Of a stretch of 64,000 nucleotides of DNA, positions 1 through 64,000 are shown piece after piece. Numbering within the stretch: the first letter of the stretch is position 1; every line of letters begins with the position of its first letter. A model generated the notes under the pieces. It worked only from the letters and a program-made list of their open reading frames with translations. It did not search any database and had not been told where the DNA came from. The position numbers and the translations under genes are program-made. Origin of the DNA: Sphingomonas sp. (lineage in GTDB: Bacteria > Pseudomonadota > Alphaproteobacteria > Sphingomonadales > Sphingomonadaceae); NCBI RefSeq assembly GCF_036388215.1, contig NZ_DASVSH010000031.1, positions 90,675 through 154,674 of the forward strand, written 5' to 3'.

Positions 1-1
1 G

Positions 2-1432
2 GCGATCAGCATAGACGGCCGTCCGTTGCGCCCGGCCATGTGGAGCAATCCCGAAGGTCGCCTTGCGATCCGGCTCCCCCGCCGGCTGCGCGCCGGCCAG
101 CGCGTAAACGTCCGCATCGCTTATGGCGGCACACCGCATGTGGCGGTGCGCGCGCCGTGGGATGACGGCATCGTCTGGGCCAAGACGCCCGATGGCGAGC
201 CCTGGGTGGCGACCACGGCGGAGGGCTATGGCTGCGACCTGTTCTGGCCCTGCCTCGATTTCCCCAGGGGCGAGCCCGCCATGGTCGATCTCCACATAAC
301 CGTGCCCGCGGGACTGAAGGCCCCGGCCAACGGCACGTTGCAGAAGATCGATACCCTGCCCGACGGGCGCACGACCTGGCACTGGAAGGCCCGCAGCCCC
401 AATCCCTATTCCGTCACGCTCCAGGTCGGGCCGTACAAGGATCTCGGAGCCGTCTATCAGAGCCGCTTCGGCAACAAGATTCCGATGGCTTATTGGTATC
501 TGCCCGGGCGCGACAAAAAAGCCGCGGCCTTGTTCGCCGAGTTCGCTCCGACGATGGACTTCTTCGAGAAGATGATCGGCCCCTATCCCTGGGCCGACGA
601 GAAGGTCGCGATCGCCGACACGCCGCATCTCGGCATGGAGCATCAGACGATCAACGCCTATGGCAACAACTACAAGAAAACGCCGAGCGGCTTCGACGAG
701 ATCTTTCAGCATGAGCTCGCGCACGAATGGTTCGGCAACCAGATGTCGGCGGCCAATTGGGACGATTACTGGCTCCACGAAGGCTATGCGCAATATATGC
801 AGCCACTCTACGGCCGCTGGCGCGAGGGCGAGGCTCGGTACGCCACGATGATGGACGAGTTTCGCCAGCAGATTCAGAACCACGCGCCGATCGTCTCGAG
901 CCGGATCATGACCGAGGAAGAGGTCTATGAAGACGAAAAAGGCGGCCCGGGCCAGGACATCTACACCAAGGGCGCCTGGGTGCTCCACACGCTGCGCAAC
1001 CTGATCGGAGACGACAGGTTCTTCGAAGTGACGCGGCGGCTGGTCTATGGCCGGCCCGACCCCAGGCCGGGAAATTTCCAGCCGCGCTTCGCCTCTACGC
1101 CCGAATATATCCAGATCGTCAATCAGGTGACGGGCAAGGACATGAACTGGTTCTTCGACGTCTATCTGAAGCAGGCCGCGCTTCCCGAGCTGAACGGCAG
1201 CACCAAGGGTAATGCAATGACGCTCCGCTGGAAGGCGCCGGGCGGCAAGCCCTTTCCCATGCCTATCGAAGTATCGATCGACGGCCGGGTCCAGCTAGTC
1301 GAAATGCCGGGCGGCACGGCGACGATCCAGGTTCCGGAGGGTGCGCATCTTGTCGTCGATCCGGCGTCTCGGACCCTGCGTCGTTCCAGCGCCGTAGAGG
1401 ATTTCCAGAATTACGTGTTCAGGAGGGGGTGA
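2..1432 (+). CDS. M1-family zinc aminopeptidase, 5'-truncated by window edge
   Basis: HELAHEWFGN..W..YWLHEG (HEXXH-X18-E) and GMEHQT (GAMEN-like) motifs; the frame is open back to base 2, so the true start lies upstream. Confidence 0.9.
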   Translation, partial: AISIDGRPLRPAMWSNPEGRLAIRLPRRLRAGQRVNVRIAYGGTPHVAVRAPWDDGIVWAKTPDGEPWVATTAEGYGCDLFWPCLDFPRGEPAMVDLHITVPAGLKAPANGTLQKIDTLPDGRTTWHWKARSPNPYSVTLQVGPYKDLGAVYQSRFGNKIPMAYWYLPGRDKKAAALFAEFAPTMDFFEKMIGPYPWADEKVAIADTPHLGMEHQTINAYGNNYKKTPSGFDEIFQHELAHEWFGNQMSAANWDDYWLHEGYAQYMQPLYGRWREGEARYATMMDEFRQQIQNHAPIVSSRIMTEEEVYEDEKGGPGQDIYTKGAWVLHTLRNLIGDDRFFEVTRRLVYGRPDPRPGNFQPRFASTPEYIQIVNQVTGKDMNWFFDVYLKQAALPELNGSTKGNAMTLRWKAPGGKPFPMPIEVSIDGRVQLVEMPGGTATIQVPEGAHLVVDPASRTLRRSSAVEDFQNYVFRRG

Positions 1433-1563
1433 ACGCTCGCGGAGCGATCTTTTGTGCCGATATGCGCAAGTATCCCTTCCATAGAATTGACTCGGTTGGG
1501 TTCCGGCGGCACCAACGAGGGGGGCGAGCCGATTTGAGCTCTCCTAAACCAGGGGGATTTTTC

Positions 1564-1995
1564 GTGCGTAGAATTCTTGCATATTCGGTCATTTGCGCCG
1601 CCAGCGCCTTTGCATTCGTCCCTTCCGCCGCAGCGCAGACGGCGTGCGTAGCCGGGCCCTTCATGGTCTTCTTCGATGCCAATAGCGACAAGCTGACGCC
1701 AGTGGCCGAGGCCATTCTGGACAATGCCGCAGCAGCCTATCAGACATGCGGCCAGGCGCAGGTCATGATTGCCGGGCATACCGACCGGAAGGGCGACGAC
1801 CAGTATAATGTCGGCCTGTCGCAGCGCATAGCGGCCAACGTGCGCTCCTATCTTGCGGGCAGGGGGATTCCCGATGGCGTGATGACGACTGAAGCGTTCG
1901 GCGAAAGCCGGCCCTTGGTCGAAACCGCCGACGGGGTCGGCGAGCCCCAGAACCGGCGCGCCGAAATCACCTTCGGGCCCGGCAGCGGCTGGTAA
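1564..1995 (+). CDS. OmpA-family peptidoglycan-binding protein, secreted
   Basis: VFFDANSDKL, IAGHTDRKG, YNVGLSQR..A, FGESRP, QNRRAEI OmpA C-domain motifs; GTG at 1564 gives a signal peptide (MRRILAYSVICAASAFAFVPSAAAQ). Confidence 0.9.
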   Translation: MRRILAYSVICAASAFAFVPSAAAQTACVAGPFMVFFDANSDKLTPVAEAILDNAAAAYQTCGQAQVMIAGHTDRKGDDQYNVGLSQRIAANVRSYLAGRGIPDGVMTTEAFGESRPLVETADGVGEPQNRRAEITFGPGSGW

Positions 1996-2002
1996 TGGTT
2001 CA

Positions 2003-2031
2003 CCGGCGGGGGGGGCGACCTCCCGCCGGTC
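2003..2031. terminator. GC hairpin between convergent ompA-like and membrane genes
   Basis: ACCGGCGGG...CCCGCCGGT inverted repeat just after the stop at 1995. Confidence 0.5.
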
Positions 2032-2048
2032 AAGTCCGACGCGGGAGC

Positions 2049-2708
2049 TCAAGCGCTGGGCCTGAGCCGCATCAGCCAGGCCAGAAAGAAGGCGAGCGCT
2101 ACCTGCCATGGCAAGTGCACGCACTCGAACCAGAAGATGAAGCGCGAGGGCTTGAAGGGCATTTCGAGCGCCTGCGTCATCAGCAACCCGTGTGCCATCC
2201 CAAAGCCCGCGAGCAGCGTGAGTAGTGCGATACCCAGTAATATGATGGCGCGTGTCGCCCGCGTAAGCGGCGCCAGGCGTATCCAGACAAGCAGCGAAAA
2301 GGCGAGCGCGCTCCCGGCGAACCCGCCGATCGCTCCCGTGGCGAAATCGCGCGCATAATCGCTCGGGTCGGGTTCGAGCGGAAAGTTCACCACCCCATAT
2401 CGCCAGGCCAGATTGTTGGCGACGATATGAGAGAAGCTCAGCATTAGCATGAAATAGAATACGCGCCGCAGCCATCCGCGCTGCCGCGCGCTGGTGAACA
2501 GATAGGGCAGCCCGAAGAGCGGCGTCAGGTAAAGGCTGGGCCCGACGACAGGCGCGAGCGCGTCCTTCGGGTCGGGATAGAGCAACAGCGCGATCGCAAG
2601 CGCCACCGCATAGACCACCGCCCCGATGAGCAGCCAGACGAACGCATGCCAGAAGCGGACGCGCCGGCGGCGCGCATGCGCCTGTCCAAGTGGATCGACG
2701 GCTGTCAA
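2049..2708 (-). CDS. Hypothetical integral membrane protein (~6 TM)
   Basis: 219-aa ORF with several hydrophobic segments, directly downstream of clpX on the same strand. Confidence 0.7.
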   Translation of the reverse strand: MTAVDPLGQAHARRRRVRFWHAFVWLLIGAVVYAVALAIALLLYPDPKDALAPVVGPSLYLTPLFGLPYLFTSARQRGWLRRVFYFMLMLSFSHIVANNLAWRYGVVNFPLEPDPSDYARDFATGAIGGFAGSALAFSLLVWIRLAPLTRATRAIILLGIALLTLLAGFGMAHGLLMTQALEMPFKPSRFIFWFECVHLPWQVALAFFLAWLMRLRPSA

Positions 2709-2730
2709 CTAACGAGCCGCCAAAGGCCGA

Positions 2731-3987
<1,257 letters not shown>

Positions 3988-4125
3988 AAATCCACTTACC
4001 TGTTGTCCCCACCGCAATGCAGCGGGCTCGTTATACTACCGGGCGTTCCGCGCCTTGAACCGAAGGATTTCCCGCCATCGCGCAATATGTCTATCCCCGC
4101 AAAGGAAACAAGCATTGTATAGCCT

Positions 4126-5643
4126 TTAAGGCGTTACTGAAATAGCAATGGGCCAGAGCTTTTCGGGAAGCTCGCGCGCGACCTTGTCGAATGCGGCGCG
4201 CACTTCCGTCCGGGCCAGCAGCTTGAGCCACGCCTGTTTGTTGGTCATATCGCCGCTGCGGACCCGCAAGGCCCCGATCGGTTGCAGCCGTGCGATCGCT
4301 TCGCCCAGTTCCTCGCCGCTGCCCAGCCATTCGGTGAGAGTCGCCGCGGCCCGCTCGGTCCGTCCCGCACAAAGCAACGCATCGATTGTCATAGCGCGGG
4401 AATCCGACGTGTTGGCAAGCAGTTCCACGAGCGCCGCATCGGGCAGCATCGTTTGCGATTGCCCCTGTGCGACGCAAACTTGCATCCAGCGGATCATCTG
4501 GCGCGCATAGGCGCTGGCATATTTCAGATATTTGGAGCCCGCGTCCGCGACGAGGGGAGCCGCTGCCGCCCAATCGCGCTGCGCGATCCTAGCTGCCGCC
4601 CGGTTCAGGATCATTCCGATCAGCCAGTCATTCTTCTCGATGTCGATAACCAGGAGCGAAGCCCAGCGCTGGTCGGCTTCGTCATAACGCCCCATTTCCA
4701 CCAGACCGTTTGCGTGCTCGTCGACCGCCCAAGCATCACGGTCGGTCAGCTTCGGGATGTCCGAGGGCGACGACGCGATCAGCATGCCTACCGCATTGGC
4801 CTCAGCGTGGCGATTAGCCAGCCGATATGCGCGCATCAGCGCATGCAGCGACGCCGAATCGTTTCCGCGTGCCGCTGCCGACTTGCGCGCCGATTGGACT
4901 GCGGCCTCCTGCAAATTCGCCATATGCGGACCCGCCGCGGCTTCGATGACGGGCCAGGAGGCGGCAAATCGCCGGTCGGTGAGTATGCCTTCTATCTGGT
5001 CGCGATCCTCGATCCGCTCGATGTAATTCGCTGCGAGCCCGGCGTCGCCGCGCTTAATGGCGATGGTAGCGGCTTCCTTGGCAAGGTCCCAGCGCACGCT
5101 GAGGTCGCCCGCGCCATAGTCCGCACGTGCGAGCGCCAATGCCAGATCCTCATACTCCTTGGTAAGTTTGCCCTGCACGCCCAACGACAAGGCGGCGGTA
5201 ACAAGCTCCCGCTGGTCCAAGGTCAGCCAGGCGGGGTGTTGCTCGGCTATGCGGATCATCGGACGAAGGACGAACTCCGGGCGTCCGAACGAGAGCCCTG
5301 CGCGGACCTCCATCAGGTGCACGTCGCGGACATCCGGCGCGACGGCCCGGGCCTCTCTGAACTCGGCTATAGCGGCCCCGGTCTCGCCCTGCCCTACCAG
5401 CACTGCCGCGCGAATTGCGAGCGCGAAGCCGCGTTGCCGTGCGTCTAGCGGGCGCTTAAGGAGGGCATCGAGCGCCGCGCGGGCCTCGGCCAGCCGACCT
5501 TGAGAAAGGTCGCTGACCGACTGGTTCAGTGACTCCTCAAACGAGGCATTGGGCGCGGTCTGCGCGCCCACCGGCATCGCGCAGAAGAGCAGTGCCGCAG
5601 CAAATGCCCGCATCGCAAAGCCTGCCTGCGCGGAAAGCCTCAA
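4126..5643 (-). CDS. Secreted TPR-like alpha-helical hypothetical protein
   Basis: 505-aa ORF with signal-peptide-like N-terminus ([18 protein letters not shown] from alternative ATG at 5613) and Ala/Leu-rich helical repeats; TTG start overlaps the clpP stop (TTGA). Confidence 0.7.
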
Positions 5644-6296
5644 GAGGCTGACGCGCCGTCTTCGGCCAGGCCCGGCCGCTTGTCATAAACTTCGTCGACC
5701 AGGCCGAAGGCCTTGGCCTCCTCGGCCTCGAGAAATGTATCGCGGTCCATCGCGGCCTCGATGCGCTCCAATGACTGGCCGGTATATTTTACGTACAATC
5801 CGTTCATTCGATCCTTGATGCGCTGGATTTCCTTCGCCTGGATCTGGATGTCGCTGGCCATGCCCTGCGCGCCGCCCGAGGGCTGGTGGATCATGATCCG
5901 CGCATTGGTGAGCGCCACGCGCAGGCCGGGCTCCCCCGCCGCGAGCAGGAAGCTTCCCATCGACGCGGCCTGGCCGATGCAGACCGTGCCGACGCGCGGG
6001 CGAATATATTGCATCGTGTCGTGGATCGCCATGCCGGCCGTGACGACGCCGCCGGGCGAATTGATGTACATCCAGATGTCCTTCTTCGGATTTTCGGATT
6101 CGAGGAAGAGCAGCTGGGCGGTGATCACCGAGGCCATATGGTCCTCGACGCCACCGGTGATGAAGATGATCCGCTCGCGCAGCAGGCGCGAATAAATATC
6201 GAAGCTGCGCTCGCCGCGGCTGGACTGTTCGATAACGATGGGAACCAGCCCGCCGGTGACGGGGTCAATGGTCATCTGACCTGCAAGCGGATGCAT
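5640..6296 (-). CDS. clpP: ATP-dependent Clp protease proteolytic subunit
   Basis: [30 protein letters not shown] (Ser), MIHQP (His), DRD (Asp); alternative start at 6275. Confidence 0.99.
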
Positions 6297-6334
6297 AAGG
6301 AGAAATCTCGATCTTTGTGTTTTGCCCGATCACA

Positions 6335-6363
6335 ACATCGGCGCTTGGTTAGCGCGGCGCAAG
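6335..6363 (-). promoter_or_regulatory. Putative RpoH (sigma32) promoter of clpP
   Basis: Minus strand CTTG-N18-CCGATGT, matching the alphaproteobacterial RpoH pattern CTTG-N17/18-CCNATNT. Confidence 0.5.
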
Positions 6364-6436
6364 GGGTGAACGCAGTGAACCACCGCACTTAACGCGACTA
6401 TTGCTCCTGCGGTCACGAAGACGCACATTGTTACGC

Positions 6437-7444
6437 ATGAGCAAGGTTCTAGTCACCGGGGGTTCGGGTTTCGTCGGAAGCCATGTCATCCTCCAACTTC
6501 TCGCCGCCGGGCACATGGTCCGCACCACGGTCCGCAGCCCCAGTCGCGAGGCGGAGATTCGCGCGACGCTCGAACGAGCCGGAGCCGACACGCATCGACT
6601 GGGCTTCGCGGTCGCCGACCTCGACAATGACTCCGGCTGGGCGGAGTCCGCGGCGGACTGCGACTATGTCCAGCACGTCGCCTCCCCCTTCCCGCTCACT
6701 CAGCCGCAGGACGAGCAGGAACTGATCCGCCCCGCGGTAAACGGCACGCTACGCGTATTGCGCGCGGCGCGCGATGCCGGCGTCAGGCGCGTCGTGCTCA
6801 CTTCGTCCTTCGCGGCGATCGGCTACGGCCAGGGGGCGCGAGACGGCGTGTATACCGAGGCGGACTGGACCGATGTGGATGGCCCGGGGGTGCAGCCCTA
6901 TATGAAATCCAAGACGCTGGCCGAACGCGCGGCATGGGATTTCATCGGGCGCGAAGGCGGCGGGATGGAGCTGGCGGTAGTAAACCCCGTGGGCATTTTC
7001 GGCCCCGCGCTGAGCCAAAACCTGTCCACCTCAATCGAACTCGTTCGCCGCATGATGACGGGCAAGCTCCCCGGCACTCCTGATTTGTGGTTCGGCGTCA
7101 TCGATGTGCGTGACGTCGCGAGCCTTCAGCTAGTGGCGATGACTCACCCCGATGCGAAGAACCAGCGCTTCCTCGCGGTGGCCGGAGAGCCCGTTTCGCT
7201 CCACCAGATGGCGCTGATCCTCCACGATCACATGCGCACCAGGGTTCCTCGCCGGCTGCCGAGCTGGCTGGTCCGCACCCTCGCGCTCTTCAATCCGATG
7301 GCGCGCGAAGCATCCCCCCGGCTGGGCGTCCGCGGCCGCGCGAGCAACGAAAGGGCCCGCGCGCTGGGTTGGGAGCCGCGTTCCAATGAGGAAGCCGTGG
7401 TGGCGACGGCGGAGAGTCTGAAGGCATTGAATTTGATTCCTTGA
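6437..7444 (+). CDS. NAD-dependent epimerase/dehydratase (aldehyde reductase / dihydroflavonol-reductase-like extended SDR)
   Basis: VLVTGGSGFVG, HVASP, VLTSS, YMKSK motifs. Confidence 0.9.
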   Translation: MSKVLVTGGSGFVGSHVILQLLAAGHMVRTTVRSPSREAEIRATLERAGADTHRLGFAVADLDNDSGWAESAADCDYVQHVASPFPLTQPQDEQELIRPAVNGTLRVLRAARDAGVRRVVLTSSFAAIGYGQGARDGVYTEADWTDVDGPGVQPYMKSKTLAERAAWDFIGREGGGMELAVVNPVGIFGPALSQNLSTSIELVRRMMTGKLPGTPDLWFGVIDVRDVASLQLVAMTHPDAKNQRFLAVAGEPVSLHQMALILHDHMRTRVPRRLPSWLVRTLALFNPMAREASPRLGVRGRASNERARALGWEPRSNEEAVVATAESLKALNLIP

Positions 7445-7496
7445 TAAGGAGCAAATGACACCTTATAGGTGCATGCTACTTATCGAGAGCCTCAAG

Positions 7497-7934
7497 ATGT
7501 CCTACTCCGATTTCCTCCATTCGTCCGCCGCAAAGATCATCGCCCCCGTCCTAACGGAGGAAGCGACGATCCGCGAGATGGAGGCGCTGTCGCGCGGCGG
7601 ACGGCCTGCCGTACAGGCGCTGGACGCGCGAATCGCGGGCAAGGTCGATCTCGACCACACCCAGCGCCAGCATGTGGGGCGTTGGATCCGCGATGTGCTT
7701 GGCGCACGCGGGTGGCGGCCTGGGATCAAGCGCAAGCTGACGCGCGGGCGGCTGTTTGCAAGCGGCGCGGTATATGTGCGTGGCGCTGCTCGGCCCGAAC
7801 CCCTGCCTCAACCGTCCACCTCGCTACCCGGCTTGGCTCGCGCCCGGGAACTGGTGCGCCTGCATTCCACGAATTCCTATGGGGTGGATGACTTTATCGC
7901 CGATAAACGCCGCGAGGCCGCGCAAGAACGATGA
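7497..7934 (+). CDS. Putative antitoxin of downstream VapC, atypical 145 aa
   Basis: ATGA overlap with vapC; C-terminus VDDFIADKRREAAQE resembles VapB neutralising tails; alternative start at 7455. Confidence 0.6.
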   Translation: MSYSDFLHSSAAKIIAPVLTEEATIREMEALSRGGRPAVQALDARIAGKVDLDHTQRQHVGRWIRDVLGARGWRPGIKRKLTRGRLFASGAVYVRGAARPEPLPQPSTSLPGLARARELVRLHSTNSYGVDDFIADKRREAAQER

Positions 7935-8317
7935 CCTGCGTCCTCGACGCTTCGGCGGTGCTCGCCATGCTACTGGACGAGCCAGGTGCGGCCGAGGTGC
8001 AGGAGGCGCTTCTCGGCGCATGCATTTCCGCGGTGAATCTGGCGGAAGTCGTCTCGACGCTGGTAAATCGGGGGCTTTCCGGCGCCATCGCCCGCGAAGC
8101 CATTGCTGGTATCGACATCACGACAATCGCGGCGGACCGGGACCAGGCGATCGACGCCGGCATCTTGCGTGCGTTCACTGCACAGGCCGGGCTGTCGCTC
8201 GGGGATCGCTTCTGCCTGTCACTGGCTCGCCGGCTACGGCTGCCCGTGCTTACTGCGGACAGCGCCTGGCGACAGGTCGAGGCGGAAGTCGGGGTTTCCG
8301 TTCACCTTATCCGTTGA
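7931..8317 (+). CDS. vapC: Type II TA system VapC/PIN toxin
   Basis: VLDASAVLA, SAVNLAEV, LSLGDRFC, LTADSAW: all four PIN acidic residues present. Confidence 0.92.
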   Translation: MTCVLDASAVLAMLLDEPGAAEVQEALLGACISAVNLAEVVSTLVNRGLSGAIAREAIAGIDITTIAADRDQAIDAGILRAFTAQAGLSLGDRFCLSLARRLRLPVLTADSAWRQVEAEVGVSVHLIR

Positions 8318-9236
8318 GCGGCCCAGGCTGGCCCAGATATGCCAGCCGCCGCACTTCGCGCCGCCCCCGCACCACCGTATCGAGGATCAGCCCGGTAAAC
8401 AGGTTGAGGAATGCCAGGATCATCAGCCCGGTCGAGAGGATCGCGGTCGGGAAGCGCGGCACGCGGCCGGTTTCCAGGTAAGTGATCACCAGCGGAATGC
8501 TCAGGCCGATCGCGGTCAGCGCGAAGATCGCCGCGATCAGCCCGAAGAAAAGCATCGGCCGCTCGATCCGATAGAGCGTCAGGATGGTCCGCGCGATGCG
8601 CAGCCCGTCGCCATAGGTGCTGAGCTTGGACACCGACCCCGCCAGGCGGGCGAAATAGCGCGTCTCAGCCTCCCCCACCGGCATCTTGAGCTCCAGCGCG
8701 TGCACGCTGATCTCGGTTTCGATCTCGAAGCCCGACGAGAGCACCGGAAAGCTCTTCACGAAGCGTCGCGAAAACACGCGGTAGCCCGAGAAGATATCGG
8801 TGAAGCTGCGCCCGAACAGGCGCGCCAGGATTGCTGTCATCACCCGGTTGCCCAGCACATGGCCGCGCCGATATGCGTCCGACGCCTCATGCACGCGGGT
8901 GCCCACGATCATGTCGAGCCCCTCCCCCGCCACGCGCTCCACCATCGCGGCGGCAGCGGCGGGATCGTAGGTCGCGTCGCCATCGGCCATCACATAGATG
9001 TCCGCGTCGATGTCGGCGAACATCCGGCGGACGACATTGCCCTTCCCCTGCATCCGCTCGCTGCGGACCACGGCCCCGGCGGCGCGCGCGACCTCGATCG
9101 TGCGGTCGCTGCTGTTATTGTCATAGACGTAGACCGTCGCCGAGGGCAGCGCCGCGCGGAACCCGGCGACCGTCTGCGCGATCGCCGCTTCCTCGTTGTA
9201 GCAGGGCAGCAGGACTGCAATGCGCGGTTCGGTCAC
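8307..9236 (-). CDS. Glycosyltransferase family 2 (DPM1/GtrB-like, two C-terminal TM)
   Basis: LLPCYNEE, YDNNSSD, GKGNV, MADGDATY, DIFSGYR; GTG start at 9236. Confidence 0.92.
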   Translation of the reverse strand: MTEPRIAVLLPCYNEEAAIAQTVAGFRAALPSATVYVYDNNSSDRTIEVARAAGAVVRSERMQGKGNVVRRMFADIDADIYVMADGDATYDPAAAAAMVERVAGEGLDMIVGTRVHEASDAYRRGHVLGNRVMTAILARLFGRSFTDIFSGYRVFSRRFVKSFPVLSSGFEIETEISVHALELKMPVGEAETRYFARLAGSVSKLSTYGDGLRIARTILTLYRIERPMLFFGLIAAIFALTAIGLSIPLVITYLETGRVPRFPTAILSTGLMILAFLNLFTGLILDTVVRGRREVRRLAYLGQPGPLNG

Positions 9237-9251
9237 GTCGGTCCCCCTGCT

Positions 9252-9441
9252 CCTCCTCCCCCCTCGCGGGGGAGGATACTGGAGCTTGGCAGCTTGCTGC
9301 CTAGCGGAGGTTGGAGAGGGGGGCGAGTGCAAGCAATCGCGCGGCGCGGAAGCGCCGCTCACCCTCACCCAGCTCCGACTAAGGCCGCGCTGAAGTAGCG
9401 CAACCTAAGTCTGCGCAACCCTCCCCCGTCAAGAGGGAGGG
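9252..9441. repeat. Family-B long modular palindromic element
   Basis: Terminal CCTCCCCC-N-GGGGGAGG hairpins; arms CTAGGCAGCAAGCTGCCAAG (reverse) and GACTAAGG..CCTAAGTCTGCGCAACCCT are shared with copies at 34751, 35455 and 58057. Confidence 0.85.
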
Positions 9442-9450
9442 AAAGCAGAG

Positions 9451-11052
9451 CTACTTCTTCTTCGCCGGCGCCTTCTTGGCCGGCTTCTCGTCGGCAGCTT
9501 CCGCCTTGGCAACGAGCGCCTTCTTGGTCGCGGCCTTCTTCACCGGCTCGACCTCCACCAGTTCGTCTCCAGGTGCGGCGGGCTCGATATCGGCTTTTTC
9601 CACCTTCTTCGGCTTCGCCGCCTTGGGCTCGTCGCTCCTCGCGTCGCTCTTCTTGGCCGCGGCCTTCTTGGCCTTGGGCTTGTGGTTGTCGTGATCGTGC
9701 GTGTGGGTGCCGGTGTCGAAGCCCTCCTCGCTCTCGATTGCGGCTTCCAACTCCTCGCGAGTCACTTCGCGATCGCTGATCTCGGCCTTTTCGAACAGGT
9801 AATCGACGACCTTGTCTTCGAACAGCGGCGCGCGGAGCTGGGCCGCGGCCATCGGCTCCTGGCGGATATACTGGAAGAAGCGCTCGCGGTCGGCGGCGTT
9901 ATATTGCTGCGCGGCCTGTGCGATCAGCTGGTTCATCTCGTTCTGGTTGACTTCGACGCCATTGGCGTTGCCGATCTCCGAGAGCAACAACCCCAGCCGC
10001 ACGCGACGCTCGGCGATCGCCAGATACTCGCCGCGCTCATTATCGAGTTCCGCCTTCGCCGCCTCCACATCGGGCTCGTGCTCGGCTTCGTGCTGGAGCT
10101 GATGCCAGATCTGCTGGAATTCGGCGTCGACCATGGAGGGCGGCACCGGGAAATCATGCCCTGCGGCGAGCTGATCGAGCAGCTTGCGCTTCATGTGCGT
10201 GCGGGTGAGGCCGTTGAGCTGCTGCTCGATCTGCCCCTTCAACAGGCCGGTCAGCTGCTCCAGGCTCTGGAGCCCGAGTTGCTTGGCGAAATCATCGTCG
10301 ATCTTGCTCTCGCCCGCGGTCTGCACCTTGGTGATCTTGAGCGCGAACTGCGCCGGCTTGCCCGCAAGATCCTTCTGGCCGTAATCCTCGGGGAAGGTCA
10401 CGTCGATCGTCTTCTCGTCGCCCGCCTTCACCCCGACAAGCTGGTCTTCGAAACCCGGGATAAGCCGGCCGGAGCCGATCTCGACCGCCATGTCGGTGCC
10501 CGTGCCGCCGTCGAACGCGACGCCGTCCACCGAACCGGCGAAATCCATCACGACCTGGTCACCGGTGGCGGCCTCGTGCTTGGCCGGCGCGTCGTTCCAC
10601 GATTTCTGCTGGCTCGCGAGCTGCGCGAGCTGCGCGTTGACCGCGGCTTCGTCGGCCGGAACCGTCAACCGCTCCAGCTTGATGCCGTCGATCAAAGGCG
10701 TCGGCACGTCCGGGAGCACTTCGAGCTCGACCTTTACCTCGGCATCCTCGCCGGGCGCGTATTCGCCTTCCAGGCTCACCGAAGGCTGCATCGCGGGGCG
10801 CAGCTTCTGGTCGGCGATCAGCTTCTGCACGCCTTCCTGAATCGAATTGTTGAGCGCATCCTGCGCCAGGGCCTCTCCGTGCATCTTGCGGATCAGGTTC
10901 GCGGGCACCTTGCCGGGGCGAAAGCCGGGCATCTTGATCGTGGGGGCCACGCGCTTCACTTCGGCATCGACTTTCGAATCGATATCCTTGGCGGTGATCT
11001 TGAGCGTGAAGGCGCGCTTGAGGCCCTCGTTCAACGTCTCGACAGTCTGCAT
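9451..11052 (-). CDS. tig: Trigger factor with His-rich and Lys/Ala-rich C-terminal tail
   Basis: MPGFRPGKVP signature, FKBP domain (IPGFEDQL, VTFPEDY), ERRVRLGLLL. Confidence 0.99.
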   Translation of the reverse strand: MQTVETLNEGLKRAFTLKITAKDIDSKVDAEVKRVAPTIKMPGFRPGKVPANLIRKMHGEALAQDALNNSIQEGVQKLIADQKLRPAMQPSVSLEGEYAPGEDAEVKVELEVLPDVPTPLIDGIKLERLTVPADEAAVNAQLAQLASQQKSWNDAPAKHEAATGDQVVMDFAGSVDGVAFDGGTGTDMAVEIGSGRLIPGFEDQLVGVKAGDEKTIDVTFPEDYGQKDLAGKPAQFALKITKVQTAGESKIDDDFAKQLGLQSLEQLTGLLKGQIEQQLNGLTRTHMKRKLLDQLAAGHDFPVPPSMVDAEFQQIWHQLQHEAEHEPDVEAAKAELDNERGEYLAIAERRVRLGLLLSEIGNANGVEVNQNEMNQLIAQAAQQYNAADRERFFQYIRQEPMAAAQLRAPLFEDKVVDYLFEKAEISDREVTREELEAAIESEEGFDTGTHTHDHDNHKPKAKKAAAKKSDARSDEPKAAKPKKVEKADIEPAAPGDELVEVEPVKKAATKKALVAKAEAADEKPAKKAPAKKK

Positions 11053-11117
11053 TTCTGAAGCTTCCAACTAGAAAGGGATTCGCGGCGCCGAGGACGCTGA
11101 TCAAGAGCGGCGGTGCC

Positions 11118-11202
11118 TGGTGCGGGCGAAGGGACTCGAACCCCCACACCTTTCGATACCAGAACCTAAATCTGGCGCGTCTACCAGTTCCGCCACGCCC
11201 GC
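11118..11202 (-). tRNA. tRNA-Leu (anticodon TAG)
   Basis: GCGGGCGTGGCGGAACTGGTAGACGCGCCAGATTTAGGTTCTGG...GGTTCGAGTCCCTTCGCCCGCACCA: 85 nt, long variable arm, encoded CCA. Confidence 0.98.
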
Positions 11203-11262
11203 AGGGGCACCGCCGGTCGGGCGGCTCTATAGCAATCAGGCGAGCGGGGGCAAGGGTGCCAA

Positions 11263-11287
11263 GCAACTTGGGGCGCTGCACGGCGTT
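11263..11287 (+). promoter_or_regulatory. Putative EcfG/SigT general-stress promoter
   Basis: GCAAC-N16-CGTT, 24 nt upstream of ATG 11312 with a GGAGAG RBS. Confidence 0.55.
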
Positions 11288-11311
11288 GAGGAACGGACAA
11301 GGAGAGCTCAG

Positions 11312-11491
11312 ATGCCAGTCGAACCGCCGATTCAGCCCACCGCGCCGCCCGACGAAGCGCCCGCCGCGCCACAGCCCGGCCACCCCGAGACGCCGCCTCC
11401 TGAATATTCGCCGCCCCCGCCCGACATCGACGTGCCGGCACCCAATCCCGGCGGCGATCCCCCGGCGGGACCGATGCAGCCGACAGCCTGA
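11312..11491 (+). CDS. Small Pro-rich hypothetical protein (59 aa)
   Basis: RBS GGAGAG; MPVEPPIQPTAPPDEAP...; followed after 10 nt by a second small ORF. Confidence 0.6.
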   Translation: MPVEPPIQPTAPPDEAPAAPQPGHPETPPPEYSPPPPDIDVPAPNPGGDPPAGPMQPTA

Positions 11492-11501
11492 GGAACAGCC
11501 G

Positions 11502-11684
11502 ATGACCGACAACAACAGCAACGACGCGCGCTCCGACCTGGAACAAGCCGTCCAGTCGCGTTCGGACGAAGCCGATGCCGCGAAGGGCGGCGCAACCACC
11601 TCTCCGCTCGATCAAACGGGAATCGACGATGGCGTCAGCGGCAGCCGCGGCGAGGTCAAGAACCAGGACGTGGCTCAGCAATGA
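11502..11684 (+). CDS. Small hydrophilic acidic hypothetical protein (60 aa)
   Basis: AGGA RBS; MTDNNSNDARSDLEQAVQ...; fills the gap before the Crp gene. Confidence 0.65.
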   Translation: MTDNNSNDARSDLEQAVQSRSDEADAAKGGATTSPLDQTGIDDGVSGSRGEVKNQDVAQQ

Positions 11685-11700
11685 CGGACGGAAGCTTGCG

Positions 11701-12423
11701 GTGATCGACCGGCACCTCATGAAACTGCGCGCCCGCTACTCGATCAGCCAAATCGAGGAAGCGGCGATCCGCGAGTCGCTTACGGAGGTCGCCCGCTACC
11801 CCGCGGATCACACCGCCATCCGGGCGGGAGAAGTCCTCACCTTCTCCACTCTGCTGCTTGATGGGCTGATGACCCGGTACAAGGATTTGAGTGACGGCCA
11901 GCGCCAGATCACGGAAATTCATGTGCCGGGGGACTTTGCCGATCTGCACAGTTTCACGCTCAAGCATCTCGATCACAACGTCATGACGCTCACGCCGTGC
12001 AAGATCGTAAAATCGCCGCACGACCGCATTCAGAAGCTCTGCGAGGAACACCCCCGGCTCGGCCGCATCTATTGGTTCTCGACCAATCTCGACGCGTGCA
12101 TTCACCGCGAATGGGAAGTCTCGCTGGGCCGCCGCTCCGCGCTCGAGCGAACCGCGCATTTACTATGCGAACTTCAGGTGCGGCTGGGCATCGTCGGCCT
12201 GGCGACTGGAAACGGATACGCGCTGCCGATCACGCAGGCGGACGTCGCCGAGTGCCTCGGCCTCACCCCCGTTCACGTCAATCGCGTCCTCAAGGAATTG
12301 CGCGAGACGGGCCTGGTGGAATTCCGCAACGGCCGCGTGACGATCCACGATATCGAGGGGCTGAAGCGGGCGGCGGAGTTCGACCCCACCTATCTCTATC
12401 TTGGCCAGCGCGAGCGCGGCTAG
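11701..12423 (+). CDS. Crp/Fnr-family transcriptional regulator
   Basis: cNMP-like domain (DGQRQI..HVPGDF.DLH), C-terminal HTH (LPITQADVAECLGLTPVHVNRVL). Confidence 0.93.
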   Translation: MIDRHLMKLRARYSISQIEEAAIRESLTEVARYPADHTAIRAGEVLTFSTLLLDGLMTRYKDLSDGQRQITEIHVPGDFADLHSFTLKHLDHNVMTLTPCKIVKSPHDRIQKLCEEHPRLGRIYWFSTNLDACIHREWEVSLGRRSALERTAHLLCELQVRLGIVGLATGNGYALPITQADVAECLGLTPVHVNRVLKELRETGLVEFRNGRVTIHDIEGLKRAAEFDPTYLYLGQRERG

Positions 12424-13025
12424 GGCTTCACGCGCCGCACGGCCAGCACGCGGACCGGCTTCACCGGAACCTCACCCTTGAACACGCCACCGCGCAGCGT
12501 CGCGCTGGGCGAGACGGGCGCGTCGAAGACCTTGAGCACCACATCCATCCCCTCGACGACGCGGCCGAACGCGGCATACCCAAGATTGTCGCCGGGATTC
12601 GCCGGGTTTGCATCGAACGAAGGCTGATCCCCCAGGCTGATTGTAAACTCCCCCTGCGCACTCCCCACCTTCACCCGAGGCATCGATATCGTGCCGTCGA
12701 GATGCTTGATGCCCGTCAGGGTCGTAGGTTCATGTCTGACCGGCGGGAAGACGCGCTTGGGATCGTTCTGCAGCCCCAGTTGCACGAAGCCGAACCGGTC
12801 CTGCACCTTCACCACGCGATAAAAACTGATGCCGTCCAGCCGCCTGGCATCCACATAGCGCAGGAAATTGGCGGCGGTGATCGGGGCCTTGTCGGCATAG
12901 ACTTCAAGGACGAAGCGTCCGGCCTCGGTCTCGAACGCGACGCGAGGGTTAGTGGGCGGCGTAGCGGTCTGCGCGGCAGCGGGAAGCGCGAGGGCGCATA
13001 GCGCGATCATAAATGCGCGAATCAT
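12420..13025 (-). CDS. Secreted cyclophilin-type peptidyl-prolyl isomerase
   Basis: Signal peptide, ETEAG, APITAANFLRYVD, FYRV, GTISM, GYAAFGRVVEGMDVV. Confidence 0.9.
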   Translation of the reverse strand: MIRAFMIALCALALPAAAQTATPPTNPRVAFETEAGRFVLEVYADKAPITAANFLRYVDARRLDGISFYRVVKVQDRFGFVQLGLQNDPKRVFPPVRHEPTTLTGIKHLDGTISMPRVKVGSAQGEFTISLGDQPSFDANPANPGDNLGYAAFGRVVEGMDVVLKVFDAPVSPSATLRGGVFKGEVPVKPVRVLAVRRVKP

Positions 13026-13348
13026 TCCTTGTCCTCCGGTCCATTCCGGGTTTCCGCAAGCATCGCGCTCTCCGCCTTGAGCGGACGGGAAACCGGGCAT
13101 ACCTCCTGCAGATAACCGTTGAGCGAGTTGGCGAGATGCTCGGTCACCAGCTTGTAATGCACATATTGCCCGCGCTTCTCGCTCGTCACCAGCCCCGCAT
13201 TTTCGAGCACCGAGAGATGCTGCGACACCGCCGGCTTCGAGATGGAAAACCGAGCGGCGATCTCGCCTGCGGTAAGGTCCGTATGGCTGAGGTAGGCCAG
13301 GATTTTGCGCCGGATAGTGGACGACAAGGCTTCAAAGACACGCTGCAT
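13022..13348 (-). CDS. ArsR/SmtB-family repressor (SdpR-like)
   Basis: FEALSSTIRRKIL..L...AGEIA.RF.ISKPAVSQHLSVL..AGLV..EKRGQ; ATGA overlap with the cyclophilin gene. Confidence 0.9.
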   Translation of the reverse strand: MQRVFEALSSTIRRKILAYLSHTDLTAGEIAARFSISKPAVSQHLSVLENAGLVTSEKRGQYVHYKLVTEHLANSLNGYLQEVCPVSRPLKAESAMLAETRNGPEDKE

Positions 13349-13396
13349 GCAGAGTATTTAAGCGATTTCTTCATTGCTTTCCAGCCCGACAACGTT

Positions 13397-13420
13397 ATTT
13401 AGGTAATTGCTTAATTACCT
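13397..13420. promoter_or_regulatory. Putative ArsR operator
   Basis: Perfect inverted repeat AGGTAATT-GCTT-AATTACCT (13401-13420) in the divergent arsR/desaturase spacer; related TATTTA half-site near 13355. Confidence 0.6.
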
Positions 13421-13433
13421 GCGAGTCGAAACC

Positions 13434-14345
13434 ATGGATGATCCCAATGCGGTGAACAGCCTGATCGAAACGCCGGGGACCAGCGCCACCGAAGGCCATG
13501 TGCGCTGGAACCCCATATTATCGCTCTGGAACGGGGGCATGCTGGCGGCGGCAGTTATTCTCGGCCCATCCACGATCTCCGCCGGTGCGCTGTGCGTTTT
13601 CGTAGCCACTACGGGTTCTGTGCTGCTGCTCGGTCATTCGGTGGGCTTCCATCGGCGCCTGATCCACCGCAGCTTCGCCTGCCCGCTATGGCTTGAACGC
13701 GTTCTGGTCTGGTTCGGCACGATCGTCGGCATGAGCGGACCGCATGGCATCATCCGTACGCACGATCTGCGCGATTGGGCGCAGCGGCAACCCGCATGCC
13801 ACCCCTATCTCAGCCACCGCAGCCCGATACTGAAGGACGCATGGTGGCAATTGCACTGCCGGCTTGAACTCGCACATCCGCCCCGCTTCGATCTCGGCCG
13901 CGCGGGGCAGGACCGCTTCTACCGCTTTCTCGAAGCAAGCTGGATGGCGCAGCAATTGCCGATCGCGGCCTTGCTGTGGTGGGCGGGCGGATGGGGCTTC
14001 GTCATCTGGGGCGTCTGTGCCCGCGTCGCCATCTCGGCGCACGGCCACTGGTTCGTCGGCCACTTGGCGCACACGCGCGGTCCCCAGACCCTGCTGGTCG
14101 ACGGCGCAGGTGTGCAGGCGCACGACGTGCCCTGGGCCGGCTTCGTCACGATGGGCGAGGCCTGGCACAATAATCACCACGCCTTTCCCGGCTCGGCGCG
14201 GATAGGGCTCCATCCGGGGCAGAGCGACCTCGGGTTCGCGTTTATCCGGCTACTCCAGCGAACTGGATTGGCCTGGGATGTCCAGACGCCGGAGCGCTTT
14301 GCTGATCGAAATACGATGCTTCGCGCCGTGGAGAACCGGGCATGA
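13434..14345 (+). CDS. Membrane fatty-acid (acyl-CoA/delta-9-like) desaturase with non-canonical second His box
   Basis: GFHRRLIH and GEAWHNNHHAFP.SAR.G motifs; box 2 reads HDLRDWAQ. Confidence 0.85.
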   Translation: MDDPNAVNSLIETPGTSATEGHVRWNPILSLWNGGMLAAAVILGPSTISAGALCVFVATTGSVLLLGHSVGFHRRLIHRSFACPLWLERVLVWFGTIVGMSGPHGIIRTHDLRDWAQRQPACHPYLSHRSPILKDAWWQLHCRLELAHPPRFDLGRAGQDRFYRFLEASWMAQQLPIAALLWWAGGWGFVIWGVCARVAISAHGHWFVGHLAHTRGPQTLLVDGAGVQAHDVPWAGFVTMGEAWHNNHHAFPGSARIGLHPGQSDLGFAFIRLLQRTGLAWDVQTPERFADRNTMLRAVENRA

Positions 14346-14824
14346 CCGAAGACATCGCCTACCCGCGCGATGGCGGCTGCCTTCCTCTTCTGGTGTCGAC
14401 GGCGCTGGTTGCACTTGTCCTGACGACGGCGCTCACTTTCCCCTATTTATCGATCGCGCTCTACATCGCTGTCTTGATGGTGACGGCATTCATCGTCGCG
14501 ATCGTCGGGCTGCCGCTATATTTGCTGGTTCTCCGCCTTCGCTGGCAAAACCTGGGAACGGCGCTCGCCACAGGCGCGCTCACTGGCGTCGCGATACCCG
14601 TGATCTTTTCGCTAGCGGATCGCACTCCCGCGGAGTGGCCCATCATCGGTGGCCTCGGGGCGGCGGGAGTGATCGGCGGTGCCGCGTTCTTCCTCGTCGC
14701 GACCGCGAGTCAAAATCGGGCGCGCAACTTGGCAATTCTGATGGCGCTCGGCGCAACGTCCGTCGCGTTTGCGCCCGTGGTCGCAGCCTTGCTCAGCCTA
14801 GCGTCTTCTTCAGCAGCTCGTTGA
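14342..14824 (+). CDS. Hypothetical membrane protein (~5 TM)
   Basis: ATGA overlap with the desaturase; hydrophobic throughout; 3' end overlaps gatB by 32 nt. Confidence 0.6.
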
Positions 14825-16301
14825 CCACGGCCGGATTCGCCTTGCCCTGCATCGCCTTCATCGTCTGGCCGACGAAGAAACCGAACAGGGTTTCCTTGCC
14901 GCCGCGATATTGTTCGAGCTGGTTCGGGTTGGCGGCGAGCACGCCGGCGATCACTTCTTCGATCGCGCCGGTGTCGCTGGTCTGCTTGAGCCCGCGCTCC
15001 TCGACGATCGCAGGGGCGCCCTGCCCGGTTTCGAGCATGATCTCGAACACCTGCTTGGCGAGCGGCCCGGAAAGCGTGCCGTCGGCCTGCAATGCGAGTA
15101 GTTCGGCGCCTTGTATCGGGCTGACCGGGCTGTCCGCCAGGTCCTTGCCCAGCCGGTTGAGCGCGCCGAACAAGTCGGAGATCAGCCAGTTAGCCGCGGG
15201 CCGCGCGACTTCGGTTTCGCCCTTGCTCTGCACCCGCGCCGATTCGGCGGCCAGCGCCTCGAACCAACGCGCGGTATCAGCGTCGGCGGTGAGCACCGCG
15301 GCGTTGTATGCGCTCAGCCCCAACTCGCTTTCATAACGGCGGCGTTTCGCATCGGGCAGTTCGGGCAAGCTCGCCTGGCACGCATCCAGAAACGCATCGT
15401 CAAGCACCAGCGGTAGCAGATCGGGATCGGGGAAATAGCGGTAATCGTGCGCATCTTCCTTCGATCGCATCGAGCGGGTCTCTCCGCGGTCGGGATCGAA
15501 CAGCCGCGTTTCCTGGACGATCTTGCCACCGCTCTCGATCACTTCGACCTGGCGCTTGGCTTCGATCTCGATCGTCTGCATCACGAAGCGCACCGAATTG
15601 ACGTTCTTGGTCTCGGTGCGCGTGCCCAGCTCCTCGCCCGGCCTGCGCACGCTGACATTTACGTCGGCGCGCATCGAGCCCTCTTCCATATTGCCGTCGC
15701 ACGAGCCGACATAGCGCAGGATCGAGCGCAACTTCTTGACGTAAGCTCCTGCTTCGGCTGGAGAACGCATGTCCGGCCGACTGACGATCTCCATCAACGC
15801 GACGCCCGCGCGGTTGAGATCGACATACGAACGCGTCGGGTGCTGATCGTGCATCAGCTTGCCCGCATCCTGCTCGACATGGATGCGCTCGACGCCGATC
15901 GACATGGTCTGCGCCTCGGGGTCCTTCTCATCCAGGCTGATCTCAATCCGTCCCTCGCCGACGATCGGGTGATAGAGCTGGCTGATCTGATACCCCTGCG
16001 GCAGATCGGCGTAGAAATAATTCTTTCGATCGAACCGCGAATATTTGTTGATCACCGCCCCCAGCGCCATCCCGGTGCGGACGGCCTGGCGGATGCACTC
16101 CCTGTTGGGCGTCGGCAGCATGCCGGGCATCGCCGCATCGATCAGCGAAACCTGGCTGTTGGGCTCGGCGCCGAACTCGGTGGACGCGCCCGAGAAGAGC
16201 TTGGCGTTGGATGTGACCTGGGCGTGGATTTCGAGGCCGATCACGACCTCCCATTCGCCGGTTTCGCCGTGGATGCGGTAGGGTGCGGATGCGTCAGCCA
16301 T
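14793..16301 (-). CDS. gatB: Asp/Glu-tRNA amidotransferase subunit B
   Basis: [56 protein letters not shown]. Confidence 0.99.
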
Positions 16302-16704
16302 TGTCGGTCTCGGGTGCGATCAGGGTCAATTCGGGGAAATAGGAAGCGATCTTCTTGTCTCGGGTCATCAGTGCGGCGTCGGCAGCGGCGGCATGGCCAG
16401 CGATGAGAAAATCGGCAAGGACCGTATCGCGTCCGCCTCCTCGCCGCCGATACTCGCGGAATGCTCGCCCGCTACGCAACGCAGCGTCAGTCGTAAAGGG
16501 AAGGATTATCAGAGCGAAGCGCCGAAGGGCATCGTCCACGGCCGCCTCGTCGGCAAAGTGGCCGGCAAGCTCGGCGATCACGATGTGATTGACTGCGAGT
16601 TCATTTTCGATGCGTGCCTGCGCCAGAGCCTGACGGGACCAATCGGCCCACTCCCCTTCGGCCAGCAGGATATCGAGCATCACATTCGTGTCGACCATGA
16701 TCAC
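16294..16704 (-). CDS. vapC: Type II TA system VapC/PIN toxin
   Basis: [24 protein letters not shown]; GTGA overlap with the antitoxin; its end overlaps the gatB start by 8 nt. Confidence 0.92.
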
Positions 16705-16982
16705 GGGAGCGGCTCGTCACCGCGCAGGTCCTGCATGATCTCGTCCGTGGACCGCCCGATGCGAAACGGCATGAACTGTTCGCGCACCCGATCAATATCC
16801 GCCAGCGCCGCCTCATAACGGCAACGCCGCTCATCCTCCGAAAGCGTCGCCTTGCGCAGGAACGCCCGGTCGCCCTCGCGGCCGATCTCCACGGGATCGC
16901 CAGGCTTCAGCCCAAGCGCATCGCGCACATCCTTGGGGATAGTGACCTGGCCCTTCACGGTAAGGTTGGTGACGCGGCTCAT
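16701..16982 (-). CDS. vapB: AbrB/MazE/SpoVT-family antitoxin (VapB)
   Basis: LTVKGQVTIPKDVRDALGLKPGDPV swapped-hairpin signature; C-terminal STDEIMQDLRG. Confidence 0.92.
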   Translation of the reverse strand: MSRVTNLTVKGQVTIPKDVRDALGLKPGDPVEIGREGDRAFLRKATLSEDERRCRYEAALADIDRVREQFMPFRIGRSTDEIMQDLRGDEPLP

Positions 16983-16989
16983 CGGGCTA

Positions 16990-17011
16990 GTATTACCGGT
17001 ACGGGTATTAC
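16990..17011 (-). promoter_or_regulatory. Putative vapBC operator and leaderless promoter
   Basis: Two quasi-palindromic GTATTAC units spaced 8 nt apart; on the minus strand TAATAC lies 7 nt before the ATG with no RBS. Confidence 0.55.
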
Positions 17012-17015
17012 TTGT

Positions 17016-18500
17016 CTACCACCACGCATCGGGCCGCGCGACGAACCCTGCGCGCTCCTCGATAGCCAGCCCTGCGTTGAGCACGCCCTGCTCATCTAAT
17101 GGCTTGCCGATGATCTGCAGGCCCAACGGCAGCCCCGCGCTATCCAATCCGCCAGGCACCGACATCGCCGGCAGCCCCGCAAGGCTCGACGGAACGGTGA
17201 ACACGTCGTTCAAATACATCGCGATCGGATCGTCCGATTTCTCGCCCAGCGCGAACGCCGCACTCGGTGCGGTTGGAGTCAGCAGATAATCGCAAAACAG
17301 CCAGGCGCGTTCGAAATCGCGGGCGATCAGCGCGCGGACCTTCTGGGCCTGGGTGTAATAGGCGTCGTAAAACCCTGCCGAGAGCACATAGGTGCCGATC
17401 AGGATGCGGCGCTTCACTTCTTCGCCAAAGCCCGCGGCGCGGGTCGCGGCATACATGTCCTGCAAATTCGCGCCCTCGGGCAAGTCGCGCAGCCCGTAGC
17501 GCACGCCATCATAGCGCGCGAGGTTCGACGAGGCTTCGGCGGGCGCGATGATGTAATAGGCCGGCAGCGCATATTTGGTGTGGGGAAGCGAGACCTCCAC
17601 GATCTCCGCCCCAGCATCCTTCAGCCAGGCGATTCCGGTCTCCCAGAGCCGGACGATCTCGGGCGGCGAGCCGTCGATCAGATATTCGGCCGGGATGCCG
17701 ATCTTCTTGCCGCGCAGATCGCCCGACAGGTTTTCTTCCCACTTCGGCACCGGCAGATCCAGCGAAGTCGAATCCTTGGCATCGAAGCCCGCCATATTCT
17801 CCAGCAGGATCGCGCAATCACGAACGTCGCGCGCCATCGGGCCCGCCTGGTCGAGCGACGAGGCGAAGGCTATCACGCCCCAGCGCGAGCAGCGGCCATA
17901 GGTCGGCTTTATTCCCGATATGCCCACGAACGAGGCCGGCTGGCGGATCGATCCCCCCGTATCCGTTCCGGTCGCGCCAGGGCACAGCCGCGCCGAAACC
18001 GCCGAGGCGCTACCGCCCGACGAGCCGCCCGGCGCCAGCGCGGCATTGTCCCCGCCCCCGCGCCGCCACGGCGAAATCACGTTGCCGAAATAGCTGGTCT
18101 CGTTCGACGAACCCATCGCGAACTGATCCATGTTGAGCTTGCCCAGCATGCCCGCGCCCGCATTCCACAGATTCTGCGACACCGTCGATTCATAGACCGG
18201 CTTGAAGCCTTCGAGAATGTGGCTTGCGGCGGTCGTCTGCACGCCCTTGGTGCAGAACAGGTCTTTCATCCCGATCGGCACGCCGGCCAGCGGCTTGAGG
18301 GGTTCGCCCCGCGCGAGCGCTTCGTCGGCGGCGCGCGCGGCGGCGATCGCATGGTCCGGCGTCTCGACAATGAATGCGTTGAGCGCCTTGGCCTTGCTCA
18401 CCTTGACGATGAACTGGTCCGCCACTTCGCGCGCCGAAAACTTGGCGCTCCGGATGCCATCGCGCAGCGCCGCGACACCGAGTTCGGTGAGGTCAGTCAC
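17016..18500 (-). CDS. gatA: Asp/Glu-tRNA amidotransferase subunit A
   Basis: [35 protein letters not shown] amidase signature. Confidence 0.99.
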
Positions 18501-18508
18501 AAGAAATT

Positions 18509-18686
18509 CCGCTCACCCTGAGCTCGTCGAAGGGCGCGTTGCCGCCCGCGACTAATGCGTTGATGGATAGCCGGCCTTCGACAGGCTCAGGCTGAGCGGA
18601 GTTTGGGGCAAACCTCCCCCCGCTCATGCTGAGCCTGTCGAAGCACTGAGATTCCCAACGGCCTTCGACAAGCTCAGGCTGAGCGG
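18509..18686. repeat. Family-A REP cluster (two inverted pairs)
   Basis: CCGCTCA.CCTGAGC..GTCGAAG / CTTCGACA.GCTCAGG.TGAGCGG units, four in tandem between gatC and gatA. Confidence 0.9.
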
Positions 18687-18704
18687 TAGCGGGGATCATG
18701 CGCA

Positions 18705-18992
18705 TCATTCCACCACCTTCGGCACGGTGAAGAAGCCATGCTCGCCCTGCGGCGCGTTCGCCAGCACGGCGTCGCGCTGGCCGCCCTCAGTCACCACATC
18801 CTCGCGCAGGCGCAGTTCGTTGGGGATCACGGCGGTCATCGGCTGGATGCTGGAGGTATCGACCTCGCTCAGCTGCTCGATCCAGCCCAGGATATTGTTG
18901 AGCTCAGGCGCGAGGCGCTCGGCATGCTCATCGCTGATCGCGATGCGAGCGAGGCTCGCCACCCTCTTCACGGTTGCGGTATCTACGGACAT
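18705..18992 (-). CDS. gatC: Asp/Glu-tRNA amidotransferase subunit C
   Basis: [27 protein letters not shown]...[10 protein letters not shown]. Confidence 0.97.
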
Positions 18993-19029
18993 GAAGGGCG
19001 GCTAGCAGAGCGCGCCTCGGATACGCAAC

Positions 19030-20772
19030 CTATTCGAGGCCCGTGCCGATCGGTTCGCCTCCGACGAATAGCTGTCGGCGCTTGACCTCGCGCATTTCGA
19101 TCTGTCCGCTCGCATATGCCTTTCGTTGCGCGTCTGCGCGAGCTTGGGCTTCATCCTTTTTTGGAACTGGCCTGGCGCCCGTATTATCCGTCCAGTTGCC
19201 GTCGATCAGCCGCACTTCGGTGGCGTTGTTGCATGGCCAGCGGTCCCGGGGCGCGAAACAGGAGTCGCGCAGGACCATCGCCGTTCCCGCATCCGCAAGC
19301 AGCACCGTGCACCCGCCATTCTCGCCGGCGCCGCAGCGCTGAGTCGCCAGATAGTCGAGCAGCGCATCCGGCAATGGCGGCGATCCCGCAGGGAGCACGC
19401 GCAAGCGCCTGGCGACGTCGGCGCGCGAGGGGCCTTCCGGCTGCACTTCCCAACGGCTTTCCGCCTTGCCGGCGCGTGCCGCGCGTTCTCGAATGTCGGC
19501 ATTGGCCGAAGCCTGGAGCTTCTTAAGCGCCGCCTTGCCCGGTTCGCCGAATTCGAAGGCCAGCGCCCGCCAGTCGAACTTTTCGGGCGCGAGCCTCCCC
19601 GATTCGAGCCGCGAGACCTGATCGCGTGTGGCGATCGCATTGAAGCTCACCAGCGGAGTCGCGAGCAGCAGCGCCACCGCGCAGGTGCCGAACGCCAGAT
19701 TGAGGTTCGCCGGTCGCACCTTCGCCGCCCAATCAAGCCGTCCACGCGCCAGCGAGACCAGATAGGCCAGCCCGTAAGCGCAGGCCAGGATCACAAAGGT
19801 CAGCGCCCAGAGCCGCTCCGGCGTGAAACCATATTGCCCGATGCGCAGCCCGATCGCGACCGCCGCGATAATCCCCAGCGGCAGCATCACCGCCGCCAGT
19901 CCCATCGCCGCGAAGCGCGGCAACGGGAACTTTCGCTCCTCGCCTGGCGCATTTCCAATCACCGAATTGGAGAGAATCAGCGATCCGACGACGCAGGCGA
20001 GCAGGATTCCCGTAGCGCTCCCCGCCTCCCAAAGCGGCGCCAGCCCGGTGAAGGGCAAGGCGACCAGGAACACGATCAGCCCCACCGCCAACACCGGCGC
20101 AAGCACCGAAAGCACCGTCAGCACGACGCGCTGGAGCAGCCGAACCACCTGCGTCTGCTCGCGCAGGATGCCGAGCGCGCCGCCAAACGCCAGCCCGATC
20201 AGCGCGCGCCAGAACCAGTCATTGCGCAGCAGATTGCTCAGGAATCTGAGCTTGATCAGGTCGAACAGGCCAGCGAGCAGATAGGTTAGGGCAAAGGTGA
20301 TGCCCACGAACACCCAGCACGCGCCCCACAAAACCACATTGGTCCAGGCATGATCATGGACCGAGGCATAGGGAAAGCGCGGCCCTCCCTCGTCGCGCCC
20401 TGCCTGAAACAAGGGGGCGGCGATCGCGATGGCGAGCAACAGGCTGATCCCGCGCCAGCCATCGCCCCCGCTCCAATGATCCGGCGCGCCGTTCCACCAC
20501 ACGATGCCCGCGGCAACCACGCCCGCCGCCACTGCAAACGCGACCGACGCCCACCACAAGCGTCGCTCGATCGTGAACCCGATCAGTCCGGCCGTCACTG
20601 TCACGAAGGCAAGCGCCGCCAACAGTCCCGCACTCAACTGCGAGTCCGAAAGTTCGCCGATGATGAGATGCACCACCAGGCCCGTCACGAGCCCGAGCAG
20701 CGCCAGCAGCACCGGCCGCAGCGGCCAGTCTGCATTCGCGGTTGTGGTTCCTGCGTCGTGCGAATCGATCAT
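19030..20772 (-). CDS. Multi-pass membrane protein, DUF4153-like
   Basis: About 12 hydrophobic segments, RIGQYGFTPERLW motif; GGGGAG RBS before ATG 20772. Confidence 0.75.
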   Translation of the reverse strand: MIDSHDAGTTTANADWPLRPVLLALLGLVTGLVVHLIIGELSDSQLSAGLLAALAFVTVTAGLIGFTIERRLWWASVAFAVAAGVVAAGIVWWNGAPDHWSGGDGWRGISLLLAIAIAAPLFQAGRDEGGPRFPYASVHDHAWTNVVLWGACWVFVGITFALTYLLAGLFDLIKLRFLSNLLRNDWFWRALIGLAFGGALGILREQTQVVRLLQRVVLTVLSVLAPVLAVGLIVFLVALPFTGLAPLWEAGSATGILLACVVGSLILSNSVIGNAPGEERKFPLPRFAAMGLAAVMLPLGIIAAVAIGLRIGQYGFTPERLWALTFVILACAYGLAYLVSLARGRLDWAAKVRPANLNLAFGTCAVALLLATPLVSFNAIATRDQVSRLESGRLAPEKFDWRALAFEFGEPGKAALKKLQASANADIRERAARAGKAESRWEVQPEGPSRADVARRLRVLPAGSPPLPDALLDYLATQRCGAGENGGCTVLLADAGTAMVLRDSCFAPRDRWPCNNATEVRLIDGNWTDNTGARPVPKKDEAQARADAQRKAYASGQIEMREVKRRQLFVGGEPIGTGLE

Positions 20773-20912
20773 GATGCTCCCCCTTGGCGAGAGCATCCGC
20801 CCCTGCCCGCCCCCGCGTCAACTCGCAGTTGCATCCGGCGCATCCATGGCTCAGGGAGCCGCGGTTGCCGGGGTGCCGGTTTATGTTGCAATGCACGATG
20901 GAGTGGTCGGTC

Positions 20913-22010
20913 TTGGCCCGCAAATTCCTCTATGTTGTGGTTTTCCTGATCGTGCTCGGCATCGCTGCTACCTTCGCTTATCGATTCTGGGGGGCGCAAC
21001 TGCTGCGTCAGGCGATGGTGCCCAGCGCCGATGTCGTCGCCCTCGCCCCGCCGGGCAGCTATGCAAACGCGGATATGTGGCTCGCCCGGCCTGACAAGCC
21101 CGGCAATCCCGCTTTATGGACTCCTGAGGGCTGTCAGGCCGCGGCAGACCCGAAAGCGGCGGTGTTCTTCGTCCACCCCACCTCATTCCTCGATCGCAGC
21201 GCGTGGAACGCCCCGCTCGACAACGCCGATGCCAATGGCCGAGCCGAATTGTTCCTCCGCGGCCAGGCGAGCGCGTTCAACTCGGTCGGGCACGTCTGGG
21301 CGCCACGCTATCGCCAGGCCACCTTCGGCGCGTTCCTAACTTCGCAGAAACAGGCCGAGCAGGCGCTCGATTTCGCCTATCGCGACGTATCGGCCGCGTT
21401 CGATGAATTCCTCAAGGAAGCCGGGGACCGCCCGATCGTGCTGGCGGGGCACAGCCAGGGCGCGCTGCATCTCTCGCGCCTCCTGGTCGATCGCATTGCG
21501 GGCAAGCCAGTCGCGAAGCGGATCGTCGCCGCTTATCTCGTCGGCTGGCCGGTTTCGATCACTGCCGATTTGCCCAGGATGGGCCTGCCCGCCTGCTCGG
21601 CGGCCGACGAAGCCGGCTGCATTCTCTCATGGCAAAGCTTCGGTGAGCCGGCCGATCCCTCGCTGATCCTCGACACGTTCGATGCGAGCAACGGCTTCAC
21701 CGGCCTGCCCCGCGCCCGCACCCTCATGGTCTGCACCAATCCGCTTACCGGCAAGCCGAACGACGATGCTCCGCCCGAGGCCAATCTGGGCGCGCTGATC
21801 CAGGACAAGGATTTGCGGAACGCGCATATCGAAAGGGGCCGGGTCAGCGCGCGGTGCGATGGCCGCGGCTTGCTGATGATCGGCGGCAATCCGCCCGATC
21901 TCGGTCCCTATGTGCTCCCCGGCAACAATTACCATGTGTTCGACTACAGCCTGTTCTGGGCCAATGTCCGCGCCGATGCCGAGCGGCGGCTGGCCGCGTT
22001 CAAGCCGTGA
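20913..22010 (+). CDS. DUF3089-type membrane-anchored alpha/beta hydrolase
   Basis: [23 protein letters not shown] nucleophile elbow, NYHVFDY; N-terminal TM. Confidence 0.85.
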
Positions 22011-22468
22011 TCACCACCGCCGCTGCAGACTTCCGCGCGGCGCTTCCCGGCTGCGGGCGCCTGCTCGGGCTCGACGTGGGCACCAAGACGATCGGCACGG
22101 CCCTGTGCGACGCCGGGTGGAGCTTCGCCTCCCCCGCTTTGCTGGTCCGCCGCACCAAGTTCACCAAGGACAAGGCGGCGCTCGCCGATCTTGTCGCGGC
22201 CCAGGCGGTTAAAGGGCTCGTAATCGGCCTGCCGCTAAATCTCGACGGCACGGACAGCCCGCGCACCCAATCGACCCGCGCGTTCGCGCGCAACCTGGCG
22301 GACATAATGCTGCCGATACTCCTCTGGGATGAACGCTGGTCCACCGTCGCCGTCGAGCGCACCCTGATCGAGCAGGATTTCAGCCGAGCCCGCCGTGCCG
22401 AAATGGTCGATAACATGGCCGCCGCGCACATCCTCCAGGCGGCGATCGACGCGCTGGTGAACGCCTGA
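22007..22468 (+). CDS. ruvX: YqgF/RuvX pre-16S rRNA nuclease / Holliday junction resolvase-like
   Basis: [37 protein letters not shown]; GTGA overlap with DUF3089. Confidence 0.95.
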
Positions 22469-22480
22469 TCGACCGAGGTC

Positions 22481-22505
22481 CTCCCCTCCCTGCAAGGGAG
22501 GGGAG
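22481..22505. repeat. Solo family-B terminal hairpin, possible terminator
   Basis: Perfect CTCCCCTCCC-TGCAA-GGGAGGGGAG. Confidence 0.7.
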
Positions 22506-22553
22506 TAAGCTGAGCTTGCCTCCCCGCCCGCGCCCGTCTAACCCGCCCCTTTA

Positions 22554-23543
<990 letters not shown>

Positions 23544-23562
23544 GGTATGCTCCAGCCCCATT

Positions 23563-23644
23563 CCGTTCTCCTGCGAAAGCAGGAGCCCAGGGTCGTAAAC
23601 GTCACCCTGCTTGGCTCTGGGCTCCTGCTTTCGCAGGAGAACGG
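23563..23644. repeat. Family-C REP pair
   Basis: Perfect ~28-bp inverted arms CCGTTCTCCTGCGAAAGCAGGAGCCCAG / CTGGGCTCCTGCTTTCGCAGGAGAACGG, each with an internal GAAA-loop hairpin. Confidence 0.9.
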
Positions 23645-23658
23645 CAAGGCGAACGCCG

Positions 23659-24894
23659 ATGATCCTCACCTTCACCAACGCCACGCTCGTCTGCCCCGTC
23701 GCCGGCGTCAGCAGGGGCAGCCTGCTCGTAGAAAACGGCGCAATCGCCGCCACCGGCGACATCACCGTCCCCACTGACGCGCGAATCATCGACCTTGCCG
23801 GAAAGATGCTCGCCCCCGCCCTCATCGATCTCGGCGTGTTCGCGGTGGACCGCGCCGCATGCCGCTTCGGCGGGATCGCGCGCGTCGGGCTGATGCCGGA
23901 TCAAAGCCCGGTGCTGGACGATCCGGGCATCGTTCGCCGCGCCGCCACTTCGGGCAAGCCCGATCTATGGGTCCACCCCATCGCCGCCGCCACGCGCGGG
24001 CTGGCGGGCGAGGATCTCGGCGAAATGGCGATAAACGCCTCCGCCGGCGCACGCGCCGTCGCGACCGGCCGCAGCTGGATCGCCAATGCGGGCACGATGC
24101 GCAAAGTGCTGGCTTATGCAAAGGGCTGCGGTCTCGCAGTCATCACGCATGCCGAGGACGGCGGCCTGAGCGGCGGCGCGGCTGCCACCGAAGGCGAGAC
24201 CGCCACCCGTCTCGGCCTCCCCGCCGCCCCCGCGATCGCCGAAGCGCTCGCCATCGCGCGTGACCTAATGCTTGCCGAGGAGACTGGCTCGCGCCTGCAT
24301 TTCCGCCAGGTCACCACCGCGCAGGGCTTCGATCTCATCCGCGCCGCCAAGCGCCGTGGCGTCGCCGTCACCTGCGGCATCACGCCCGCGCATCTGCTGC
24401 TCTCGGATATCGCGATGAGCGACTTTCGCACCTTCGCGCACCTCTCCCCGCCGCTCCGCGCCGAAAGCGACCGCCAGGCCGCGCTGGCGGCGATCAAGGA
24501 CGGCACGATCGATGTGATCGCATCCGGCCACGATCCGCGCGGCCCGGAGGCCAAGCGGCTCCCCTTTGCCGATTCGGAGCCCGGAATGTCGGGCGCCGAG
24601 ACTCTGCTCGCGCTATCCTTGGGACTGGTGCGCGACGGATTGCTGCCGATCGAGCGGCTCTTCGCGCTGCTGGCGGCCAACCCGGCAAGAATATTGGGAC
24701 TGGAGGCCGGCACGCTCGCCCTTGGCATGCCGGCAGACCTGATCGTCCTGGATCCCGAAACGCCCTGGATCATCGACGCAGACCGCATGGCCGCGCGCGC
24801 AGGCAATACGCCGTTCGACGGACTGCCCGTCCAGGGCAAGGCGCTCCGCCTGTTCAAGGGCGGAGCGGAGATCGGCGCGGCGGCGGGCGGATAA
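23659..24894 (+). CDS. pyrC: Dihydroorotase-like protein, probably the inactive PyrC' structural subunit of ATCase
   Basis: DHOase-like sequence next to pyrB, but IDLGVF replaces D.HVH and SGHDP replaces TDHAP. Confidence 0.85.
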   Translation: MILTFTNATLVCPVAGVSRGSLLVENGAIAATGDITVPTDARIIDLAGKMLAPALIDLGVFAVDRAACRFGGIARVGLMPDQSPVLDDPGIVRRAATSGKPDLWVHPIAAATRGLAGEDLGEMAINASAGARAVATGRSWIANAGTMRKVLAYAKGCGLAVITHAEDGGLSGGAAATEGETATRLGLPAAPAIAEALAIARDLMLAEETGSRLHFRQVTTAQGFDLIRAAKRRGVAVTCGITPAHLLLSDIAMSDFRTFAHLSPPLRAESDRQAALAAIKDGTIDVIASGHDPRGPEAKRLPFADSEPGMSGAETLLALSLGLVRDGLLPIERLFALLAANPARILGLEAGTLALGMPADLIVLDPETPWIIDADRMAARAGNTPFDGLPVQGKALRLFKGGAEIGAAAGG

Positions 24895-24896
24895 GT

Positions 24897-24959
24897 CGTC
24901 CGCTTGCGGCGCAGTAGCAGACGTTCAACGATGCTGTTAGGGATGCCAATAGCGGTCAT
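24897..24959. repeat. Short cassette-flanking palindromes (left of SRPBCC/TetR)
   Basis: CGTCCGCT-N11-AGCAGACG (24897-24923) plus a half-site CCAATAGCGGTCAT (24946-24959). Confidence 0.6.
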
Positions 24960-24999
24960 GCGACGAGATAGCCCCTGTCGATGAGCGTACGCCGTAAGG

Positions 25000-25464
25000 T
25001 TACTGCGTTTCGAGATGAGCCTTCATAACCGTCGACCCCGCCTGCATATTCTGCGAGATAAAGGGCTCGAGTTCTGCAGGTAAGAATCGCGTCTGCCAGA
25101 TCACCTTGCTCCCGTCGCGCCCATTGGCAGTGACCTGCATGGTCGCGACGTGGTAAGTCGCCTTGCCGCCAACCGCCGAATAGGTGATGCGACGCGATCG
25201 ATCATCAACGGCGATGATCCTTTCCTTCACCACGAAACCGTTGGTGAAAGTAACCGTCCGAACGTCACCTGCGCGTTCGACCTTTGTGACCATGCCGGGC
25301 ACGAGCCGCGTGTCGACTGCATAGACATCGCGAACGGCATCCCAGACCTTGGCGGGAGGCGCAGCGATGATCGTCTCCGTCGTTACGACCTTCACATTGG
25401 CCGGCTCGTCGCTCGAAATGGACGCCATCGCGACTGCGGCTATGCTTGCTAGTTCAACCATCAT
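25000..25464 (-). CDS. Secreted SRPBCC (polyketide cyclase/MxaD-like) ligand-binding protein
   Basis: IAAPPAKVWDAVRD, VRTVTF.NG.VVKERI..VD...RRITYS; hydrophobic N-terminus. Confidence 0.85.
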   Translation of the reverse strand: MMVELASIAAVAMASISSDEPANVKVVTTETIIAAPPAKVWDAVRDVYAVDTRLVPGMVTKVERAGDVRTVTFTNGFVVKERIIAVDDRSRRITYSAVGGKATYHVATMQVTANGRDGSKVIWQTRFLPAELEPFISQNMQAGSTVMKAHLETQ

Positions 25465-25485
25465 CTGACCTCTCCCTTGCGTTGT

Positions 25486-25540
25486 TTACCGATTAGAATA
25501 ATATTCCGGTCGACGCAAGAGTTAATTACCGATTGGAACA
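25486..25540. promoter_or_regulatory. Putative TetR operators
   Basis: Two copies of TTACCGATT(A/G)GAA in the divergent spacer. Confidence 0.5.
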
Positions 25541-25542
25541 TA

Positions 25543-26136
25543 ATGGCCGCATCTGTAGGGCGTCCCCGCATCTTCGATATGGAAGCCGCTGTTCGCACGG
25601 CGCAGTCCGTGTTCTGGCGGCTTGGCTATGAGGCCACGTCACTCGCGGCATTGGCCGAGGCGATCGGTGTCCACAAACCCAGCCTTTACGCCGCCTATGG
25701 GGACAAGCGCGCGATCTTCCTTCAGGCCTATGACGCCTATCAGCGCGATGCCGCCGGCCTTGTGGAATCGGCATTCGGCAAGCCCCGGCTTCGGGATGCG
25801 ATGACGGCATTTTTCGTTTCTGACCTCGACCTTTTTACCGCTGAGGCCGGCGCGGGCTGCTTCATGCTCGCGACGGCGCTGCCGCTGGCTGGAACCGACC
25901 CCGAAATCGCGGATCGCGTTCGTGCTGCGCTGGCAGGGCTGCGCAGCGCTGTGGTCGAGCGATTGACGCAGGCGCAAAGGAAAGGGGAAGTCGCCGTTCA
26001 AATGGAGATCGAGACTGCGGCCGATCTGGTTCTGTCGACGCACATCGCTTTGGCCAACCGCGCGCGAAGCGGCGAACCGCGAGCGGCGTTACACAAGAGC
26101 GCGCAGCGGATTATTGACCTTATCTGCTCGGAGTAA
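25543..26136 (+). CDS. TetR/AcrR-family regulator
   Basis: GRPRIFD, FWRLGYEATSL..LAEAIGVHKPSLYAAYGDK; AGCF motif. Confidence 0.93.
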   Translation: MAASVGRPRIFDMEAAVRTAQSVFWRLGYEATSLAALAEAIGVHKPSLYAAYGDKRAIFLQAYDAYQRDAAGLVESAFGKPRLRDAMTAFFVSDLDLFTAEAGAGCFMLATALPLAGTDPEIADRVRAALAGLRSAVVERLTQAQRKGEVAVQMEIETAADLVLSTHIALANRARSGEPRAALHKSAQRIIDLICSE

Positions 26137-26196
26137 TGTCTGCCTGCTCAACGACCGACTTAAATGCCGACTGACCGCTAGCCACCAAAAGCGGCC
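26135..26196. repeat. Short cassette-flanking palindromes (right of SRPBCC/TetR)
   Basis: Degenerate AATGTCTGC... overlapping the tetR TAA, and GACCGCT-N10-AGCGGCC (26173-26196). Confidence 0.55.
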
Positions 26197-26208
26197 CTCG
26201 CCATCAAT

Positions 26209-26321
26209 CCTTGCAATGTAGGACTTCGCCTGCTTGGCTGAGCCGGTCGGCAATGCCGGCCGCTCTTTGAAATCGTCGGTTGAGAGGCCCATGGCCAGTG
26301 CGAACATTGGGAACATTCGCG
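26209..26321. repeat. Dispersed ~113-bp non-coding element, copy 1
   Basis: About 89% identical (12 differences by hand alignment) to 58227-58338. Confidence 0.9.
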
Positions 26322-26386
26322 GCTCGCACACCGCGCATTGGCCTAAACTTCGCCTAAACTTCCGCGAGCCCAAACCAGCAAACGAA

Positions 26387-26412
26387 AAGGCCGGACTTTC
26401 GCCCGGCCTTCC
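26387..26412 (-). terminator. Intrinsic terminator of the SPOR/TPR gene
   Basis: Minus strand AAGGCCGG-GCGAAAGT-CCGGCCTTTT. Confidence 0.7.
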
Positions 26413-26436
26413 CTGAACCCCGATGAGAGGGAAACC

Positions 26437-27783
26437 TTAGCGCGAAGCCAGCTGCGCATTGCGGCCGGGCTTAGCCCAGCTGGCCAGCGCATCGCCCGCC
26501 TGGACGCGCACGAAGCATGCGCCGCCCGTGGAGCGGAGCTGGCGGCACAGCGAATCGGCGTCGCTGCGCGCGAATCCACCTACCGACAGGCGATAGAAAT
26601 TGCCCGCGCGGGTGGAAATCTTCGCACCCTGCGGCGCATTCGAAGCCAGACGGGGAACGCGGCGCGTGTGCCGGGCCCAGGCATCGCGCGCGACGCTCGA
26701 ATTGGCATAGGCGCCTAGCTGAACATAGTAATTGCCGCGCCGTGACTGCACGGTGGGGGCTGCCACGCGCTCCCGGCGCACGATGGCCGGGGTGGGCTTC
26801 ACGGCCGCGCGCACGGGAAGCGGCTGCACGATTTCCTCCCGCGGGCCGAACACCACCGATGCGCCGGTCCCGGCGATCTGCTGTACTTCGGGCTGAGGCT
26901 CGACTGAAGCGACCTGCACGTTGGTCTCAGCAGGAGCCTCCGCCGAAGCCACAGGCGCGCCCGGCATGAAGGCATCGACCGGATCGACCACGGGCTGGGG
27001 CGCCGGAGCTACTGCCGCGAGCTGCACGTTCGGCTGCTGAACGAGCGCAAGCCGCACTGGCTGCCCTGCATCCTGCACCGCAGTCACGCCGAGCAGCGAA
27101 GCCACCTGGTCATAGGCGTTGGTGGGACGCGAGAACTTCGCCCATTCCATGATCCGCGCGTCGAGCTGATCGGCGGCGACATCGACTTCCGCCAACTTGC
27201 GCGCTTCCGCCCAGCGTCCGGCGAGGGCAAGGCTCAGCGCGAGATTCTGGCGCGTCTTGGCGGTCGCGTCCACGGCTCGCGCGGCGGGCATCAATACTTC
27301 GACGGCCGAGACGGGATCGCCCGCCAGCGCCAGCGCCAGCCCACGGTCGCTTGCCGGGATCTGATCGGCATGCGTCTGGAGAGTCGCACGCGCGCCGGCC
27401 CAATCGCCGCCGGCGATCTTCGCGAGCGCCAGGTTGAGCGCGACGCGCCCATCCTCGGGGTTGAGCGTCAGCGCATCGTTCAGCGCCTGTGCGGCCGAGC
27501 CGAAGCGCCCCGAAAGCAGATAGGCCTGGCCGAGCAGCGCGCGGTAATCGGCGTTCTGCGGATCGTTCGAAACGGCGGCCTCGGCGTGCTGCACGGCCTT
27601 GGCCGCCTTGCGCTTGGCGATCGCCTTGCGCGCCTGCGCCGCCTCGGATGCGCCCTTCTTGGCATTCGGCGCGTCGGTCGCGAAGGCCGAAAGCGCGAAG
27701 CCCTGGGTCAGCGCGCCCCCCGCCAGCGTGCCGCCCAGCGCCAGCGCCGTCAGGCCGAACAGAAGCTTGCTATGGCTCTTCAT
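26437..27783 (-). CDS. Secreted TPR + SPOR domain protein
   Basis: Signal peptide, TPR motifs (YRALLGQAYLLSGRF..A, RQNLALSLALAGRW), C-terminal SPOR (YYVQLGAY...FYRLSVGGF...LC..L...GG.CFV). Confidence 0.9.
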   Translation of the reverse strand: MKSHSKLLFGLTALALGGTLAGGALTQGFALSAFATDAPNAKKGASEAAQARKAIAKRKAAKAVQHAEAAVSNDPQNADYRALLGQAYLLSGRFGSAAQALNDALTLNPEDGRVALNLALAKIAGGDWAGARATLQTHADQIPASDRGLALALAGDPVSAVEVLMPAARAVDATAKTRQNLALSLALAGRWAEARKLAEVDVAADQLDARIMEWAKFSRPTNAYDQVASLLGVTAVQDAGQPVRLALVQQPNVQLAAVAPAPQPVVDPVDAFMPGAPVASAEAPAETNVQVASVEPQPEVQQIAGTGASVVFGPREEIVQPLPVRAAVKPTPAIVRRERVAAPTVQSRRGNYYVQLGAYANSSVARDAWARHTRRVPRLASNAPQGAKISTRAGNFYRLSVGGFARSDADSLCRQLRSTGGACFVRVQAGDALASWAKPGRNAQLASR

Positions 27784-27793
27784 GGTAATTCCC

Positions 27794-28270
27794 TCACCCA
27801 TGATCCTTGGCCGGGCCGATCTGGCGCGCGAGCGCTTCGACCTCGGTGTGCGATTCCAGAAAGGCGTCGAGCGCCTCTGTGACGATCTGTTGCGCCGAAC
27901 GATTGGTCACCGCCGATGCGAGGCGCAGCCGCAAATGGCGGTCGGTATCGAGTCGCAGCGTAAAAGCGGCCTTGATGTTTTTCGCAGGAGCCGCGCGCGC
28001 AACGCGGCTCGGCTTCGCCTTGGGCGGCGGCGTCGGAGCGGCCTGAGCGATCTGCTCGTCCAATGCTTCGATCTGGCGCAGCACCACCGGCTTTTCGACC
28101 CGAGCGGCAACCGGGGGTTCTTCGCCCATGTCGTTCCAGCCCAGATCGTCCTGCGTGGTGCCATGCGTCATCCCGACGAACCCTTGCGGGCGCATCGCGG
28201 GCTTGGCCTGGCCCTTGCGCGCGAGCAGGCTGGACGAAAGGGATGCCATCGGCTTCGAACTACCGATCAT
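27794..28270 (-). CDS. ParA partner-like protein with a C-terminal ribbon-helix-helix-like region
   Basis: TGATG overlap with parA; N-terminal SLLARKGQAKPAMRP; C-terminal AAFTLRLD..RHLRLRLASA...SAQQIVTEALDAFL. Confidence 0.75.
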   Translation of the reverse strand: MIGSSKPMASLSSSLLARKGQAKPAMRPQGFVGMTHGTTQDDLGWNDMGEEPPVAARVEKPVVLRQIEALDEQIAQAAPTPPPKAKPSRVARAAPAKNIKAAFTLRLDTDRHLRLRLASAVTNRSAQQIVTEALDAFLESHTEVEALARQIGPAKDHG

Positions 28271-28986
28271 CAGCTCACCACCCGGCGGCCGAAGCCGCCT
28301 GCCGGGCGCGTTGCGCCAAAGTGCGTGTGGACCGCGGCAGGAGCCGCGAACACGGTGCGCCGGAAATTCTTCTCGAGCCGATCGGAGATATACGACCAGA
28401 GCGCAACGACTTCGCCGGCTGAGCGGCTGTTGGAATCGATTTCCATCACGGTGCGCCCGTCGATCATCGACGATGCGAAATCGGTGCGGTGATGGATCGT
28501 GACCGGAGCGACCGTGCCATGCTGCGAGAGCGCGACGGCGGCTTCCGCGGTGATCCGCGCCTTGGGCGTGGCGGCGTTGACCACGAAGATCAGCGGCTTG
28601 CCCGCGCGGTCGCACAAATCGACCGTGGCGCCCACGGCGCGCAGGTCGTGCGGGCTGGGCCGCGTCGGGATGACGATCAGTTCGGCTACCTGGATCACGC
28701 TCTGGATCGCCATGGTGATGGCTGGCGGGGTATCGATCACCGCCAGCTTGAAGCCTTGCTGCCGCAACACTTCCAGATCGGCGGCAAGCCGCGCGACCGT
28801 GGTTTGCGCAAAGGCGGGGAGCTGCGTTTCGCGCTCGTTCCACCAATCGGAAAGCGAGCCCTGCGGATCGATGTCGATGAGCACGACCGGACCGCAGCCC
28901 GCGCGCTCCGCCTGAACGGCAAGATGCCCGGACAGGGTCGTCTTGCCCGACCCACCTTTCTGCGATGCCATCGCCAGAACCCGCAT
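28270..28986 (-). CDS. Orphan ParA/MinD-family ATPase
   Basis: SQKGGSGKTT deviant Walker A, IDIDPQGS, VIDTPP, IPTRPSPHDL; no adjacent parB. Confidence 0.93.
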   Translation of the reverse strand: MRVLAMASQKGGSGKTTLSGHLAVQAERAGCGPVVLIDIDPQGSLSDWWNERETQLPAFAQTTVARLAADLEVLRQQGFKLAVIDTPPAITMAIQSVIQVAELIVIPTRPSPHDLRAVGATVDLCDRAGKPLIFVVNAATPKARITAEAAVALSQHGTVAPVTIHHRTDFASSMIDGRTVMEIDSNSRSAGEVVALWSYISDRLEKNFRRTVFAAPAAVHTHFGATRPAGGFGRRVVS

Positions 28987-29037
28987 GTACCCCCTCGAAT
29001 ATTACTCGAACCCAGGGCTGGGATGCCACGCCGTCTC

Positions 29038-29131
29038 TCAAGAAGAAGTTAACGCGTGCCGCTGCGGGACGAAGCGCCTGCGCGCCGAAAGTAAGGATTT
29101 CTTTCCCTTCGAGTGGTTAACTGGCACTTAT
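29038..29131. promoter_or_regulatory. Two CtrA-like boxes in the divergent parA/SPOR spacer
   Basis: Minus TTAA-N7-TTGA (29052-29038) and plus TTAA-N7-TTAT (29117-29131), versus consensus TTAA-N7-TTAA. Confidence 0.45.
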
Positions 29132-29163
29132 CCATTGTTGCGGGGGCGCAGGAGTTGGGTGGG

Positions 29164-30081
29164 ATGAGGTCTCTTTGGTTGGCTGCGGCCGCCGTTACGA
29201 TGTTGCTGGCTCCGCTGGCCGTTGCGCAGGACAACGTCGTCAAGGCCGGAGTCGATGCGTGGGAGCGCGGCGATTTCAAGGGCGCGGTGGATCGCTGGCG
29301 CCCGTCCGCGAACCAGGGCAACGCCGATGCGCAGTTCAATCTGGGCCAGGCTTATAAGCTCGGCCGCGGCGTGCCGGCGGACCTCAAGCAAGCCGAAAGC
29401 TGGTATGGCAAGGCCGCGTGGCAGGGGCACGAACAGGCCGAAGCCAGCTATGGCCTGGCCCTTTTCGCGAACGGCAAGCGCAGTGAAGCGCTCACCTGGC
29501 TTCAGCGCGCCGTCCAGCGCGGCGATCCGCGCGCGCAATACGTGCTCGGCACGATGTATTTCAACGGCGATGTGGTCGCCAAGGATTGGGTGCGCGCCTA
29601 TGCGCTGGTCACCCGCTCGTCGCAGACGGGATTGAACGAAGCTTCGACCGCGCTGGCGCAGATGGACAAATATATGTCCCTGCAGGAGCGCCGCGAAGGG
29701 CTGACGCTGGCGCGTAAATATGAGGAAGAATTCAATCGCGCGCCCTCGCCCGATCTACCGCCCGTCCGAGTGGCCACGAACAATCCGCCGGTAACCCAGC
29801 CCCCGGCGCGCCCAACCCCACGGCCTGCGCCCGTCGCAGCGGCGAGGCCGTCCGTAGCCGTGCCGGCGCGCGACGGGGGCTGGCGTCTCCAGCTCGGCGC
29901 ATTCGGCGATCCGAACAATGCGCGCAAGCTCTGGGGACAGGTCGGCGGCCGCTTCCCGGGGCGCCAGGTTTCCTATGTGAAGACCGGCAGCCTCACCAAA
30001 GTGCTGGTCGGCCCCTTCGCGAGCCGGGCGGAAGCCGCAGGGGCATGCGGCGGGGTCAGCCCCTGCGTGCCCACCAGGTGA
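29164..30081 (+). CDS. Secreted Sel1-like repeat + SPOR domain protein
   Basis: Signal peptide, ADAQFNLGQAYKLGRGV..D and AQYVLGTMYFNG Sel1 repeats, Pro-rich linker, WRLQLGAF SPOR. Confidence 0.9.
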   Translation: MRSLWLAAAAVTMLLAPLAVAQDNVVKAGVDAWERGDFKGAVDRWRPSANQGNADAQFNLGQAYKLGRGVPADLKQAESWYGKAAWQGHEQAEASYGLALFANGKRSEALTWLQRAVQRGDPRAQYVLGTMYFNGDVVAKDWVRAYALVTRSSQTGLNEASTALAQMDKYMSLQERREGLTLARKYEEEFNRAPSPDLPPVRVATNNPPVTQPPARPTPRPAPVAAARPSVAVPARDGGWRLQLGAFGDPNNARKLWGQVGGRFPGRQVSYVKTGSLTKVLVGPFASRAEAAGACGGVSPCVPTR

Positions 30082-30115
30082 CGTCAGCGGGCCGGGCAGG
30101 AAGCGATACGGAGGC

Positions 30116-30140
30116 GCAACGAAACCTCTCCTCCTTCGTT
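30116..30140 (+). promoter_or_regulatory. Putative EcfG promoter of the mipA-like gene
   Basis: GCAAC-N16-CGTT, same architecture as 11263; ATG follows 8 nt later. Confidence 0.45.
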
Positions 30141-30148
30141 GGAGCTTG

Positions 30149-30946
30149 ATGATCAAAGCTATATTGTCTGCGGCGCTGGCCTCCAGCGCGTTGGTTGCGT
30201 GCCCCGCTCTCGCCCAATCCGACGTTGCGGGCGAAAAGGAGCCGCTGCGCGTCCGGGTCGGGCTGGGCGCCCAGGTCGTGCCGAGATTTCCGGGCTCCGA
30301 GGACATCACGATCAGTCCCTATTGGGACTTCGCAATGACCCGCGGTTCCAAGCCGTTCGATTACGAAGCGACGGACGACAGCTTCGGCTTCCCGCTGATC
30401 CGTGCGTCCGGCTTCGAGGTGGGGCCGGCGGTCAGCTTTGAAAGCAGTCGTCGCCGCAAGCATGTGGGGGCGCAAGTCGATGAGATCGGCGCTACGATCG
30501 AGGCCGGGGGCTTCGTCCAGTTCTGGCTCTCCGATTCCTTCCGCATCCGCGCTGAAGGTCGCAAGGGCATCGGCGGGCATCGCAGCCTGGTCGGATCGTT
30601 CGGCGCGGACTTCGTCGCACGCGACGGCGACAAATATGTCTTCTCGATCGGCCCGCGCGTCTCGCTTTCCGACCGCGATTATCAAGCCGCCTATTTCGGC
30701 GTGAACCCCGGCGAAGCCGCGCGCACGGGCCTCCCCGTCCATCGCCCCGGCAGCGGCGTCCACGCTGTCGGCGTCACGAGCGGCATGACCTATTCGCTCA
30801 ACGAGCGTTGGGGCCTGGTCGGCTATGTGAAATACGACCGGCTGGTGCGCGACGCCGCTCGCTCCCCCTTCATCCGCGCCTTCGGCAAGCGCGACCAGAT
30901 TTCCGGCGGGCTGGGGCTGACCTACACGTTCGGGCGGCAGCGCTAG
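30149..30946 (+). CDS. MipA/OmpV-family outer-membrane protein
   Basis: Signal peptide, GLGAQVVPRFPGS, YQAAYFGV...A..TGL, alternating beta-strands, terminal YTF. Confidence 0.88.
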   Translation: MIKAILSAALASSALVACPALAQSDVAGEKEPLRVRVGLGAQVVPRFPGSEDITISPYWDFAMTRGSKPFDYEATDDSFGFPLIRASGFEVGPAVSFESSRRRKHVGAQVDEIGATIEAGGFVQFWLSDSFRIRAEGRKGIGGHRSLVGSFGADFVARDGDKYVFSIGPRVSLSDRDYQAAYFGVNPGEAARTGLPVHRPGSGVHAVGVTSGMTYSLNERWGLVGYVKYDRLVRDAARSPFIRAFGKRDQISGGLGLTYTFGRQR

Positions 30947-31893
30947 GCTGCGCCCTCCGTGGCCCACTCCGAGCGTGGTATCCCCTGCGCGTAAAGCAAG
31001 GTCGTCAGATCGGTATAATCCACGCGCGCGCCCGCCGCCGCGGCAACGATTGGCTTGGCGCGATAGGCGACCCCCAGCCCCGCCTGCCGGATCATGGCGA
31101 GATCGTTTGCCCCGTCGCCCACGGCTAAAGTCTGTTCGGGGGCAAGGCCGAGTTCGGCGCGGCAGTCGAGCAGCGTATTCTCCTTTGTCGCGCTATCCAC
31201 GATCGGCTTGGTGACCGTCCCCGTAAGCTTGCCCGCGTCGATCTCCAGCACGTTCGCAATCACGCGCTCAAAGCCCAGCATGCGGCCCACCGGCTCGGCG
31301 AACCGCGTAAAGCCACCCGAGACCAGCACCGTCAGCGCCCCCCGCGCGCGCATCGTCTTCACCAGCGTCTCCGCCCCCGGGGACAGCCGCACGCGCTCGG
31401 CCAGGCAGCAGTCGATCGCGCTTTCCTCCAGCCCCTTGAGGAGCGCCACTCGCGCATCCAGCGCCGCGCCGAAATCCAGCTCGCCGCGCATCGCGCGTTC
31501 GGTCACCTCGGCGATCTGCGCCTTGATCCCCGCATAATCAGCCAGCTCGTCGATGCATTCGACGGTAATCATCGTGGAATCCATGTCCGCGACGAGCAAC
31601 GTCTTCTCGCGCCCCGCTTCGGGCTGGACGATCACATCCAACGTGATGCCGAACCCATGCCCACCTCCTGCGATAGCTCCGATGCGTTGGGTCATTGCAT
31701 TTGCGAGCGACGCACAATCCTCCCGACCAAAACCGGACGCCGGTTCAAACAGAAAGTCGGCCGCGTACCCTTCATCGATGAAGTCTGCGCTGACCAACTT
31801 TCCTGCCGCACACTCCGTATCAAACTCGTGAATCGCATCAGACAGGAGCGAGGCATTCAAGGTGCCGTCTGCTATAAGCGTCGCGATGAACAA
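30943..31893 (-). CDS. serB: Phosphoserine phosphatase
   Basis: LLVADMDSTMITVECIDELA, VSGGF, K, VGDGANDL HAD motifs. Confidence 0.96.
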   Translation of the reverse strand: MFIATLIADGTLNASLLSDAIHEFDTECAAGKLVSADFIDEGYAADFLFEPASGFGREDCASLANAMTQRIGAIAGGGHGFGITLDVIVQPEAGREKTLLVADMDSTMITVECIDELADYAGIKAQIAEVTERAMRGELDFGAALDARVALLKGLEESAIDCCLAERVRLSPGAETLVKTMRARGALTVLVSGGFTRFAEPVGRMLGFERVIANVLEIDAGKLTGTVTKPIVDSATKENTLLDCRAELGLAPEQTLAVGDGANDLAMIRQAGLGVAYRAKPIVAAAAGARVDYTDLTTLLYAQGIPRSEWATEGAA

Positions 31894-31925
31894 GTACGTT
31901 GCCTTTCCGAGCGATATTCCAACCT

Positions 31926-31977
31926 CCGCTCACCCTGAGCTTGTCGAAGGGCCCTTCGACAAGCTCAGGGTGAGCGG
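31926..31977. repeat. Family-A REP pair (perfect hairpin)
   Basis: CCGCTCACCCTGAGCTTGTCGAAGGG / CCCTTCGACAAGCTCAGGGTGAGCGG. Confidence 0.95.
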
Positions 31978-31986
31978 GAGAGAGTA

Positions 31987-32910
31987 GTGACCGTTGCTCT
32001 CCCCAAGGTCGCGCTAATCGCAGGGCCGACCGCAAGCGGCAAGTCCGCGCTCGCGCTGGCGCTCGCCGAAAAGCACGACGGCACGATCATCAATGCCGAT
32101 TCGATGCAGGTCTATGCCGATCTGCGCATCCTCACCGCCCGCCCCTCCCACGAGGAGGAAGCCCGGGTTCCGCATCGGCTGTTCGGCCATATCGACGGCG
32201 CCGAGGCCAGTTCCGCCGCACGCTGGGCCACCGAAGCGCGCGGAGCCATCCACGAAGCTCATGCCGCGGGCCGCTTGCCGATCCTGGTAGGCGGCACCGG
32301 GCTCTATATGCGCACGCTCCTCGACGGCATCGCCCCCGTCCCCGAGATCGAGCCGCACATCCGCGCCGAAGTCCGCGCCACTCCCGTCGCGGATGCCCAT
32401 GCCCAGCTCGCCCGGCTCGATCCGCACGGCGCGACCAGGCTCGGCATCAACGACAGCGCCCGCGTCGCCCGCGCGCTCGAAGTGGTCCGCTCAACCGGCC
32501 GTCCGCTGCACGAATGGCAGAACGAGCGCACCGGCGGGATCGGCCGCGAGATCAGCCTGGCGGCGATGATCTTGCTGCCCGACCGCGACTGGCTCGGAGA
32601 GCGCATCGACCGCCGCTTCGCCTGGATGGCCGATGCCGCGAGTGGCGAAGTCGCGGCCCTGCTCGCGCGCGCGGATATCCCCGCCGACGCCCCCGTGCTC
32701 CGCGCTATAGGCGTCGCCGAGCTCGGCCCAATGCTGCGCGGTGAAATCGACTCCCAAAAGGCCATCGCCACCGGCTCCCTGGTCACGCGCCAATATGCCA
32801 AGCGCCAATACACATGGTTCCGCCGTCAACCGCCGCCACTCTGGCACCGCACTGGAGAGATAGAAACAAACGCCTTGGTGCATTATTTTGAAACTAAATG
32901 TCTTATATAG
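31987..32910 (+). CDS. miaA: tRNA dimethylallyltransferase
   Basis: [37 protein letters not shown]. Confidence 0.98.
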
Positions 32911-32988
32911 AGCTTGACGTAACATTTTCGTGCGACTAGCAGCGCCCTTCGGGCAATGCTATGTCGCGTTGCAGCAAGGGAGGAATAC

Positions 32989-34734
32989 GTGACCGAGAAG
33001 AGCGGAGCAGACATCCTGATCGAGGCGCTGTGCGATCTCGGCGTGGAGGTCGTGTTCGGCTATCCCGGCGGCGCGGTGCTCCCGATCTACGATGCGCTCT
33101 TCAAGCAAGACCGCATCCGCCACATCCTCGTCCGCCACGAACAAGCCGCGACGCATGCGGCAGAGGGCTATGCCCGCTCGACCGGAAAGCCAGGCGTGGT
33201 GCTCGTTACCTCCGGGCCGGGCGCGACCAATGCGGTTACCGGCATCACCGATGCGCTGATGGATTCGATTCCCATGGTCGTCATCACCGGCCAGGTGCCC
33301 ACCGCGCTGATCGGCACCGATGCCTTTCAGGAGGCCGATACCGTTGGCATCACGCGGCACTGCACCAAGCATAATTACCTGGTGAAGGATCCCGCGACCC
33401 TCGGCACGATCGTGCATGAGGCCTTCCATATCGCCACGTCGGGTCGCCCGGGGCCGGTCGTCGTCGACATCCCCAAGGACGTGCAGGTCGCCACGGCGCA
33501 TTATGCCGCGCCGGGCAAGATCACGCACAAAACATATCGCCCGCAGACCCAGCCCGATGCCGCGAAGATTCAGGAAGCGGTGGATATGCTCGCCGGGGCC
33601 GAGCGCCCGATCTTCTACACCGGCGGCGGGATCATCAATTCCGGCCCCGAAGCATCGCGGCTGCTTCGCGAACTCGCCACGCTCACCGGCGCGCCGGTCA
33701 CCTCCACGCTGATGGGCCTGGGCGCTTTCCCGGCCTCTTCGGATCAGTGGCTCGGCATGCTCGGCATGCACGGGACGTACGAAGCCAATTGGGCAATGAA
33801 CAAGGCCGATCTGATCATCTGCCTCGGCGCCCGTTTCGACGATCGCGTCACCGGCCGGCTCGATGCCTTCGCGCCGCATGCGCGCAAGGTGCATGTCGAT
33901 ATCGATCGCTCCAGCGTGAACAAAAATGTCCGCGTCGATCTGCCCATCATCGGCGATGTCGGCATCGCGCTGGCGCAGATGGTCGAGAGCTGGAAGACCC
34001 GCAATCACCCCAGGCCCGCTCTCTCCGAATGGTGGGGACGGATCGCGGGCTGGCGCCAGGTCGGCTGCCTGGATTTCGAGGACAAGGCCGACGTGATCAT
34101 GCCCCAACAGGCGATCCGTTCGCTGTACGCGGCGACGCATGCCCGGTCGCCGATCATCACCACCGAAGTCGGCCAGCACCAGATGTGGGCCGCGCAGCAT
34201 TTCGATTTCGAAGAGCCCAACAAGTGGCTGACGAGCGGGGGCCTAGGGACGATGGGCTATGGCCTGCCCGCCGCGATCGGCGCGCAGCTCGGCAATCCGG
34301 ATGCGCTGGTGATCGACATCGCCGGCGAGGCGTCGATCCAGATGAACATCCAGGAGCTGGCCACCGCGACTCAATATCGCCTGCCGGTCAAGATATTCAT
34401 CCTCAACAACGAATATATGGGCATGGTCCGCCAGTGGCAGGAGCTGACCTATCAGTCGCGCTATTCGGAAAGCTACAGCGACGCGCTCCCCGACTTCGTC
34501 AAATTAGGGGAGGCTTATGGCTGGAAGGGCATCCGCATCGACAAGCGCGGAGACCTGGAGGACGGCATCCAGGCGATGCTCGACCATGACGGCCCGGTGA
34601 TCGTCGATTGCCGCGTGGCGAAGCTCGCCAATTGCTTCCCGATGATCCCCTCGGGCGCCGCCCACACCGAAATGATGCTCCAAGCCGCCGAAGTCTCCGG
34701 CGAAATGGACGACGAAGCCAAGGCGCTGGTGTGA
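32989..34734 (+). CDS. ilvB: Acetolactate synthase large subunit
   Basis: VFGYPGGAVLP, VRHEQAA.HAAEGYAR, TSGPGATN, GARFDDRVTG, SGGLGTMGYG, LNNEYMGMVRQWQ. Confidence 0.98.
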   Translation: MTEKSGADILIEALCDLGVEVVFGYPGGAVLPIYDALFKQDRIRHILVRHEQAATHAAEGYARSTGKPGVVLVTSGPGATNAVTGITDALMDSIPMVVITGQVPTALIGTDAFQEADTVGITRHCTKHNYLVKDPATLGTIVHEAFHIATSGRPGPVVVDIPKDVQVATAHYAAPGKITHKTYRPQTQPDAAKIQEAVDMLAGAERPIFYTGGGIINSGPEASRLLRELATLTGAPVTSTLMGLGAFPASSDQWLGMLGMHGTYEANWAMNKADLIICLGARFDDRVTGRLDAFAPHARKVHVDIDRSSVNKNVRVDLPIIGDVGIALAQMVESWKTRNHPRPALSEWWGRIAGWRQVGCLDFEDKADVIMPQQAIRSLYAATHARSPIITTEVGQHQMWAAQHFDFEEPNKWLTSGGLGTMGYGLPAAIGAQLGNPDALVIDIAGEASIQMNIQELATATQYRLPVKIFILNNEYMGMVRQWQELTYQSRYSESYSDALPDFVKLGEAYGWKGIRIDKRGDLEDGIQAMLDHDGPVIVDCRVAKLANCFPMIPSGAAHTEMMLQAAEVSGEMDDEAKALV

Positions 34735-34750
34735 TGCGGCAGCCAGGAAC

Positions 34751-34926
34751 TTTCTCCCCTCTCGCGGGGGAGAATAGCGTCGCTTGGCAGCTTTGCTGCC
34801 TAGCAAAGCTTAGTGAGGGGGGCGGCGCTTGGCGCCGCGCGCGCCAACGGCGCGCTCACCCTCTCCAACTCCGACTAGGCAGCGAGCTGCCAAGTCTCCG
34901 TATCCTCCCCCGTCAAGGGGGAGGAA
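34751..34926. repeat. Family-B modular palindromic element in the ilvB-ilvN spacer
   Basis: Head-to-head arms CTTGGCAGCTTTGCTGCCTAG / CTAGGCAGCGAGCTGCCAAG, terminal polyC/polyG hairpins. Confidence 0.9.
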
Positions 34927-34936
34927 GGAGCTAAAA

Positions 34937-35452
34937 ATGCACATCAAGCAAGAACAGAGCGAGCGGCATACGCTGGCCGTGATCGTCGACAACGAGCCCG
35001 GCATCCTCGCGCGGATCGCCGGCCTGTTCACGGCGCGCGGCTATAATATCGAGAGCCTGACGGTGAGCGAGATCACCGAGGACAAGACCGTCAGCCGCAT
35101 CACGATCGTGACCTCGGCATCCGATCACGTGATGGAGCAGATCCATTCGCAGCTCGAGCGCCTCGTGCCCGTCCACAAGGTGACCGATCTCACCATGCTC
35201 GGCGCCCATGTCGAGCGCGAGCTGGCGCTGGTGAAGGTCGCGGGCACGGGCGATCACCGGATCGAGGCGCTGCGCCTCGCCGAGGTCTACCGCGCGCACG
35301 TGGTCGACGCGACGATCCACAGCTTCGTCTTCGAAGTAACCGGCGGTACCGACAAGATCGACAAGTTTATCGAGCTGATGCGCGAGGTAGGCCTGGTCGA
35401 AGTCGCCCGCACCGGAATTGTAGCGATTTCACGAGGGGCCGAAGCGGCCTGA
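34937..35452 (+). CDS. ilvN: Acetolactate synthase small (regulatory) subunit
   Basis: HTLAVIVDNEPGILARIAGLFTARGYNIESLTV, ERELALVKV, EVARTG. Confidence 0.97.
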   Translation: MHIKQEQSERHTLAVIVDNEPGILARIAGLFTARGYNIESLTVSEITEDKTVSRITIVTSASDHVMEQIHSQLERLVPVHKVTDLTMLGAHVERELALVKVAGTGDHRIEALRLAEVYRAHVVDATIHSFVFEVTGGTDKIDKFIELMREVGLVEVARTGIVAISRGAEAA

Positions 35453-35454
35453 AA

Positions 35455-36628
<1,174 letters not shown>

Positions 36629-36643
36629 GTCTGTTTGAGTTAG

Positions 36644-36719
36644 GCGGCACCGGCCCGCTCCCCACCCGGCCACCCATCCAGCATGATCCTGTGGGAGTGT
36701 GGGAGCGGGCCGGTGCCGC
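36644..36719. repeat. Family-D palindromic element downstream of ilvC
   Basis: GCGGCACCGGCCCGCTCCC ... GGGAGCGGGCCGGTGCCGC 19-bp inverted arms. Confidence 0.8.
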
Positions 36720-36869
36720 TTCCACGAAAGTGGAACAGAGCGCCCATCGTCCCCATCGGCGCATGAGGGGCATTTCCTTGGGGCCAAGGGTCGGCCCCGC
36801 TCCATCTTCCTGTTTGACCGCCGGGATTTGCACGCCGATGCTGGAACACCCCCAACAGGAGCACTCTTC

Positions 36870-37511
36870 ATGCGCAATCGCCTGATCCTCGCCGCCACGC
36901 TGCTCGTGGCCACTCCGCTGCTGGCGCAGGACGCACGGCAGAAGCCGGGCTCGCGGAACCCGGCGCTCGTCACGGCCGGCACCTACAGTGTCGATCCCAA
37001 TCATACGCTGGTCGAATGGACCGTCGATCACCTTGGCTTCACCCCCTATTTCGGGTTGTTCGGCAGCGTTACCGGCAAGCTGGCCATCGACCCCAGGAAC
37101 CCCTCCGCCGCCACGGTGGACATCACCATCCCGGTCTCGAAGGTCCTGACTGCCAACACCGCGCTGACCGGCCATTTATTGCGTGCGCCCAAGGCAGCGG
37201 ACGGCAAGCCCGATTTCTTCGGTCCCACCCCTGAGGATGCGCATTTCGTCTCCACCTCGGTGATAGCGAAGGGCCAGAAGGCGAAAGTCACCGGTAATCT
37301 CACGCTCAACGGCGTCACCAAACCCGTCGTCCTCGACGTCGAGTTTTACGGTGCGGGCAAGTCCGCATCGCGATCAGGCGGCGAAAGGGAAAATCTGGGG
37401 TTCGAGGCGCGCGCGCTGATCAAGCGCAGCGAGTTCGGCCTCACCTTCCTCGTCCCCATGATCTCGGACGAAGTGGCGCTCAAGATCGCCGCGGGCTTCA
37501 CCAAGGACTGA
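36870..37511 (+). CDS. YceI-family periplasmic lipid/polyisoprenoid-binding protein
   Basis: Signal peptide, YSVDPNHT, HLGF, GNLTLNGVTKPV, IKRSEFG. Confidence 0.92.
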   Translation: MRNRLILAATLLVATPLLAQDARQKPGSRNPALVTAGTYSVDPNHTLVEWTVDHLGFTPYFGLFGSVTGKLAIDPRNPSAATVDITIPVSKVLTANTALTGHLLRAPKAADGKPDFFGPTPEDAHFVSTSVIAKGQKAKVTGNLTLNGVTKPVVLDVEFYGAGKSASRSGGERENLGFEARALIKRSEFGLTFLVPMISDEVALKIAAGFTKD

Positions 37512-37532
37512 GGGGCCTTCCTGAAATCGAAA

Positions 37533-37557
37533 CGGGCGCCCCTTTTGGGGGTGCCCG
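37533..37557. terminator. Hairpin between convergent yceI and TBDR
   Basis: CGGGCGCCCC-TTTTG-GGGGTGCCCG. Confidence 0.6.
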
Positions 37558-37580
37558 CTCGCTGTTCGCATGTCGCCCGG

Positions 37581-40235
37581 TTAGAACTTGAAGCGCCCGG
37601 TCACGCCATAGGTGCGCGGCATGCTCGGATAACCCGAGATGCTGCCCGCCTGCGCCACGGACGAGAAGATCGTCGAGAGATATTGGTCATTGGTCACGTT
37701 GCGGCCCCAGACCATCAGCTCGAGCCCGTTCGAGAACTGCAGCCCCGCCGAAAGGTTCAGCAGGTTGATCTCGCGCTTCGTCGTCACTGCGCCCTCGGCG
37801 ATCCGCACGTTGCTGGCATGATCGAAATCACTATGCAGCAGCAGCGATAGGCCCTCGCTGAGATCCTGAGAATAGTTCACGCCCGTCGTGACCGTGAACT
37901 CGGGGATGCCCGCCGGGCGGGTGCCCGTCAGGTTGGTCGGGATCACGCCCAGCCCGCCGCTCGCCGTAGCGGGCCCGATCGCGCCGCCATTGGCGAACGA
38001 GTCATATTTCGGATCGAGATAGGTTAGCGCAAAGGTGAAGTTGAGCGCCTTGACTGGAGTAAGGCTCGCGTCGAGTTCGACACCGAACACCGATTCCTTT
38101 TCGGCGTTGAGCAGCGAGAAGCCGGTGCCGGTGAAGACGTTGCTCTGGAAGCCTTCGATCGTTTGCTTGAAGACGGCGGCGTTGAAGGCGAATTGCCGGA
38201 ACTGCCCCTTGATGCCGGCTTCATAGACCTTTGCCTGTTCCGGCCCCGCGAAGCGCGAGCCCGAGGTCAAGTTGACGGTCTGGAGGTTCGCGCTGCGGAT
38301 GCGGGTGAGGTCGGCGGCCGTCGGGCGGCTGTCGCGCGACAGATTGACCGAGCTCGCCTTGAAGCCGGTCGCGTAGGTCACATAGAAATTGAGGTTGTCG
38401 GTGGCCTTGTAAGCGGCGCGCAGCGTGTACGACAGATTGTCGTCATGCGTGAGGCCCGGCTCGATCGGGTTGGGCACGTTGAAGAAGGGCGGCAGGAATT
38501 GCAGCGCGCGCAGCCCGGCCAGTGGGTTCGCCGCCGGGTTGTTCTGGTTTGCGTTGGCATTGGCCTGGGCGCCCGCCGAGATCGCTACGAACGTAGGATT
38601 GGTGGCGGGGTTGCTGGCGAAAGCTGTGATTTCCGCCGACGTCGCGGAACGTCCAAGCCCGAGGGCTCCGCCCACTAGCTGCGCCAGCCCGCCCTGGAAC
38701 AGCAACTGGTTGCGGAAGGGCGCATATTGCGGCGCGTCGAAATTGATCCCGGCGAACACGTCGGTGCTGACCACGTTGGTCGAGAAGGTCTTACGGTCGT
38801 CGGTATAGTTCAGGCCGCCGGTCAGCGTCAGCCGGTCGGTGACTTCGAAATCGACGGTGCCGAAGAGCGAGAAGGAGCGGTCGTTGAGGCGATATGCCTC
38901 GTTCAGCCCATCCCCGCGGCGGAAAAATGCGTTCTGGTAGCGTGTCGGCGCGCCTTCGAGCGCGCCGAAGGTGTTCTCCAGAAGCACGACGTTCAGTGCG
39001 TTTCCGCTCGCCCCGCGGATCAGCTGGTCGCCATAGGGGCGAAAGGAGGCGCCGAAGTTGATCTGGTTGGCCTGGCGGATCCGCTCGTCGAAATAGAAGC
39101 CGCCGAGCAGGAAGTTGACCGGGCCGTCAAAGTCGGAGGCGAGGCGCAGTTCCTGGGTGAAGGTCCCGATATCGAGCTGCTGGGCATTGTGTCCAACCAG
39201 GTCGGCGCTGGTGAAATCCGAATCCTGATCGGTGTTGGATTTGACCTTGCGATATGCGGTGATCGAAGTGATGTTCAGCGCGTCGCTGAGCGTAAAGTTG
39301 ATTTCACCGGAGCCCCCGTAATTCTCGATCTTGTTGCTTGACAGGATGTTGTTGTAGATCCGGTACGAGAACGGGTTCGCCCGATCGAGATTACCCCCCA
39401 GTGCGCCGATGATGGCGCCCGTCGGGCCGTTGATCACGTTGACCACGGCGCAGCAATTCTCGTCGATCTTGTCGTAATCGCCGATCAGCCGGACGCTGAA
39501 GTCCGAATTGGGCTCGAAAAGCAATTGCCCGCGCACGCCATAGCGGTTGCGGTTGTTGACGTCGCGGTTCAGCGCGACATCGCGGACATAGCCGTCACGC
39601 GTGTTGTAATTCGCGCCCAGGCTGAACGCGACTGTCTTGCTGAGCGGGCCGGTTACGCTCGCCTTTGCCACGATCGCATTATAATTGCCGTACGAGGCTT
39701 CCACGTTGCCGCCAAACTCGAAGCTCGGCCGCGCAGTGACGATGCTGATGATGCCCGCCGACGCATTCTTGCCGAAGAGTGTCGATTGCGGGCCGCGAAG
39801 CACTTCGACACGCTGCAGATTGGGCAGATCGGCGATCTGCGCCGCCGAGCGCGAACGATAGACGCCGTCGATGAACACGCCGACCGAAGGCTCGATGCCC
39901 GCATTGTTCGCGCCGTTGCCGAAGCCGCGGATGATGAAGTTGGTGTTGGCCGAGGATTGCAGCTGCGAGACGCGCAGCGACGGCACGACGGTCTGCAAGT
40001 CGATCAGGTCGCGGATTTGCGCGCGCTCGATCGTCTCCCTGTTGGTGACGGTCACTGCGATCGGCGTGTCGAGCAACGTCGTCTCGCGCTTGGTCGCCGT
40101 GACGACGATAGTGGCGGAATCCTCGTCGTTTTGTTCAGCGGTGGCGTCGGTCTGCGTGGATGCATCCTGCGCCATGGCCGGCGTCGCCAGAAAGAGCGTG
40201 AGTGCGGTTGCGGCGAGCAGTTCGAGCTTCTTCAT
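37581..40235 (-). CDS. TonB-dependent outer-membrane receptor
   Basis: Signal peptide, TIVVTATKR TonB box, RVEVLRGPQSTLFGKNASAG plug motif, PRTYG...RFKF C-terminus. Confidence 0.96.
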   Translation of the reverse strand: MKKLELLAATALTLFLATPAMAQDASTQTDATAEQNDEDSATIVVTATKRETTLLDTPIAVTVTNRETIERAQIRDLIDLQTVVPSLRVSQLQSSANTNFIIRGFGNGANNAGIEPSVGVFIDGVYRSRSAAQIADLPNLQRVEVLRGPQSTLFGKNASAGIISIVTARPSFEFGGNVEASYGNYNAIVAKASVTGPLSKTVAFSLGANYNTRDGYVRDVALNRDVNNRNRYGVRGQLLFEPNSDFSVRLIGDYDKIDENCCAVVNVINGPTGAIIGALGGNLDRANPFSYRIYNNILSSNKIENYGGSGEINFTLSDALNITSITAYRKVKSNTDQDSDFTSADLVGHNAQQLDIGTFTQELRLASDFDGPVNFLLGGFYFDERIRQANQINFGASFRPYGDQLIRGASGNALNVVLLENTFGALEGAPTRYQNAFFRRGDGLNEAYRLNDRSFSLFGTVDFEVTDRLTLTGGLNYTDDRKTFSTNVVSTDVFAGINFDAPQYAPFRNQLLFQGGLAQLVGGALGLGRSATSAEITAFASNPATNPTFVAISAGAQANANANQNNPAANPLAGLRALQFLPPFFNVPNPIEPGLTHDDNLSYTLRAAYKATDNLNFYVTYATGFKASSVNLSRDSRPTAADLTRIRSANLQTVNLTSGSRFAGPEQAKVYEAGIKGQFRQFAFNAAVFKQTIEGFQSNVFTGTGFSLLNAEKESVFGVELDASLTPVKALNFTFALTYLDPKYDSFANGGAIGPATASGGLGVIPTNLTGTRPAGIPEFTVTTGVNYSQDLSEGLSLLLHSDFDHASNVRIAEGAVTTKREINLLNLSAGLQFSNGLELMVWGRNVTNDQYLSTIFSSVAQAGSISGYPSMPRTYGVTGRFKF

Positions 40236-40466
40236 GGGATGAGTCCCCCTCCTCCGGTCCGCCCCGGCTGATATCCGGTGACGGCGTTGCTTTTATTACC
40301 CACGCAACTAACGCTGCATTTTTATGCCCGTCAACGGGAATGCAGCGCGGAACTCCTCGGTTTTGCGCCGTTTTTCCCGGTGCGGTACAGAATGGCAACA
40401 CTCGGGACTCCGGGAAGTCCCGGTTGCCGTAGCGTAAACCTGGATCAAGGTTGGGAGAGACAGACG

Positions 40467-41087
40467 ATGACGGAAACCCAGGCGCAGCTCGAAGACGGCG
40501 ATATCGTCGCGCCTCCCGCGAAGATCGCGGTGCCCGCCCATGTCTCGGACGCGATCCGCACGTTGATCCGCTGGACAGGCGACGATCCGGCTCGCGAAGG
40601 GCTGGTCGATACGCCGGAGCGCGTCGCACGGGCCTGGAAGGAATATTGCGCCGGCTATGCCGAGGACCCGGCGCACCACTTGAGCCGCGTCTTCGAGGAA
40701 GTCGGCGGATATGACGAGATCGTGATGCTCAAGGAAATACCCTTCCAGTCGCATTGCGAGCACCACATGGCGCCCATCATCGGCACCGCGTGCATCGCCT
40801 ATCTGCCGCGCGATCACGTCGTCGGCATCTCGAAGCTCGCCCGTGTGCTCCATGCCTATGCCCGCCGCCTCCAGGTTCAGGAGCGGCTGACCGCCGAAGT
40901 CGCCGATTGCATCTGGGACAATCTGAAGCCGCTCGGCGTCGCAGTGGTGATCCGCGCCACGCACGCCTGCATGACGGCGCGGGGCGTCCGCACACCCGGC
41001 GTGAAGATGGCCACCAGCCGGATGATGGGAGTGTTCCGCGAGGATGAGCGCAGCCGCAAGGAAGTGCTCGCGCTGATGGGCTTCTGA
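40467..41087 (+). CDS. folE: GTP cyclohydrolase I
   Basis: REGLVDTPERVA, SHCEHH, GISKLAR, RLQVQERLT, HACM..RGV. Confidence 0.98.
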   Translation: MTETQAQLEDGDIVAPPAKIAVPAHVSDAIRTLIRWTGDDPAREGLVDTPERVARAWKEYCAGYAEDPAHHLSRVFEEVGGYDEIVMLKEIPFQSHCEHHMAPIIGTACIAYLPRDHVVGISKLARVLHAYARRLQVQERLTAEVADCIWDNLKPLGVAVVIRATHACMTARGVRTPGVKMATSRMMGVFREDERSRKEVLALMGF

Positions 41088-41851
41088 TGCGGATACTGAT
41101 CACCGGCGCTGCGCGGCGGATCGGCGCGGGCATTGCCCGCCGCCTCGCGCTGCGCGGCCATCCGGTGGCGATCCACCACCATCACGCCGCCGAGGATGCC
41201 GAGGCGCTGTGCCGCGCGATCATGGAATCAGGCGGCCGCGCATCGGTGCTTCAGGGCGAGCTGGCCGATCCGGCGACAGCCCCGGCGCTTATCGCCGCGG
41301 CGCGCGATGCGCTGGGCGGCCCCATCGGCGGCCTGGTCAACAATGCATCGCAATTCGCCTTCGATGCGCTGCCGCTCACCGATTTCACGCTGCTCGATCA
41401 GCATATGCGAATCAACCTGGGCGCGCCCATCGCACTCGCATCGGCGCTCGCCGCGCAGGAGGATCTGGACGAAGGGGCAGTGGTAAACCTGCTCGATCAG
41501 AAAGTCGCCAATCTCAACCCCGATTTCCTCACCTACACGCTCAGCAAGTCTGCCCTCGCCGCCGCCACCGAACTGCTCGCTCGCGGCCTGGCTCCGCGCA
41601 TCCGCGTCAACGCCGTCTCCCCCGGCCTGACGCTCCCTAGCCTGGATCAGACCGCCGAGGAATTTTCGCGGCATGCCCGACAGAACCTGCTTCAGCGCCC
41701 CGTCGCGCTCGACGACATCGCCGCCACTGTCGAGCATCTGCTCACGTGCAGCAGCATCACCGGGCAGAACGTGTTCGTCGATTGCGGCCAGCGCTTCCTG
41801 CCGCGAGAGGGCGATGTGATGTTCGAAGGACGCGAGCGCCCGGATGGCTGA
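41087..41851 (+). CDS. SDR oxidoreductase, pteridine-reductase (FolM/PTR1/PruA-like) candidate
   Basis: ITGAARRIG, VNNAS, YTLSK, RVNAVSPG; lies between folE and folB with overlapping stop/start codons. Confidence 0.85.
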   Translation: MRILITGAARRIGAGIARRLALRGHPVAIHHHHAAEDAEALCRAIMESGGRASVLQGELADPATAPALIAAARDALGGPIGGLVNNASQFAFDALPLTDFTLLDQHMRINLGAPIALASALAAQEDLDEGAVVNLLDQKVANLNPDFLTYTLSKSALAAATELLARGLAPRIRVNAVSPGLTLPSLDQTAEEFSRHARQNLLQRPVALDDIAATVEHLLTCSSITGQNVFVDCGQRFLPREGDVMFEGRERPDG

Positions 41852-42194
41852 GTATACGATCCTGCTCGAAGGGCTCGAAGTGGCGATGGGCCTGGGCATC
41901 CACCCGCATGAGCGCGCCGCGCCGCAACGCATCCGAATCGATGTCGCGATGGCCTGCGCCTATCCCGAGCCGCCGGGGGACCGGATAGAGGCAGTGGTCG
42001 ATTATGATTTCCTGCGAGAGCAGATTCATGCCCTGGTGAAATCCCGCCATTTCGAGTTGCAGGAGACGCTTTGCGACCAGGTCGCGGCGCTTGCTCTAGC
42101 CGACCGCCGGGTCGCGCGAGTCCGCGTCCGATCGATGAAGCTCGATATCTATCCAGATGCGCGGATCGGCTGCGAGGTGGTTCGGTCGGGCTGA
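41844..42194 (+). CDS. folB: Dihydroneopterin aldolase
   Basis: GIHPHER..PQRIRID, VVDYD, FELQETL, KLDIY. Confidence 0.9.
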   Translation: MAEYTILLEGLEVAMGLGIHPHERAAPQRIRIDVAMACAYPEPPGDRIEAVVDYDFLREQIHALVKSRHFELQETLCDQVAALALADRRVARVRVRSMKLDIYPDARIGCEVVRSG

Positions 42195-42216
42195 CCGCCC
42201 GGCGCCCCTCCGGCGC

Positions 42217-42714
42217 TTAACGGCGGAGCAGCATGGCCAGCCGGGCGGCCATCAGCGTCGCGATGAACTTTAAGGGGAATGTCGGATATATGGGAACGTC
42301 GCCCGGAAGCGGCTCCTCTCCCCTCTTCTCCTTGGTGAATATCCGCATCTGCAGGGGCGGCGCATCCTCGCCAAAACGGGCGCGATAGATCGAGAACCAA
42401 TGCCCTTTGGTGAAATCGAGGTACATTGCCGTGTTGCAGCAGCTGGCGACCACCCGCCGGGTCGGCGACGCCTCGTCCAGCCTGTGATCGCGCAGCGATT
42501 CGCTGCCCCTCACCGTCTGGACACGGTCCTTTCGAAACAGGAGATAGGGGGTTCCCCCATGCGCGTCGCGGAAGGCGCGCGCATCATCGAGCGCCTCGAT
42601 CTGCTCGCCACCTTTCTGGCAATCGCCGCAATAACAGGCAGCGCCCAGGATCGGGGCGCCCATCACGGCGAGTGCCACGCTCCCGCATGCGCATTGGATC
42701 GTCACTAAGCCCAT
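42217..42714 (-). CDS. GFA/CENP-V-like zinc protein (DUF6151-like)
   Basis: CACG, CYCGDCQK, RRVVASCCNT motifs; start overlaps the leuA stop (TAATG). Confidence 0.8.
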   Translation of the reverse strand: MGLVTIQCACGSVALAVMGAPILGAACYCGDCQKGGEQIEALDDARAFRDAHGGTPYLLFRKDRVQTVRGSESLRDHRLDEASPTRRVVASCCNTAMYLDFTKGHWFSIYRARFGEDAPPLQMRIFTKEKRGEEPLPGDVPIYPTFPLKFIATLMAARLAMLLRR

Positions 42715-44384
42715 TATTCCCCCTTCCCCGCCCGGTTCGCCGCGCTCAGCACAGCACGCACCGAAGCCGTGGCGATATCGGCGTCGATCCCGGCGCCGAA
42801 CAGGGTGCGCCCGTCATCGGTGCGGCATTCGACATAGGCCGCGGCCTGCGCGTCCGAGCCGTGGCCGATCGCATGCTCGCTATAATCGACAACGTCGAGC
42901 GTGGGGCCGGTGGTGCCGGCCAGCGCATCGATCACGCCCGAGATCAAGCCGTTGCCGCGCCCGGAGATCGAACGGACCTGCCCGTCCACTGCGATCCGCC
43001 CCACGAACACCCGGCTGCCTACCGCACCGGTCTCCTCGTAATCGACCAGGGCGATCCGCGCGTCCTCCCCCGGCAAATACACCCGCTCGAACAATGCGCC
43101 GATGTCGGCGGCGTTGAGCTCGCGGCTGGTCTCGTCGGCCAGCGCCTGGACGTAGCGCGAAAAGTCGGCCTGCATCCGCTTGGGCAACTTCAGTCCGCGG
43201 TCCTGCTCGAGCACCCAGGCGACGCCGCCCTTGCCCGATTGCGAATTCACGCGGATCACCGCCTCGTAATCGCGCCCCAGATCCTTGGGATCGATCGGCA
43301 GATAGGGCACATCCCAGATCTGGTCGTTGCGCGCTTGCTGTGAAGCGAAGCCCTTCTTGATGGCGTCCTGATGGCTGCCCGAAAAGGCCGTGAACACCAG
43401 TTCTCCGGCATAAGGATGCCGCGGATGAACGGGCAGCTGGTTGCAATATTCGACAGTGTTGATCACTGAATCGATGTCGGAGAAATCCAGGCCCGGATCA
43501 ATGCCTTGGGTGTACATGTTCAAAGCGACTGTAACGAGATCGACGTTTCCCGTCCGCTCGCCATTCCCGAACAGGCAGCCTTCGACGCGGTCCGCCCCAG
43601 CCAGCAGCCCCAGTTCGGTCGCCGCCACGCCCGTGCCGCGGTCGTTGTGCGTATGCAGGCTGATCACCACGCTCTCACGATTGCGGATGTTGCGCCCGAA
43701 CCATTCGATCTGGTCGGCATAGACATTCGGCGTAGCGCATTCGACCGTCGCCGGCAGATTGAGGATGATCGGCCGCTCGGGCGTCGGCCGCAGCACTTCC
43801 ATCACCGCTTCGCAAACCTCGACCGAGAAATCCAGTTCGGCGGTCGAGAAGGTCTCGGGGCTATATTCGAAATGCCATTCGGTATCGGGCTGCTTGGCGG
43901 CCTCGTCGCGCATCACCTTGGCCCCCGCGACCGCGACTTCGCGTATCTCGTCGCGGCTCATCCCGAAAACGATGCGCCGCCATGCAGGCGAGACCGCATT
44001 GTAGAGGTGCACGATCGCCCGCTCCGCGCCGCGCAGGCTGGCGAAGCTCGTCTCTATCAGGTCCTGCCGCGATTGAGTGAGCACCTGGACGATCACGTCG
44101 CTGGGCACCTTCCCCTCGCGCACCAATCCGGAGATGAAATCGAATTCGGTCGCCCCCGCGCTCGGAAAGCCGACTTCGATCTCCTTGATCCCCACCCGGC
44201 AGAGCAATTCGAAGAAGCGCGTCTTCTTCTCCCCATCCATCGGATCGATCAGCGCCTGGTTGCCGTCGCGCATGTCAGTCGATAGCCAACGCGGCGCATA
44301 GGTGATGGTTTGGCCCGGCCATCGGCGGTCGGGCAAGTCGATTTGCGGAAACGGTCGGTATTTGACGCTGGGGTCGCGCAGCAT
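42714..44384 (-). CDS. leuA: 2-isopropylmalate synthase (yeast-type LeuA)
   Basis: [57 protein letters not shown]. Confidence 0.99.
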
Positions 44385-44417
44385 GGGCTCAACTCTCGGA
44401 TAAAGCGGTCGGTAAAG

Positions 44418-44516
44418 GTCAAAGGCCCTTAGGGACGCGCGCGCAGCGACACAGCCCTAAGGGCGGATAAGTCGCAGTCCGAGAAGCGCGGTGGCCGTCA
44501 TGATGCGCACAGTCAT
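44418..44516 (-). promoter_or_regulatory. Leucine leader peptide and attenuator of leuA
   Basis: uORF 44516-44457 MTVRIMTATALLGLRLIRP* with 4 Leu codons; complementary CCCTTAGGG / CCCTAAGGG boxes overlap the stop and are followed by T-rich CCTTTGACCTTT. Confidence 0.8.
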
Positions 44517-44615
44517 GCCCCGCGCATCGCCGCTTGTCCACCGCTTCGGCGCGCAGGAAATCTTAAGCCCAGCCCTGTAGCGGCTTTAGCGAGCGAAGCG
44601 GCTAGGGATTCGAAT

Positions 44616-45011
44616 ATGTTACAGCTCGTATATGTGAGCAGCGCAAATCGCCGCGAAGCGCCTGACCCCGCCAGCATCCTGGCCGTCTCCCGCGGCAACA
44701 ATCGCCGGGACGGCATCACCGGCATGCTCTATTCAGACGGCACCCGGTTCCTCCAGGTGCTCGAAGGCCCCGACGAGAGGGTCGAAGCTGCCTACGCCCG
44801 CATCCAGGCCGATCCGCGCCATCGCGCCATCGTCATTCTATCCCGCCGGGCTATCGACGCGCGCGAGTTCGGCGAATGGGAGATGGCGCATCATGCGCCC
44901 GGCGGCGACGCCGACGCCTTTATCGAACGTATCGCGGAGCTCGCCGCCAATGCATCGAGCGACATCCGCGCAACCTTCGAAGGCTTCGCGAAGGTGCGCC
45001 GCGCCGCCTGA
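44616..45011 (+). CDS. Stand-alone BLUF blue-light photoreceptor
   Basis: QLVYVS (Tyr), SRGNNRRDGITGML, FLQVLEG (Gln), I..DPRH, FGEWEM. Confidence 0.95.
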   Translation: MLQLVYVSSANRREAPDPASILAVSRGNNRRDGITGMLYSDGTRFLQVLEGPDERVEAAYARIQADPRHRAIVILSRRAIDAREFGEWEMAHHAPGGDADAFIERIAELAANASSDIRATFEGFAKVRRAA

Positions 45012-45017
45012 ACCCGC

Positions 45018-45206
45018 TTAGTGGGCGTTGGCGGTCTCGTTTTCCGCGGCAGGAGCCGCCTCGGTCTCGGGGGTCTCGCTCGGCCTGGGGCTCGGCGTCG
45101 CGACGATCTCCGCAACGGGAGGCGCCTCGGCATAATTGGTGCCCGTGGTTCCGCCACCGCCGCACGCGGCCAGCATCAGCAATCCGCCCAGCACCAGCAC
45201 TCGCAT
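45018..45206 (-). CDS. Small lipoprotein (62 aa)
   Basis: MRVLVLGGLLMLAAC lipobox, followed by a Pro/Glu/Thr-rich disordered tail. Confidence 0.7.
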   Translation of the reverse strand: MRVLVLGGLLMLAACGGGGTTGTNYAEAPPVAEIVATPSPRPSETPETEAAPAAENETANAH

Positions 45207-45471
45207 CGTTCGCCTCCCCCAATCCGCCTGGCCATGCGATAGCACGGCTCCAGCGTCGCTCCTACCGTGCGAAAAGCGCCTCTCCTTGGGCTCTGCGGAA
45301 AAGTCTCGCTGGACAGACGCGCGATACCAAGATCAAAGGGCGTCAGGTACGTGCATCGGAAGCCAATCCGCAATATGTCTTGCGGAGCGACAGCGGCGGG
45401 AGAGCGCCGCAATAGCCGTCTGCGCTTACCAAGCTATAGCCCGGAAACGGGCACGAACAGGAGATGATAAT

Positions 45472-45729
45472 ATGGCCGAGACCAAAGCACGCGGCGGCAT
45501 CGCCAAGCCCGTCACCCCCTCGCCCGAGCTGGCGAAGATCACCGGTTCGGCCGCGCTGCCGCGCAGCGAAGTGGTGAGCAAGATGTGGGCCTACATCAAG
45601 AAGAACAACCTCCAAAACCCTGCAAACAAGCGGGAAATTCTGGCTGACGACACGCTCAAGCCGATCTTCGGCGTGGACAAGTGCACCATGTTCGAAATGA
45701 ACAAGCACCTCTCCAAGCATATGAAGTGA
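45472..45729 (+). CDS. SWIB/MDM2-domain protein
   Basis: PSPELAKITG...PRSEVVSKMWAYIKKNNLQNP.NKREI.ADDTLKPIFG...MFEMNKHLSKH; AGGAG RBS. Confidence 0.93.
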   Translation: MAETKARGGIAKPVTPSPELAKITGSAALPRSEVVSKMWAYIKKNNLQNPANKREILADDTLKPIFGVDKCTMFEMNKHLSKHMK

Positions 45730-45771
45730 TGTCCCGGCCGGCGTGATGCCGGCTTGGGCTTTGCCGAAACC

Positions 45772-45803
45772 GCGGGGCGGGTCTCGAAAGGGACCCGCCC
45801 CGC
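45772..45803. terminator. Strong hairpin between convergent genes
   Basis: GCGGGGCGGGTCTC-GAAA-GGGACCCGCCCCGC. Confidence 0.7.
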
Positions 45804-45830
45804 TCGTTTGGCGCCGCCGCCCGGCGCGAC

Positions 45831-46229
45831 TCAGCGGTCGGCGACGACCTGAATGCGCAGGATTCGCCCGTCGCGCCCGCCATCCGCACCCGATTCCTCG
45901 ATCTCGAAACGAGTCGCATCGGCTGAAACCACTGTCTGGGGCCGCGATCCCGGCTGTTTTTCCACAGCAATTTTCGCACCCCGCAAGCAAGCAGCGATCC
46001 GCGTGCTCACGCTTTTCTGCGTGATTTCGGCGGGCAGCCGGCTTTGCTGGCAGAAAAAGCCCTCGCCGCCGGGGAAGCACCCGTGCGCGAGCAGCATCGG
46101 CTTGAAGTCTTCCTCTCGCAGCGACTGGAACGCAAAGGGCTCGCGTGCGGCCTGGGTCAATCGCTGGACATCGCTGCAAAACGGGTCGGCGAGCGCGATC
46201 AGGGCAAGGGCGGCGGCGACGGCAGACAT
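45831..46229 (-). CDS. Secreted Cys-containing hypothetical protein
   Basis: Hydrophobic N-terminus, four Cys, fills the intergenic space. Confidence 0.6.
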   Translation of the reverse strand: MSAVAAALALIALADPFCSDVQRLTQAAREPFAFQSLREEDFKPMLLAHGCFPGGEGFFCQQSRLPAEITQKSVSTRIAACLRGAKIAVEKQPGSRPQTVVSADATRFEIEESGADGGRDGRILRIQVVADR

Positions 46230-46301
46230 GGCATGCTTTCAAAATCCGGGGTGGTCACCTTAACGCACCACTGGCATTGCCGGGTCCTGAACGGAGGACC
46301 C

Positions 46302-46481
46302 ATGGCCGAACGCTTTGAACGCCACCGCCAACCCTGGCGGCAGGACGAGATCCAGAAGCTCCATACGCTCGCCAAAAAGGGCATGCCCTTGCGCGGCATC
46401 GCCAAGGCGCTCACTCGCAGCGAGGAATCGGTAAAGGAACGCGCCAAGCTGGATGGGCTGGGCATCGCCAAGCTGCATTGA
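46302..46481 (+). CDS. Small HTH/Myb-like protein (GcrA-N-like, 59 aa)
   Basis: GGAGG RBS; W..DEIQKL..LAKKG.PLR.IAKAL.RSEESVKERA pattern. Confidence 0.8.
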   Translation: MAERFERHRQPWRQDEIQKLHTLAKKGMPLRGIAKALTRSEESVKERAKLDGLGIAKLH

Positions 46482-46488
46482 ACTAAAA

Positions 46489-46575
46489 CCGCTCATGCTG
46501 AGCTTGTCGAAGCACTCTTCTTTCTCCATCGCTCGAAGCGAGCAAAACCCTTCGACAAGCTCAGGGTGAGCGGAG
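46489..46575. repeat. Family-A REP pair
   Basis: CCGCTCATGCTGAGCTTGTCGAAG ... CTTCGACAAGCTCAGGGTGAGCGGAG. Confidence 0.92.
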
Positions 46576-46583
46576 TTTAGTCC

Positions 46584-47762
46584 CTGTCCCAGCCCACCCC
46601 CTACGACGCCATCATCCTCGGCGCAGGCGCCGCCGGCCTGATGTGCGCCCTCACCGCCGGCCAGCGCGGCCGCCGGGTGCTGCTGATCGATCATGCGGAC
46701 CAGGTGGGCAAGAAAATCCTTATCTCGGGCGGCGGGCGCTGCAACTTCACCAACATTCACACCGCGCCCGATCGCTACATTTCCGCTAACCCGCATTTCG
46801 CCAAATCGGCGCTCGGCCGCTACACCGCCCAGGACTTCCTCGACCTGGTGGAGCGCCACCACATCGCCTGGCACGAAAAGACCCTCGGCCAGCTTTTCTG
46901 CGACGGCTCCGCGCGGCAGATCGTGGATATGCTGCTGAAGGAATGCGCGGCCGGCGACGTGGATATCTGGCTAGGCCGCCCCGCGACCGTCGAACACTCC
47001 GATGCCCGCTACAGCATCGCCTGCGGCGCTCGCACCGCCGAAGCCCCCGCCCTCGTCATCGCCACCGGCGGCCCCTCCATCCCCAGGATGGGCGCGACCG
47101 GCTTTGCCTATGATCTCGCCCGCAGCCTCGGCCTAAAGATCATCGAGCCCCGCCCCGCCTTGGTGCCGCTGACCCTCAGCGGCGAGCAGGCATTGTTCAG
47201 CGAACTGTCAGGCGTCGCCACGGACGTGATCGCCCGCGCCGGTAAGGCAGCGTTCCGCGAAGCCGCGCTCTTCACCCACCGCGGCCTCTCCGGCCCCGCG
47301 ATCCTCCAAATCTCCAGCTATTGGCAGCATGGCGAAGCGATCCACATCGATTTCCTCCCCGATGCGGGGGCCGGCTGGCTCACCCAAGCCAAGCGCAACC
47401 GCCCTCGCGTCACTCTTCGCAAGCTGCTGGGCGATGCCCTGCCCGATCGCCTCGCCGCCGCGCTCGCGGAGCAACTGGCGCTGCCCGGCGAACTCCAGAA
47501 CCACTCTGATCGCGCCCTAGCCGCCGCCCAGGCCCGCCTAGCCGCCTGGAGCTTCACCCCCAACGGCACCGAAGGCTATGCCAAGGCCGAAGTCACCATC
47601 GGCGGCATATCCACCGCCGAGTTAAGCTCCCAGACGATGGAAGCCCGCAAGGTCCCCGGCCTCTACGCGATCGGCGAAGCGGTGGACGTCACCGGCTGGC
47701 TCGGCGGCTATAATTTCCAGTGGGCCTGGGCCAGCGGTTGGGCGGCGGGGCAGGCGGTTTAG
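46584..47762 (+). CDS. HI0933/YhiN/BaiN-like flavoprotein, probable CTG start
   Basis: DAIILGAGAAG Rossmann motif, KILISGGGRCNFTN, AEVTIGG, GEAVDVTGWLGGYNFQWAW; in-frame TAG at 46578 leaves only CTG (46584) upstream of the FAD motif. Confidence 0.9.
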   Translation: MSQPTPYDAIILGAGAAGLMCALTAGQRGRRVLLIDHADQVGKKILISGGGRCNFTNIHTAPDRYISANPHFAKSALGRYTAQDFLDLVERHHIAWHEKTLGQLFCDGSARQIVDMLLKECAAGDVDIWLGRPATVEHSDARYSIACGARTAEAPALVIATGGPSIPRMGATGFAYDLARSLGLKIIEPRPALVPLTLSGEQALFSELSGVATDVIARAGKAAFREAALFTHRGLSGPAILQISSYWQHGEAIHIDFLPDAGAGWLTQAKRNRPRVTLRKLLGDALPDRLAAALAEQLALPGELQNHSDRALAAAQARLAAWSFTPNGTEGYAKAEVTIGGISTAELSSQTMEARKVPGLYAIGEAVDVTGWLGGYNFQWAWASGWAAGQAV

Positions 47763-47765
47763 AAC

Positions 47766-47795
47766 GCTACAGCTTACGACCCGATCGTGGACATT
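47766..47795. repeat. Degenerate cassette-flanking palindrome upstream of the YdeI-like gene
   Basis: GCTACAGCT-TACGACCCGAT-CGTGGACATT resembles the GWCCGCT-N10/11-(A/T)GCGGAC pattern. Confidence 0.4.
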
Positions 47796-47858
47796 CCTTC
47801 ATCCGGCCGCCAAGCTGGGAAGGCGCCGTTCACCACGGCGGGCATGCTCGGAGGTATC

Positions 47859-48170
47859 GTGGCAAACGCATTTTCCCATGGCACGGTCCACGAAGCCGGT
47901 GACGACCTTCAGGCGGCAATACGGTCGGACCCCGAAATCCTTGCGCTGTGGGAAAGCCTGACGCCGCTCGGCAGGAATGAGTTCATCTGCTGGGTCGATG
48001 ACGCGAAGCAGCCAAAGACGCGCCACCGTCGCATCGAGCGAACCCGTGAAGAACTGCTGGAGGGAAAGAAGCGCCCCTGCTGCTGGGCGGGCTGCATCCA
48101 CCGCACCGACAAGGCGCCAAGCCCATGGCAACAGGCCGTGCTGATCGATCAGAAGGCGAAGCGGCAGTAG
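47859..48170 (+). CDS. YdeI/OmpD-associated (bacteriocin-protection-like) small protein
   Basis: W..LTPLGRNEFICWVDDAKQ..TR.RRI.R..E.L.EGK, C-terminal RPCCWAGC; GGAGG RBS. Confidence 0.85.
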   Translation: MANAFSHGTVHEAGDDLQAAIRSDPEILALWESLTPLGRNEFICWVDDAKQPKTRHRRIERTREELLEGKKRPCCWAGCIHRTDKAPSPWQQAVLIDQKAKRQ

Positions 48171-48237
48171 TTCCTCCCCGTCACCCCGAGTTCGACCCGG
48201 GGTTCCGCTTCCTTCTCGCCAAGAAGGGGATCCGCCC

Positions 48238-48297
48238 TGCACTGTAGGACTCCCCCTGCTTGGCTGAGCCTTCAGCATCGCCCGCTTGCTCTTTGAA
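48238..48297. repeat. Dispersed element, diverged copy 3
   Basis: 30/33 match to the copy 1 core, then the same 17-nt spacing to GCTCTTTGAA. Confidence 0.8.
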
Positions 48298-48408
48298 CCA
48301 TCCATCCCCCCGTTCGTCACCCGACCGATAATTTCCTGTCCCACGCAACTTTCGATCACGATTCGCGGGAAAAGTGCGAGGCCAAGCCGCCACGTTCCCT
48401 ACATTAAG

Positions 48409-48437
48409 CTTGCCCTTTTCCCCCCTCGCGCCCATTT
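48409..48437 (+). promoter_or_regulatory. RpoH-like promoter of the DEAD-box gene, near-leaderless
   Basis: CTTG-N18-CCCATTT, 9 nt before ATG 48447, no RBS. Confidence 0.45.
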
Positions 48438-48446
48438 GCACCGCTC

Positions 48447-50252
48447 ATGCCATTTTCGCACCTCCCCCCGCTTCTCGCCGAAGCGCTCGCCGCGCGTGGC
48501 TATGCCTCGCCCACGCCTGTCCAGGCCCATGTCATCGAGCCGGAGGCGCTGGGCCGCGACCTCATCGTCTCGGCGCAGACCGGATCGGGCAAGACCGTCG
48601 CCTTCGGCCTTGCAATGGCCGGCCAGCTCCTCGGGGAGGACAGCCGCGTCGTCGCGAGCCGCGAGCCGTTGGCGCTGATCATCGCGCCGACCCGCGAACT
48701 GGCGCTCCAGGTCAGCCGCGAGCTAATGTGGCTTTATGGCCAGGCCGGCGCGCGCATCGCCACCTGCGTCGGGGGGATGGACGCCAGCAAGGAGCGCCGC
48801 CAGCTCAATTTCGGCGCACACATCGTCGTCGGGACGCCGGGGCGGCTGCGCGACCATCTGGAGCGTGGCGCGCTCGACCTTTCGGCGCTCCGCGTCGCGG
48901 TGCTGGATGAGGCCGATGAGATGCTCGACATGGGCTTTCGCGATGATCTCGAGCACATTCTCGATGCTTCGCCCAGCGAGCGCCGCACGCTGCTTTTCTC
49001 GGCGACGATGCCCAAGCCGATCGTCGCGCTCGCCAGGCGCTACCAGCGCGACGCGCTGCGCATCTCGACCGTGGGCGAGGATCGCGGGCACGGCGACATC
49101 CAGTATCAGTGCGTCACCGTCAGCCCCTCGGAAATCGAGCATGCGGTGATCAACCTGCTGCGCTTCCACGAGGCCGAGACGGCGATCCTGTTCTGCGCCA
49201 CGCGCGACAATGTCCGCCACTTGCACGCCACGTTGGTCGAGCGCGGCTTCTCCGCCGTGGCGCTGTCAGGTGAGCACAGCCAGAGCGAGCGCAACCAGGC
49301 GCTGCAAGCGCTGCGCGACCGCCGCGCCCGCGTCTGCGTCGCGACCGACGTTGCCGCGCGCGGCATCGATTTGCCCAGCGTCACGCTCGTCGTCCATGTC
49401 GAACTGCCACGCGACGCCGAAGCGCTCCAGCATCGCTCCGGCCGCACGGGGCGCGCGGGCAAGAAGGGCACCGCCGTGCTCATCGTTCCCTTCCCGCGCC
49501 GGCGCCGCGTCGAATCCATGCTCAAGGGCGCGCGGATCGAGGCCCAGTGGATCGATCCCCCCAGCGCCGAATCGATCCGGATCAATGATCGCGAGCGGCT
49601 GATCGCCACGATGCTCGAGCCGGTGGAGATCGACGATGAGGATCGCGCGCTGGCCGAGCGCCTGATGGCCGAGAAGCCGCCCGAGGATATCGCGGCCCTG
49701 CTGGTCCGCGCCCACCGCGCGGCGATGCCGCAGCCCGAGGAGCTGATGCAGCAGACCCCGGAGACGCGCCGCGCCGCGCAGCAGGAGAAGCATCGTCCCG
49801 GCTTCGAGGACGTGGTCTGGTTCCGCATGGATATCGGCCGCCGCCAGAATGCCGATGCGCGTTGGATCCTGCCGCTGATCTGCCGCCGCGGGCATCTCAC
49901 CAAGAACGAGATCGGCGCGATCCGCATCGCCCAGAACGAAACCATGTTCCAGATTCCGCGAGCGGTGGCCGCCAAGTTCGCCGCCGCCGTCGCGCGTACC
50001 GCCGATGCCGATGGGGAGGATGAATCGGGCGTGCGCTTCGAAGCCGCCGAGCAGGGCCCGGTCGATGCCGCCCGCCCCGCCGCTCGCCCGACGCTCCATC
50101 GCAGCACGGCGCCGCCTAGTGACGGACCGCGTCCCAATCGCGCCGGCCCGCCGCGCGGGCCCCATATGGGCCGTCCCATGCCGCGCCATCAGGCCAAGCC
50201 ATATCAAAAGGGCCCGCCCAAGGGACCCAGGGGCCCCAAGCCGCAACGATGA
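48447..50252 (+). CDS. DEAD-box RNA helicase with DbpA-type RNA-binding domain (DeaD-like)
   Basis: AQTGSGKT, PTRELA, VLDEADEML, FSAT, ATDVAARGID, HRSGRTGRAG, C-terminal WF....GR...A..RW. Confidence 0.97.
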   Translation: MPFSHLPPLLAEALAARGYASPTPVQAHVIEPEALGRDLIVSAQTGSGKTVAFGLAMAGQLLGEDSRVVASREPLALIIAPTRELALQVSRELMWLYGQAGARIATCVGGMDASKERRQLNFGAHIVVGTPGRLRDHLERGALDLSALRVAVLDEADEMLDMGFRDDLEHILDASPSERRTLLFSATMPKPIVALARRYQRDALRISTVGEDRGHGDIQYQCVTVSPSEIEHAVINLLRFHEAETAILFCATRDNVRHLHATLVERGFSAVALSGEHSQSERNQALQALRDRRARVCVATDVAARGIDLPSVTLVVHVELPRDAEALQHRSGRTGRAGKKGTAVLIVPFPRRRRVESMLKGARIEAQWIDPPSAESIRINDRERLIATMLEPVEIDDEDRALAERLMAEKPPEDIAALLVRAHRAAMPQPEELMQQTPETRRAAQQEKHRPGFEDVVWFRMDIGRRQNADARWILPLICRRGHLTKNEIGAIRIAQNETMFQIPRAVAAKFAAAVARTADADGEDESGVRFEAAEQGPVDAARPAARPTLHRSTAPPSDGPRPNRAGPPRGPHMGRPMPRHQAKPYQKGPPKGPRGPKPQR

Positions 50253-50734
50253 GCGCTGGGGTTAGCGCCGGTATCCGCATCCTGGTCGATGCCGACGCCT
50301 GCCCGGTGAAGGACGAGATCTACAAGGTCGCGTGGCGGCACGAACTGCCCGTGGTGATCGTCAGCAACTCCTGGCTGCGCGTGCCCCAGCATCCACTGGT
50401 CAGCCGCCAGGTGGTGAGCGACGGCTTCGACGCCGCGGACGATTGGATCGTAGAGCAAGCCGATAGCCGGTCGGTAGTGATAACCGCCGATATCCTGCTG
50501 GCCGATCGCACGCTCAAGGCCGGCGCCGCGGTGCTCTCCCCCACCGGCAAGCCCTTCACCAGCAGCTCGATCGGATCGGCCATCGCCACCCGCGCGATCA
50601 TGGCCGATCTGCGCGCTGGCGGCGATCAGCTCGGCGGCCCCGCTCCTTTCGCGGCGACCGATCGCTCCCGGTTCCTTCAAGCGCTGGATACCGCGCTGGT
50701 GGCGCTCAAGCGGCGGCCCCCTGTTCAGTTCTAA
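50249..50734 (+). CDS. YaiI/YqxD (UPF0178) family protein
   Basis: ILVDADACPVKDE, GFDAADDWI, VITADILLA. Confidence 0.93.
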   Translation: MSAGVSAGIRILVDADACPVKDEIYKVAWRHELPVVIVSNSWLRVPQHPLVSRQVVSDGFDAADDWIVEQADSRSVVITADILLADRTLKAGAAVLSPTGKPFTSSSIGSAIATRAIMADLRAGGDQLGGPAPFAATDRSRFLQALDTALVALKRRPPVQF

Positions 50735-50768
50735 AAAAAAGACCCGCCGCGCGGGTGCGCGACGGGCC
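50734..50768 (-). terminator. Intrinsic terminator of the TonB receptor gene
   Basis: Minus strand CCCGTCGCGC-ACCC-GCGCGGCGGG followed by T and a T7 run. Confidence 0.75.
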
Positions 50769-50809
50769 CTTCCACGTACCGAACGCCAAGGGCGTTCGGA
50801 ACCCAGATC

Positions 50810-53800
50810 CTAGAACTTCACTTCCGCGGACACCGTGAACGAACGTCCGCGCGGATCGGCAACGCGGGGTTCCCAGGAGCCGCCCGAACCCGAGTTGCTG
50901 TCATAGGTGATCGCGAAGGGGGGATCGGTGTCGAAGATGTTCCTGACGCCTGCCGTCAGCGACAACCGGTTGTCGATCCGCTGCGAAATCGTCGCATTGT
51001 AGATCATGTAGGGCTTAACGCGCGGATTGAAGTCCGGTCGTGCGGCGCTGGCCGGCAGCGTCTGGTTGGCGTAGCCGCTGCGGTAGATTTGCGAGAAGCT
51101 CAGCCCGAAATCGCCATTAGTGTAGGTGACAAAGGCATTATGCTTCCACTCGAGGCCGAGATCGCCCAGCAGCGTAAACTTGCCGACGAGGTTCGTGTAC
51201 GGCAGGTTCGGCAACAGCTTTTCACGCTTGTCGAGCAGATAGGTGCCGTCCAGCCCAAAGCCGATCACCCCTCCCAGGGCCTCGAACCCGCCGCGCGCGA
51301 CGAACTCAAGTCCTTTCGTCCGCCGCGAGCCGAAGTTGCCAGTCCGCAGATCGACCAGCGTGATGATGCCGTTGGTCCTTTGGATGCGGTCCCCGAACGA
51401 TGAGATGTTCGCAAATAGCTGCGGAATGGTAATCGCGCTGATGGTGTTATCGACCCCGATGTTCCAATAATCGACCGACAGGCTGAAGCGGCGTGCCGGC
51501 TGGAATACGACGCCTACGCTATATTGCTTCGAAGTCTCCGGCCCTAGCGTCAGATTGCCGCCGCTGATGGAATCAGGAGTGATCGCCGCGCAGCCGGGCT
51601 GCGGACCCGCCGTCGTCCCTTGCGGGCAGGTTGTGGGATCGACCAGGGTATTGCCCGGGTTGACCAGCCGCACTTGGCCGTTGAAAATCTGGTTGAATGT
51701 CGGAACACGGAAACCAGTGTTGTACGAGGCGCGGAACATCAGCCAGTCGGCCGGCCGGAACTTGGCGGTTACCTTCGGATTGACGGTCGAACCGAACCCG
51801 GAATAATCGTCTACGCGCCCGGCGACGGTCACTTCGAGCGAACTCAGAATCGGGATCAGTACCTCGGCATAGGCCGCCTTCACGTCGCGGTTGACCTCCG
51901 GCAGCGCGAACGCATTGTCGAACGGCGCGTTGAAGATCGATGGCGACACGAGCGCGCCGGGCGAGCCCGCATCGAACTTGTAGCTTTCGCGCCGGTAATC
52001 GACCCCGACTGCCATTTTAACGTCACCGGCCGGCAAGCCGAACAGGCTGCCCGAAATCGAGGCGTCGAATTGCTTGACCTCGTACTGGCCACCGTAAAGC
52101 GTGACGCCGTCCGCCGACACGGATTGAAGAGCCGCGAGGGCCGCGGGCGTCTGGGCCAGGGAAAAGGGATTGAGGATGCCGCTGTTGAACAGGCCGACGA
52201 TGCCGGGCGCCGTCGCGCCGGCCCCGGTCGGCGCGCGCGGATCGGCCTGGCCGATCACCGGTACGGGTTGGCCCGCCACCGTCGCGTTCGCGGTCTGCGT
52301 GGAGTTCGTATAGACACCGGTGTAGTGATAGCCTGAGCCTAGCGTACTGTCGGACTTGCTGCGCGCATAGGACGCGCCCGCTTGGTAATCCCAGCCATCG
52401 AACAGCGGGCCATCGACTCCGAGCGCCACACGAAACGTCCTGGTGTCGGTCACCAGCGAACGCTCGCCGCAGTCGAGGCAGCGGTAGCGGTATGCGATCG
52501 GTTTGCCGTAATTGCCGACCGCATCGACCGTACGATCACCGACCGCGCCAACCGCGGGAAGCACGGCGGCGATGCGATCGTACACTTGGTTGTAAGTCGG
52601 CGCGGTCAGCGCATTGAGCGGATAAGCGATAGGCAATGACGTGCCGTTGCCGGTATATTGATTGTTGGAAAATGCCTTGCGCGCCGTCGCGTCCGAACCG
52701 GTGACTTCGACAAAAACTTCGTGAGCGCCACCAAGCCGGACCGTACCGCGCGCATAATAGGTCAGCGTCTCCAGCGGCTGCTGAAGCGTCGCGGCACGCG
52801 CCGTGTCCCACGAACAGGCCAGCGCCGCCCCCGGCACCGCCCACAAAACCGAGTCATAGTTCATGCCGCCATCGACCGACGCACAGCCGGCGCCGCCCGG
52901 CAGCCGCAGCGGGTTGACGCCGCCGTTGGCAGCCTGCGTCGTACCCGGTATGAAAAACGCCGGATTGGGGGTCGTGGTGCCCGGCAGGACGGCCAGATTC
53001 GTCGCGCCGGTCGTCCCGCCCAGCAACGTGCCGGTCTGCGCGATGCCGATGCCCGCACCCGTCGGGTTCAATTGCTGCGCCGTCGCGATCGGCGTACCGC
53101 GGGTGTCGATCGACAGGCCACGATTGGGCTGATTGCCATTCACGAAGTCGCGGTCGCGGCCGAACAGTATGCCGTTCCAGCTCTTGCTGACTGCGCCCAT
53201 CACGTTGAAGCCGTCCTCGGCCAGGTCGCCGTAGCCGGCGGTCGCGGACAGGCGGTAGATCGGGCTGTCGCCCTGCTCTGTAATGTCGGTAAAGCCGTTA
53301 AGCGTAAGCCCCTGAAAGTTGGTCTTGGTGATGAAGTTGATCACGCCGCCGATCGCGTCCGTGCCATAGATTGCCGAAGCACCGTCCTTGAGCACCTCGA
53401 TGCGGTCGATCGCGGCGAACGGGATCTGGTTGACATCGACTGCCGAGCCGCCTTGGCCGTGTGACGAAACGCGGCGGCCGTTGAGCAGGACGAGCGTCGC
53501 CGACGAGCCCTGTCCGCGCAGGTTCGCGGCCGACAGGCCGTTCTTGCCACGCGAATCAGCGCCGACCACGTCCGAGTTCGAAGAGAGATTGTCGTTGCCG
53601 GTTCCGTTGCTCGACAGGAAGCTGATGAGCTGTTCGGGGCTGCTGATCCCCTCCCGCGTCAGCTCCTGGTTTGTGATGATCTGCAGGGGCAGCGCCGAGT
53701 TGTTCGGGTCCTGCTTGATGCGCGATCCGGTGACGAGAATCTGGGCGCCGCCATCGGCGCCCTGATCGGCATCGCTCGTCGGCGTCTCCGCGGTGGTCGG

Positions 53801-53920
53801 CGTCGTCGCCGGCTGCGTGGTGCCTTCGGTGGAGACCTGCGCGACCGCAGGCAGCGCGCCTGCGAGCGCGGCGAAAGCCGTTCCCGAAGCGAGAATCAGT
53901 TTGAGCGACGAAGCAGCCAT
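50810..53920 (-). CDS. TonB-dependent outer-membrane receptor (1036 aa)
   Basis: Signal peptide, ILVTGSRI TonB box, TLVLLNGRR, IDRIEVLKDGASAIYGTDAIGGVINFIT, DPRGR...VKF C-terminus. Confidence 0.96.
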   Translation of the reverse strand: MAASSLKLILASGTAFAALAGALPAVAQVSTEGTTQPATTPTTAETPTSDADQGADGGAQILVTGSRIKQDPNNSALPLQIITNQELTREGISSPEQLISFLSSNGTGNDNLSSNSDVVGADSRGKNGLSAANLRGQGSSATLVLLNGRRVSSHGQGGSAVDVNQIPFAAIDRIEVLKDGASAIYGTDAIGGVINFITKTNFQGLTLNGFTDITEQGDSPIYRLSATAGYGDLAEDGFNVMGAVSKSWNGILFGRDRDFVNGNQPNRGLSIDTRGTPIATAQQLNPTGAGIGIAQTGTLLGGTTGATNLAVLPGTTTPNPAFFIPGTTQAANGGVNPLRLPGGAGCASVDGGMNYDSVLWAVPGAALACSWDTARAATLQQPLETLTYYARGTVRLGGAHEVFVEVTGSDATARKAFSNNQYTGNGTSLPIAYPLNALTAPTYNQVYDRIAAVLPAVGAVGDRTVDAVGNYGKPIAYRYRCLDCGERSLVTDTRTFRVALGVDGPLFDGWDYQAGASYARSKSDSTLGSGYHYTGVYTNSTQTANATVAGQPVPVIGQADPRAPTGAGATAPGIVGLFNSGILNPFSLAQTPAALAALQSVSADGVTLYGGQYEVKQFDASISGSLFGLPAGDVKMAVGVDYRRESYKFDAGSPGALVSPSIFNAPFDNAFALPEVNRDVKAAYAEVLIPILSSLEVTVAGRVDDYSGFGSTVNPKVTAKFRPADWLMFRASYNTGFRVPTFNQIFNGQVRLVNPGNTLVDPTTCPQGTTAGPQPGCAAITPDSISGGNLTLGPETSKQYSVGVVFQPARRFSLSVDYWNIGVDNTISAITIPQLFANISSFGDRIQRTNGIITLVDLRTGNFGSRRTKGLEFVARGGFEALGGVIGFGLDGTYLLDKREKLLPNLPYTNLVGKFTLLGDLGLEWKHNAFVTYTNGDFGLSFSQIYRSGYANQTLPASAARPDFNPRVKPYMIYNATISQRIDNRLSLTAGVRNIFDTDPPFAITYDSNSGSGGSWEPRVADPRGRSFTVSAEVKF

Positions 53921-54165
53921 TGGTTTTCCCCCTGAGCGCGCAGATTCCGGCAGCGCAGACCGGCACATTAAGTAACAAAGATGTGGCACCGCACCATAGT
54001 ATCTTTTCGGAAATCCATAACCCCCGGGCATTGCGGCGCTCACTCTTCCGCGCAAGCGTTGCCCGGCGGCAACAGTCGCGCGCTTATTGACTTTGCCTCG
54101 CCCTTTCCGGACTCATCGTCGGGTCAGGAGAGACTTTTCGATGCACCGCGACAGGACCATTCCGC

Positions 54166-55731
54166 TTGGCTGATCCCCACGACGCGGTGCCCCCGCCCGC
54201 AATCCCGCCCGGCGCCGGGCGCATGGCGCTCTATGTCCTGCTGGGCTTCTCCGCCGGCCTTCCCTTCTACATGTTTTCCACGGTGCTCAGCGTGCGGCTT
54301 GCCGAGCACGGCGTGGTGCTCGCGGTCATCGGCTTCTTCGCCTGGGTGCAATTGCTGCCCACCTTCAAGTTCCTCTGGGCGCCATTCCTCGACAAATATG
54401 ACGTGCCCGGCTTCGCGCGCTTCTGGGGCAAGCGCCGCGGCTGGATCATGCTGTCGCAGCTCGGCATATTCACTTCGATGCTGGCGATGGCGCTGACCTC
54501 GTCAGACGCCAATCTCTGGCTTACCGCATTGTTCGCGGTGCTGCTCGCCTTCTGGACCACCACGCTCGAAGTCGCCGCCGACGCTTGGCGCATTGAACTT
54601 GCACCCACGCCGCAAGAGCAAGGCCCCGTCGCCGCCTCGAACCTGTGGGGATACCGCACAGCGATGGTGGCGGCAGGAAGCGGCGCGCTGCTCTTCGCCG
54701 ATCCCGCCGGCAGCATCGGCCCCGCATTGTTCGGTCTCGGCATCACGCCGGGCTGGATTTCATCGTATCTGCTGATCGCCGCCGGCGCTTTCATTCCGCT
54801 TCCCATCCTTGCGCTGCTTCCCAGGCAGCCCGGCTGCACCGGCAATCGCTGGTCTGCGCTCGCCGCCGGTCTGGGCGCGAGCGCGCTCATGCTGCTGGCA
54901 GTCCTCGCCGGCACGGCTGCGCTCGGCTGGCTCCTGCTCACTGCCGCGGCCCGCATCGGCATCACTGCCGACACCAATGTGCTGCCCTGGGTGCTCGGGA
55001 TCGCAATGGCGCCCTTCGTCGTCCTGGCCTTCGCGCTCCCCTGGATTCGCGATGCGAAGCCCGACGATCCGATCCGGGCGTCCACTGCGATCGGCCCCTA
55101 TGCCGATTTCTTCTGGCGCTATGGCTTCCTCGCCATCGTGTTGCTCGCCTTCGTCTCGATCTACCGGATGGGCGACGTGCTGGCGCTCAACCTCTCCAAG
55201 CCGATGATCCTCGACCTTGGCTACACCAAGAGCCAGATCGGCTGGGCGGACGGCGCGGTCGCGCTTATGGCGAGCATCATCGGCGTAGGGATAGGCGGCT
55301 TCATGGTCACCAAGTGGCGCTGGGGCGTCACGCTCACCGTGGGCGCGATCTTTGCGGCGATCGGCAATTTCGGCTTCGTCTGGCTGGCGCACATGCCGGT
55401 GAACCAGAACACGCTCTATGTCGCCACCGCCGCCGATCAGTTCGGCAATGGCATGGCCGGTGCGGTGTTCGTGGTCTACCTGTCGATGCTCTGCAATCCG
55501 CGCTTTCCCGGCGCGCAATATGCGTTCCTCTCCGGCTTCGCCTTCCTGCTCTCGCGCCTCCTGGCGGGGGCTGGAGGGTCCATCGTCAGCAAGCTGGACC
55601 AGGCCGGCTATAACGGCTTCGACATGTTCTTCTATTTCTCGGGTGCGATCAGCCTGGGAGCGCTGCTGTTCCTCCCGCTCCTGACAAACGCAAAGCCGCG
55701 CCCGGATGACCGCGAGCCTGTAGTCGCGTGA
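54166..55731 (+). CDS. ampG: AmpG-family MFS muropeptide permease (variant)
   Basis: LGFSAGLPF, KFLWAP.LD, GKRRGW, GYR, YRMGD, RFPGAQYAFLS; extra central TM hairpin. Confidence 0.85.
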   Translation: MADPHDAVPPPAIPPGAGRMALYVLLGFSAGLPFYMFSTVLSVRLAEHGVVLAVIGFFAWVQLLPTFKFLWAPFLDKYDVPGFARFWGKRRGWIMLSQLGIFTSMLAMALTSSDANLWLTALFAVLLAFWTTTLEVAADAWRIELAPTPQEQGPVAASNLWGYRTAMVAAGSGALLFADPAGSIGPALFGLGITPGWISSYLLIAAGAFIPLPILALLPRQPGCTGNRWSALAAGLGASALMLLAVLAGTAALGWLLLTAAARIGITADTNVLPWVLGIAMAPFVVLAFALPWIRDAKPDDPIRASTAIGPYADFFWRYGFLAIVLLAFVSIYRMGDVLALNLSKPMILDLGYTKSQIGWADGAVALMASIIGVGIGGFMVTKWRWGVTLTVGAIFAAIGNFGFVWLAHMPVNQNTLYVATAADQFGNGMAGAVFVVYLSMLCNPRFPGAQYAFLSGFAFLLSRLLAGAGGSIVSKLDQAGYNGFDMFFYFSGAISLGALLFLPLLTNAKPRPDDREPVVA

Positions 55732-56735
55732 TCGATCAGGCCTTCGCCCCCGCCGCTACCGCAATCGCCCAAGGCGGCATTCCCGGCGCGGTGCTTGGAG
55801 TCGTCACCGCCTCCGGCGAGCGCTGGACCACGCATGCCGGCCTCGCCCAGCGTGTCCCCCATCCCGAGCCGCTCACCGCCGATCACTGGTTCGACCTCGC
55901 CTCGGTATCCAAGGTCATCTTCACCACCACCGCGATCCTCCAGCTAGCCGAGCAAGGCAGAGTGGACCTCGACCGCCCGATCACCGATGCGATCCCGGAC
56001 CTCCGCCAATATGATGTAGCCAACGCCGCCGAGCGCAAGCTCACCTTCCGCGACTGCCTGGCCCACCGTACTTTCCTCCCCGCGGTGGAGCCGATCTACA
56101 CCTATGGCGACGATCCCCGGCGCCTGCGCGCCTTCGTCCTCCAGCGCGAATGGAAGCACGGTCCGCCGGTCTACTCCGACATCAACTTCATCCTGCTCGG
56201 CATCGCGATCGAGCGCATCACCGGCGCGCCGCTCGCCGCATGGCCGCTGGGCGCAGGTCTCGGCTTCGGCCCGCCCCCCGGCCCCGCCGTCGCCACCGAA
56301 TTCTGCCACTGGCGCGGCCGTGTGCTCAAGGGCGAAGTGCATGACGAGAATTGCGCGGCCCTGGGCGGCCAGGCCGGTCATGCCGGGCTGTTCGGCACGG
56401 TCGCCGGTGTCCTAGATTTCGCACAGGGGCTGCTGGACGGAAGCGGAGCCTCCCCCTTTATGCTTTCAGCAATCCGCGCAATCCAGCACGAGCACCGCAC
56501 CTGCGGCTGGGAGCGCAAATTCCCCGGCTGGTCGGGCGGTCAGGCCTGTTCGGACGACACGATCGGCCATACCGGCTTCACCGGCACCGGCCTCTGGGTC
56601 GATTTAGGGCGCGGGATCGCCTGGACGCTGCTAACCAACCGCGTCCACCCCACCCGCCATTTCGACAGCGGCATATCGGCGCTACGCCCCGCAACTGGTG
56701 ATGCTGTGATCGCGGCCTGGGGTTCGCTCTCATGA
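55728..56735 (+). CDS. Class C beta-lactamase-family serine hydrolase, AmiE/YbbE-like amidase candidate
   Basis: FDLASVSK (SxxK), YSDINF, GEVHDEN, GHAGLFG, GHTGFTGT, LLTNRVHP; no signal peptide; GTGA overlap with ampG. Confidence 0.85.
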   Translation: MIDQAFAPAATAIAQGGIPGAVLGVVTASGERWTTHAGLAQRVPHPEPLTADHWFDLASVSKVIFTTTAILQLAEQGRVDLDRPITDAIPDLRQYDVANAAERKLTFRDCLAHRTFLPAVEPIYTYGDDPRRLRAFVLQREWKHGPPVYSDINFILLGIAIERITGAPLAAWPLGAGLGFGPPPGPAVATEFCHWRGRVLKGEVHDENCAALGGQAGHAGLFGTVAGVLDFAQGLLDGSGASPFMLSAIRAIQHEHRTCGWERKFPGWSGGQACSDDTIGHTGFTGTGLWVDLGRGIAWTLLTNRVHPTRHFDSGISALRPATGDAVIAAWGSLS

Positions 56736-56758
56736 TCGGCGGAATCCAAACTCTAACT

Positions 56759-56841
56759 CCGCTCACCCTGAGCCTGTCGAAGGGTCGTCAGCCACAGTCG
56801 CATCGCTCTCGAATGTCCTTCGACAAGCTCAGGATGAGCGG
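56759..56841. repeat. Family-A REP pair
   Basis: CCGCTCACCCTGAGCCTGTCGAAGG ... CCTTCGACAAGCTCAGGATGAGCGG. Confidence 0.92.
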
Positions 56842-56859
56842 AAAAAACATGGAGTCCCT

Positions 56860-58050
56860 ATGATCTCGTTGCTCGCACTCACCCTCGCCCTCGCTCCGCT
56901 TGCAGACGACCCCACCCCCGCGGATCGCCTGGCGCACGATCACATGCTCACGCTCGACAGCCACCTCGATACCCCCGAGCTGTTCGAGCACCCGGGCTGG
57001 GAGTTCGATCGCTGGCACGATCGCGATTTCGACAAGAGCCAGGTCGATATCCCGCGCATGGAGCAGGGCGGGCTCGATGGCGGCTTCTTCGTGATCTATA
57101 CCAGCCAGGGGGAGCTGACTCCGCAGGGATATGCCAAAGCCCGCAACGGCGCTTTGACCCGCGCGAATTGGATCCAGCGCGTCGTCGCGGCGCATCCCGA
57201 CAAGCTCGCGATGGCGACCACCGTTGCCGACGCCGCACGCATCGCGAAAACGGGCAAACGCATCGTCTATCAGAGCATCGAGAACAGCTATCCGCTCGGC
57301 GAGGATATCAGCCTGCTCGCTTATTTTCACGGCCTTGGCGTTCGCATGGTCGGCCCCGTGCATTTCCGGAACAACCAGTTCGCCGACAGCTCCACCGATA
57401 AGGTCAAGGCTTTTGGCGGCTTCTCGCCCCTCGGCAGGCAATGGCTGGCCGAGATGAACCGCCTCGGCATGGTCGTGGATCTCAGCCATGCGTCCGACGA
57501 CACTTTCGATCAGGCGCTGGCGCTCTCCAAAACTCCGATCATCCTCTCGCACTCGGGTCCCAAGGCGATCTTCGACCACCCGCGCAATGTGGACGACGAT
57601 CGCATGCGCAAGCTGGCCAGGGCCGGCGGTGTCATGCAGATCAACAGCGTCTATCTGGTCGCCGGTGACAGCAACAAGGCGCGCGACGCCGTGCAGGACC
57701 GCCAGAACGACTGGTGGGCGCTGTCCGAAGCCGAGCAACGCAAGCTGATCGCCGACAAGGCGGTGGCTGACGCCACCGATCCCTATGCCGGCGCGGACTT
57801 CGAGCTCTTCATGAAGAGCCTCCTCCACGCCATCGCGGTGATGGGCGTGGACCATGTCGGCATCGGCGCGGATTGGGACGGCGGCGGCGGGGTGCGCGGG
57901 ATGGAGGATGTTACCGCGCTGCCCAGGATCACCGCCCGGCTGCGCAAGGAAGGCTTCAGGGATTCGGATATCGAGAAGATCTGGAGCGGCAACGTCCTGC
58001 GCGTGCTGAAGGCCGCCGAGGATTGGGCAGCGAAGAACGGCGGGAAGTAA
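56860..58050 (+). CDS. Secreted M19 (renal/membrane) dipeptidase
   Basis: Signal peptide, DSHLD, SIENS, HFRNN, EMNRLGMVVDLSH, LSHS, HPRNVDD, HVGIGADWDG. Confidence 0.93.
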   Translation: MISLLALTLALAPLADDPTPADRLAHDHMLTLDSHLDTPELFEHPGWEFDRWHDRDFDKSQVDIPRMEQGGLDGGFFVIYTSQGELTPQGYAKARNGALTRANWIQRVVAAHPDKLAMATTVADAARIAKTGKRIVYQSIENSYPLGEDISLLAYFHGLGVRMVGPVHFRNNQFADSSTDKVKAFGGFSPLGRQWLAEMNRLGMVVDLSHASDDTFDQALALSKTPIILSHSGPKAIFDHPRNVDDDRMRKLARAGGVMQINSVYLVAGDSNKARDAVQDRQNDWWALSEAEQRKLIADKAVADATDPYAGADFELFMKSLLHAIAVMGVDHVGIGADWDGGGGVRGMEDVTALPRITARLRKEGFRDSDIEKIWSGNVLRVLKAAEDWAAKNGGK

Positions 58051-58056
58051 CCCGCG

Positions 58057-58220
58057 TTCTCCCTCTCCCATCCGGAAAGGGTTGCGCAGACTTGGGTCTG
58101 CTCCTTCAGCAGACCCTGGTCGTAGCTGGGTGAGGGGTGTCGCCCCCTCAATAAGCGAACCCCTCACCCAATCTCCGCTAGGCGCTAAAGTGCCAAGCCG
58201 CGCTATCCCTCTGGGGCAGG
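58057..58220. repeat. Family-B modular palindromic element
   Basis: Reverse copy of the ..AAGTCTGCGCAACCCT arm joined to a CTAGGC..GCCAAG arm. Confidence 0.8.
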
Positions 58221-58226
58221 TTTGCC

Positions 58227-58338
58227 CCTTGCAATGTAGGATTTCGCCTGCTTGGCTGAGCCGGTCGACACTGCCGTCCGCTCTTTGAATTGTCGTTTCC
58301 GAAGCCCATGGCCAGTGCGAACATTCAGAACATTCGCG
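58227..58338. repeat. Dispersed ~113-bp non-coding element, copy 2
   Basis: About 89% identical to 26209-26321. Confidence 0.9.
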
Positions 58339-58387
58339 CCGGGCAAAACAAGCGCGATAGTGTGACCCTAGTGTGACCTTTCGCGCG

Positions 58388-59818
58388 TCAATTCGCCGCC
58401 GCGATCACGATCAGCGCGGCATCCATGAATTTGGTCGCCGATCCGCTCGCGGGCATGTCATTGGCATAGAATGCAAAGACCAGCGTCTTCCCGCTCGCGG
58501 CAATCATATACCCCGCCAGCGCATTGGTCGCGTTAAGCGTGCCGGTCTTGGCGAAGACCTTGCCCTCCAGCGGCGTGCCCTTGAAGCGGTTGCGCAGCGT
58601 GCCGTCCACCCCGCCGATCGGCAGCGTCTCGCGCCACTGTGCACCCCAGGACTGGCCTGAGATCCAGCGCAGCATCTGCACCACGCCGCGCGGGCTCACG
58701 CGATTGTAGCTCGACATGCCCGATCCGTCGGACAAGTCCCATGCGGTGCGCGCCACGCCCGCCTTGGCGAGCATCGCCTCCACTTCGGTCATGCCGTCGG
58801 CGATCGATCCGCTGCCCTTTAGCAGTGATACGCGGCGGAGTGTCAGTTCCGCGTGGAGGTTCTGGCTGATCTTGTTGATCACCTTCAAATCCTCGGCCAG
58901 CGGCGCCGGCGTGAGCCTGGCGAGGACCGGCACGTCGCTCGAACCCGCGAACGGGCCCTCGCGCCGTGCGGGATCGTCGCCGGGCATCAGCGTTCGGTGA
59001 AAGGTGCGCACCTGCCCCTTCACCTTGACGCCGCGCTCCTCGAGCAGTGTCTTGAACCGCCAGGCCGCAAAGTGCGCAGGATCGTCGATCCCCATGCGGG
59101 AAATGTCCGGCTTGGCCTCCTTGCCGATCGTCCCGGTGACTCGGACGACGCGCTCGAACGGCAGCCGGTCATAGCCGATCCTGGTTTCCGCGCCCTCGAC
59201 CGTCAACGTCAGATTGTCGACCGTGTAGTAAGTCGAGCCCAGCGTGACCTTGCCCGCCTTGCCCGGTTCTCCGGGGGCCACGACCAACTCGACCTCATTG
59301 TCGTCGGCCGTAAGCGCAGACACGCCGGTGCCCGAGCGGGTCGGGATGTTGTTCCAGCTCATGCCCGGGCTCCAGCGCTCGTCGGGCATGCGCGTGTCAT
59401 CGCCGATCACATCCCTCACCCGCTTGGTCTTCGCGGCCACGGCATCCGCCAGCGCGGCCAGGCAATCGACCTTGCAGTCGCCAGCGGACGACATCCGGGC
59501 ATCGCCATTGCCGATCAGCACCACGTCGCGGCCGTCGATACGCACTGCGTTGCCGCCCGCCTCGTCCGGCGCGTTGACGTCGGGCATCGTCGCGAAGGCG
59601 ACCGCTGTTGAGAACATCTTGGTGTTGGAGGCCGGGATATAGCGCCCGTAGGGATCGATCGCGACGATCTCCGTCCCGTCCTCGCTCGCGACCATCAGTC
59701 CGAAGCGCGTGCCCGGCGCGGCCTCGGCCAGCTTGGCGCGAACCTGCGCGCGAAGGTCCTGCGCGGCGGCCGGCGTTGCGGCGGCCAGCGCCAGCACGAG
59801 GAGGAATGCATGTCTCAT
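58388..59818 (-). CDS. dacB: D-Ala-D-Ala carboxypeptidase/endopeptidase (PBP4, peptidase S13)
   Basis: PASNTK (SxxK), GNGDA, SQNLHAE (SxN), DGSGMS, GTLRNRF, AKTGTL (KTG); signal peptide. Confidence 0.95.
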   Translation of the reverse strand: MRHAFLLVLALAAATPAAAQDLRAQVRAKLAEAAPGTRFGLMVASEDGTEIVAIDPYGRYIPASNTKMFSTAVAFATMPDVNAPDEAGGNAVRIDGRDVVLIGNGDARMSSAGDCKVDCLAALADAVAAKTKRVRDVIGDDTRMPDERWSPGMSWNNIPTRSGTGVSALTADDNEVELVVAPGEPGKAGKVTLGSTYYTVDNLTLTVEGAETRIGYDRLPFERVVRVTGTIGKEAKPDISRMGIDDPAHFAAWRFKTLLEERGVKVKGQVRTFHRTLMPGDDPARREGPFAGSSDVPVLARLTPAPLAEDLKVINKISQNLHAELTLRRVSLLKGSGSIADGMTEVEAMLAKAGVARTAWDLSDGSGMSSYNRVSPRGVVQMLRWISGQSWGAQWRETLPIGGVDGTLRNRFKGTPLEGKVFAKTGTLNATNALAGYMIAASGKTLVFAFYANDMPASGSATKFMDAALIVIAAAN

Positions 59819-59893
59819 CCAAACGAGCCTAGCCGTAACGAACCCGGCGGCAAGCGCGCGATGCGCCACGCGGCCACAACCGCCGCCTATCCA

Positions 59894-60526
59894 TTAGCGT
59901 TGCGGACCGATCAGCCAGGGCTTCACTCGGGCGCTCGGCTTGGCAACGCCGTCCAGCCGCACCGCGCGGATCAGCTTGACGGGCTTCAGGATCATCTGGC
60001 CCTTCATCGCGTCGCGCCCGCCCCCGGTGGGCAGCGCGAGGATCCGGCGAACCACGTCCATCCCGGCGATCACGCGCCCGAATGCCGCGAAGCCACGATT
60101 GCCCGGCCGCGCATCGAGCCCCGGATTGGGGCCCACCATGATCGAGAAATTGGCGTTGGCCGCATTCTCGTTGGGGCCATGCGCCATCGATACGGTCCCG
60201 TCGAGGTGCTTGATCCCCGTCTGGCTGGTCGGCTCCAGCACTAGGGGCGGCAGCATCCGCCGCGCATCGGTGCCTATCCCGCCCTGGATAAAGCCGAAGC
60301 GCGGATCGGCCTTGCGCCGGGTCGCGCGGTAGAATTCGGTTCCGTCGAGCCGCCCGTCATCGACATAGGCCAGGAAATTGGCGGCCGTCTTGGGCGCCCG
60401 CTTGGCATCGAGCGCGAGCACGATGTTGCCGGCTGAGGTTTCCAGCCGAACACGGATGATACCGGAGCTTTGTGGCGCGCTATTTGCCAGCGTGAACAGC
60501 GCGAGAATCAGGACAAGGAAACGCAT
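59894..60526 (-). CDS. Secreted cyclophilin-type peptidyl-prolyl isomerase
   Basis: Signal peptide, LETSAG, APKTAANFLAYVD, FYRA, FIQGG, GFAAFGRVIAGMDVV. Confidence 0.9.
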   Translation of the reverse strand: MRFLVLILALFTLANSAPQSSGIIRVRLETSAGNIVLALDAKRAPKTAANFLAYVDDGRLDGTEFYRATRRKADPRFGFIQGGIGTDARRMLPPLVLEPTSQTGIKHLDGTVSMAHGPNENAANANFSIMVGPNPGLDARPGNRGFAAFGRVIAGMDVVRRILALPTGGGRDAMKGQMILKPVKLIRAVRLDGVAKPSARVKPWLIGPQR

Positions 60527-60535
60527 GGGTCGCGT

Positions 60536-61780
60536 TTAGTCGTCGTCGGCTGAACAATATATGGCTTCGTCCAATTCGCCTTCCCACCGAGCGACGGTGG
60601 TAGCGACAGTCAGATTGGCGCTGGCGCTCGGCACCGTGCGCGTCATGTCGAGCAGCCGGTCGAACGGGAGCACGAAGCCTACGACCAGCGCAGTCTGCTC
60701 GGGCGCGACGCCGACCGCGGACAGCACAGCGGCAAGCATGAACAGCGAGGCGGAGGGGACGGGCGCGGTCCCGAACGCCGCCAGCGCGCCGGTCAGCAGC
60801 ACGATCCCGTAAACCTGGGGAGACAGCGGGACGCCGAACGCCTGCAGCGCGAACATGCTGAGCAGCCCGACATACATCGCCGTGCCGTCCTTGCCGATGC
60901 TCGCCCCCAGCGGCAGCACCGTTGAAAATACCGGCCGGCCGATCCCGAGATTCTTCTCGGCCACACGCATCGCCACCGGCAGCGTCGCCGAGCTGGATGC
61001 AGTGGAAAACGCGACCGCCAGCGCGTCCACGATGCCGCGGAAGAAAGGCAGGATAGGCAACTTGGCGAACAATCGCAGGATCAGGCTGTGGACCAGCACG
61101 ATCTGGATCAAAGAGCCCAGCACCACGGCCAGGGCCAGCCAGCCGACATTGACGAACACCGCCGCGCCGTTCGCCGCCACCGCGTTGGCGATCAGCGCGA
61201 ACACGCCGAACGGCGTCGCCTCCATGACGATGCCAACCACCTTGAGCAGCACCGCGGACAGCGACTGCAGCCCCGCCGCGAACGGCTTGCCCGCCTCCCC
61301 CGCCACCACCGTGCCGACGCCAACCAGGATCGCGACAAAGATCAAAGCAAGCATGTCGCCCTTGGCAAGCGCATCGACGATATTGAGTGGGATGATGCCG
61401 ATCAGCTGCTGGTACGGTGTCACCGCCTCGCCCAGCGCATGCGGCGCGGCGGTGCCCAGCGGCGCGCCCACCCCCGGCTGGACCAGAGTCGCCACCAGCA
61501 TCCCGATCGAGACCGCGATCGCGGTCGTAAAGGCGAACAGCCCGATCGTCCGGCCGCCCAGGCTCCCCAGCCGCTTGGGATCGGCCAGCGCGGTAATCCC
61601 GGACGCGATCGTCACCAGCACGATCGGCGCCACGAGCATCCGTATTGCCCGCACGAACAGGTCGCCCATGAACATCACCGAAGGCGTGGCGGAGGGCCAG
61701 ACCAAGGCGAAGATCAATCCCAGCGCCAGCGCGGCCAGCACGCGTTTCCACAGCGCGATCGCGAACCACGCTCTCAGCAT
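60536..61780 (-). CDS. Dicarboxylate/amino acid:cation (DAACS) symporter
   Basis: AFSTASSSATLP, LPLGASIGKDG, GTAPVP, FDRLLDMTRT. Confidence 0.93.
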   Translation of the reverse strand: MLRAWFAIALWKRVLAALALGLIFALVWPSATPSVMFMGDLFVRAIRMLVAPIVLVTIASGITALADPKRLGSLGGRTIGLFAFTTAIAVSIGMLVATLVQPGVGAPLGTAAPHALGEAVTPYQQLIGIIPLNIVDALAKGDMLALIFVAILVGVGTVVAGEAGKPFAAGLQSLSAVLLKVVGIVMEATPFGVFALIANAVAANGAAVFVNVGWLALAVVLGSLIQIVLVHSLILRLFAKLPILPFFRGIVDALAVAFSTASSSATLPVAMRVAEKNLGIGRPVFSTVLPLGASIGKDGTAMYVGLLSMFALQAFGVPLSPQVYGIVLLTGALAAFGTAPVPSASLFMLAAVLSAVGVAPEQTALVVGFVLPFDRLLDMTRTVPSASANLTVATTVARWEGELDEAIYCSADDD

Positions 61781-61786
61781 GACGCT

Positions 61787-61939
61787 CTCCCCTCCCTCCT
61801 TGCAGGGAGGGGTCGGGGGTGGGTGCGCGCGTCTGCGCGCTCCAAAGACTCTATACCCCCGCGGCGTAAGCACCGGTCGAGGCATCGAGCCTCGCCCGCC
61901 GCTAACCCACCCCTGGCCACTCCCTTAAAAGGGAGGGGA
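61787..61939. repeat. Long palindromic element with family-B-type terminal hairpins
   Basis: CCCTCC..GGAGGGG and CTCCC-TTAAAA-GGGAG hairpins at the ends; GGGGGTGGGT / ACCCACCCC inverted arms. Confidence 0.8.
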
Positions 61940-61961
61940 AGCACATGCAGCACACTCAGCA

Positions 61962-63512
61962 TCAGCGGCAACTCCCCGTCGGCTTGTGCGGCAGCGCGCG
62001 GCCCGCCGCCTTGCCGGTCATCTCGCCGTTGCTCACTGCGACCACGCCGTTGACAACGACGGTCCGCACGCCGGAGGCCGGCAGCTTGGCCTGCTCATAC
62101 GTCGCCTGGGCGGCATATGTCTTGGGATCGAACACCACTACATCGGCGAAGGCGCCTTCCGTCAGTCGCCCGCGTCCCTTCAGCCCGAAGGTGTCGGCAG
62201 TAAGCGTCGAGCTGCGATAGATGAATTGGCGCAAGCTAAGCACATGCTCCGCTTTCACATACTTCGCGTATTTCCGCGCAAAGCTGCCATAGACGCGCGG
62301 GTGGCCGCCCGACGCATCCGAGCCGGTCATCACCCAGGGCCGCGCCATGAACGCCTTGATATCCGCCTCGCTCTGGTTGAACGAAACGACCCCCGGATCG
62401 GCAACCTTGATCACTTCCATCGCGGCGGTGACGGCGTCCACGCCCCGATCCTTCGCCACGGCGGCGAGCGTGCGGTTGGCGTACAGCCCCTCGACGATCA
62501 ACAGCTTCTCCGCACCACCGCGCTTGCGCAGATTCTCGATAATTCCGGCGCGCAGATCTTCGGCCCGGGCATAGGGGCCCAGCCGCTGAAGCAGCTTCTC
62601 GCGCCCGCCATCCTGCGCCCATAACGGGATCAGCGCGGCCACCAGGCTCGTGCCCGATGCAGACCAGGGATATTGGTCGGCCGTCACTTTCTGGCCCGTG
62701 CGCCGCGCCGCCTCTACCTTCGCGATGATCGCGCCCGCCTGACCGTGCACATCGACGCCCAGCGCCTTGATATGGCTGATATGCGCCGGAAGCTGGCCCT
62801 CGCGCCCTATCCGGATCGCCTCGTCGATCGCAGCGGCCAGCCCGACCGTGTATGAGCTTTCGTCGCGAATATGGCTGTCATAGGTGCCACCACGTTTCCC
62901 CGCCTCGCGCGCCAGCTCGATCACTTCCTCCGTTTTCGCGAAGCTTTGCGGCGCATAGAAGAGCCCCGTCGAGAGCCCCAGCGCGCCATGACACATGGCG
63001 TTCGCGACCAGACCCTTCATCTGGGCCATTTCCGTCACGGTGGGCGCGCGGTCAGCCTCGCCGATCACTTTCTCGCGGATCGCGCCGAAGCCTACATATG
63101 CCGCATAGTTGATGCCCACCGATTGGCCGCTGCCCAGCACCCTGGCCATGTCCGGACTCCCACCGCCGTCATTGCCGATGAACGCGGTCGTCACGCCTTG
63201 CATCAGAAATGCGGGCACCAGCCTTTCGCCCCGGTCCTTGGACGCAAGATCGGAGCCCATATGCGTGTGCGGATCGATGAAGCCGGGCGCGACGATCATG
63301 CCTTTTGCCTCGATCACGCGCGTGGCGCGAACGTTGACGCGGCGGCCGACCGAGACGATCCGGTCGCCCCGTATCGCAACGTCGCCGACGAAGGGCGCCA
63401 TCGTCCCCGTGTAGACCGTCCCTCCCCGGATCAGCAGATCGACGCTTGGCAACGGGGCATTTGCGGCGCCCAGCGACAATGCGGCGGTTCCCAGAAGCAG
63501 CGCAACCTTCAT
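61962..63512 (-). CDS. Secreted N-acyl-D-amino-acid deacylase-like amidohydrolase
   Basis: Signal peptide, APGFIDPHTH, GVTT...GNDG, DSHIRDE, HISHIK, GSDA, HPRVYGSF.R, GAFADVVVFDP. Confidence 0.9.
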   Translation of the reverse strand: MKVALLLGTAALSLGAANAPLPSVDLLIRGGTVYTGTMAPFVGDVAIRGDRIVSVGRRVNVRATRVIEAKGMIVAPGFIDPHTHMGSDLASKDRGERLVPAFLMQGVTTAFIGNDGGGSPDMARVLGSGQSVGINYAAYVGFGAIREKVIGEADRAPTVTEMAQMKGLVANAMCHGALGLSTGLFYAPQSFAKTEEVIELAREAGKRGGTYDSHIRDESSYTVGLAAAIDEAIRIGREGQLPAHISHIKALGVDVHGQAGAIIAKVEAARRTGQKVTADQYPWSASGTSLVAALIPLWAQDGGREKLLQRLGPYARAEDLRAGIIENLRKRGGAEKLLIVEGLYANRTLAAVAKDRGVDAVTAAMEVIKVADPGVVSFNQSEADIKAFMARPWVMTGSDASGGHPRVYGSFARKYAKYVKAEHVLSLRQFIYRSSTLTADTFGLKGRGRLTEGAFADVVVFDPKTYAAQATYEQAKLPASGVRTVVVNGVVAVSNGEMTGKAAGRALPHKPTGSCR

Positions 63513-64000
63513 GGCCTTCCCCAAAAGCCGCGCGCGGGCGGCAGGAGCATCCCGCCTTCGTCCCGCACGCCGCCCGCGCGATCCTCCGCGAGCCAGATGG
63601 GGCCGTCAAGGTCCACGAAGTCCGACATGCGCGCGACATGCAGCGCAGCCGCGATCGAGAGTGAGGAGCTGACCATGCAGCCGGTCATCAGCCCCAGCCC
63701 CCGCGCACGGGTGGCGTGGGCCAGTTCCAGCCCGGCGGTAAGCCCGCCCGCCTTGTCGAGCTTCACGTTGACCACCTGATAGCGACTGGCGATGACGTCG
63801 AGGTCGGCCGCGACATGCACTGCTTCATCCGCACAGATCGGCACGGCGGGGGTGAATCCTTCCAGCCAATCGTCCTCGGTGGCGGAAACCGGCTGCTCGA
63901 GCAGATCGGTCCGCAGTTCGACGAGCAGCGGCTCGATCTCCCTGAGCAGCGCCTCGTCCCAGCTCTCGTTGGGATCGACGATCAGCCGGCAATCAGGCGC
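63509..64000 (-). CDS. Enolase-superfamily L-Ala-D/L-Glu epimerase / N-acetyl-D-Glu racemase (DgcA-like), 5'-truncated
   Basis: VDPNESW, LEQP, CADE metal ligands, NVKLDKAGGL, GCM, VDLDG; ATGA overlap with the deacylase; frame open to window end. Confidence 0.9.
   Translation of the reverse strand, partial: APDCRLIVDPNESWDEALLREIEPLLVELRTDLLEQPVSATEDDWLEGFTPAVPICADEAVHVAADLDVIASRYQVVNVKLDKAGGLTAGLELAHATRARGLGLMTGCMVSSSLSIAAALHVARMSDFVDLDGPIWLAEDRAGGVRDEGGMLLPPARGFWGRP

Follow-up and report, generated by a model that had tools for sequence, protein, structure and literature searches.

A DgcN-DgcA-centred gene cluster of Sphingomonas sp. as a probable locus for scavenging external peptidoglycan fragments

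The locus considered here occupies positions 50,810 to 64,000 of a 64,000-nt window (the whole stretch of DNA that was analysed) from Sphingomonas sp. and continues beyond the window edge. All nine genes of the original prediction were found (Table 1), with corrections to the identity of the last gene and to the "AmiE-like" label of the cytoplasmic hydrolase. The locus had also been predicted to run past the edge, and the adjoining stretch (contig C31:154183-158334) was found to carry dgcN, a LysR gene and an exported S12 hydrolase gene, after which unrelated genes follow. The open reading frame of the TonB-dependent receptor (TBDT) spans 50810-54055(-), with the true start placed by orthologue alignment, and a terminator-like hairpin lies by this gene at 50756-50742. 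The LysR, dgcN, dgcA, D-aminoacylase, DAACS, PPIase and dacB genes share one strand, on which two junctions overlap and two have gaps of 9-24 nt. The larger gaps on that strand are of ~69 nt between LysR and dgcN, which holds the LysR box, and of ~181 nt between the D-aminoacylase and DAACS genes, which holds a repeat element.

Table 1. Features of the locus and of its continuation past the window edge.
Feature	Position	Strand	Evidence or note
TBDT, outer-membrane receptor of ~1036 aa with signal peptide (MAASSLKLILASGTAFAALAGALPAVAQ)	50810-53920	-	plug and barrel domains
Divergent TBDT/AmpG-like promoter region	53921-54165		element ATGnC-N5-GTTATGG-N15-CTATGG, pointing to TBDT
Diverged AmpG-family MFS permease, 521 aa	54166-55731	+	TIGR00901 333.7 bits, cut-off 350
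Cytoplasmic S12 (beta-lactamase-fold) serine hydrolase, SerHyd1	55728-56735	+	PF00144 122.5 bits
M19 (renal-type) membrane dipeptidase, probably exported, accessory	56860-58050	+	PF01244 313.7 bits
DacB/PBP4 DD-carboxypeptidase/endopeptidase with signal peptide	58388 to about 59818-59869	-	TIGR00666 181.2 bits, cut-off 107.8
Cyclophilin-type peptidyl-prolyl isomerase (PPIase), exported	59894-60526	-	PF00160 88.8 bits
DAACS (sodium:dicarboxylate symporter family) transporter	60536 to about 61780-61885	-	PF00375 329.5 bits
D-aminoacylase-family amidohydrolase with signal peptide	61962-63524	-	PDB 1M7J 8e-63; 3GIP 1e-53
dgcA (N-acetyl-D-Glu racemase), C-terminal 163 codons in window	63509-64000, gene to ~64498	-	enolase superfamily
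dgcN, beyond window	~64456-65490	-	NF041892 494.1 bits, cut-off 480; PF07755 and PF17396 (DUF1611 N and C domains)
LysR box, beyond window	65524-65566		before dgcN
LysR regulator gene, beyond window	65560-66446	-	HTH_1 and LysR_substrate domains
Exported S12 hydrolase SerHyd2, divergent, beyond window	66500-67660	+	second S12 serine hydrolase

The last gene in the window had been described as encoding an Ala-Glu epimerase or DgcA-like enzyme, and the second of these names stood: the full-length protein, read from the contig, scored 422.8 bits against the DgcA model NF042940 (cut-off 400). A YcjG-type epimerase was rejected, with 312.2 bits against NF011708 (cut-off 343). A dgcN (DUF1611) gene, expected next door, lies just past the window edge, scores over its NCBIfam equivalog cut-off, and is adjacent to and overlaps dgcA. 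The last 16 nt of dgcA are shared with the D-aminoacylase gene, and the ~20 extra residues at the N-terminus of its product form a signal peptide that is retained by orthologues. This enzyme is closer to the broad-specificity 1M7J than to the D-Glu-specific 3GIP (N-acyl-D-Glu deacylase), and it scored 171 bits against NF006560, for which the cut-off is 340. Its mobile domain is ~35 aa longer, and the position of Arg295, the D-Glu-selecting residue of Bb3285 (PMC12149444), falls outside the alignment. The DctA and GltP models scored the DAACS transporter well under their cut-offs, and we consider this protein a candidate D-Glu importer.

The original prediction had named neighbourhood conservation as a check, and this proved strong. 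Among 80 DgcN loci from other genomes, DgcA was found in 75, LysR in 69, the D-aminoacylase in 58, DAACS in 43 (mostly directly after DgcA or the D-aminoacylase), DacB in 37, the S12 hydrolase in 28 and the AmpG-like permease in 20. The set LysR-DgcN-DgcA-D-aminoacylase-DAACS-DacB-(AmpG-like + S12 hydrolase) recurs despite rearrangements, and is present in differing orders in Sphingomonas, Allosphingosinicella, Sphingosinicella, Sphingopyxis and Altererythrobacter; the order in Sphingopyxis is dgcN-dgcA-DAACS-AmpG-S12-DacB, all on the same strand. Within 151 Sphingomonadaceae genomes, a DgcN orthologue was present in 10 of the 13 that have the S12 hydrolase (Fisher p = 1.8e-8), and the two genes were at most 20 kb apart in nine of those 10. 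Of 13 genomes examined for orthologues of the TBDT (at least 58% identity), 11 have the receptor gene next to DacB, the AmpG-like gene or dgc genes. Sphingomonas soli NBRC 100801 shows the arrangement seen here.

These comparisons bear on whether a D-Glu operon, a housekeeping dacB, the AmpG-like/S12 pair and a TBDT specific for something unrelated could stand side by side by chance. Such an origin would fit the poor synteny within the genus when comparison is anchored on M19, the location of the AmpG-like/S12 pair away from the dgc genes in S. cannabina and one further genome, and the unrelated gene contexts of TBDT homologues of ~50% identity. It is very unlikely, however, given that the same set persists through several gene orders and genera and that the LysR boxes of relatives are shared, as described below. 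Because of the recurrence in DgcN loci, the S12/DgcN co-occurrence and the TBDT adjacency, the cluster is, on comparative grounds, not a chance neighbourhood.

Two genes, those for M19 and the cyclophilin, are accessory and not core members on the same comparisons. The M19 dipeptidase matched its family over the full length, with PDB matches to 2RAG (4.8e-134) and 3ID7 (Sco3058; 9.6e-44), and M19 enzymes prefer L-Xaa-D-Xaa dipeptides. Of the 80 DgcN loci, those of the nearest relatives (L014-L016) alone retain it, and more distant M19 genes occur near DgcN or DgcA in two other genomes. The cyclophilin, found in two of the 80 loci, both from nearest relatives, has a paralogue elsewhere in the window and probably either is a passenger or assists folding. 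Nearly all of the genes had been linked to D-configured or cell-wall substrates; the cyclophilin has no such tie, and the other families are as named. DacB scored 227 bits against PF02113, matched the PBP4 (peptidase S13) equivalog, has an export signal, and adjoins the TBDT even where no dgc gene lies within ~10 kb. It is the only PBP4 of the genome, in single copy, and as a counterpoint to our main reading it may simply be housekeeping.

Judged by its sequence, the AmpG-like permease is a diverged relative and not a typical AmpG member, as it falls below the TIGR00901 cut-off and the AmpG motif QDIxxDA is not kept, reading LEVAADA; it also has an additional hydrophobic insert of ~65 aa. A canonical AmpG is encoded elsewhere in the genome (418.1 bits versus the cut-off of 350) and is 26% identical to the locus permease. 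The AmpG-like gene adjoins the S12 hydrolase gene in every locus checked, and SerHyd1 begins at a GTG in a 4-nt overlap with the end of the AmpG-like gene, an overlap kept here and in five related loci. The catalytic motifs of SerHyd1 are intact (S59-V-S-K, Y149-S-D and H281-T-G, corresponding to SxxK, YSD and HTG), and no signal peptide was found in it or its orthologues. Homologues at least 80% identical are present in many Sphingomonas and all carry generic names, among named models the top score, 79.5 bits for PBP4B (YfeW), is far under the cut-off of 385, and the PDB matches are weak and to S12 D-peptidases. The label "AmiE-like" is not established by these matches. In two related loci a SerHyd1-type gene lies beside NagK-MurQ, a suggestive context for a MurNAc-L-Ala amidase.

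The box CATAAC-N5-GCTATGG-N15-CTATGC precedes dgcN in 47 loci. In this locus the LysR gene lies directly upstream, and the copy of the box here (41 bits by position weight matrix, PWM) is the sole strong site in the genome. In relatives, PWM matches were also found in the TBDT/S45 intergenic region of at least 15 loci (12-26 bits) and in the AmpG/NagK (AmpG/NagK-MurQ) region of two (15 bits), the chance expectation being ~5 matches over all 80 loci. The presence of the box before TBDT and AmpG/NagK-MurQ genes in relatives leads us to propose that the whole set is one regulon. The element in the TBDT/AmpG-like promoter region is kept in the five loci that align there (our own, L021, L032, L034 and L044) and is built like the LysR box of the dgcN promoter; its PWM scores were 9.8 in L044, 6.1 in L032 and about 0 in L021 and L034. 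In our own TBDT/AmpG-like promoter the PWM scan found no register above -6.9 bits, and the box there is weak or absent.

In seven related loci there is MurQ, a NagK/MurK-like kinase of the BadF family, or the two together, and NagA occurs in one of the seven as well (MurQ, 325 bits, cut-off 168; NagA, 281 bits, cut-off 226). These genes tie the cluster to muramic acid and hence to peptidoglycan itself, such that a link to peptidoglycan, over D-peptides in general, is strengthened. In Rhodanobacter-type loci, LysA (DAP decarboxylase) and GGT adjoin DgcN. The alternative is that the D-Glu targeted comes from outside peptidoglycan, e.g., from poly-gamma-glutamate, non-ribosomal peptides or cyanobacterial toxins, or that the locus serves N-acyl-D-amino acids generally. 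The resemblance of the D-aminoacylase to a broad-range enzyme would suit this, as would the fact that the most widely conserved core consists of LysR, DgcN, DgcA, D-aminoacylase and DAACS alone, with neighbours elsewhere (GGT, S45 penicillin-amidase-family, S9 and S58 peptidases) whose specificity is broad or unknown. We nevertheless consider it unlikely, as DacB, an AmpG-family permease, MurQ/NagK/NagA and LysA recur, all of which are tied to peptidoglycan constituents.

A search of this genome for MurQ, NagK, NagA and AnmK found none of them, which suggests that its own version of the locus is peptide-centred. Of two genes that the original prediction had proposed to look for, anmK is thus absent, and nagZ has a counterpart in a NagZ-like GH3 gene that lies elsewhere in the genome and not at the locus. 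The main reading does not account for what this genome would do with a sugar moiety brought in. Since the canonical AmpG, an AmpD-like amidase and the NagZ-like GH3 are all encoded outside the locus, the locus would be additional to recycling and hold an extra, diverged permease, in agreement with the earlier suggestion of a role beyond self-recycling.

The same genes weigh on the possibility of endogenous turnover, in which the cell's own peptidoglycan products would be processed, the locus would be an outlet for D-Glu and D-Ala-containing peptides, and the TBDT would recapture leaked fragments or have an unrelated substrate. In its favour, the classical role of AmpG-family permeases is in recycling, the genome has no PBP4 besides DacB, the lack of AnmK and MurQ might mean that peptides from turnover are burnt instead of rebuilt, and the TBDT promoter here is without a strong LysR box. 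We regard this possibility as rather unlikely, however, because the recycling genes already lie elsewhere, because most Sphingomonadaceae do without the locus (it occurs in 13-19 of 151), which is unlike a housekeeping function, and because both the conserved adjacency of the TBDT and the dgc LysR box at the TBDT promoter of relatives speak against it.

We conclude, with a probability of about 0.62, that the locus is catabolic and scavenges external peptidoglycan fragments, with the known D-glutamate pathway of DgcN and DgcA at its centre. The original reading, utilisation of foreign peptidoglycan, is thereby supported, the checks that could be run having come out favourably, and the most likely benefit to the cell would be feeding on the cell-wall fragments of other bacteria. 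The TBDT would carry muropeptides or stem peptides from such walls over the outer membrane. Three exported enzymes would then act in the periplasm: from family knowledge, DacB/PBP4 would trim terminal D-Ala and open D-Ala-mDAP cross-links and the M19 dipeptidase would cleave L-Xaa-D-Xaa dipeptides, and the D-aminoacylase-family enzyme may liberate D-Glu from its N-acyl or aminoacyl derivatives. The locus has no evident enzyme for cleaving the gamma-D-Glu-mDAP bond, a step that the GGT, S45 or S9 enzymes of relatives could carry out. D-Glu would be imported by the DAACS symporter, and larger fragments by the diverged AmpG-like permease, to be passed to the translationally coupled cytoplasmic S12 hydrolase, a putative amidase releasing MurNAc or else a D-peptidase. 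As predicted by curated equivalog models, DgcN would acetylate D-Glu and DgcA would racemise N-acetyl-D-Glu to N-acetyl-L-Glu, which would enter L-Glu or arginine metabolism. The LysR regulator would drive the dgc operon by binding the conserved box observed there, and the placement of this box in relatives argues for a single regulon. With the MurNAc branch missing, the version in this genome would harvest the peptide part.

In the literature searched, no description was found of a TBDT, wall-type peptidases and two inner-membrane transporters combined with DgcN-DgcA. One of the closest known systems, the DgcR-DgcN-DgcA pathway of Pseudoalteromonas sp. CF6-2, is reportedly the subject of a 2023 paper by Yu et al. 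(ISME J 17:537). As it is cited in PMC12363236 and PMC10845958, this D-glutamate catabolism concerns free D-Glu and not the uptake and dismantling of wall fragments. The present locus resembles it in the adjacent, overlapping dgcN and dgcA, both over equivalog cut-offs (NF041892, NF042940), in the regulator gene beside them, and in the predicted chemistry, D-Glu to N-acetyl-D-Glu to N-acetyl-L-Glu. Unlike in CF6-2, the pair sits in a larger unit with the TBDT, an exported D-aminoacylase, DacB, M19, DAACS and the AmpG-like permease with its S12 hydrolase.

An AmpG-family permease followed by a cytoplasmic hydrolase, with a DD-peptidase in the locus, is also reminiscent of AmpG-AmpD-NagZ recycling, as in Caulobacter (PMC13046382). 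Here, by contrast, the permease is a diverged paralogue and is paired with an S12 serine hydrolase, not with the zinc amidase AmpD; the output would be catabolism (D-Glu to L-Glu) instead of resynthesis, and the TBDT implies an outside source. The murQ-murP-amiE-nagZ operon of Bacillus subtilis is a muropeptide rescue operon, and MurT-MurK-MurQ of Tannerella forsythia is a MurNAc scavenging operon (PMC5790795). Shared with these would be the uptake of external wall material and, as far as relatives of the locus are concerned, MurQ and a BadF-family kinase, which are encoded divergently from the AmpG-like gene; by analogy with AmiE in Bacillus, the beta-lactamase-fold S12 enzyme is a candidate MurNAc-peptide amidase. 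The two operons differ in that their transporter families are others, in that this genome is without MurQ and the kinase, and in lacking a D-Glu branch.

The locus had also been called "PUL-like, TonB-fed". A TBDT is indeed present, and the likeness to PULs is one of logic, by analogy: the SusC/RagA class was rejected for the TBDT (TIGR04056, 28.7 bits versus a cut-off of 368), and no gene of the locus matched the SusD family. RagAB is a TonB-dependent peptide importer. The GlcNAc TBDT clusters of Caulobacter and Xanthomonas are TonB-dependent nutrient utilisation loci (PMC4173781, PMC13046382). The locus described here has no SusD-like partner, and in comparison with these systems and the PULs of Bacteroidetes it would handle a D-amino-acid peptide or muropeptide, not a glycan. 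It has in common with them that a TBDT is encoded together with hydrolases of the periplasm, a transporter of the inner membrane, catabolic enzymes of the cytoplasm and a regulator close by.

The source genome (3.27 Mb, 65% G+C), whose nearest named relatives are Sphingomonas species, holds the window within contig C31. Listing of open reading frames, together with Pfam and NCBIfam scans, bore out the nine genes of the original prediction at their coordinates. The compartments it had assigned were consistent with the N-terminal sequences, which were signal-like for DacB, the cyclophilin, the D-aminoacylase, the M19 dipeptidase and SerHyd2, and showed no signal-like segment in the first S12 hydrolase, DgcA or DgcN. 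The expectation that the locus continues past the window edge was also correct, as the 20 kb of contig sequence that follow held the remainder of dgcA, then dgcN (the DUF1611 gene proposed as one to look for next door, present directly beyond the edge), a LysR-family gene and SerHyd2. The last gene in the window had been called Ala-Glu epimerase/DgcA-like; at full length it is DgcA (NF042940, 422.8 bits vs a cut-off of 400), whereas the YcjG-type L-Ala-D/L-Glu epimerase was rejected, the YcjG model scoring below its cut-off. DgcN contains both DUF1611 domains and scored 494.1 bits on NF041892 (cut-off 480). The bounds of the unit, at about 50810 and 67660, were set because the TonB-dependent receptor (TBDT) is flanked by a DUF188 gene and a DEAD-box helicase gene, and SerHyd2 by unrelated genes (ComF-like, methyltransferase, AccA and XerD). 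A plus-strand ORF of 353 residues that follows SerHyd2 is probably spurious, as the minus-strand ORFs in that region fit codon bias better.

Features of the locus and of the source genome. Positions are window coordinates, continued past the window edge, unless a contig is named. The last column gives the number of DgcN loci holding the gene, counted from 10-kb flanks, the distal end of the locus often lying outside.
Feature	Strand	Coordinates	Arrangement	DgcN loci (of 80)
TBDT	minus		divergent from AmpG-like gene	
AmpG-family permease	plus		divergent from TBDT	20
S12 (beta-lactamase-fold) hydrolase	plus		GTG start overlaps permease stop	28
M19 dipeptidase	plus		after S12 hydrolase	5
DacB/PBP4	minus		convergent with AmpG-like/S12/M19	37
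Cyclophilin	minus		convergent with AmpG-like/S12/M19	2
DAACS symporter	minus		convergent with AmpG-like/S12/M19	43
D-aminoacylase-family amidohydrolase	minus		convergent with AmpG-like/S12/M19	58
DgcA (enolase superfamily; 3' part in window)	minus		convergent with AmpG-like/S12/M19	75
DgcN	minus		upstream of dgcA, same strand	
LysR-family regulator	minus		upstream of dgcN-dgcA, same strand; beyond window edge	69
SerHyd2, second S12 hydrolase, exported (signal-like start)			divergent from LysR	
LysR box		65524-65566	LysR-dgcN spacer	
Palindrome ATAGG-N7-CCTAT		66441-66460 (C31:157115-157134)	beyond window; overlaps LysR start codon	
Palindromic repeats		56764-56841, 58040-58200	around M19	
Palindromic repeat		61790-61830	before DAACS	
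353-residue ORF	plus	68144-69205	after SerHyd2, beyond window	
ORFs with better third-position G+C than the 353-residue ORF	minus	67785-68213, 68210-69034, 69031-69288		
Canonical AmpG		C30:253374-254741		
AmpD-like Amidase_2 gene		C31:8560-8946		
NagZ-sized GH3		C11:11895-12698		
M19 paralogue		C17:197007-198068		
Second TBDT cluster		C17:130566-144373		

The minus-strand genes form a series (LysR, dgcN, dgcA, D-aminoacylase, DAACS, cyclophilin, dacB) in which neighbours mostly overlap or are separated by short gaps. The two larger gaps are one of ~69 nt between LysR and dgcN, containing the LysR box, and one of ~181 nt before DAACS, containing a repeat element. With DgcN as the query, 80 loci from named genomes were collected and scored with the proteins of the source locus. 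Conservation of the neighbourhood, suggested earlier as a check, was found, the gene set being kept through differing gene orders. For example, dgcN, dgcA, DAACS, AmpG-like, S12 and DacB lie on a single strand in two Sphingopyxis loci (L055 and L064), and the order in L065 matches. Locus L015, of Sphingomonas soli NBRC 100801, is arranged as in the source genome. Of 151 Sphingomonadaceae genomes sampled, mostly one per genus, 13 have the S12 hydrolase and 19 a DgcN orthologue (at least 57% identity). Ten genomes had both, at most 20 kb apart in nine of them (Fisher p = 1.8e-8, with genomes counted as independent despite shared ancestry). That the locus is one unit is well supported. Many Sphingomonadaceae (G165, G157, G114, G175, G186 and other genomes) also have a second DgcN-like clade of 46–51% identity, to which six of the seven DgcN-type matches in G165 belong; several matches read through an internal stop codon, and the clade may act on other D-amino acids.

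The AmpG-like gene and the S12 hydrolase gene were adjacent in every case, and their 4-nt overlap was kept even for pairs distant from dgc, such as that of S. cannabina. The permease fell below the AmpG family cut-off, has a hydrophobic insert of ~65 residues and an altered motif, and is 26% identical to the canonical AmpG found elsewhere in the genome (418 bits vs a cut-off of 350). The S12 hydrolase has intact catalytic motifs and is at least 80% identical across many Sphingomonas, in which it has generic names only. Based on a weak match to the PBP4B model and its genomic context, it is a candidate for the AmiE-like function originally assigned to it; no solved AmiE/YfeW structure is known to us, so a fold match would probably not tell an amidase from a D-peptidase. 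The permease and its strongly conserved partner are singled out as two uncharacterised proteins with clear assays.

A close orthologue of the TBDT was present in six of 20 genomes behind DgcN loci. Five of the six lay directly beyond the AmpG-like gene, at the same end of the locus; the remaining one (L020) was ~3 kb past the fetched end. Orthologues in the family sample (58–67% identity) were beside DacB in three loci (L098–L100), where the fetched 20 kb held no dgc gene, and within full loci in two (L104 and L105). Overall, 11 of 13 orthologues examined in the two samples adjoined locus genes; this count leaves out homologues of ~50% identity, which were rejected as evidence, their neighbours being unrelated (PQQ dehydrogenase, MFS and OprB). 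Of the 80 DgcN loci, 29 have a related TBDT cluster, often as a divergent pair with an S45 penicillin-amidase-family gene. The source genome has a second cluster, on contig C17, of a TBDT 28% identical to that of the locus, an S45-family gene and an M16 peptidase, which resembles the TBDT/S45 pair accompanying dgcNA in other sphingomonads.

The LysR-dgcN spacer contains a box, CATAAC-N5-GCTATGG-N15-CTATGC, that was conserved in 47 loci and offers a direct handle on defining the regulon. A weight matrix trained on 38 other loci gave the box of the source locus 41 bits, against 19.8 bits for the second-best site genome-wide. Matches were also found in the TBDT/S45 intergenic region of at least 15 related loci (12–26 bits), in the AmpG/NagK region of L046 and L057 (~15 bits) and in the AmpG/TBDT region of L044 (9.8 bits), where chance would give ~5 matches above 9 bits over all 80 loci. 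Based on these matches before TBDT and AmpG genes, the receptor and permease are members of the predicted LysR regulon in many relatives. The TBDT/AmpG-like spacer of the source genome has a conserved element with a layout like that of the LysR box and no site scoring with the matrix, and we do not claim co-regulation there. The ATAGG-N7-CCTAT palindrome, a perfect one within the 53-nt LysR/SerHyd2 divergent spacer, is kept only in the nearest relatives (L014 and L015) and may be an autoregulatory site.

Related loci link the family to peptidoglycan. MurQ acts only on MurNAc-6-phosphate, and MurNAc is a sugar peculiar to peptidoglycan. Seven related loci contain a BadF-family sugar kinase, MurQ (NF003915, 325 bits vs a cut-off of 168) or both, one of them with NagA as well, and the kinase and MurQ genes of L046 and L057 form a pair divergent from the AmpG-like gene. 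NagK was the best model for the kinase, and the Tannerella MurNAc kinase MurK belongs to the same Pfam family (PMC5790795). The presence of these genes ties the locus family to peptidoglycan, beyond D-peptides generally. Rhodanobacter-type loci (L074, L083, L084 and L076) appear to be a gammaproteobacterial variation on this theme that draws on a different set of genes: DgcN with gamma-glutamyltransferase, the diaminopimelate decarboxylase LysA (TIGR01048, 464 bits vs a cut-off of 298), S12 and S58 (DmpA-type) peptidases, the glutamate symporter GltS and TBDTs of other families. As judged from gene content, this set is consistent with gamma-D-Glu-mDAP being cleaved and both products being used.

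The original prediction had proposed a role beyond self-recycling. In agreement with this, canonical AmpG, AmpD-like and NagZ-like genes are encoded elsewhere in the source genome, and the locus permease is diverged and additional. Of the genes suggested for inspection next door, a nagZ candidate exists, although elsewhere in the genome and not at the locus, and anmK was not found in the source genome, nor were MurQ, NagK (BadF-type kinase) or NagA. We therefore rejected a MurNAc branch for this genome; its locus would use the peptide part, MurNAc having no evident route. Anhydro-MurNAc likewise seems to have no known route among the recycling genes sought (AmpG, AmpD, NagZ, AnmK, MurQ, BadF-type kinase and NagA).

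No enzyme for the gamma-D-Glu-mDAP bond was evident at this locus. DacB is the sole PBP4 of the source genome. The D-aminoacylase was slightly closer to the broad-range enzyme of Alcaligenes than to Bb3285, which is specific for D-Glu and has Arg295 as its specificity residue (PMC12149444); D-Glu specificity could not be argued from that residue, as the region gave no alignment. M19 was tried as a synteny anchor and replaced by DgcN, being patchy across 40 relatives with its neighbours kept only in the nearest; in other lineages it does lie close to DgcN or DgcA. Together with the cyclophilin it is a predicted accessory member. Palindromic repeats that recur genome-wide surround M19 and may mark the place of its insertion; copies in the genome number 83 for CCCTCCC-N-GGGAGGG, 13 for CACCCTGAGCCTGTCGAAGGG and 6 for the partner arm of CACCCTGAGCCTGTCGAAGGG, and similar repeats occur in related loci L031 and L040.

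Peptidoglycan and its D-amino acids make up a large store of organic nitrogen and carbon in soils and in the sea, one that is broken down slowly. To our knowledge, the genes with which ordinary heterotrophs take up and dismantle wall fragments are poorly defined except for self-recycling. We tentatively propose, with a probability of about 0.35, that the predicted function of the locus and its Sphingomonadales relatives is that of an undescribed peptidoglycan utilisation regulon. A single DgcR-like LysR protein would co-ordinate the TBDT, as importer of muropeptides or stem peptides; the new AmpG-like permease and, in translational coupling with it, a cytoplasmic S12 serine hydrolase that would take AmpD's place as MurNAc-peptide amidase; and DgcN-DgcA, as the D-Glu branch. 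The hydrolase products would feed MurK-MurQ in genomes with those genes. If this proposal is correct, the TBDT would be the first muropeptide or stem-peptide importer shown in Proteobacteria, and there would be a defined genetic route by which the wall debris of bacteria is turned over in soil and water. For wall-fragment use in common environmental bacteria, the locus supplies a concrete set of genes that can be tested, outer-membrane receptor included, and it takes the recently found DgcN-DgcA pathway upstream toward its likely natural substrate.

No published description of this gene combination was found in the literature searched. New elements in this analysis are the pair of diverged AmpG-like permease and S12 hydrolase, the conserved link between DacB and the TBDT, the MurQ, NagK and NagA members of related loci, and the LysR box common to several promoters in relatives. 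The DgcN-DgcA pathway itself is already known, according to the passages of PMC12363236 and PMC10845958 that cite Yu et al. 2023. AmpG recycling, MurK-MurQ scavenging and TBDT-centred nutrient loci are likewise known systems, each of which matches parts of the locus.

Follow-up and report, generated by a model that had tools for sequence, protein, structure and literature searches.

A divergent AmpG paralog coupled to a cytoplasmic serine hydrolase of the probable AmiE/PBP4B clade in Sphingomonas: a candidate accessory module for peptidoglycan fragments

Mapping of peptidoglycan recycling beyond the gammaproteobacteria is only recent. The canonical AmpG-NagZ-AmpD pathway (E. coli, and Caulobacter with AmpG and AmiR) combines an MFS-type muropeptide importer with a cytoplasmic stem-peptide amidase, a zinc enzyme of the Amidase_2 family. 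AmiR, the AmpD homolog of the alphaproteobacterium Caulobacter, cleaves reducing-end muropeptides (PMC13046382). Alphaproteobacteria can swap the inner-membrane importer, as exemplified by the ABC importer YejBEF-YepA of A. tumefaciens, which works with AmpD (PMC9790009). AmpG itself is variable: A. baumannii AmpG1-3 provide a precedent for non-redundant paralogs (PMC13507758), T. forsythia AmpG for the carriage of non-anhydro disaccharides (PMC7670621), and the E. coli protein has a 6+6+2 arrangement of transmembrane helices, that of P. aeruginosa a 6+4+6 arrangement (PMC12214514). In B. subtilis, the secreted AmiE (YbbE), encoded in the murQ-murR-murP-amiE-nagZ-namZ operon, is a PF00144 MurNAc-L-Ala amidase acting between NagZ and NamZ (PMC10653849, PMC8054146); NamZ acts on MurNAc only after removal of the peptide (PMC8054146). 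Another PF00144 protein, PBP4B (YfeW) of E. coli, is encoded by the last gene of murQ-murP-yfeW and, as quoted in a later paper, was reported to be a DD-carboxypeptidase (Vega and Ayala 2006, cited in PMC5061867).

The window analyzed here, a stretch of 64,000 nucleotides of Sphingomonas DNA, contains a permease gene followed by a serine hydrolase gene. These genes and the neighbors discussed below are as follows.

50810..54055, minus strand: TonB-dependent outer-membrane receptor with Plug and TonB_dep_Rec barrel domains, divergent from the permease gene
54166..55731, plus strand: AmpG2 permease gene, 521 aa, divergent AmpG-family MFS protein (by sequence), with an alternative ATG start at 54223
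54556..54588, plus strand: TM4 motif TTTLEVAADAW of AmpG2, from alignment with E. coli AmpG and AmpG1
54829..55053, plus strand: insert with two extra TM helices between TM6 and TM7 of AmpG2, from alignment, hydropathy and an AF2 model
55728..55731, plus strand: GTGA stop/start overlap of the permease and hydrolase genes, reading ...GTC GCG TGA / GTG ATC...
55728..56735, plus strand: PF00144 serine hydrolase gene, 335 aa, cytoplasmic, probable AmiE/PBP4B clade
55890-55913, plus strand: motif FDLASVSK of the hydrolase, with the putative nucleophile Ser59
56860..58050, plus strand: periplasmic M19 dipeptidase (PF01244, 313.7 bits), 124 nt 3' of the hydrolase gene
58388..59869, minus strand: PBP4/DacB-type DD-endopeptidase/carboxypeptidase (PF02113 and TIGR00666, above cut-off)

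The GTGA overlap described by an earlier, sequence-only reading of this DNA was read at the junction of the two genes. Since the distance between permease and hydrolase genes stays within −8 to +11 nt across seven orthologous loci, their tight coupling is not due to chance. The genes are adjacent in all seven related loci for which upstream DNA is available and in every genome of the five genera that hold both (5/5). The hydrolase is patchily distributed (7 of 81 genera), and its co-occurrence with AmpG2 over these 81 genera is significant (Fisher p = 4.8e-6). A promoter and terminator scan of positions 53900-58300 gave no signal exceeding shuffled expectation. Our literature search found no paper on an AmpG-type permease paired with a PF00144 hydrolase, and neither coupling to such a hydrolase nor to a TonB receptor is reported for A. 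baumannii AmpG1-3 or T. forsythia AmpG.

Judged by its sequence, the window permease belongs to the AmpG family, with changes in pocket residues, and is a paralog of the canonical AmpG (AmpG1) of the same genome, with which it shares ~31% identity. It scored 333.7 bits against the AmpG model TIGR00901, below the curated cut-off of 350, in comparison to 418 bits, above the cut-off, for AmpG1. The AF2 model of AmpG2 (pLDDT 80) had AmpG structures as its top five PDB matches (9j9z, 8zbb, 9c3f, 8zgz and 8zke), all of them cryo-EM entries. Among 301 alphaproteobacterial genomes, orthologs with at least 59% identity were confined to the family of the host. In TM4, FWTTTLEVAADAWRIE of AmpG2 takes the place of SASQDIVFDAW in E. 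coli AmpG and GATQDIVIDAY in AmpG1. The motif TTTLEVAADAW, which had been noticed earlier and is kept in seven orthologs, thus departs from the canonical (S/T)QDIxxDA(W/Y) by the changes Gln124Leu and Asp125Glu (E. coli numbering), at two positions whose roles in AmpG have been described (PMC11568325, PMC12214514). The alignment revealed two further pocket changes, Tyr59Pro and Lys265Gly. Loss of Arg365 is not claimed, since an invariant Arg stands one alignment position after this residue. Retained residues are Lys62, Asp129, Tyr152, Arg153, Asp238 and, in motif A, Asp70 and Arg80; Arg153 of AmpG hydrogen-bonds the anhydro bridge (PMC12214514). The extra transmembrane hairpin also proved to be present: an insert of ~73 aa between TM6 and TM7 gives two hydropathy peaks and forms two hydrophobic helices (residues ~228-263 and 273-295), which also appear in the AF2 model. 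Seven sphingomonad orthologs keep this insert, which neither AmpG1 nor E. coli AmpG contains. As AmpG proteins are known to differ in their additional helices, the resulting 6+2+6 layout is a variant rather than an anomaly.

The second gene encodes a PF00144 protein (122.5 bits) containing all five of the motifs listed by the sequence-only reading, namely, FDLASVSK (residues 55 to 62), YSD (149 to 151), GEVHDEN (202 to 208), GHAGLF (217 to 222) and GHTGFTG (280 to 286). These motifs are invariant or nearly so among 42 homologs from many phyla, the catalytic elements S59-V-S-K62, Y149-S-D151 and H281-T-G283 being invariant. The proposed cytoplasmic location held: no signal peptide was found, the open reading frame has no room for extension upstream, and just ~12 residues separate the start codon from the domain. 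An N-terminal extension or hydrophobic leader is likewise absent from all alphaproteobacterial and Deinococcota relatives. The AF2 model (pLDDT 96.7) displays a class-C/DD-peptidase fold. Sequence, profile and fold searches found nothing closer than generic class-C, DD-peptidase and family-VIII esterase structures (15 to 24% identity, TM score of about 0.7); the fold cannot tell the functions of such enzymes apart. No match to the zinc Amidase_2 domain (PF01510) was found in the hydrolase.

Taken at face value, these structural neighbors could point away from peptidoglycan. EstB, other family-VIII esterases and class C β-lactamases resemble the hydrolase, the RhtX/FptX siderophore permeases are relatives of AmpG (weak match of AmpG2 to TIGR02718, 58 bits), and TonB receptors commonly carry siderophores, so that receptor, AmpG/FptX-like permease and esterase- or β-lactamase-like enzyme might together handle a siderophore, a lactam or an ester. 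We regard this as very improbable. The score of AmpG2 is 333 bits with the AmpG model and 58 bits with that of the siderophore permeases, and the protein retains muropeptide-binding residues. The class C models remain far below their cut-offs (38.7 bits for the best, for a cut-off of 825) and match the N-terminal part of the hydrolase only, and a cytoplasmic enzyme is ill-suited to act as a β-lactamase. Moreover, family-wide synteny associates the hydrolase with genes for MurNAc and GlcNAc.

Relatives of the hydrolase indicate to which branch of PF00144 it is likely to belong. A phylogenetic tree separated a 52-row hydrolase family from eight PF00144 paralogs of the same genome (SH-aLRT 89) and placed E. 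coli PBP4B/YfeW inside this family, together with homologs linked to NagZ, NamZ and MurQ. The nearest homologs outside the sphingomonads (36 to 44% identity) include NagZ-hydrolase, hydrolase-NamZ and NagZ-hydrolase-NamZ fusions; BLAST scores of the window hydrolase were 134 to 185 bits against fusion proteins and at most 53 bits against paralogs of its own genome. Among 80 loci from many phyla, neighbors of the family comprise NamZ, GH3 enzymes, MurQ, AnmK, a BadF-type sugar kinase and Dpp/Opp-type ABC importers. Of 19 loci with the closest cytoplasmic relatives, at least 10 have AnmK next to the hydrolase gene, including Deinococcus with the order anmK-murQ-hydrolase. Placement of the hydrolase in an AmiE/PBP4B clade therefore follows from relatives that are fused to, or located beside, NagZ, NamZ and MurQ, as in the amiE-nagZ-namZ segment of B. 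subtilis. Support from YfeW, the fusions and synteny is indirect. In direct comparison, YfeW is only weakly similar to the window hydrolase (27% identity, 80 to 87 bits), scores equally well against two PF00144 paralogs of the Sphingomonas genome, and groups with exported NagZ-linked forms (38% identity to the L041 protein). A PBP4B HMM was discarded as a membership test, since a paralog from the same genome scored 101.6 bits, against 79.5 for the hydrolase. The earlier assignment to the YbbE/AmiE family is thus supported, in this indirect manner, by the YfeW-containing clade and the NagZ-, NamZ- and MurQ-linked relatives.

By family and context, the hydrolase can be likened to B. subtilis AmiE, with which it shares the PF00144 serine-hydrolase fold and, through its family, the association with NagZ, NamZ and MurQ. 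The same chemistry would be predicted, i.e., cleavage of the MurNAc-L-Ala amide after the action of NagZ. Unlike AmiE, the window hydrolase lacks a signal peptide; its partner is an AmpG-type permease instead of a PTS (MurP), and the genome is devoid of murQ. YfeW, in the same clade of the tree, has DLASxxK, YSD, VHDE, GHAGLF and GHTGxTGT in common with the hydrolase, but is a 434-aa protein that is exported or membrane anchored. The DD-carboxypeptidase activity attributed to PBP4B raises the question of whether the hydrolase could be a cytoplasmic stem-peptide peptidase (a DD-carboxypeptidase or D-stereospecific amino- or endopeptidase) that leaves the MurNAc-L-Ala bond intact. PF00144 DD-peptidases, D-aminopeptidases and D-amino-acid amidases are among its best PDB matches, and several neighbors (the M19 dipeptidase, a D-aminoacylase-like amidohydrolase and a DgcA-like racemase) handle D-amino acids. 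We nonetheless consider this function improbable, since the order of domains in the NagZ-hydrolase-NamZ fusions is that of the NagZ, AmiE and NamZ reactions (PMC8054146), linkage to MurQ, AnmK and a sugar kinase points to the sugar branch, and an LdcA-type S66 peptidase is already encoded in the genome.

The genome also encodes the canonical AmpG1 and a cytoplasmic AmpD/AmiR-type amidase, the product of its single Amidase_2 gene, located on the same contig (C31:8305-9006). The other recycling genes comprise nagZ, ldcA (S66 peptidase), an mpl-like ligase gene and amgK-murU; NagZ-like and NamZ-like genes are found away from the window pair, on other contigs. AnmK and MurQ are absent from the genome. 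The sequence-only reading had described the permease as coupled to a serine amidase rather than AmpD, which is contradicted by the presence of AmpG1 and the AmpD-type enzyme in the same genome; the window pair is thus an additional module and not a replacement. Replacement of AmpD as a general rule was likewise rejected, as Amidase_2 is present in 13 of 18 hydrolase-bearing genomes, and also in this one.

We considered whether the pair could be specialized for non-anhydro MurNAc-peptides, i.e., those with a reducing end, derived from foreign walls or walls digested by lysozyme, a job beyond the AmpG/AmpD pathway. Since AnmK and MurQ are absent and AmgK-MurU, which uses free reducing MurNAc, is present, only reducing MurNAc should be salvageable in this genome. 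B. subtilis AmiE acts on MurNAc-peptides (PMC8054146), GlcNAc-MurNAc muropeptides are taken up by the AmpG of T. forsythia but not by that of E. coli (PMC9790009, PMC7670621), the AmpG2 pocket is unlike the canonical one, and the TonB receptor suggests exogenous substrates. AnmK is also absent from six of the seven genera with the hydrolase; however, the value for other genera is 42 of 74, the association is not significant (Fisher p = 0.14), and compensation for AnmK loss by the hydrolase was rejected on this basis. In addition, the AnmK genes beside the closest cytoplasmic relatives, the conservation in AmpG2 of the anhydro-bridge contact Arg153 (PMC12214514) and the precedent of Caulobacter AmiR, which already processes reducing-end muropeptides (PMC13046382), argue against such a specialization. 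A role restricted to reducing-end MurNAc-peptides, as first proposed, is therefore weakened without being refuted, and we judge it unlikely.

The surroundings of the pair are partly conserved. Full-length orthologs of the TonB receptor (53 to 71% identity) are divergently encoded upstream of AmpG2 in loci L014, L017, L019 and L021. In G047, a genome without AmpG2, the hydrolase is adjoined by another, different divergent TonB receptor. The signal peptide of the window receptor begins at residue 46, indicating that the true start is likely to be near 53920. The PBP4 gene adjoins the hydrolase gene in seven of eight sphingomonad loci, and also in G047 and G072. As the window PBP4 is the only one of the genome, this adjacency may represent inherited synteny instead of functional linkage. 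The M19 dipeptidase is context only, since it was found near the pair elsewhere just in locus L018 and its synteny is not kept.

The pair is most likely, as predicted from its genes, a variation on known recycling pathways. Our preferred reading, to which we assign a probability of about 60%, is that of an accessory module for uptake and processing of peptidoglycan fragments, which supplements the standard recycling genes of this genome. Its accessory, scavenging character is suggested by the occurrence of the hydrolase in few genera and by the divergent TonB receptor and PBP4 as conserved neighbors. Cell-wall fragments would cross the outer membrane, probably via the TonB receptor, and might be trimmed to monomers by periplasmic PBP4. 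AmpG2, driven by the proton gradient, would import GlcNAc-(anhydro)MurNAc-peptides. NagZ would then expose MurNAc, and the translationally coupled hydrolase would, in the cytoplasm, cleave the lactyl-L-Ala amide, with Ser59, Lys62, Tyr149 and His281 as putative catalytic residues, as AmiE does outside the cell in B. subtilis. The products, (anh)MurNAc and the stem peptide, would enter salvage or catabolism. Several points stand against this module. The absence of AnmK and MurQ leaves any anhMurNAc product unaccounted for, and the AmpD-type enzyme of the genome could make the hydrolase redundant. The below-cut-off score and changed pocket of AmpG2, the weak similarity of the hydrolase to YfeW and the DD-carboxypeptidase activity reported for PBP4B also count against it. 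In comparison to the canonical pathway, the accessory module would combine an MFS importer of a different layout with a putative serine amidase in place of the zinc enzyme. Its MFS importer also differs from YejBEF-YepA, an ABC importer; the nearest hydrolase relatives are operon coupled to ABC systems of the Dpp/Opp type.

A broader interpretation, which we judge less probable than not, is offered more tentatively. TonB receptor, PBP4, AmpG2 and serine amidase could form a dedicated system by which some sphingomonads feed on foreign walls, and cytoplasmic AmiE/PBP4B-type enzymes could be a widespread, so far overlooked class of serine (anh)MurNAc-L-Ala amidases. This would imply TonB-dependent uptake of muropeptides in Proteobacteria, amidases that complement or replace zinc AmpD, and interchangeable importers (AmpG2 or Dpp-type ABC systems).

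If the proposed function is correct, the AmpD step would have a second, zinc-free solution in a cytoplasmic serine amidase belonging to the AmiE/PBP4B clade, and the long-unexplained PBP4B family would gain a function. The same enzyme would have been joined to another importer, namely, an AmpG paralog whose pocket and helix layout are changed, beside a TonB receptor. The sphingomonad arrangement would then be a natural experiment on the substrate specificity of AmpG, and a candidate route for the scavenging of foreign cell walls by oligotrophic soil and water bacteria.

The window comes from a Sphingomonas genome of 3.27 Mb and 99.95% completeness (G000), in which it lies on contig C31, and contains the following genes around the permease-hydrolase pair.

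50810 to 54055, minus strand: TonB-dependent receptor, divergent
54166 to 55731, plus strand: ORF for a 521-residue MFS protein (AmpG2)
55728 to 56735, plus strand: ORF for a 335-residue PF00144 protein (the hydrolase), on the same strand as the permease
56860 to 58050, plus strand: periplasmic M19 dipeptidase
58388 to 59869, minus strand: PBP4/DacB

A cyclophilin gene is also listed among the neighbors with PBP4/DacB. The GTG start codon of the hydrolase gene lies on the TGA stop codon of the permease gene (GTGA), and all motifs that a sequence-only reading had quoted for both proteins were found in the sequence. The cytoplasmic location proposed for the hydrolase was also borne out, since the ORF cannot be extended upstream and the domain begins about 12 residues in. 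Beyond PBP4, the minus strand (60536 to 64000) encodes a symporter of the DAACS family, an amidohydrolase that resembles D-aminoacylase and has a signal peptide, and a DgcA-like protein (N-acetyl-D-Glu racemase or L-Ala-D/L-Glu epimerase) whose gene is cut by the window end; as a group, these genes resemble a catabolic block for D-glutamate or stem peptides.

The window permease is a paralog of the canonical AmpG of the same genome, with which it shares ~31% identity. AmpG2 scored 333.7 bits with the AmpG model TIGR00901, just below the curated cut-off of 350, and the second copy (AmpG1; C30:253374-254738) scored 418 bits and displays the canonical GATQDIVIDAYR motif. An alignment to E. coli AmpG, interpreted with the residue roles reported in cryo-EM studies (PMC11568325, PMC12214514), revealed that Lys62, Trp65, Asp70, Arg80, Trp83, Asp129, Tyr152, Arg153, and Asp238 are unchanged in AmpG2, that Gln124, Asp125, Tyr59, and Lys265 are replaced by Leu, Glu, Pro, and Gly, respectively, and that, for Arg365, an invariant Arg is found one alignment position off. 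The extra transmembrane hairpin previously noticed corresponds to an insert of ~73 residues that adds two helices between TM6 and TM7, in place of the C-terminal TM13/14 of the E. coli protein. Since the extra-helix layout varies among known AmpG proteins (6+6+2, 6+4+6, or none; PMC12214514), this 6+2+6 layout is a new variant rather than an oddity. The AF2 model of AmpG2 (pLDDT 80) contains 14 long helices, and AmpG entries take all of the top five places among its PDB matches. Among 301 alphaproteobacterial genomes, orthologs with at least 59% identity were found only in the family of the window; all remaining best matches were at most 36% identical.

The hydrolase has an intact catalytic set (S59-x-x-K62, Y149-S-D151, and H281-T-G283) that is invariant in 42 homologs, as are the family-specific residues H113, E191, R196, H205-D206, H218, R305, and R320. 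Its AF2 model is confident (pLDDT 96.7) and matched generic class-C, DD-peptidase, or family-VIII esterase folds only; structure searches found no solved structure of a close relative.

The informative step was a full HMMER scan of 1.84 billion representatives with the hydrolase, which revealed that many of its nearest non-sphingomonad relatives (36 to 44% identity) are multidomain proteins, including GH3(NagZ)-hydrolase and hydrolase-NamZ fusions and one NagZ-hydrolase-NamZ triple fusion (P0232, 1,349 residues, a single representative). In 80 genomic loci surveyed, the hydrolase gene adjoins genes for NamZ, GH3, and MurQ, many of the GH3 "neighbors" being the same single ORF as the hydrolase, with signal or lipoprotein leaders. 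The exported GH3 fusions (~950 to 1,000 residues, hydrolase as the C-terminal domain) occur in Acidobacteriota, Bacteroidota, Planctomycetota, and others (loci L041, L042, L053, L057, L058, L061, L068, L070, L071, L075, L082, L085, L090, and L092). These fusions and clusters reproduce the B. subtilis murQ-murR-murP-amiE-nagZ-namZ operon, in which AmiE, a PF00144 protein (PMC10653849), acts after NagZ and before NamZ to detach the peptide from MurNAc (PMC8054146). The product of the last gene of murQ-murP-yfeW in E. coli, YfeW/PBP4B (PMC5061867), shares the motif set of the window enzyme and fell inside the hydrolase family in a maximum-likelihood tree, with the eight other PF00144 proteins of G000 outside (SH-aLRT 89). 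The window enzyme scored 134 to 185 bits with the fusion proteins, 87 with YfeW, and at most 53 with its own paralogs, and YfeW scored 138 to 219 with exported forms and only ~80 with the window enzyme. The link between these two proteins is transitive rather than direct, each matching the fusion or exported forms better than the other. One hydrolase, 50% identical to that of the window, comes from an entry titled 'Mycobacterium sp. KBS0706' (L036, NZ_VCCH02000001.1) but groups among alphaproteobacterial and Deinococcota sequences, and this organism label may be wrong.

In the tree, the window enzyme groups with leaderless single-domain proteins of Alphaproteobacteria and Deinococcota in a clade of 21 rows (support 100). 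Outside sphingomonads, AnmK is encoded with the hydrolase in at least 10 of 19 loci, as in the Deinococcus arrangement GntR-anmK-murQ-hydrolase, and further partners are MurQ, a BadF-type sugar kinase, a GntR regulator, and Dpp/Opp-type ABC systems, whose two ATPase genes immediately precede the hydrolase in six loci. The sphingomonad loci no longer carry the ABC, AnmK, and MurQ genes; instead, AmpG2 lies immediately upstream of the hydrolase in all seven loci with upstream DNA (junctions of -8 to +11 nt). These cytoplasmic hydrolases would be paired with interchangeable importers, AmpG2 in sphingomonads and Dpp/Opp-type ABC systems elsewhere.

In a survey of one genome per genus (81 genera of the family), the hydrolase was found in 7 genera and AmpG2 in 6; 5 genera have both (Fisher p = 4.8e-6), in every case side by side. 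In four loci, the divergent gene encodes a full-length ortholog of the TonB receptor, and PBP4 is adjacent in 7/8 sphingomonad loci. The module can come apart, since an AmpG2 ortholog (64% identity) occurs without the hydrolase in one genus (L100, G038:C1:2157168-2158595) and another genus has the hydrolase, divergent TonB receptor, and PBP4 without AmpG2 (L098, G047:C4).

The sequence-only reading had proposed that the variant AmpG is coupled to an AmiE-like amidase rather than to AmpD. Its observations held, and its interpretation did in part, but this element did not: in addition to canonical AmpG, G000 encodes a single Amidase_2 protein (C31:8305-9006; 234 residues, no leader) whose best match is AmpD and which resembles Caulobacter AmiR, an enzyme cutting anhydro and reducing muropeptides alike (PMC13046382). 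Amidase_2 is also present in 13/18 other hydrolase-bearing genomes. Since canonical recycling genes are present, the AmpG2-hydrolase pair supplements the canonical route rather than replacing it. G000 also encodes a NagZ-like GH3 and a NamZ-like exo-muramidase (C2:48033-49265, L095 4034..5266; PF07075 plus PF20732, no evident signal peptide). The latter is combined with an AmgK-like/MurU-like pair; NamZ and this anabolic route have been reported as mostly mutually exclusive (PMC8054146). An S66 LdcA-like gene lies beside a Mur-ligase gene on the opposite strand (C16:157134-158849); the ligase scored 124 bits with the Mpl model (cut-off 389), and the two genes possibly form a divergent Mpl-LdcA pair for peptide recycling. 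Neither AnmK (PF03702) nor MurQ was found in G000, and AnmK is missing in 48/81 genera of the family. Although it has canonical AmpG, NagZ, and an AmpD-type amidase, this genome therefore shows no evident route for the anhMurNAc released by turnover of its own wall.

Specialization of the pair for reducing-end MurNAc-peptides, as initially suggested, would fit the only evident salvage route of G000, AmgK-MurU, which serves reducing MurNAc. We consider it unlikely, because relatives of the hydrolase show a linkage to AnmK and because AmpG2 retains Arg153, the residue that bonds the anhydro bridge (PMC12214514); the absence of AnmK from 6/7 hydrolase-positive genera is a nonsignificant trend (p = 0.14). 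The same AnmK linkage and Arg153 point to acceptance of anhydro substrates by the hydrolase family. Literature searches found no paper on the coupling of a PF00144 enzyme to a permease of the AmpG type, or on a cytoplasmic AmiE-type amidase. Together, these results suggest, with a probability of about 60%, that the pair most likely functions as an accessory module for the scavenging and processing of muropeptides, in which a paralog of AmpG is combined with a cytoplasmic serine amidase of the AmiE/PBP4B type.
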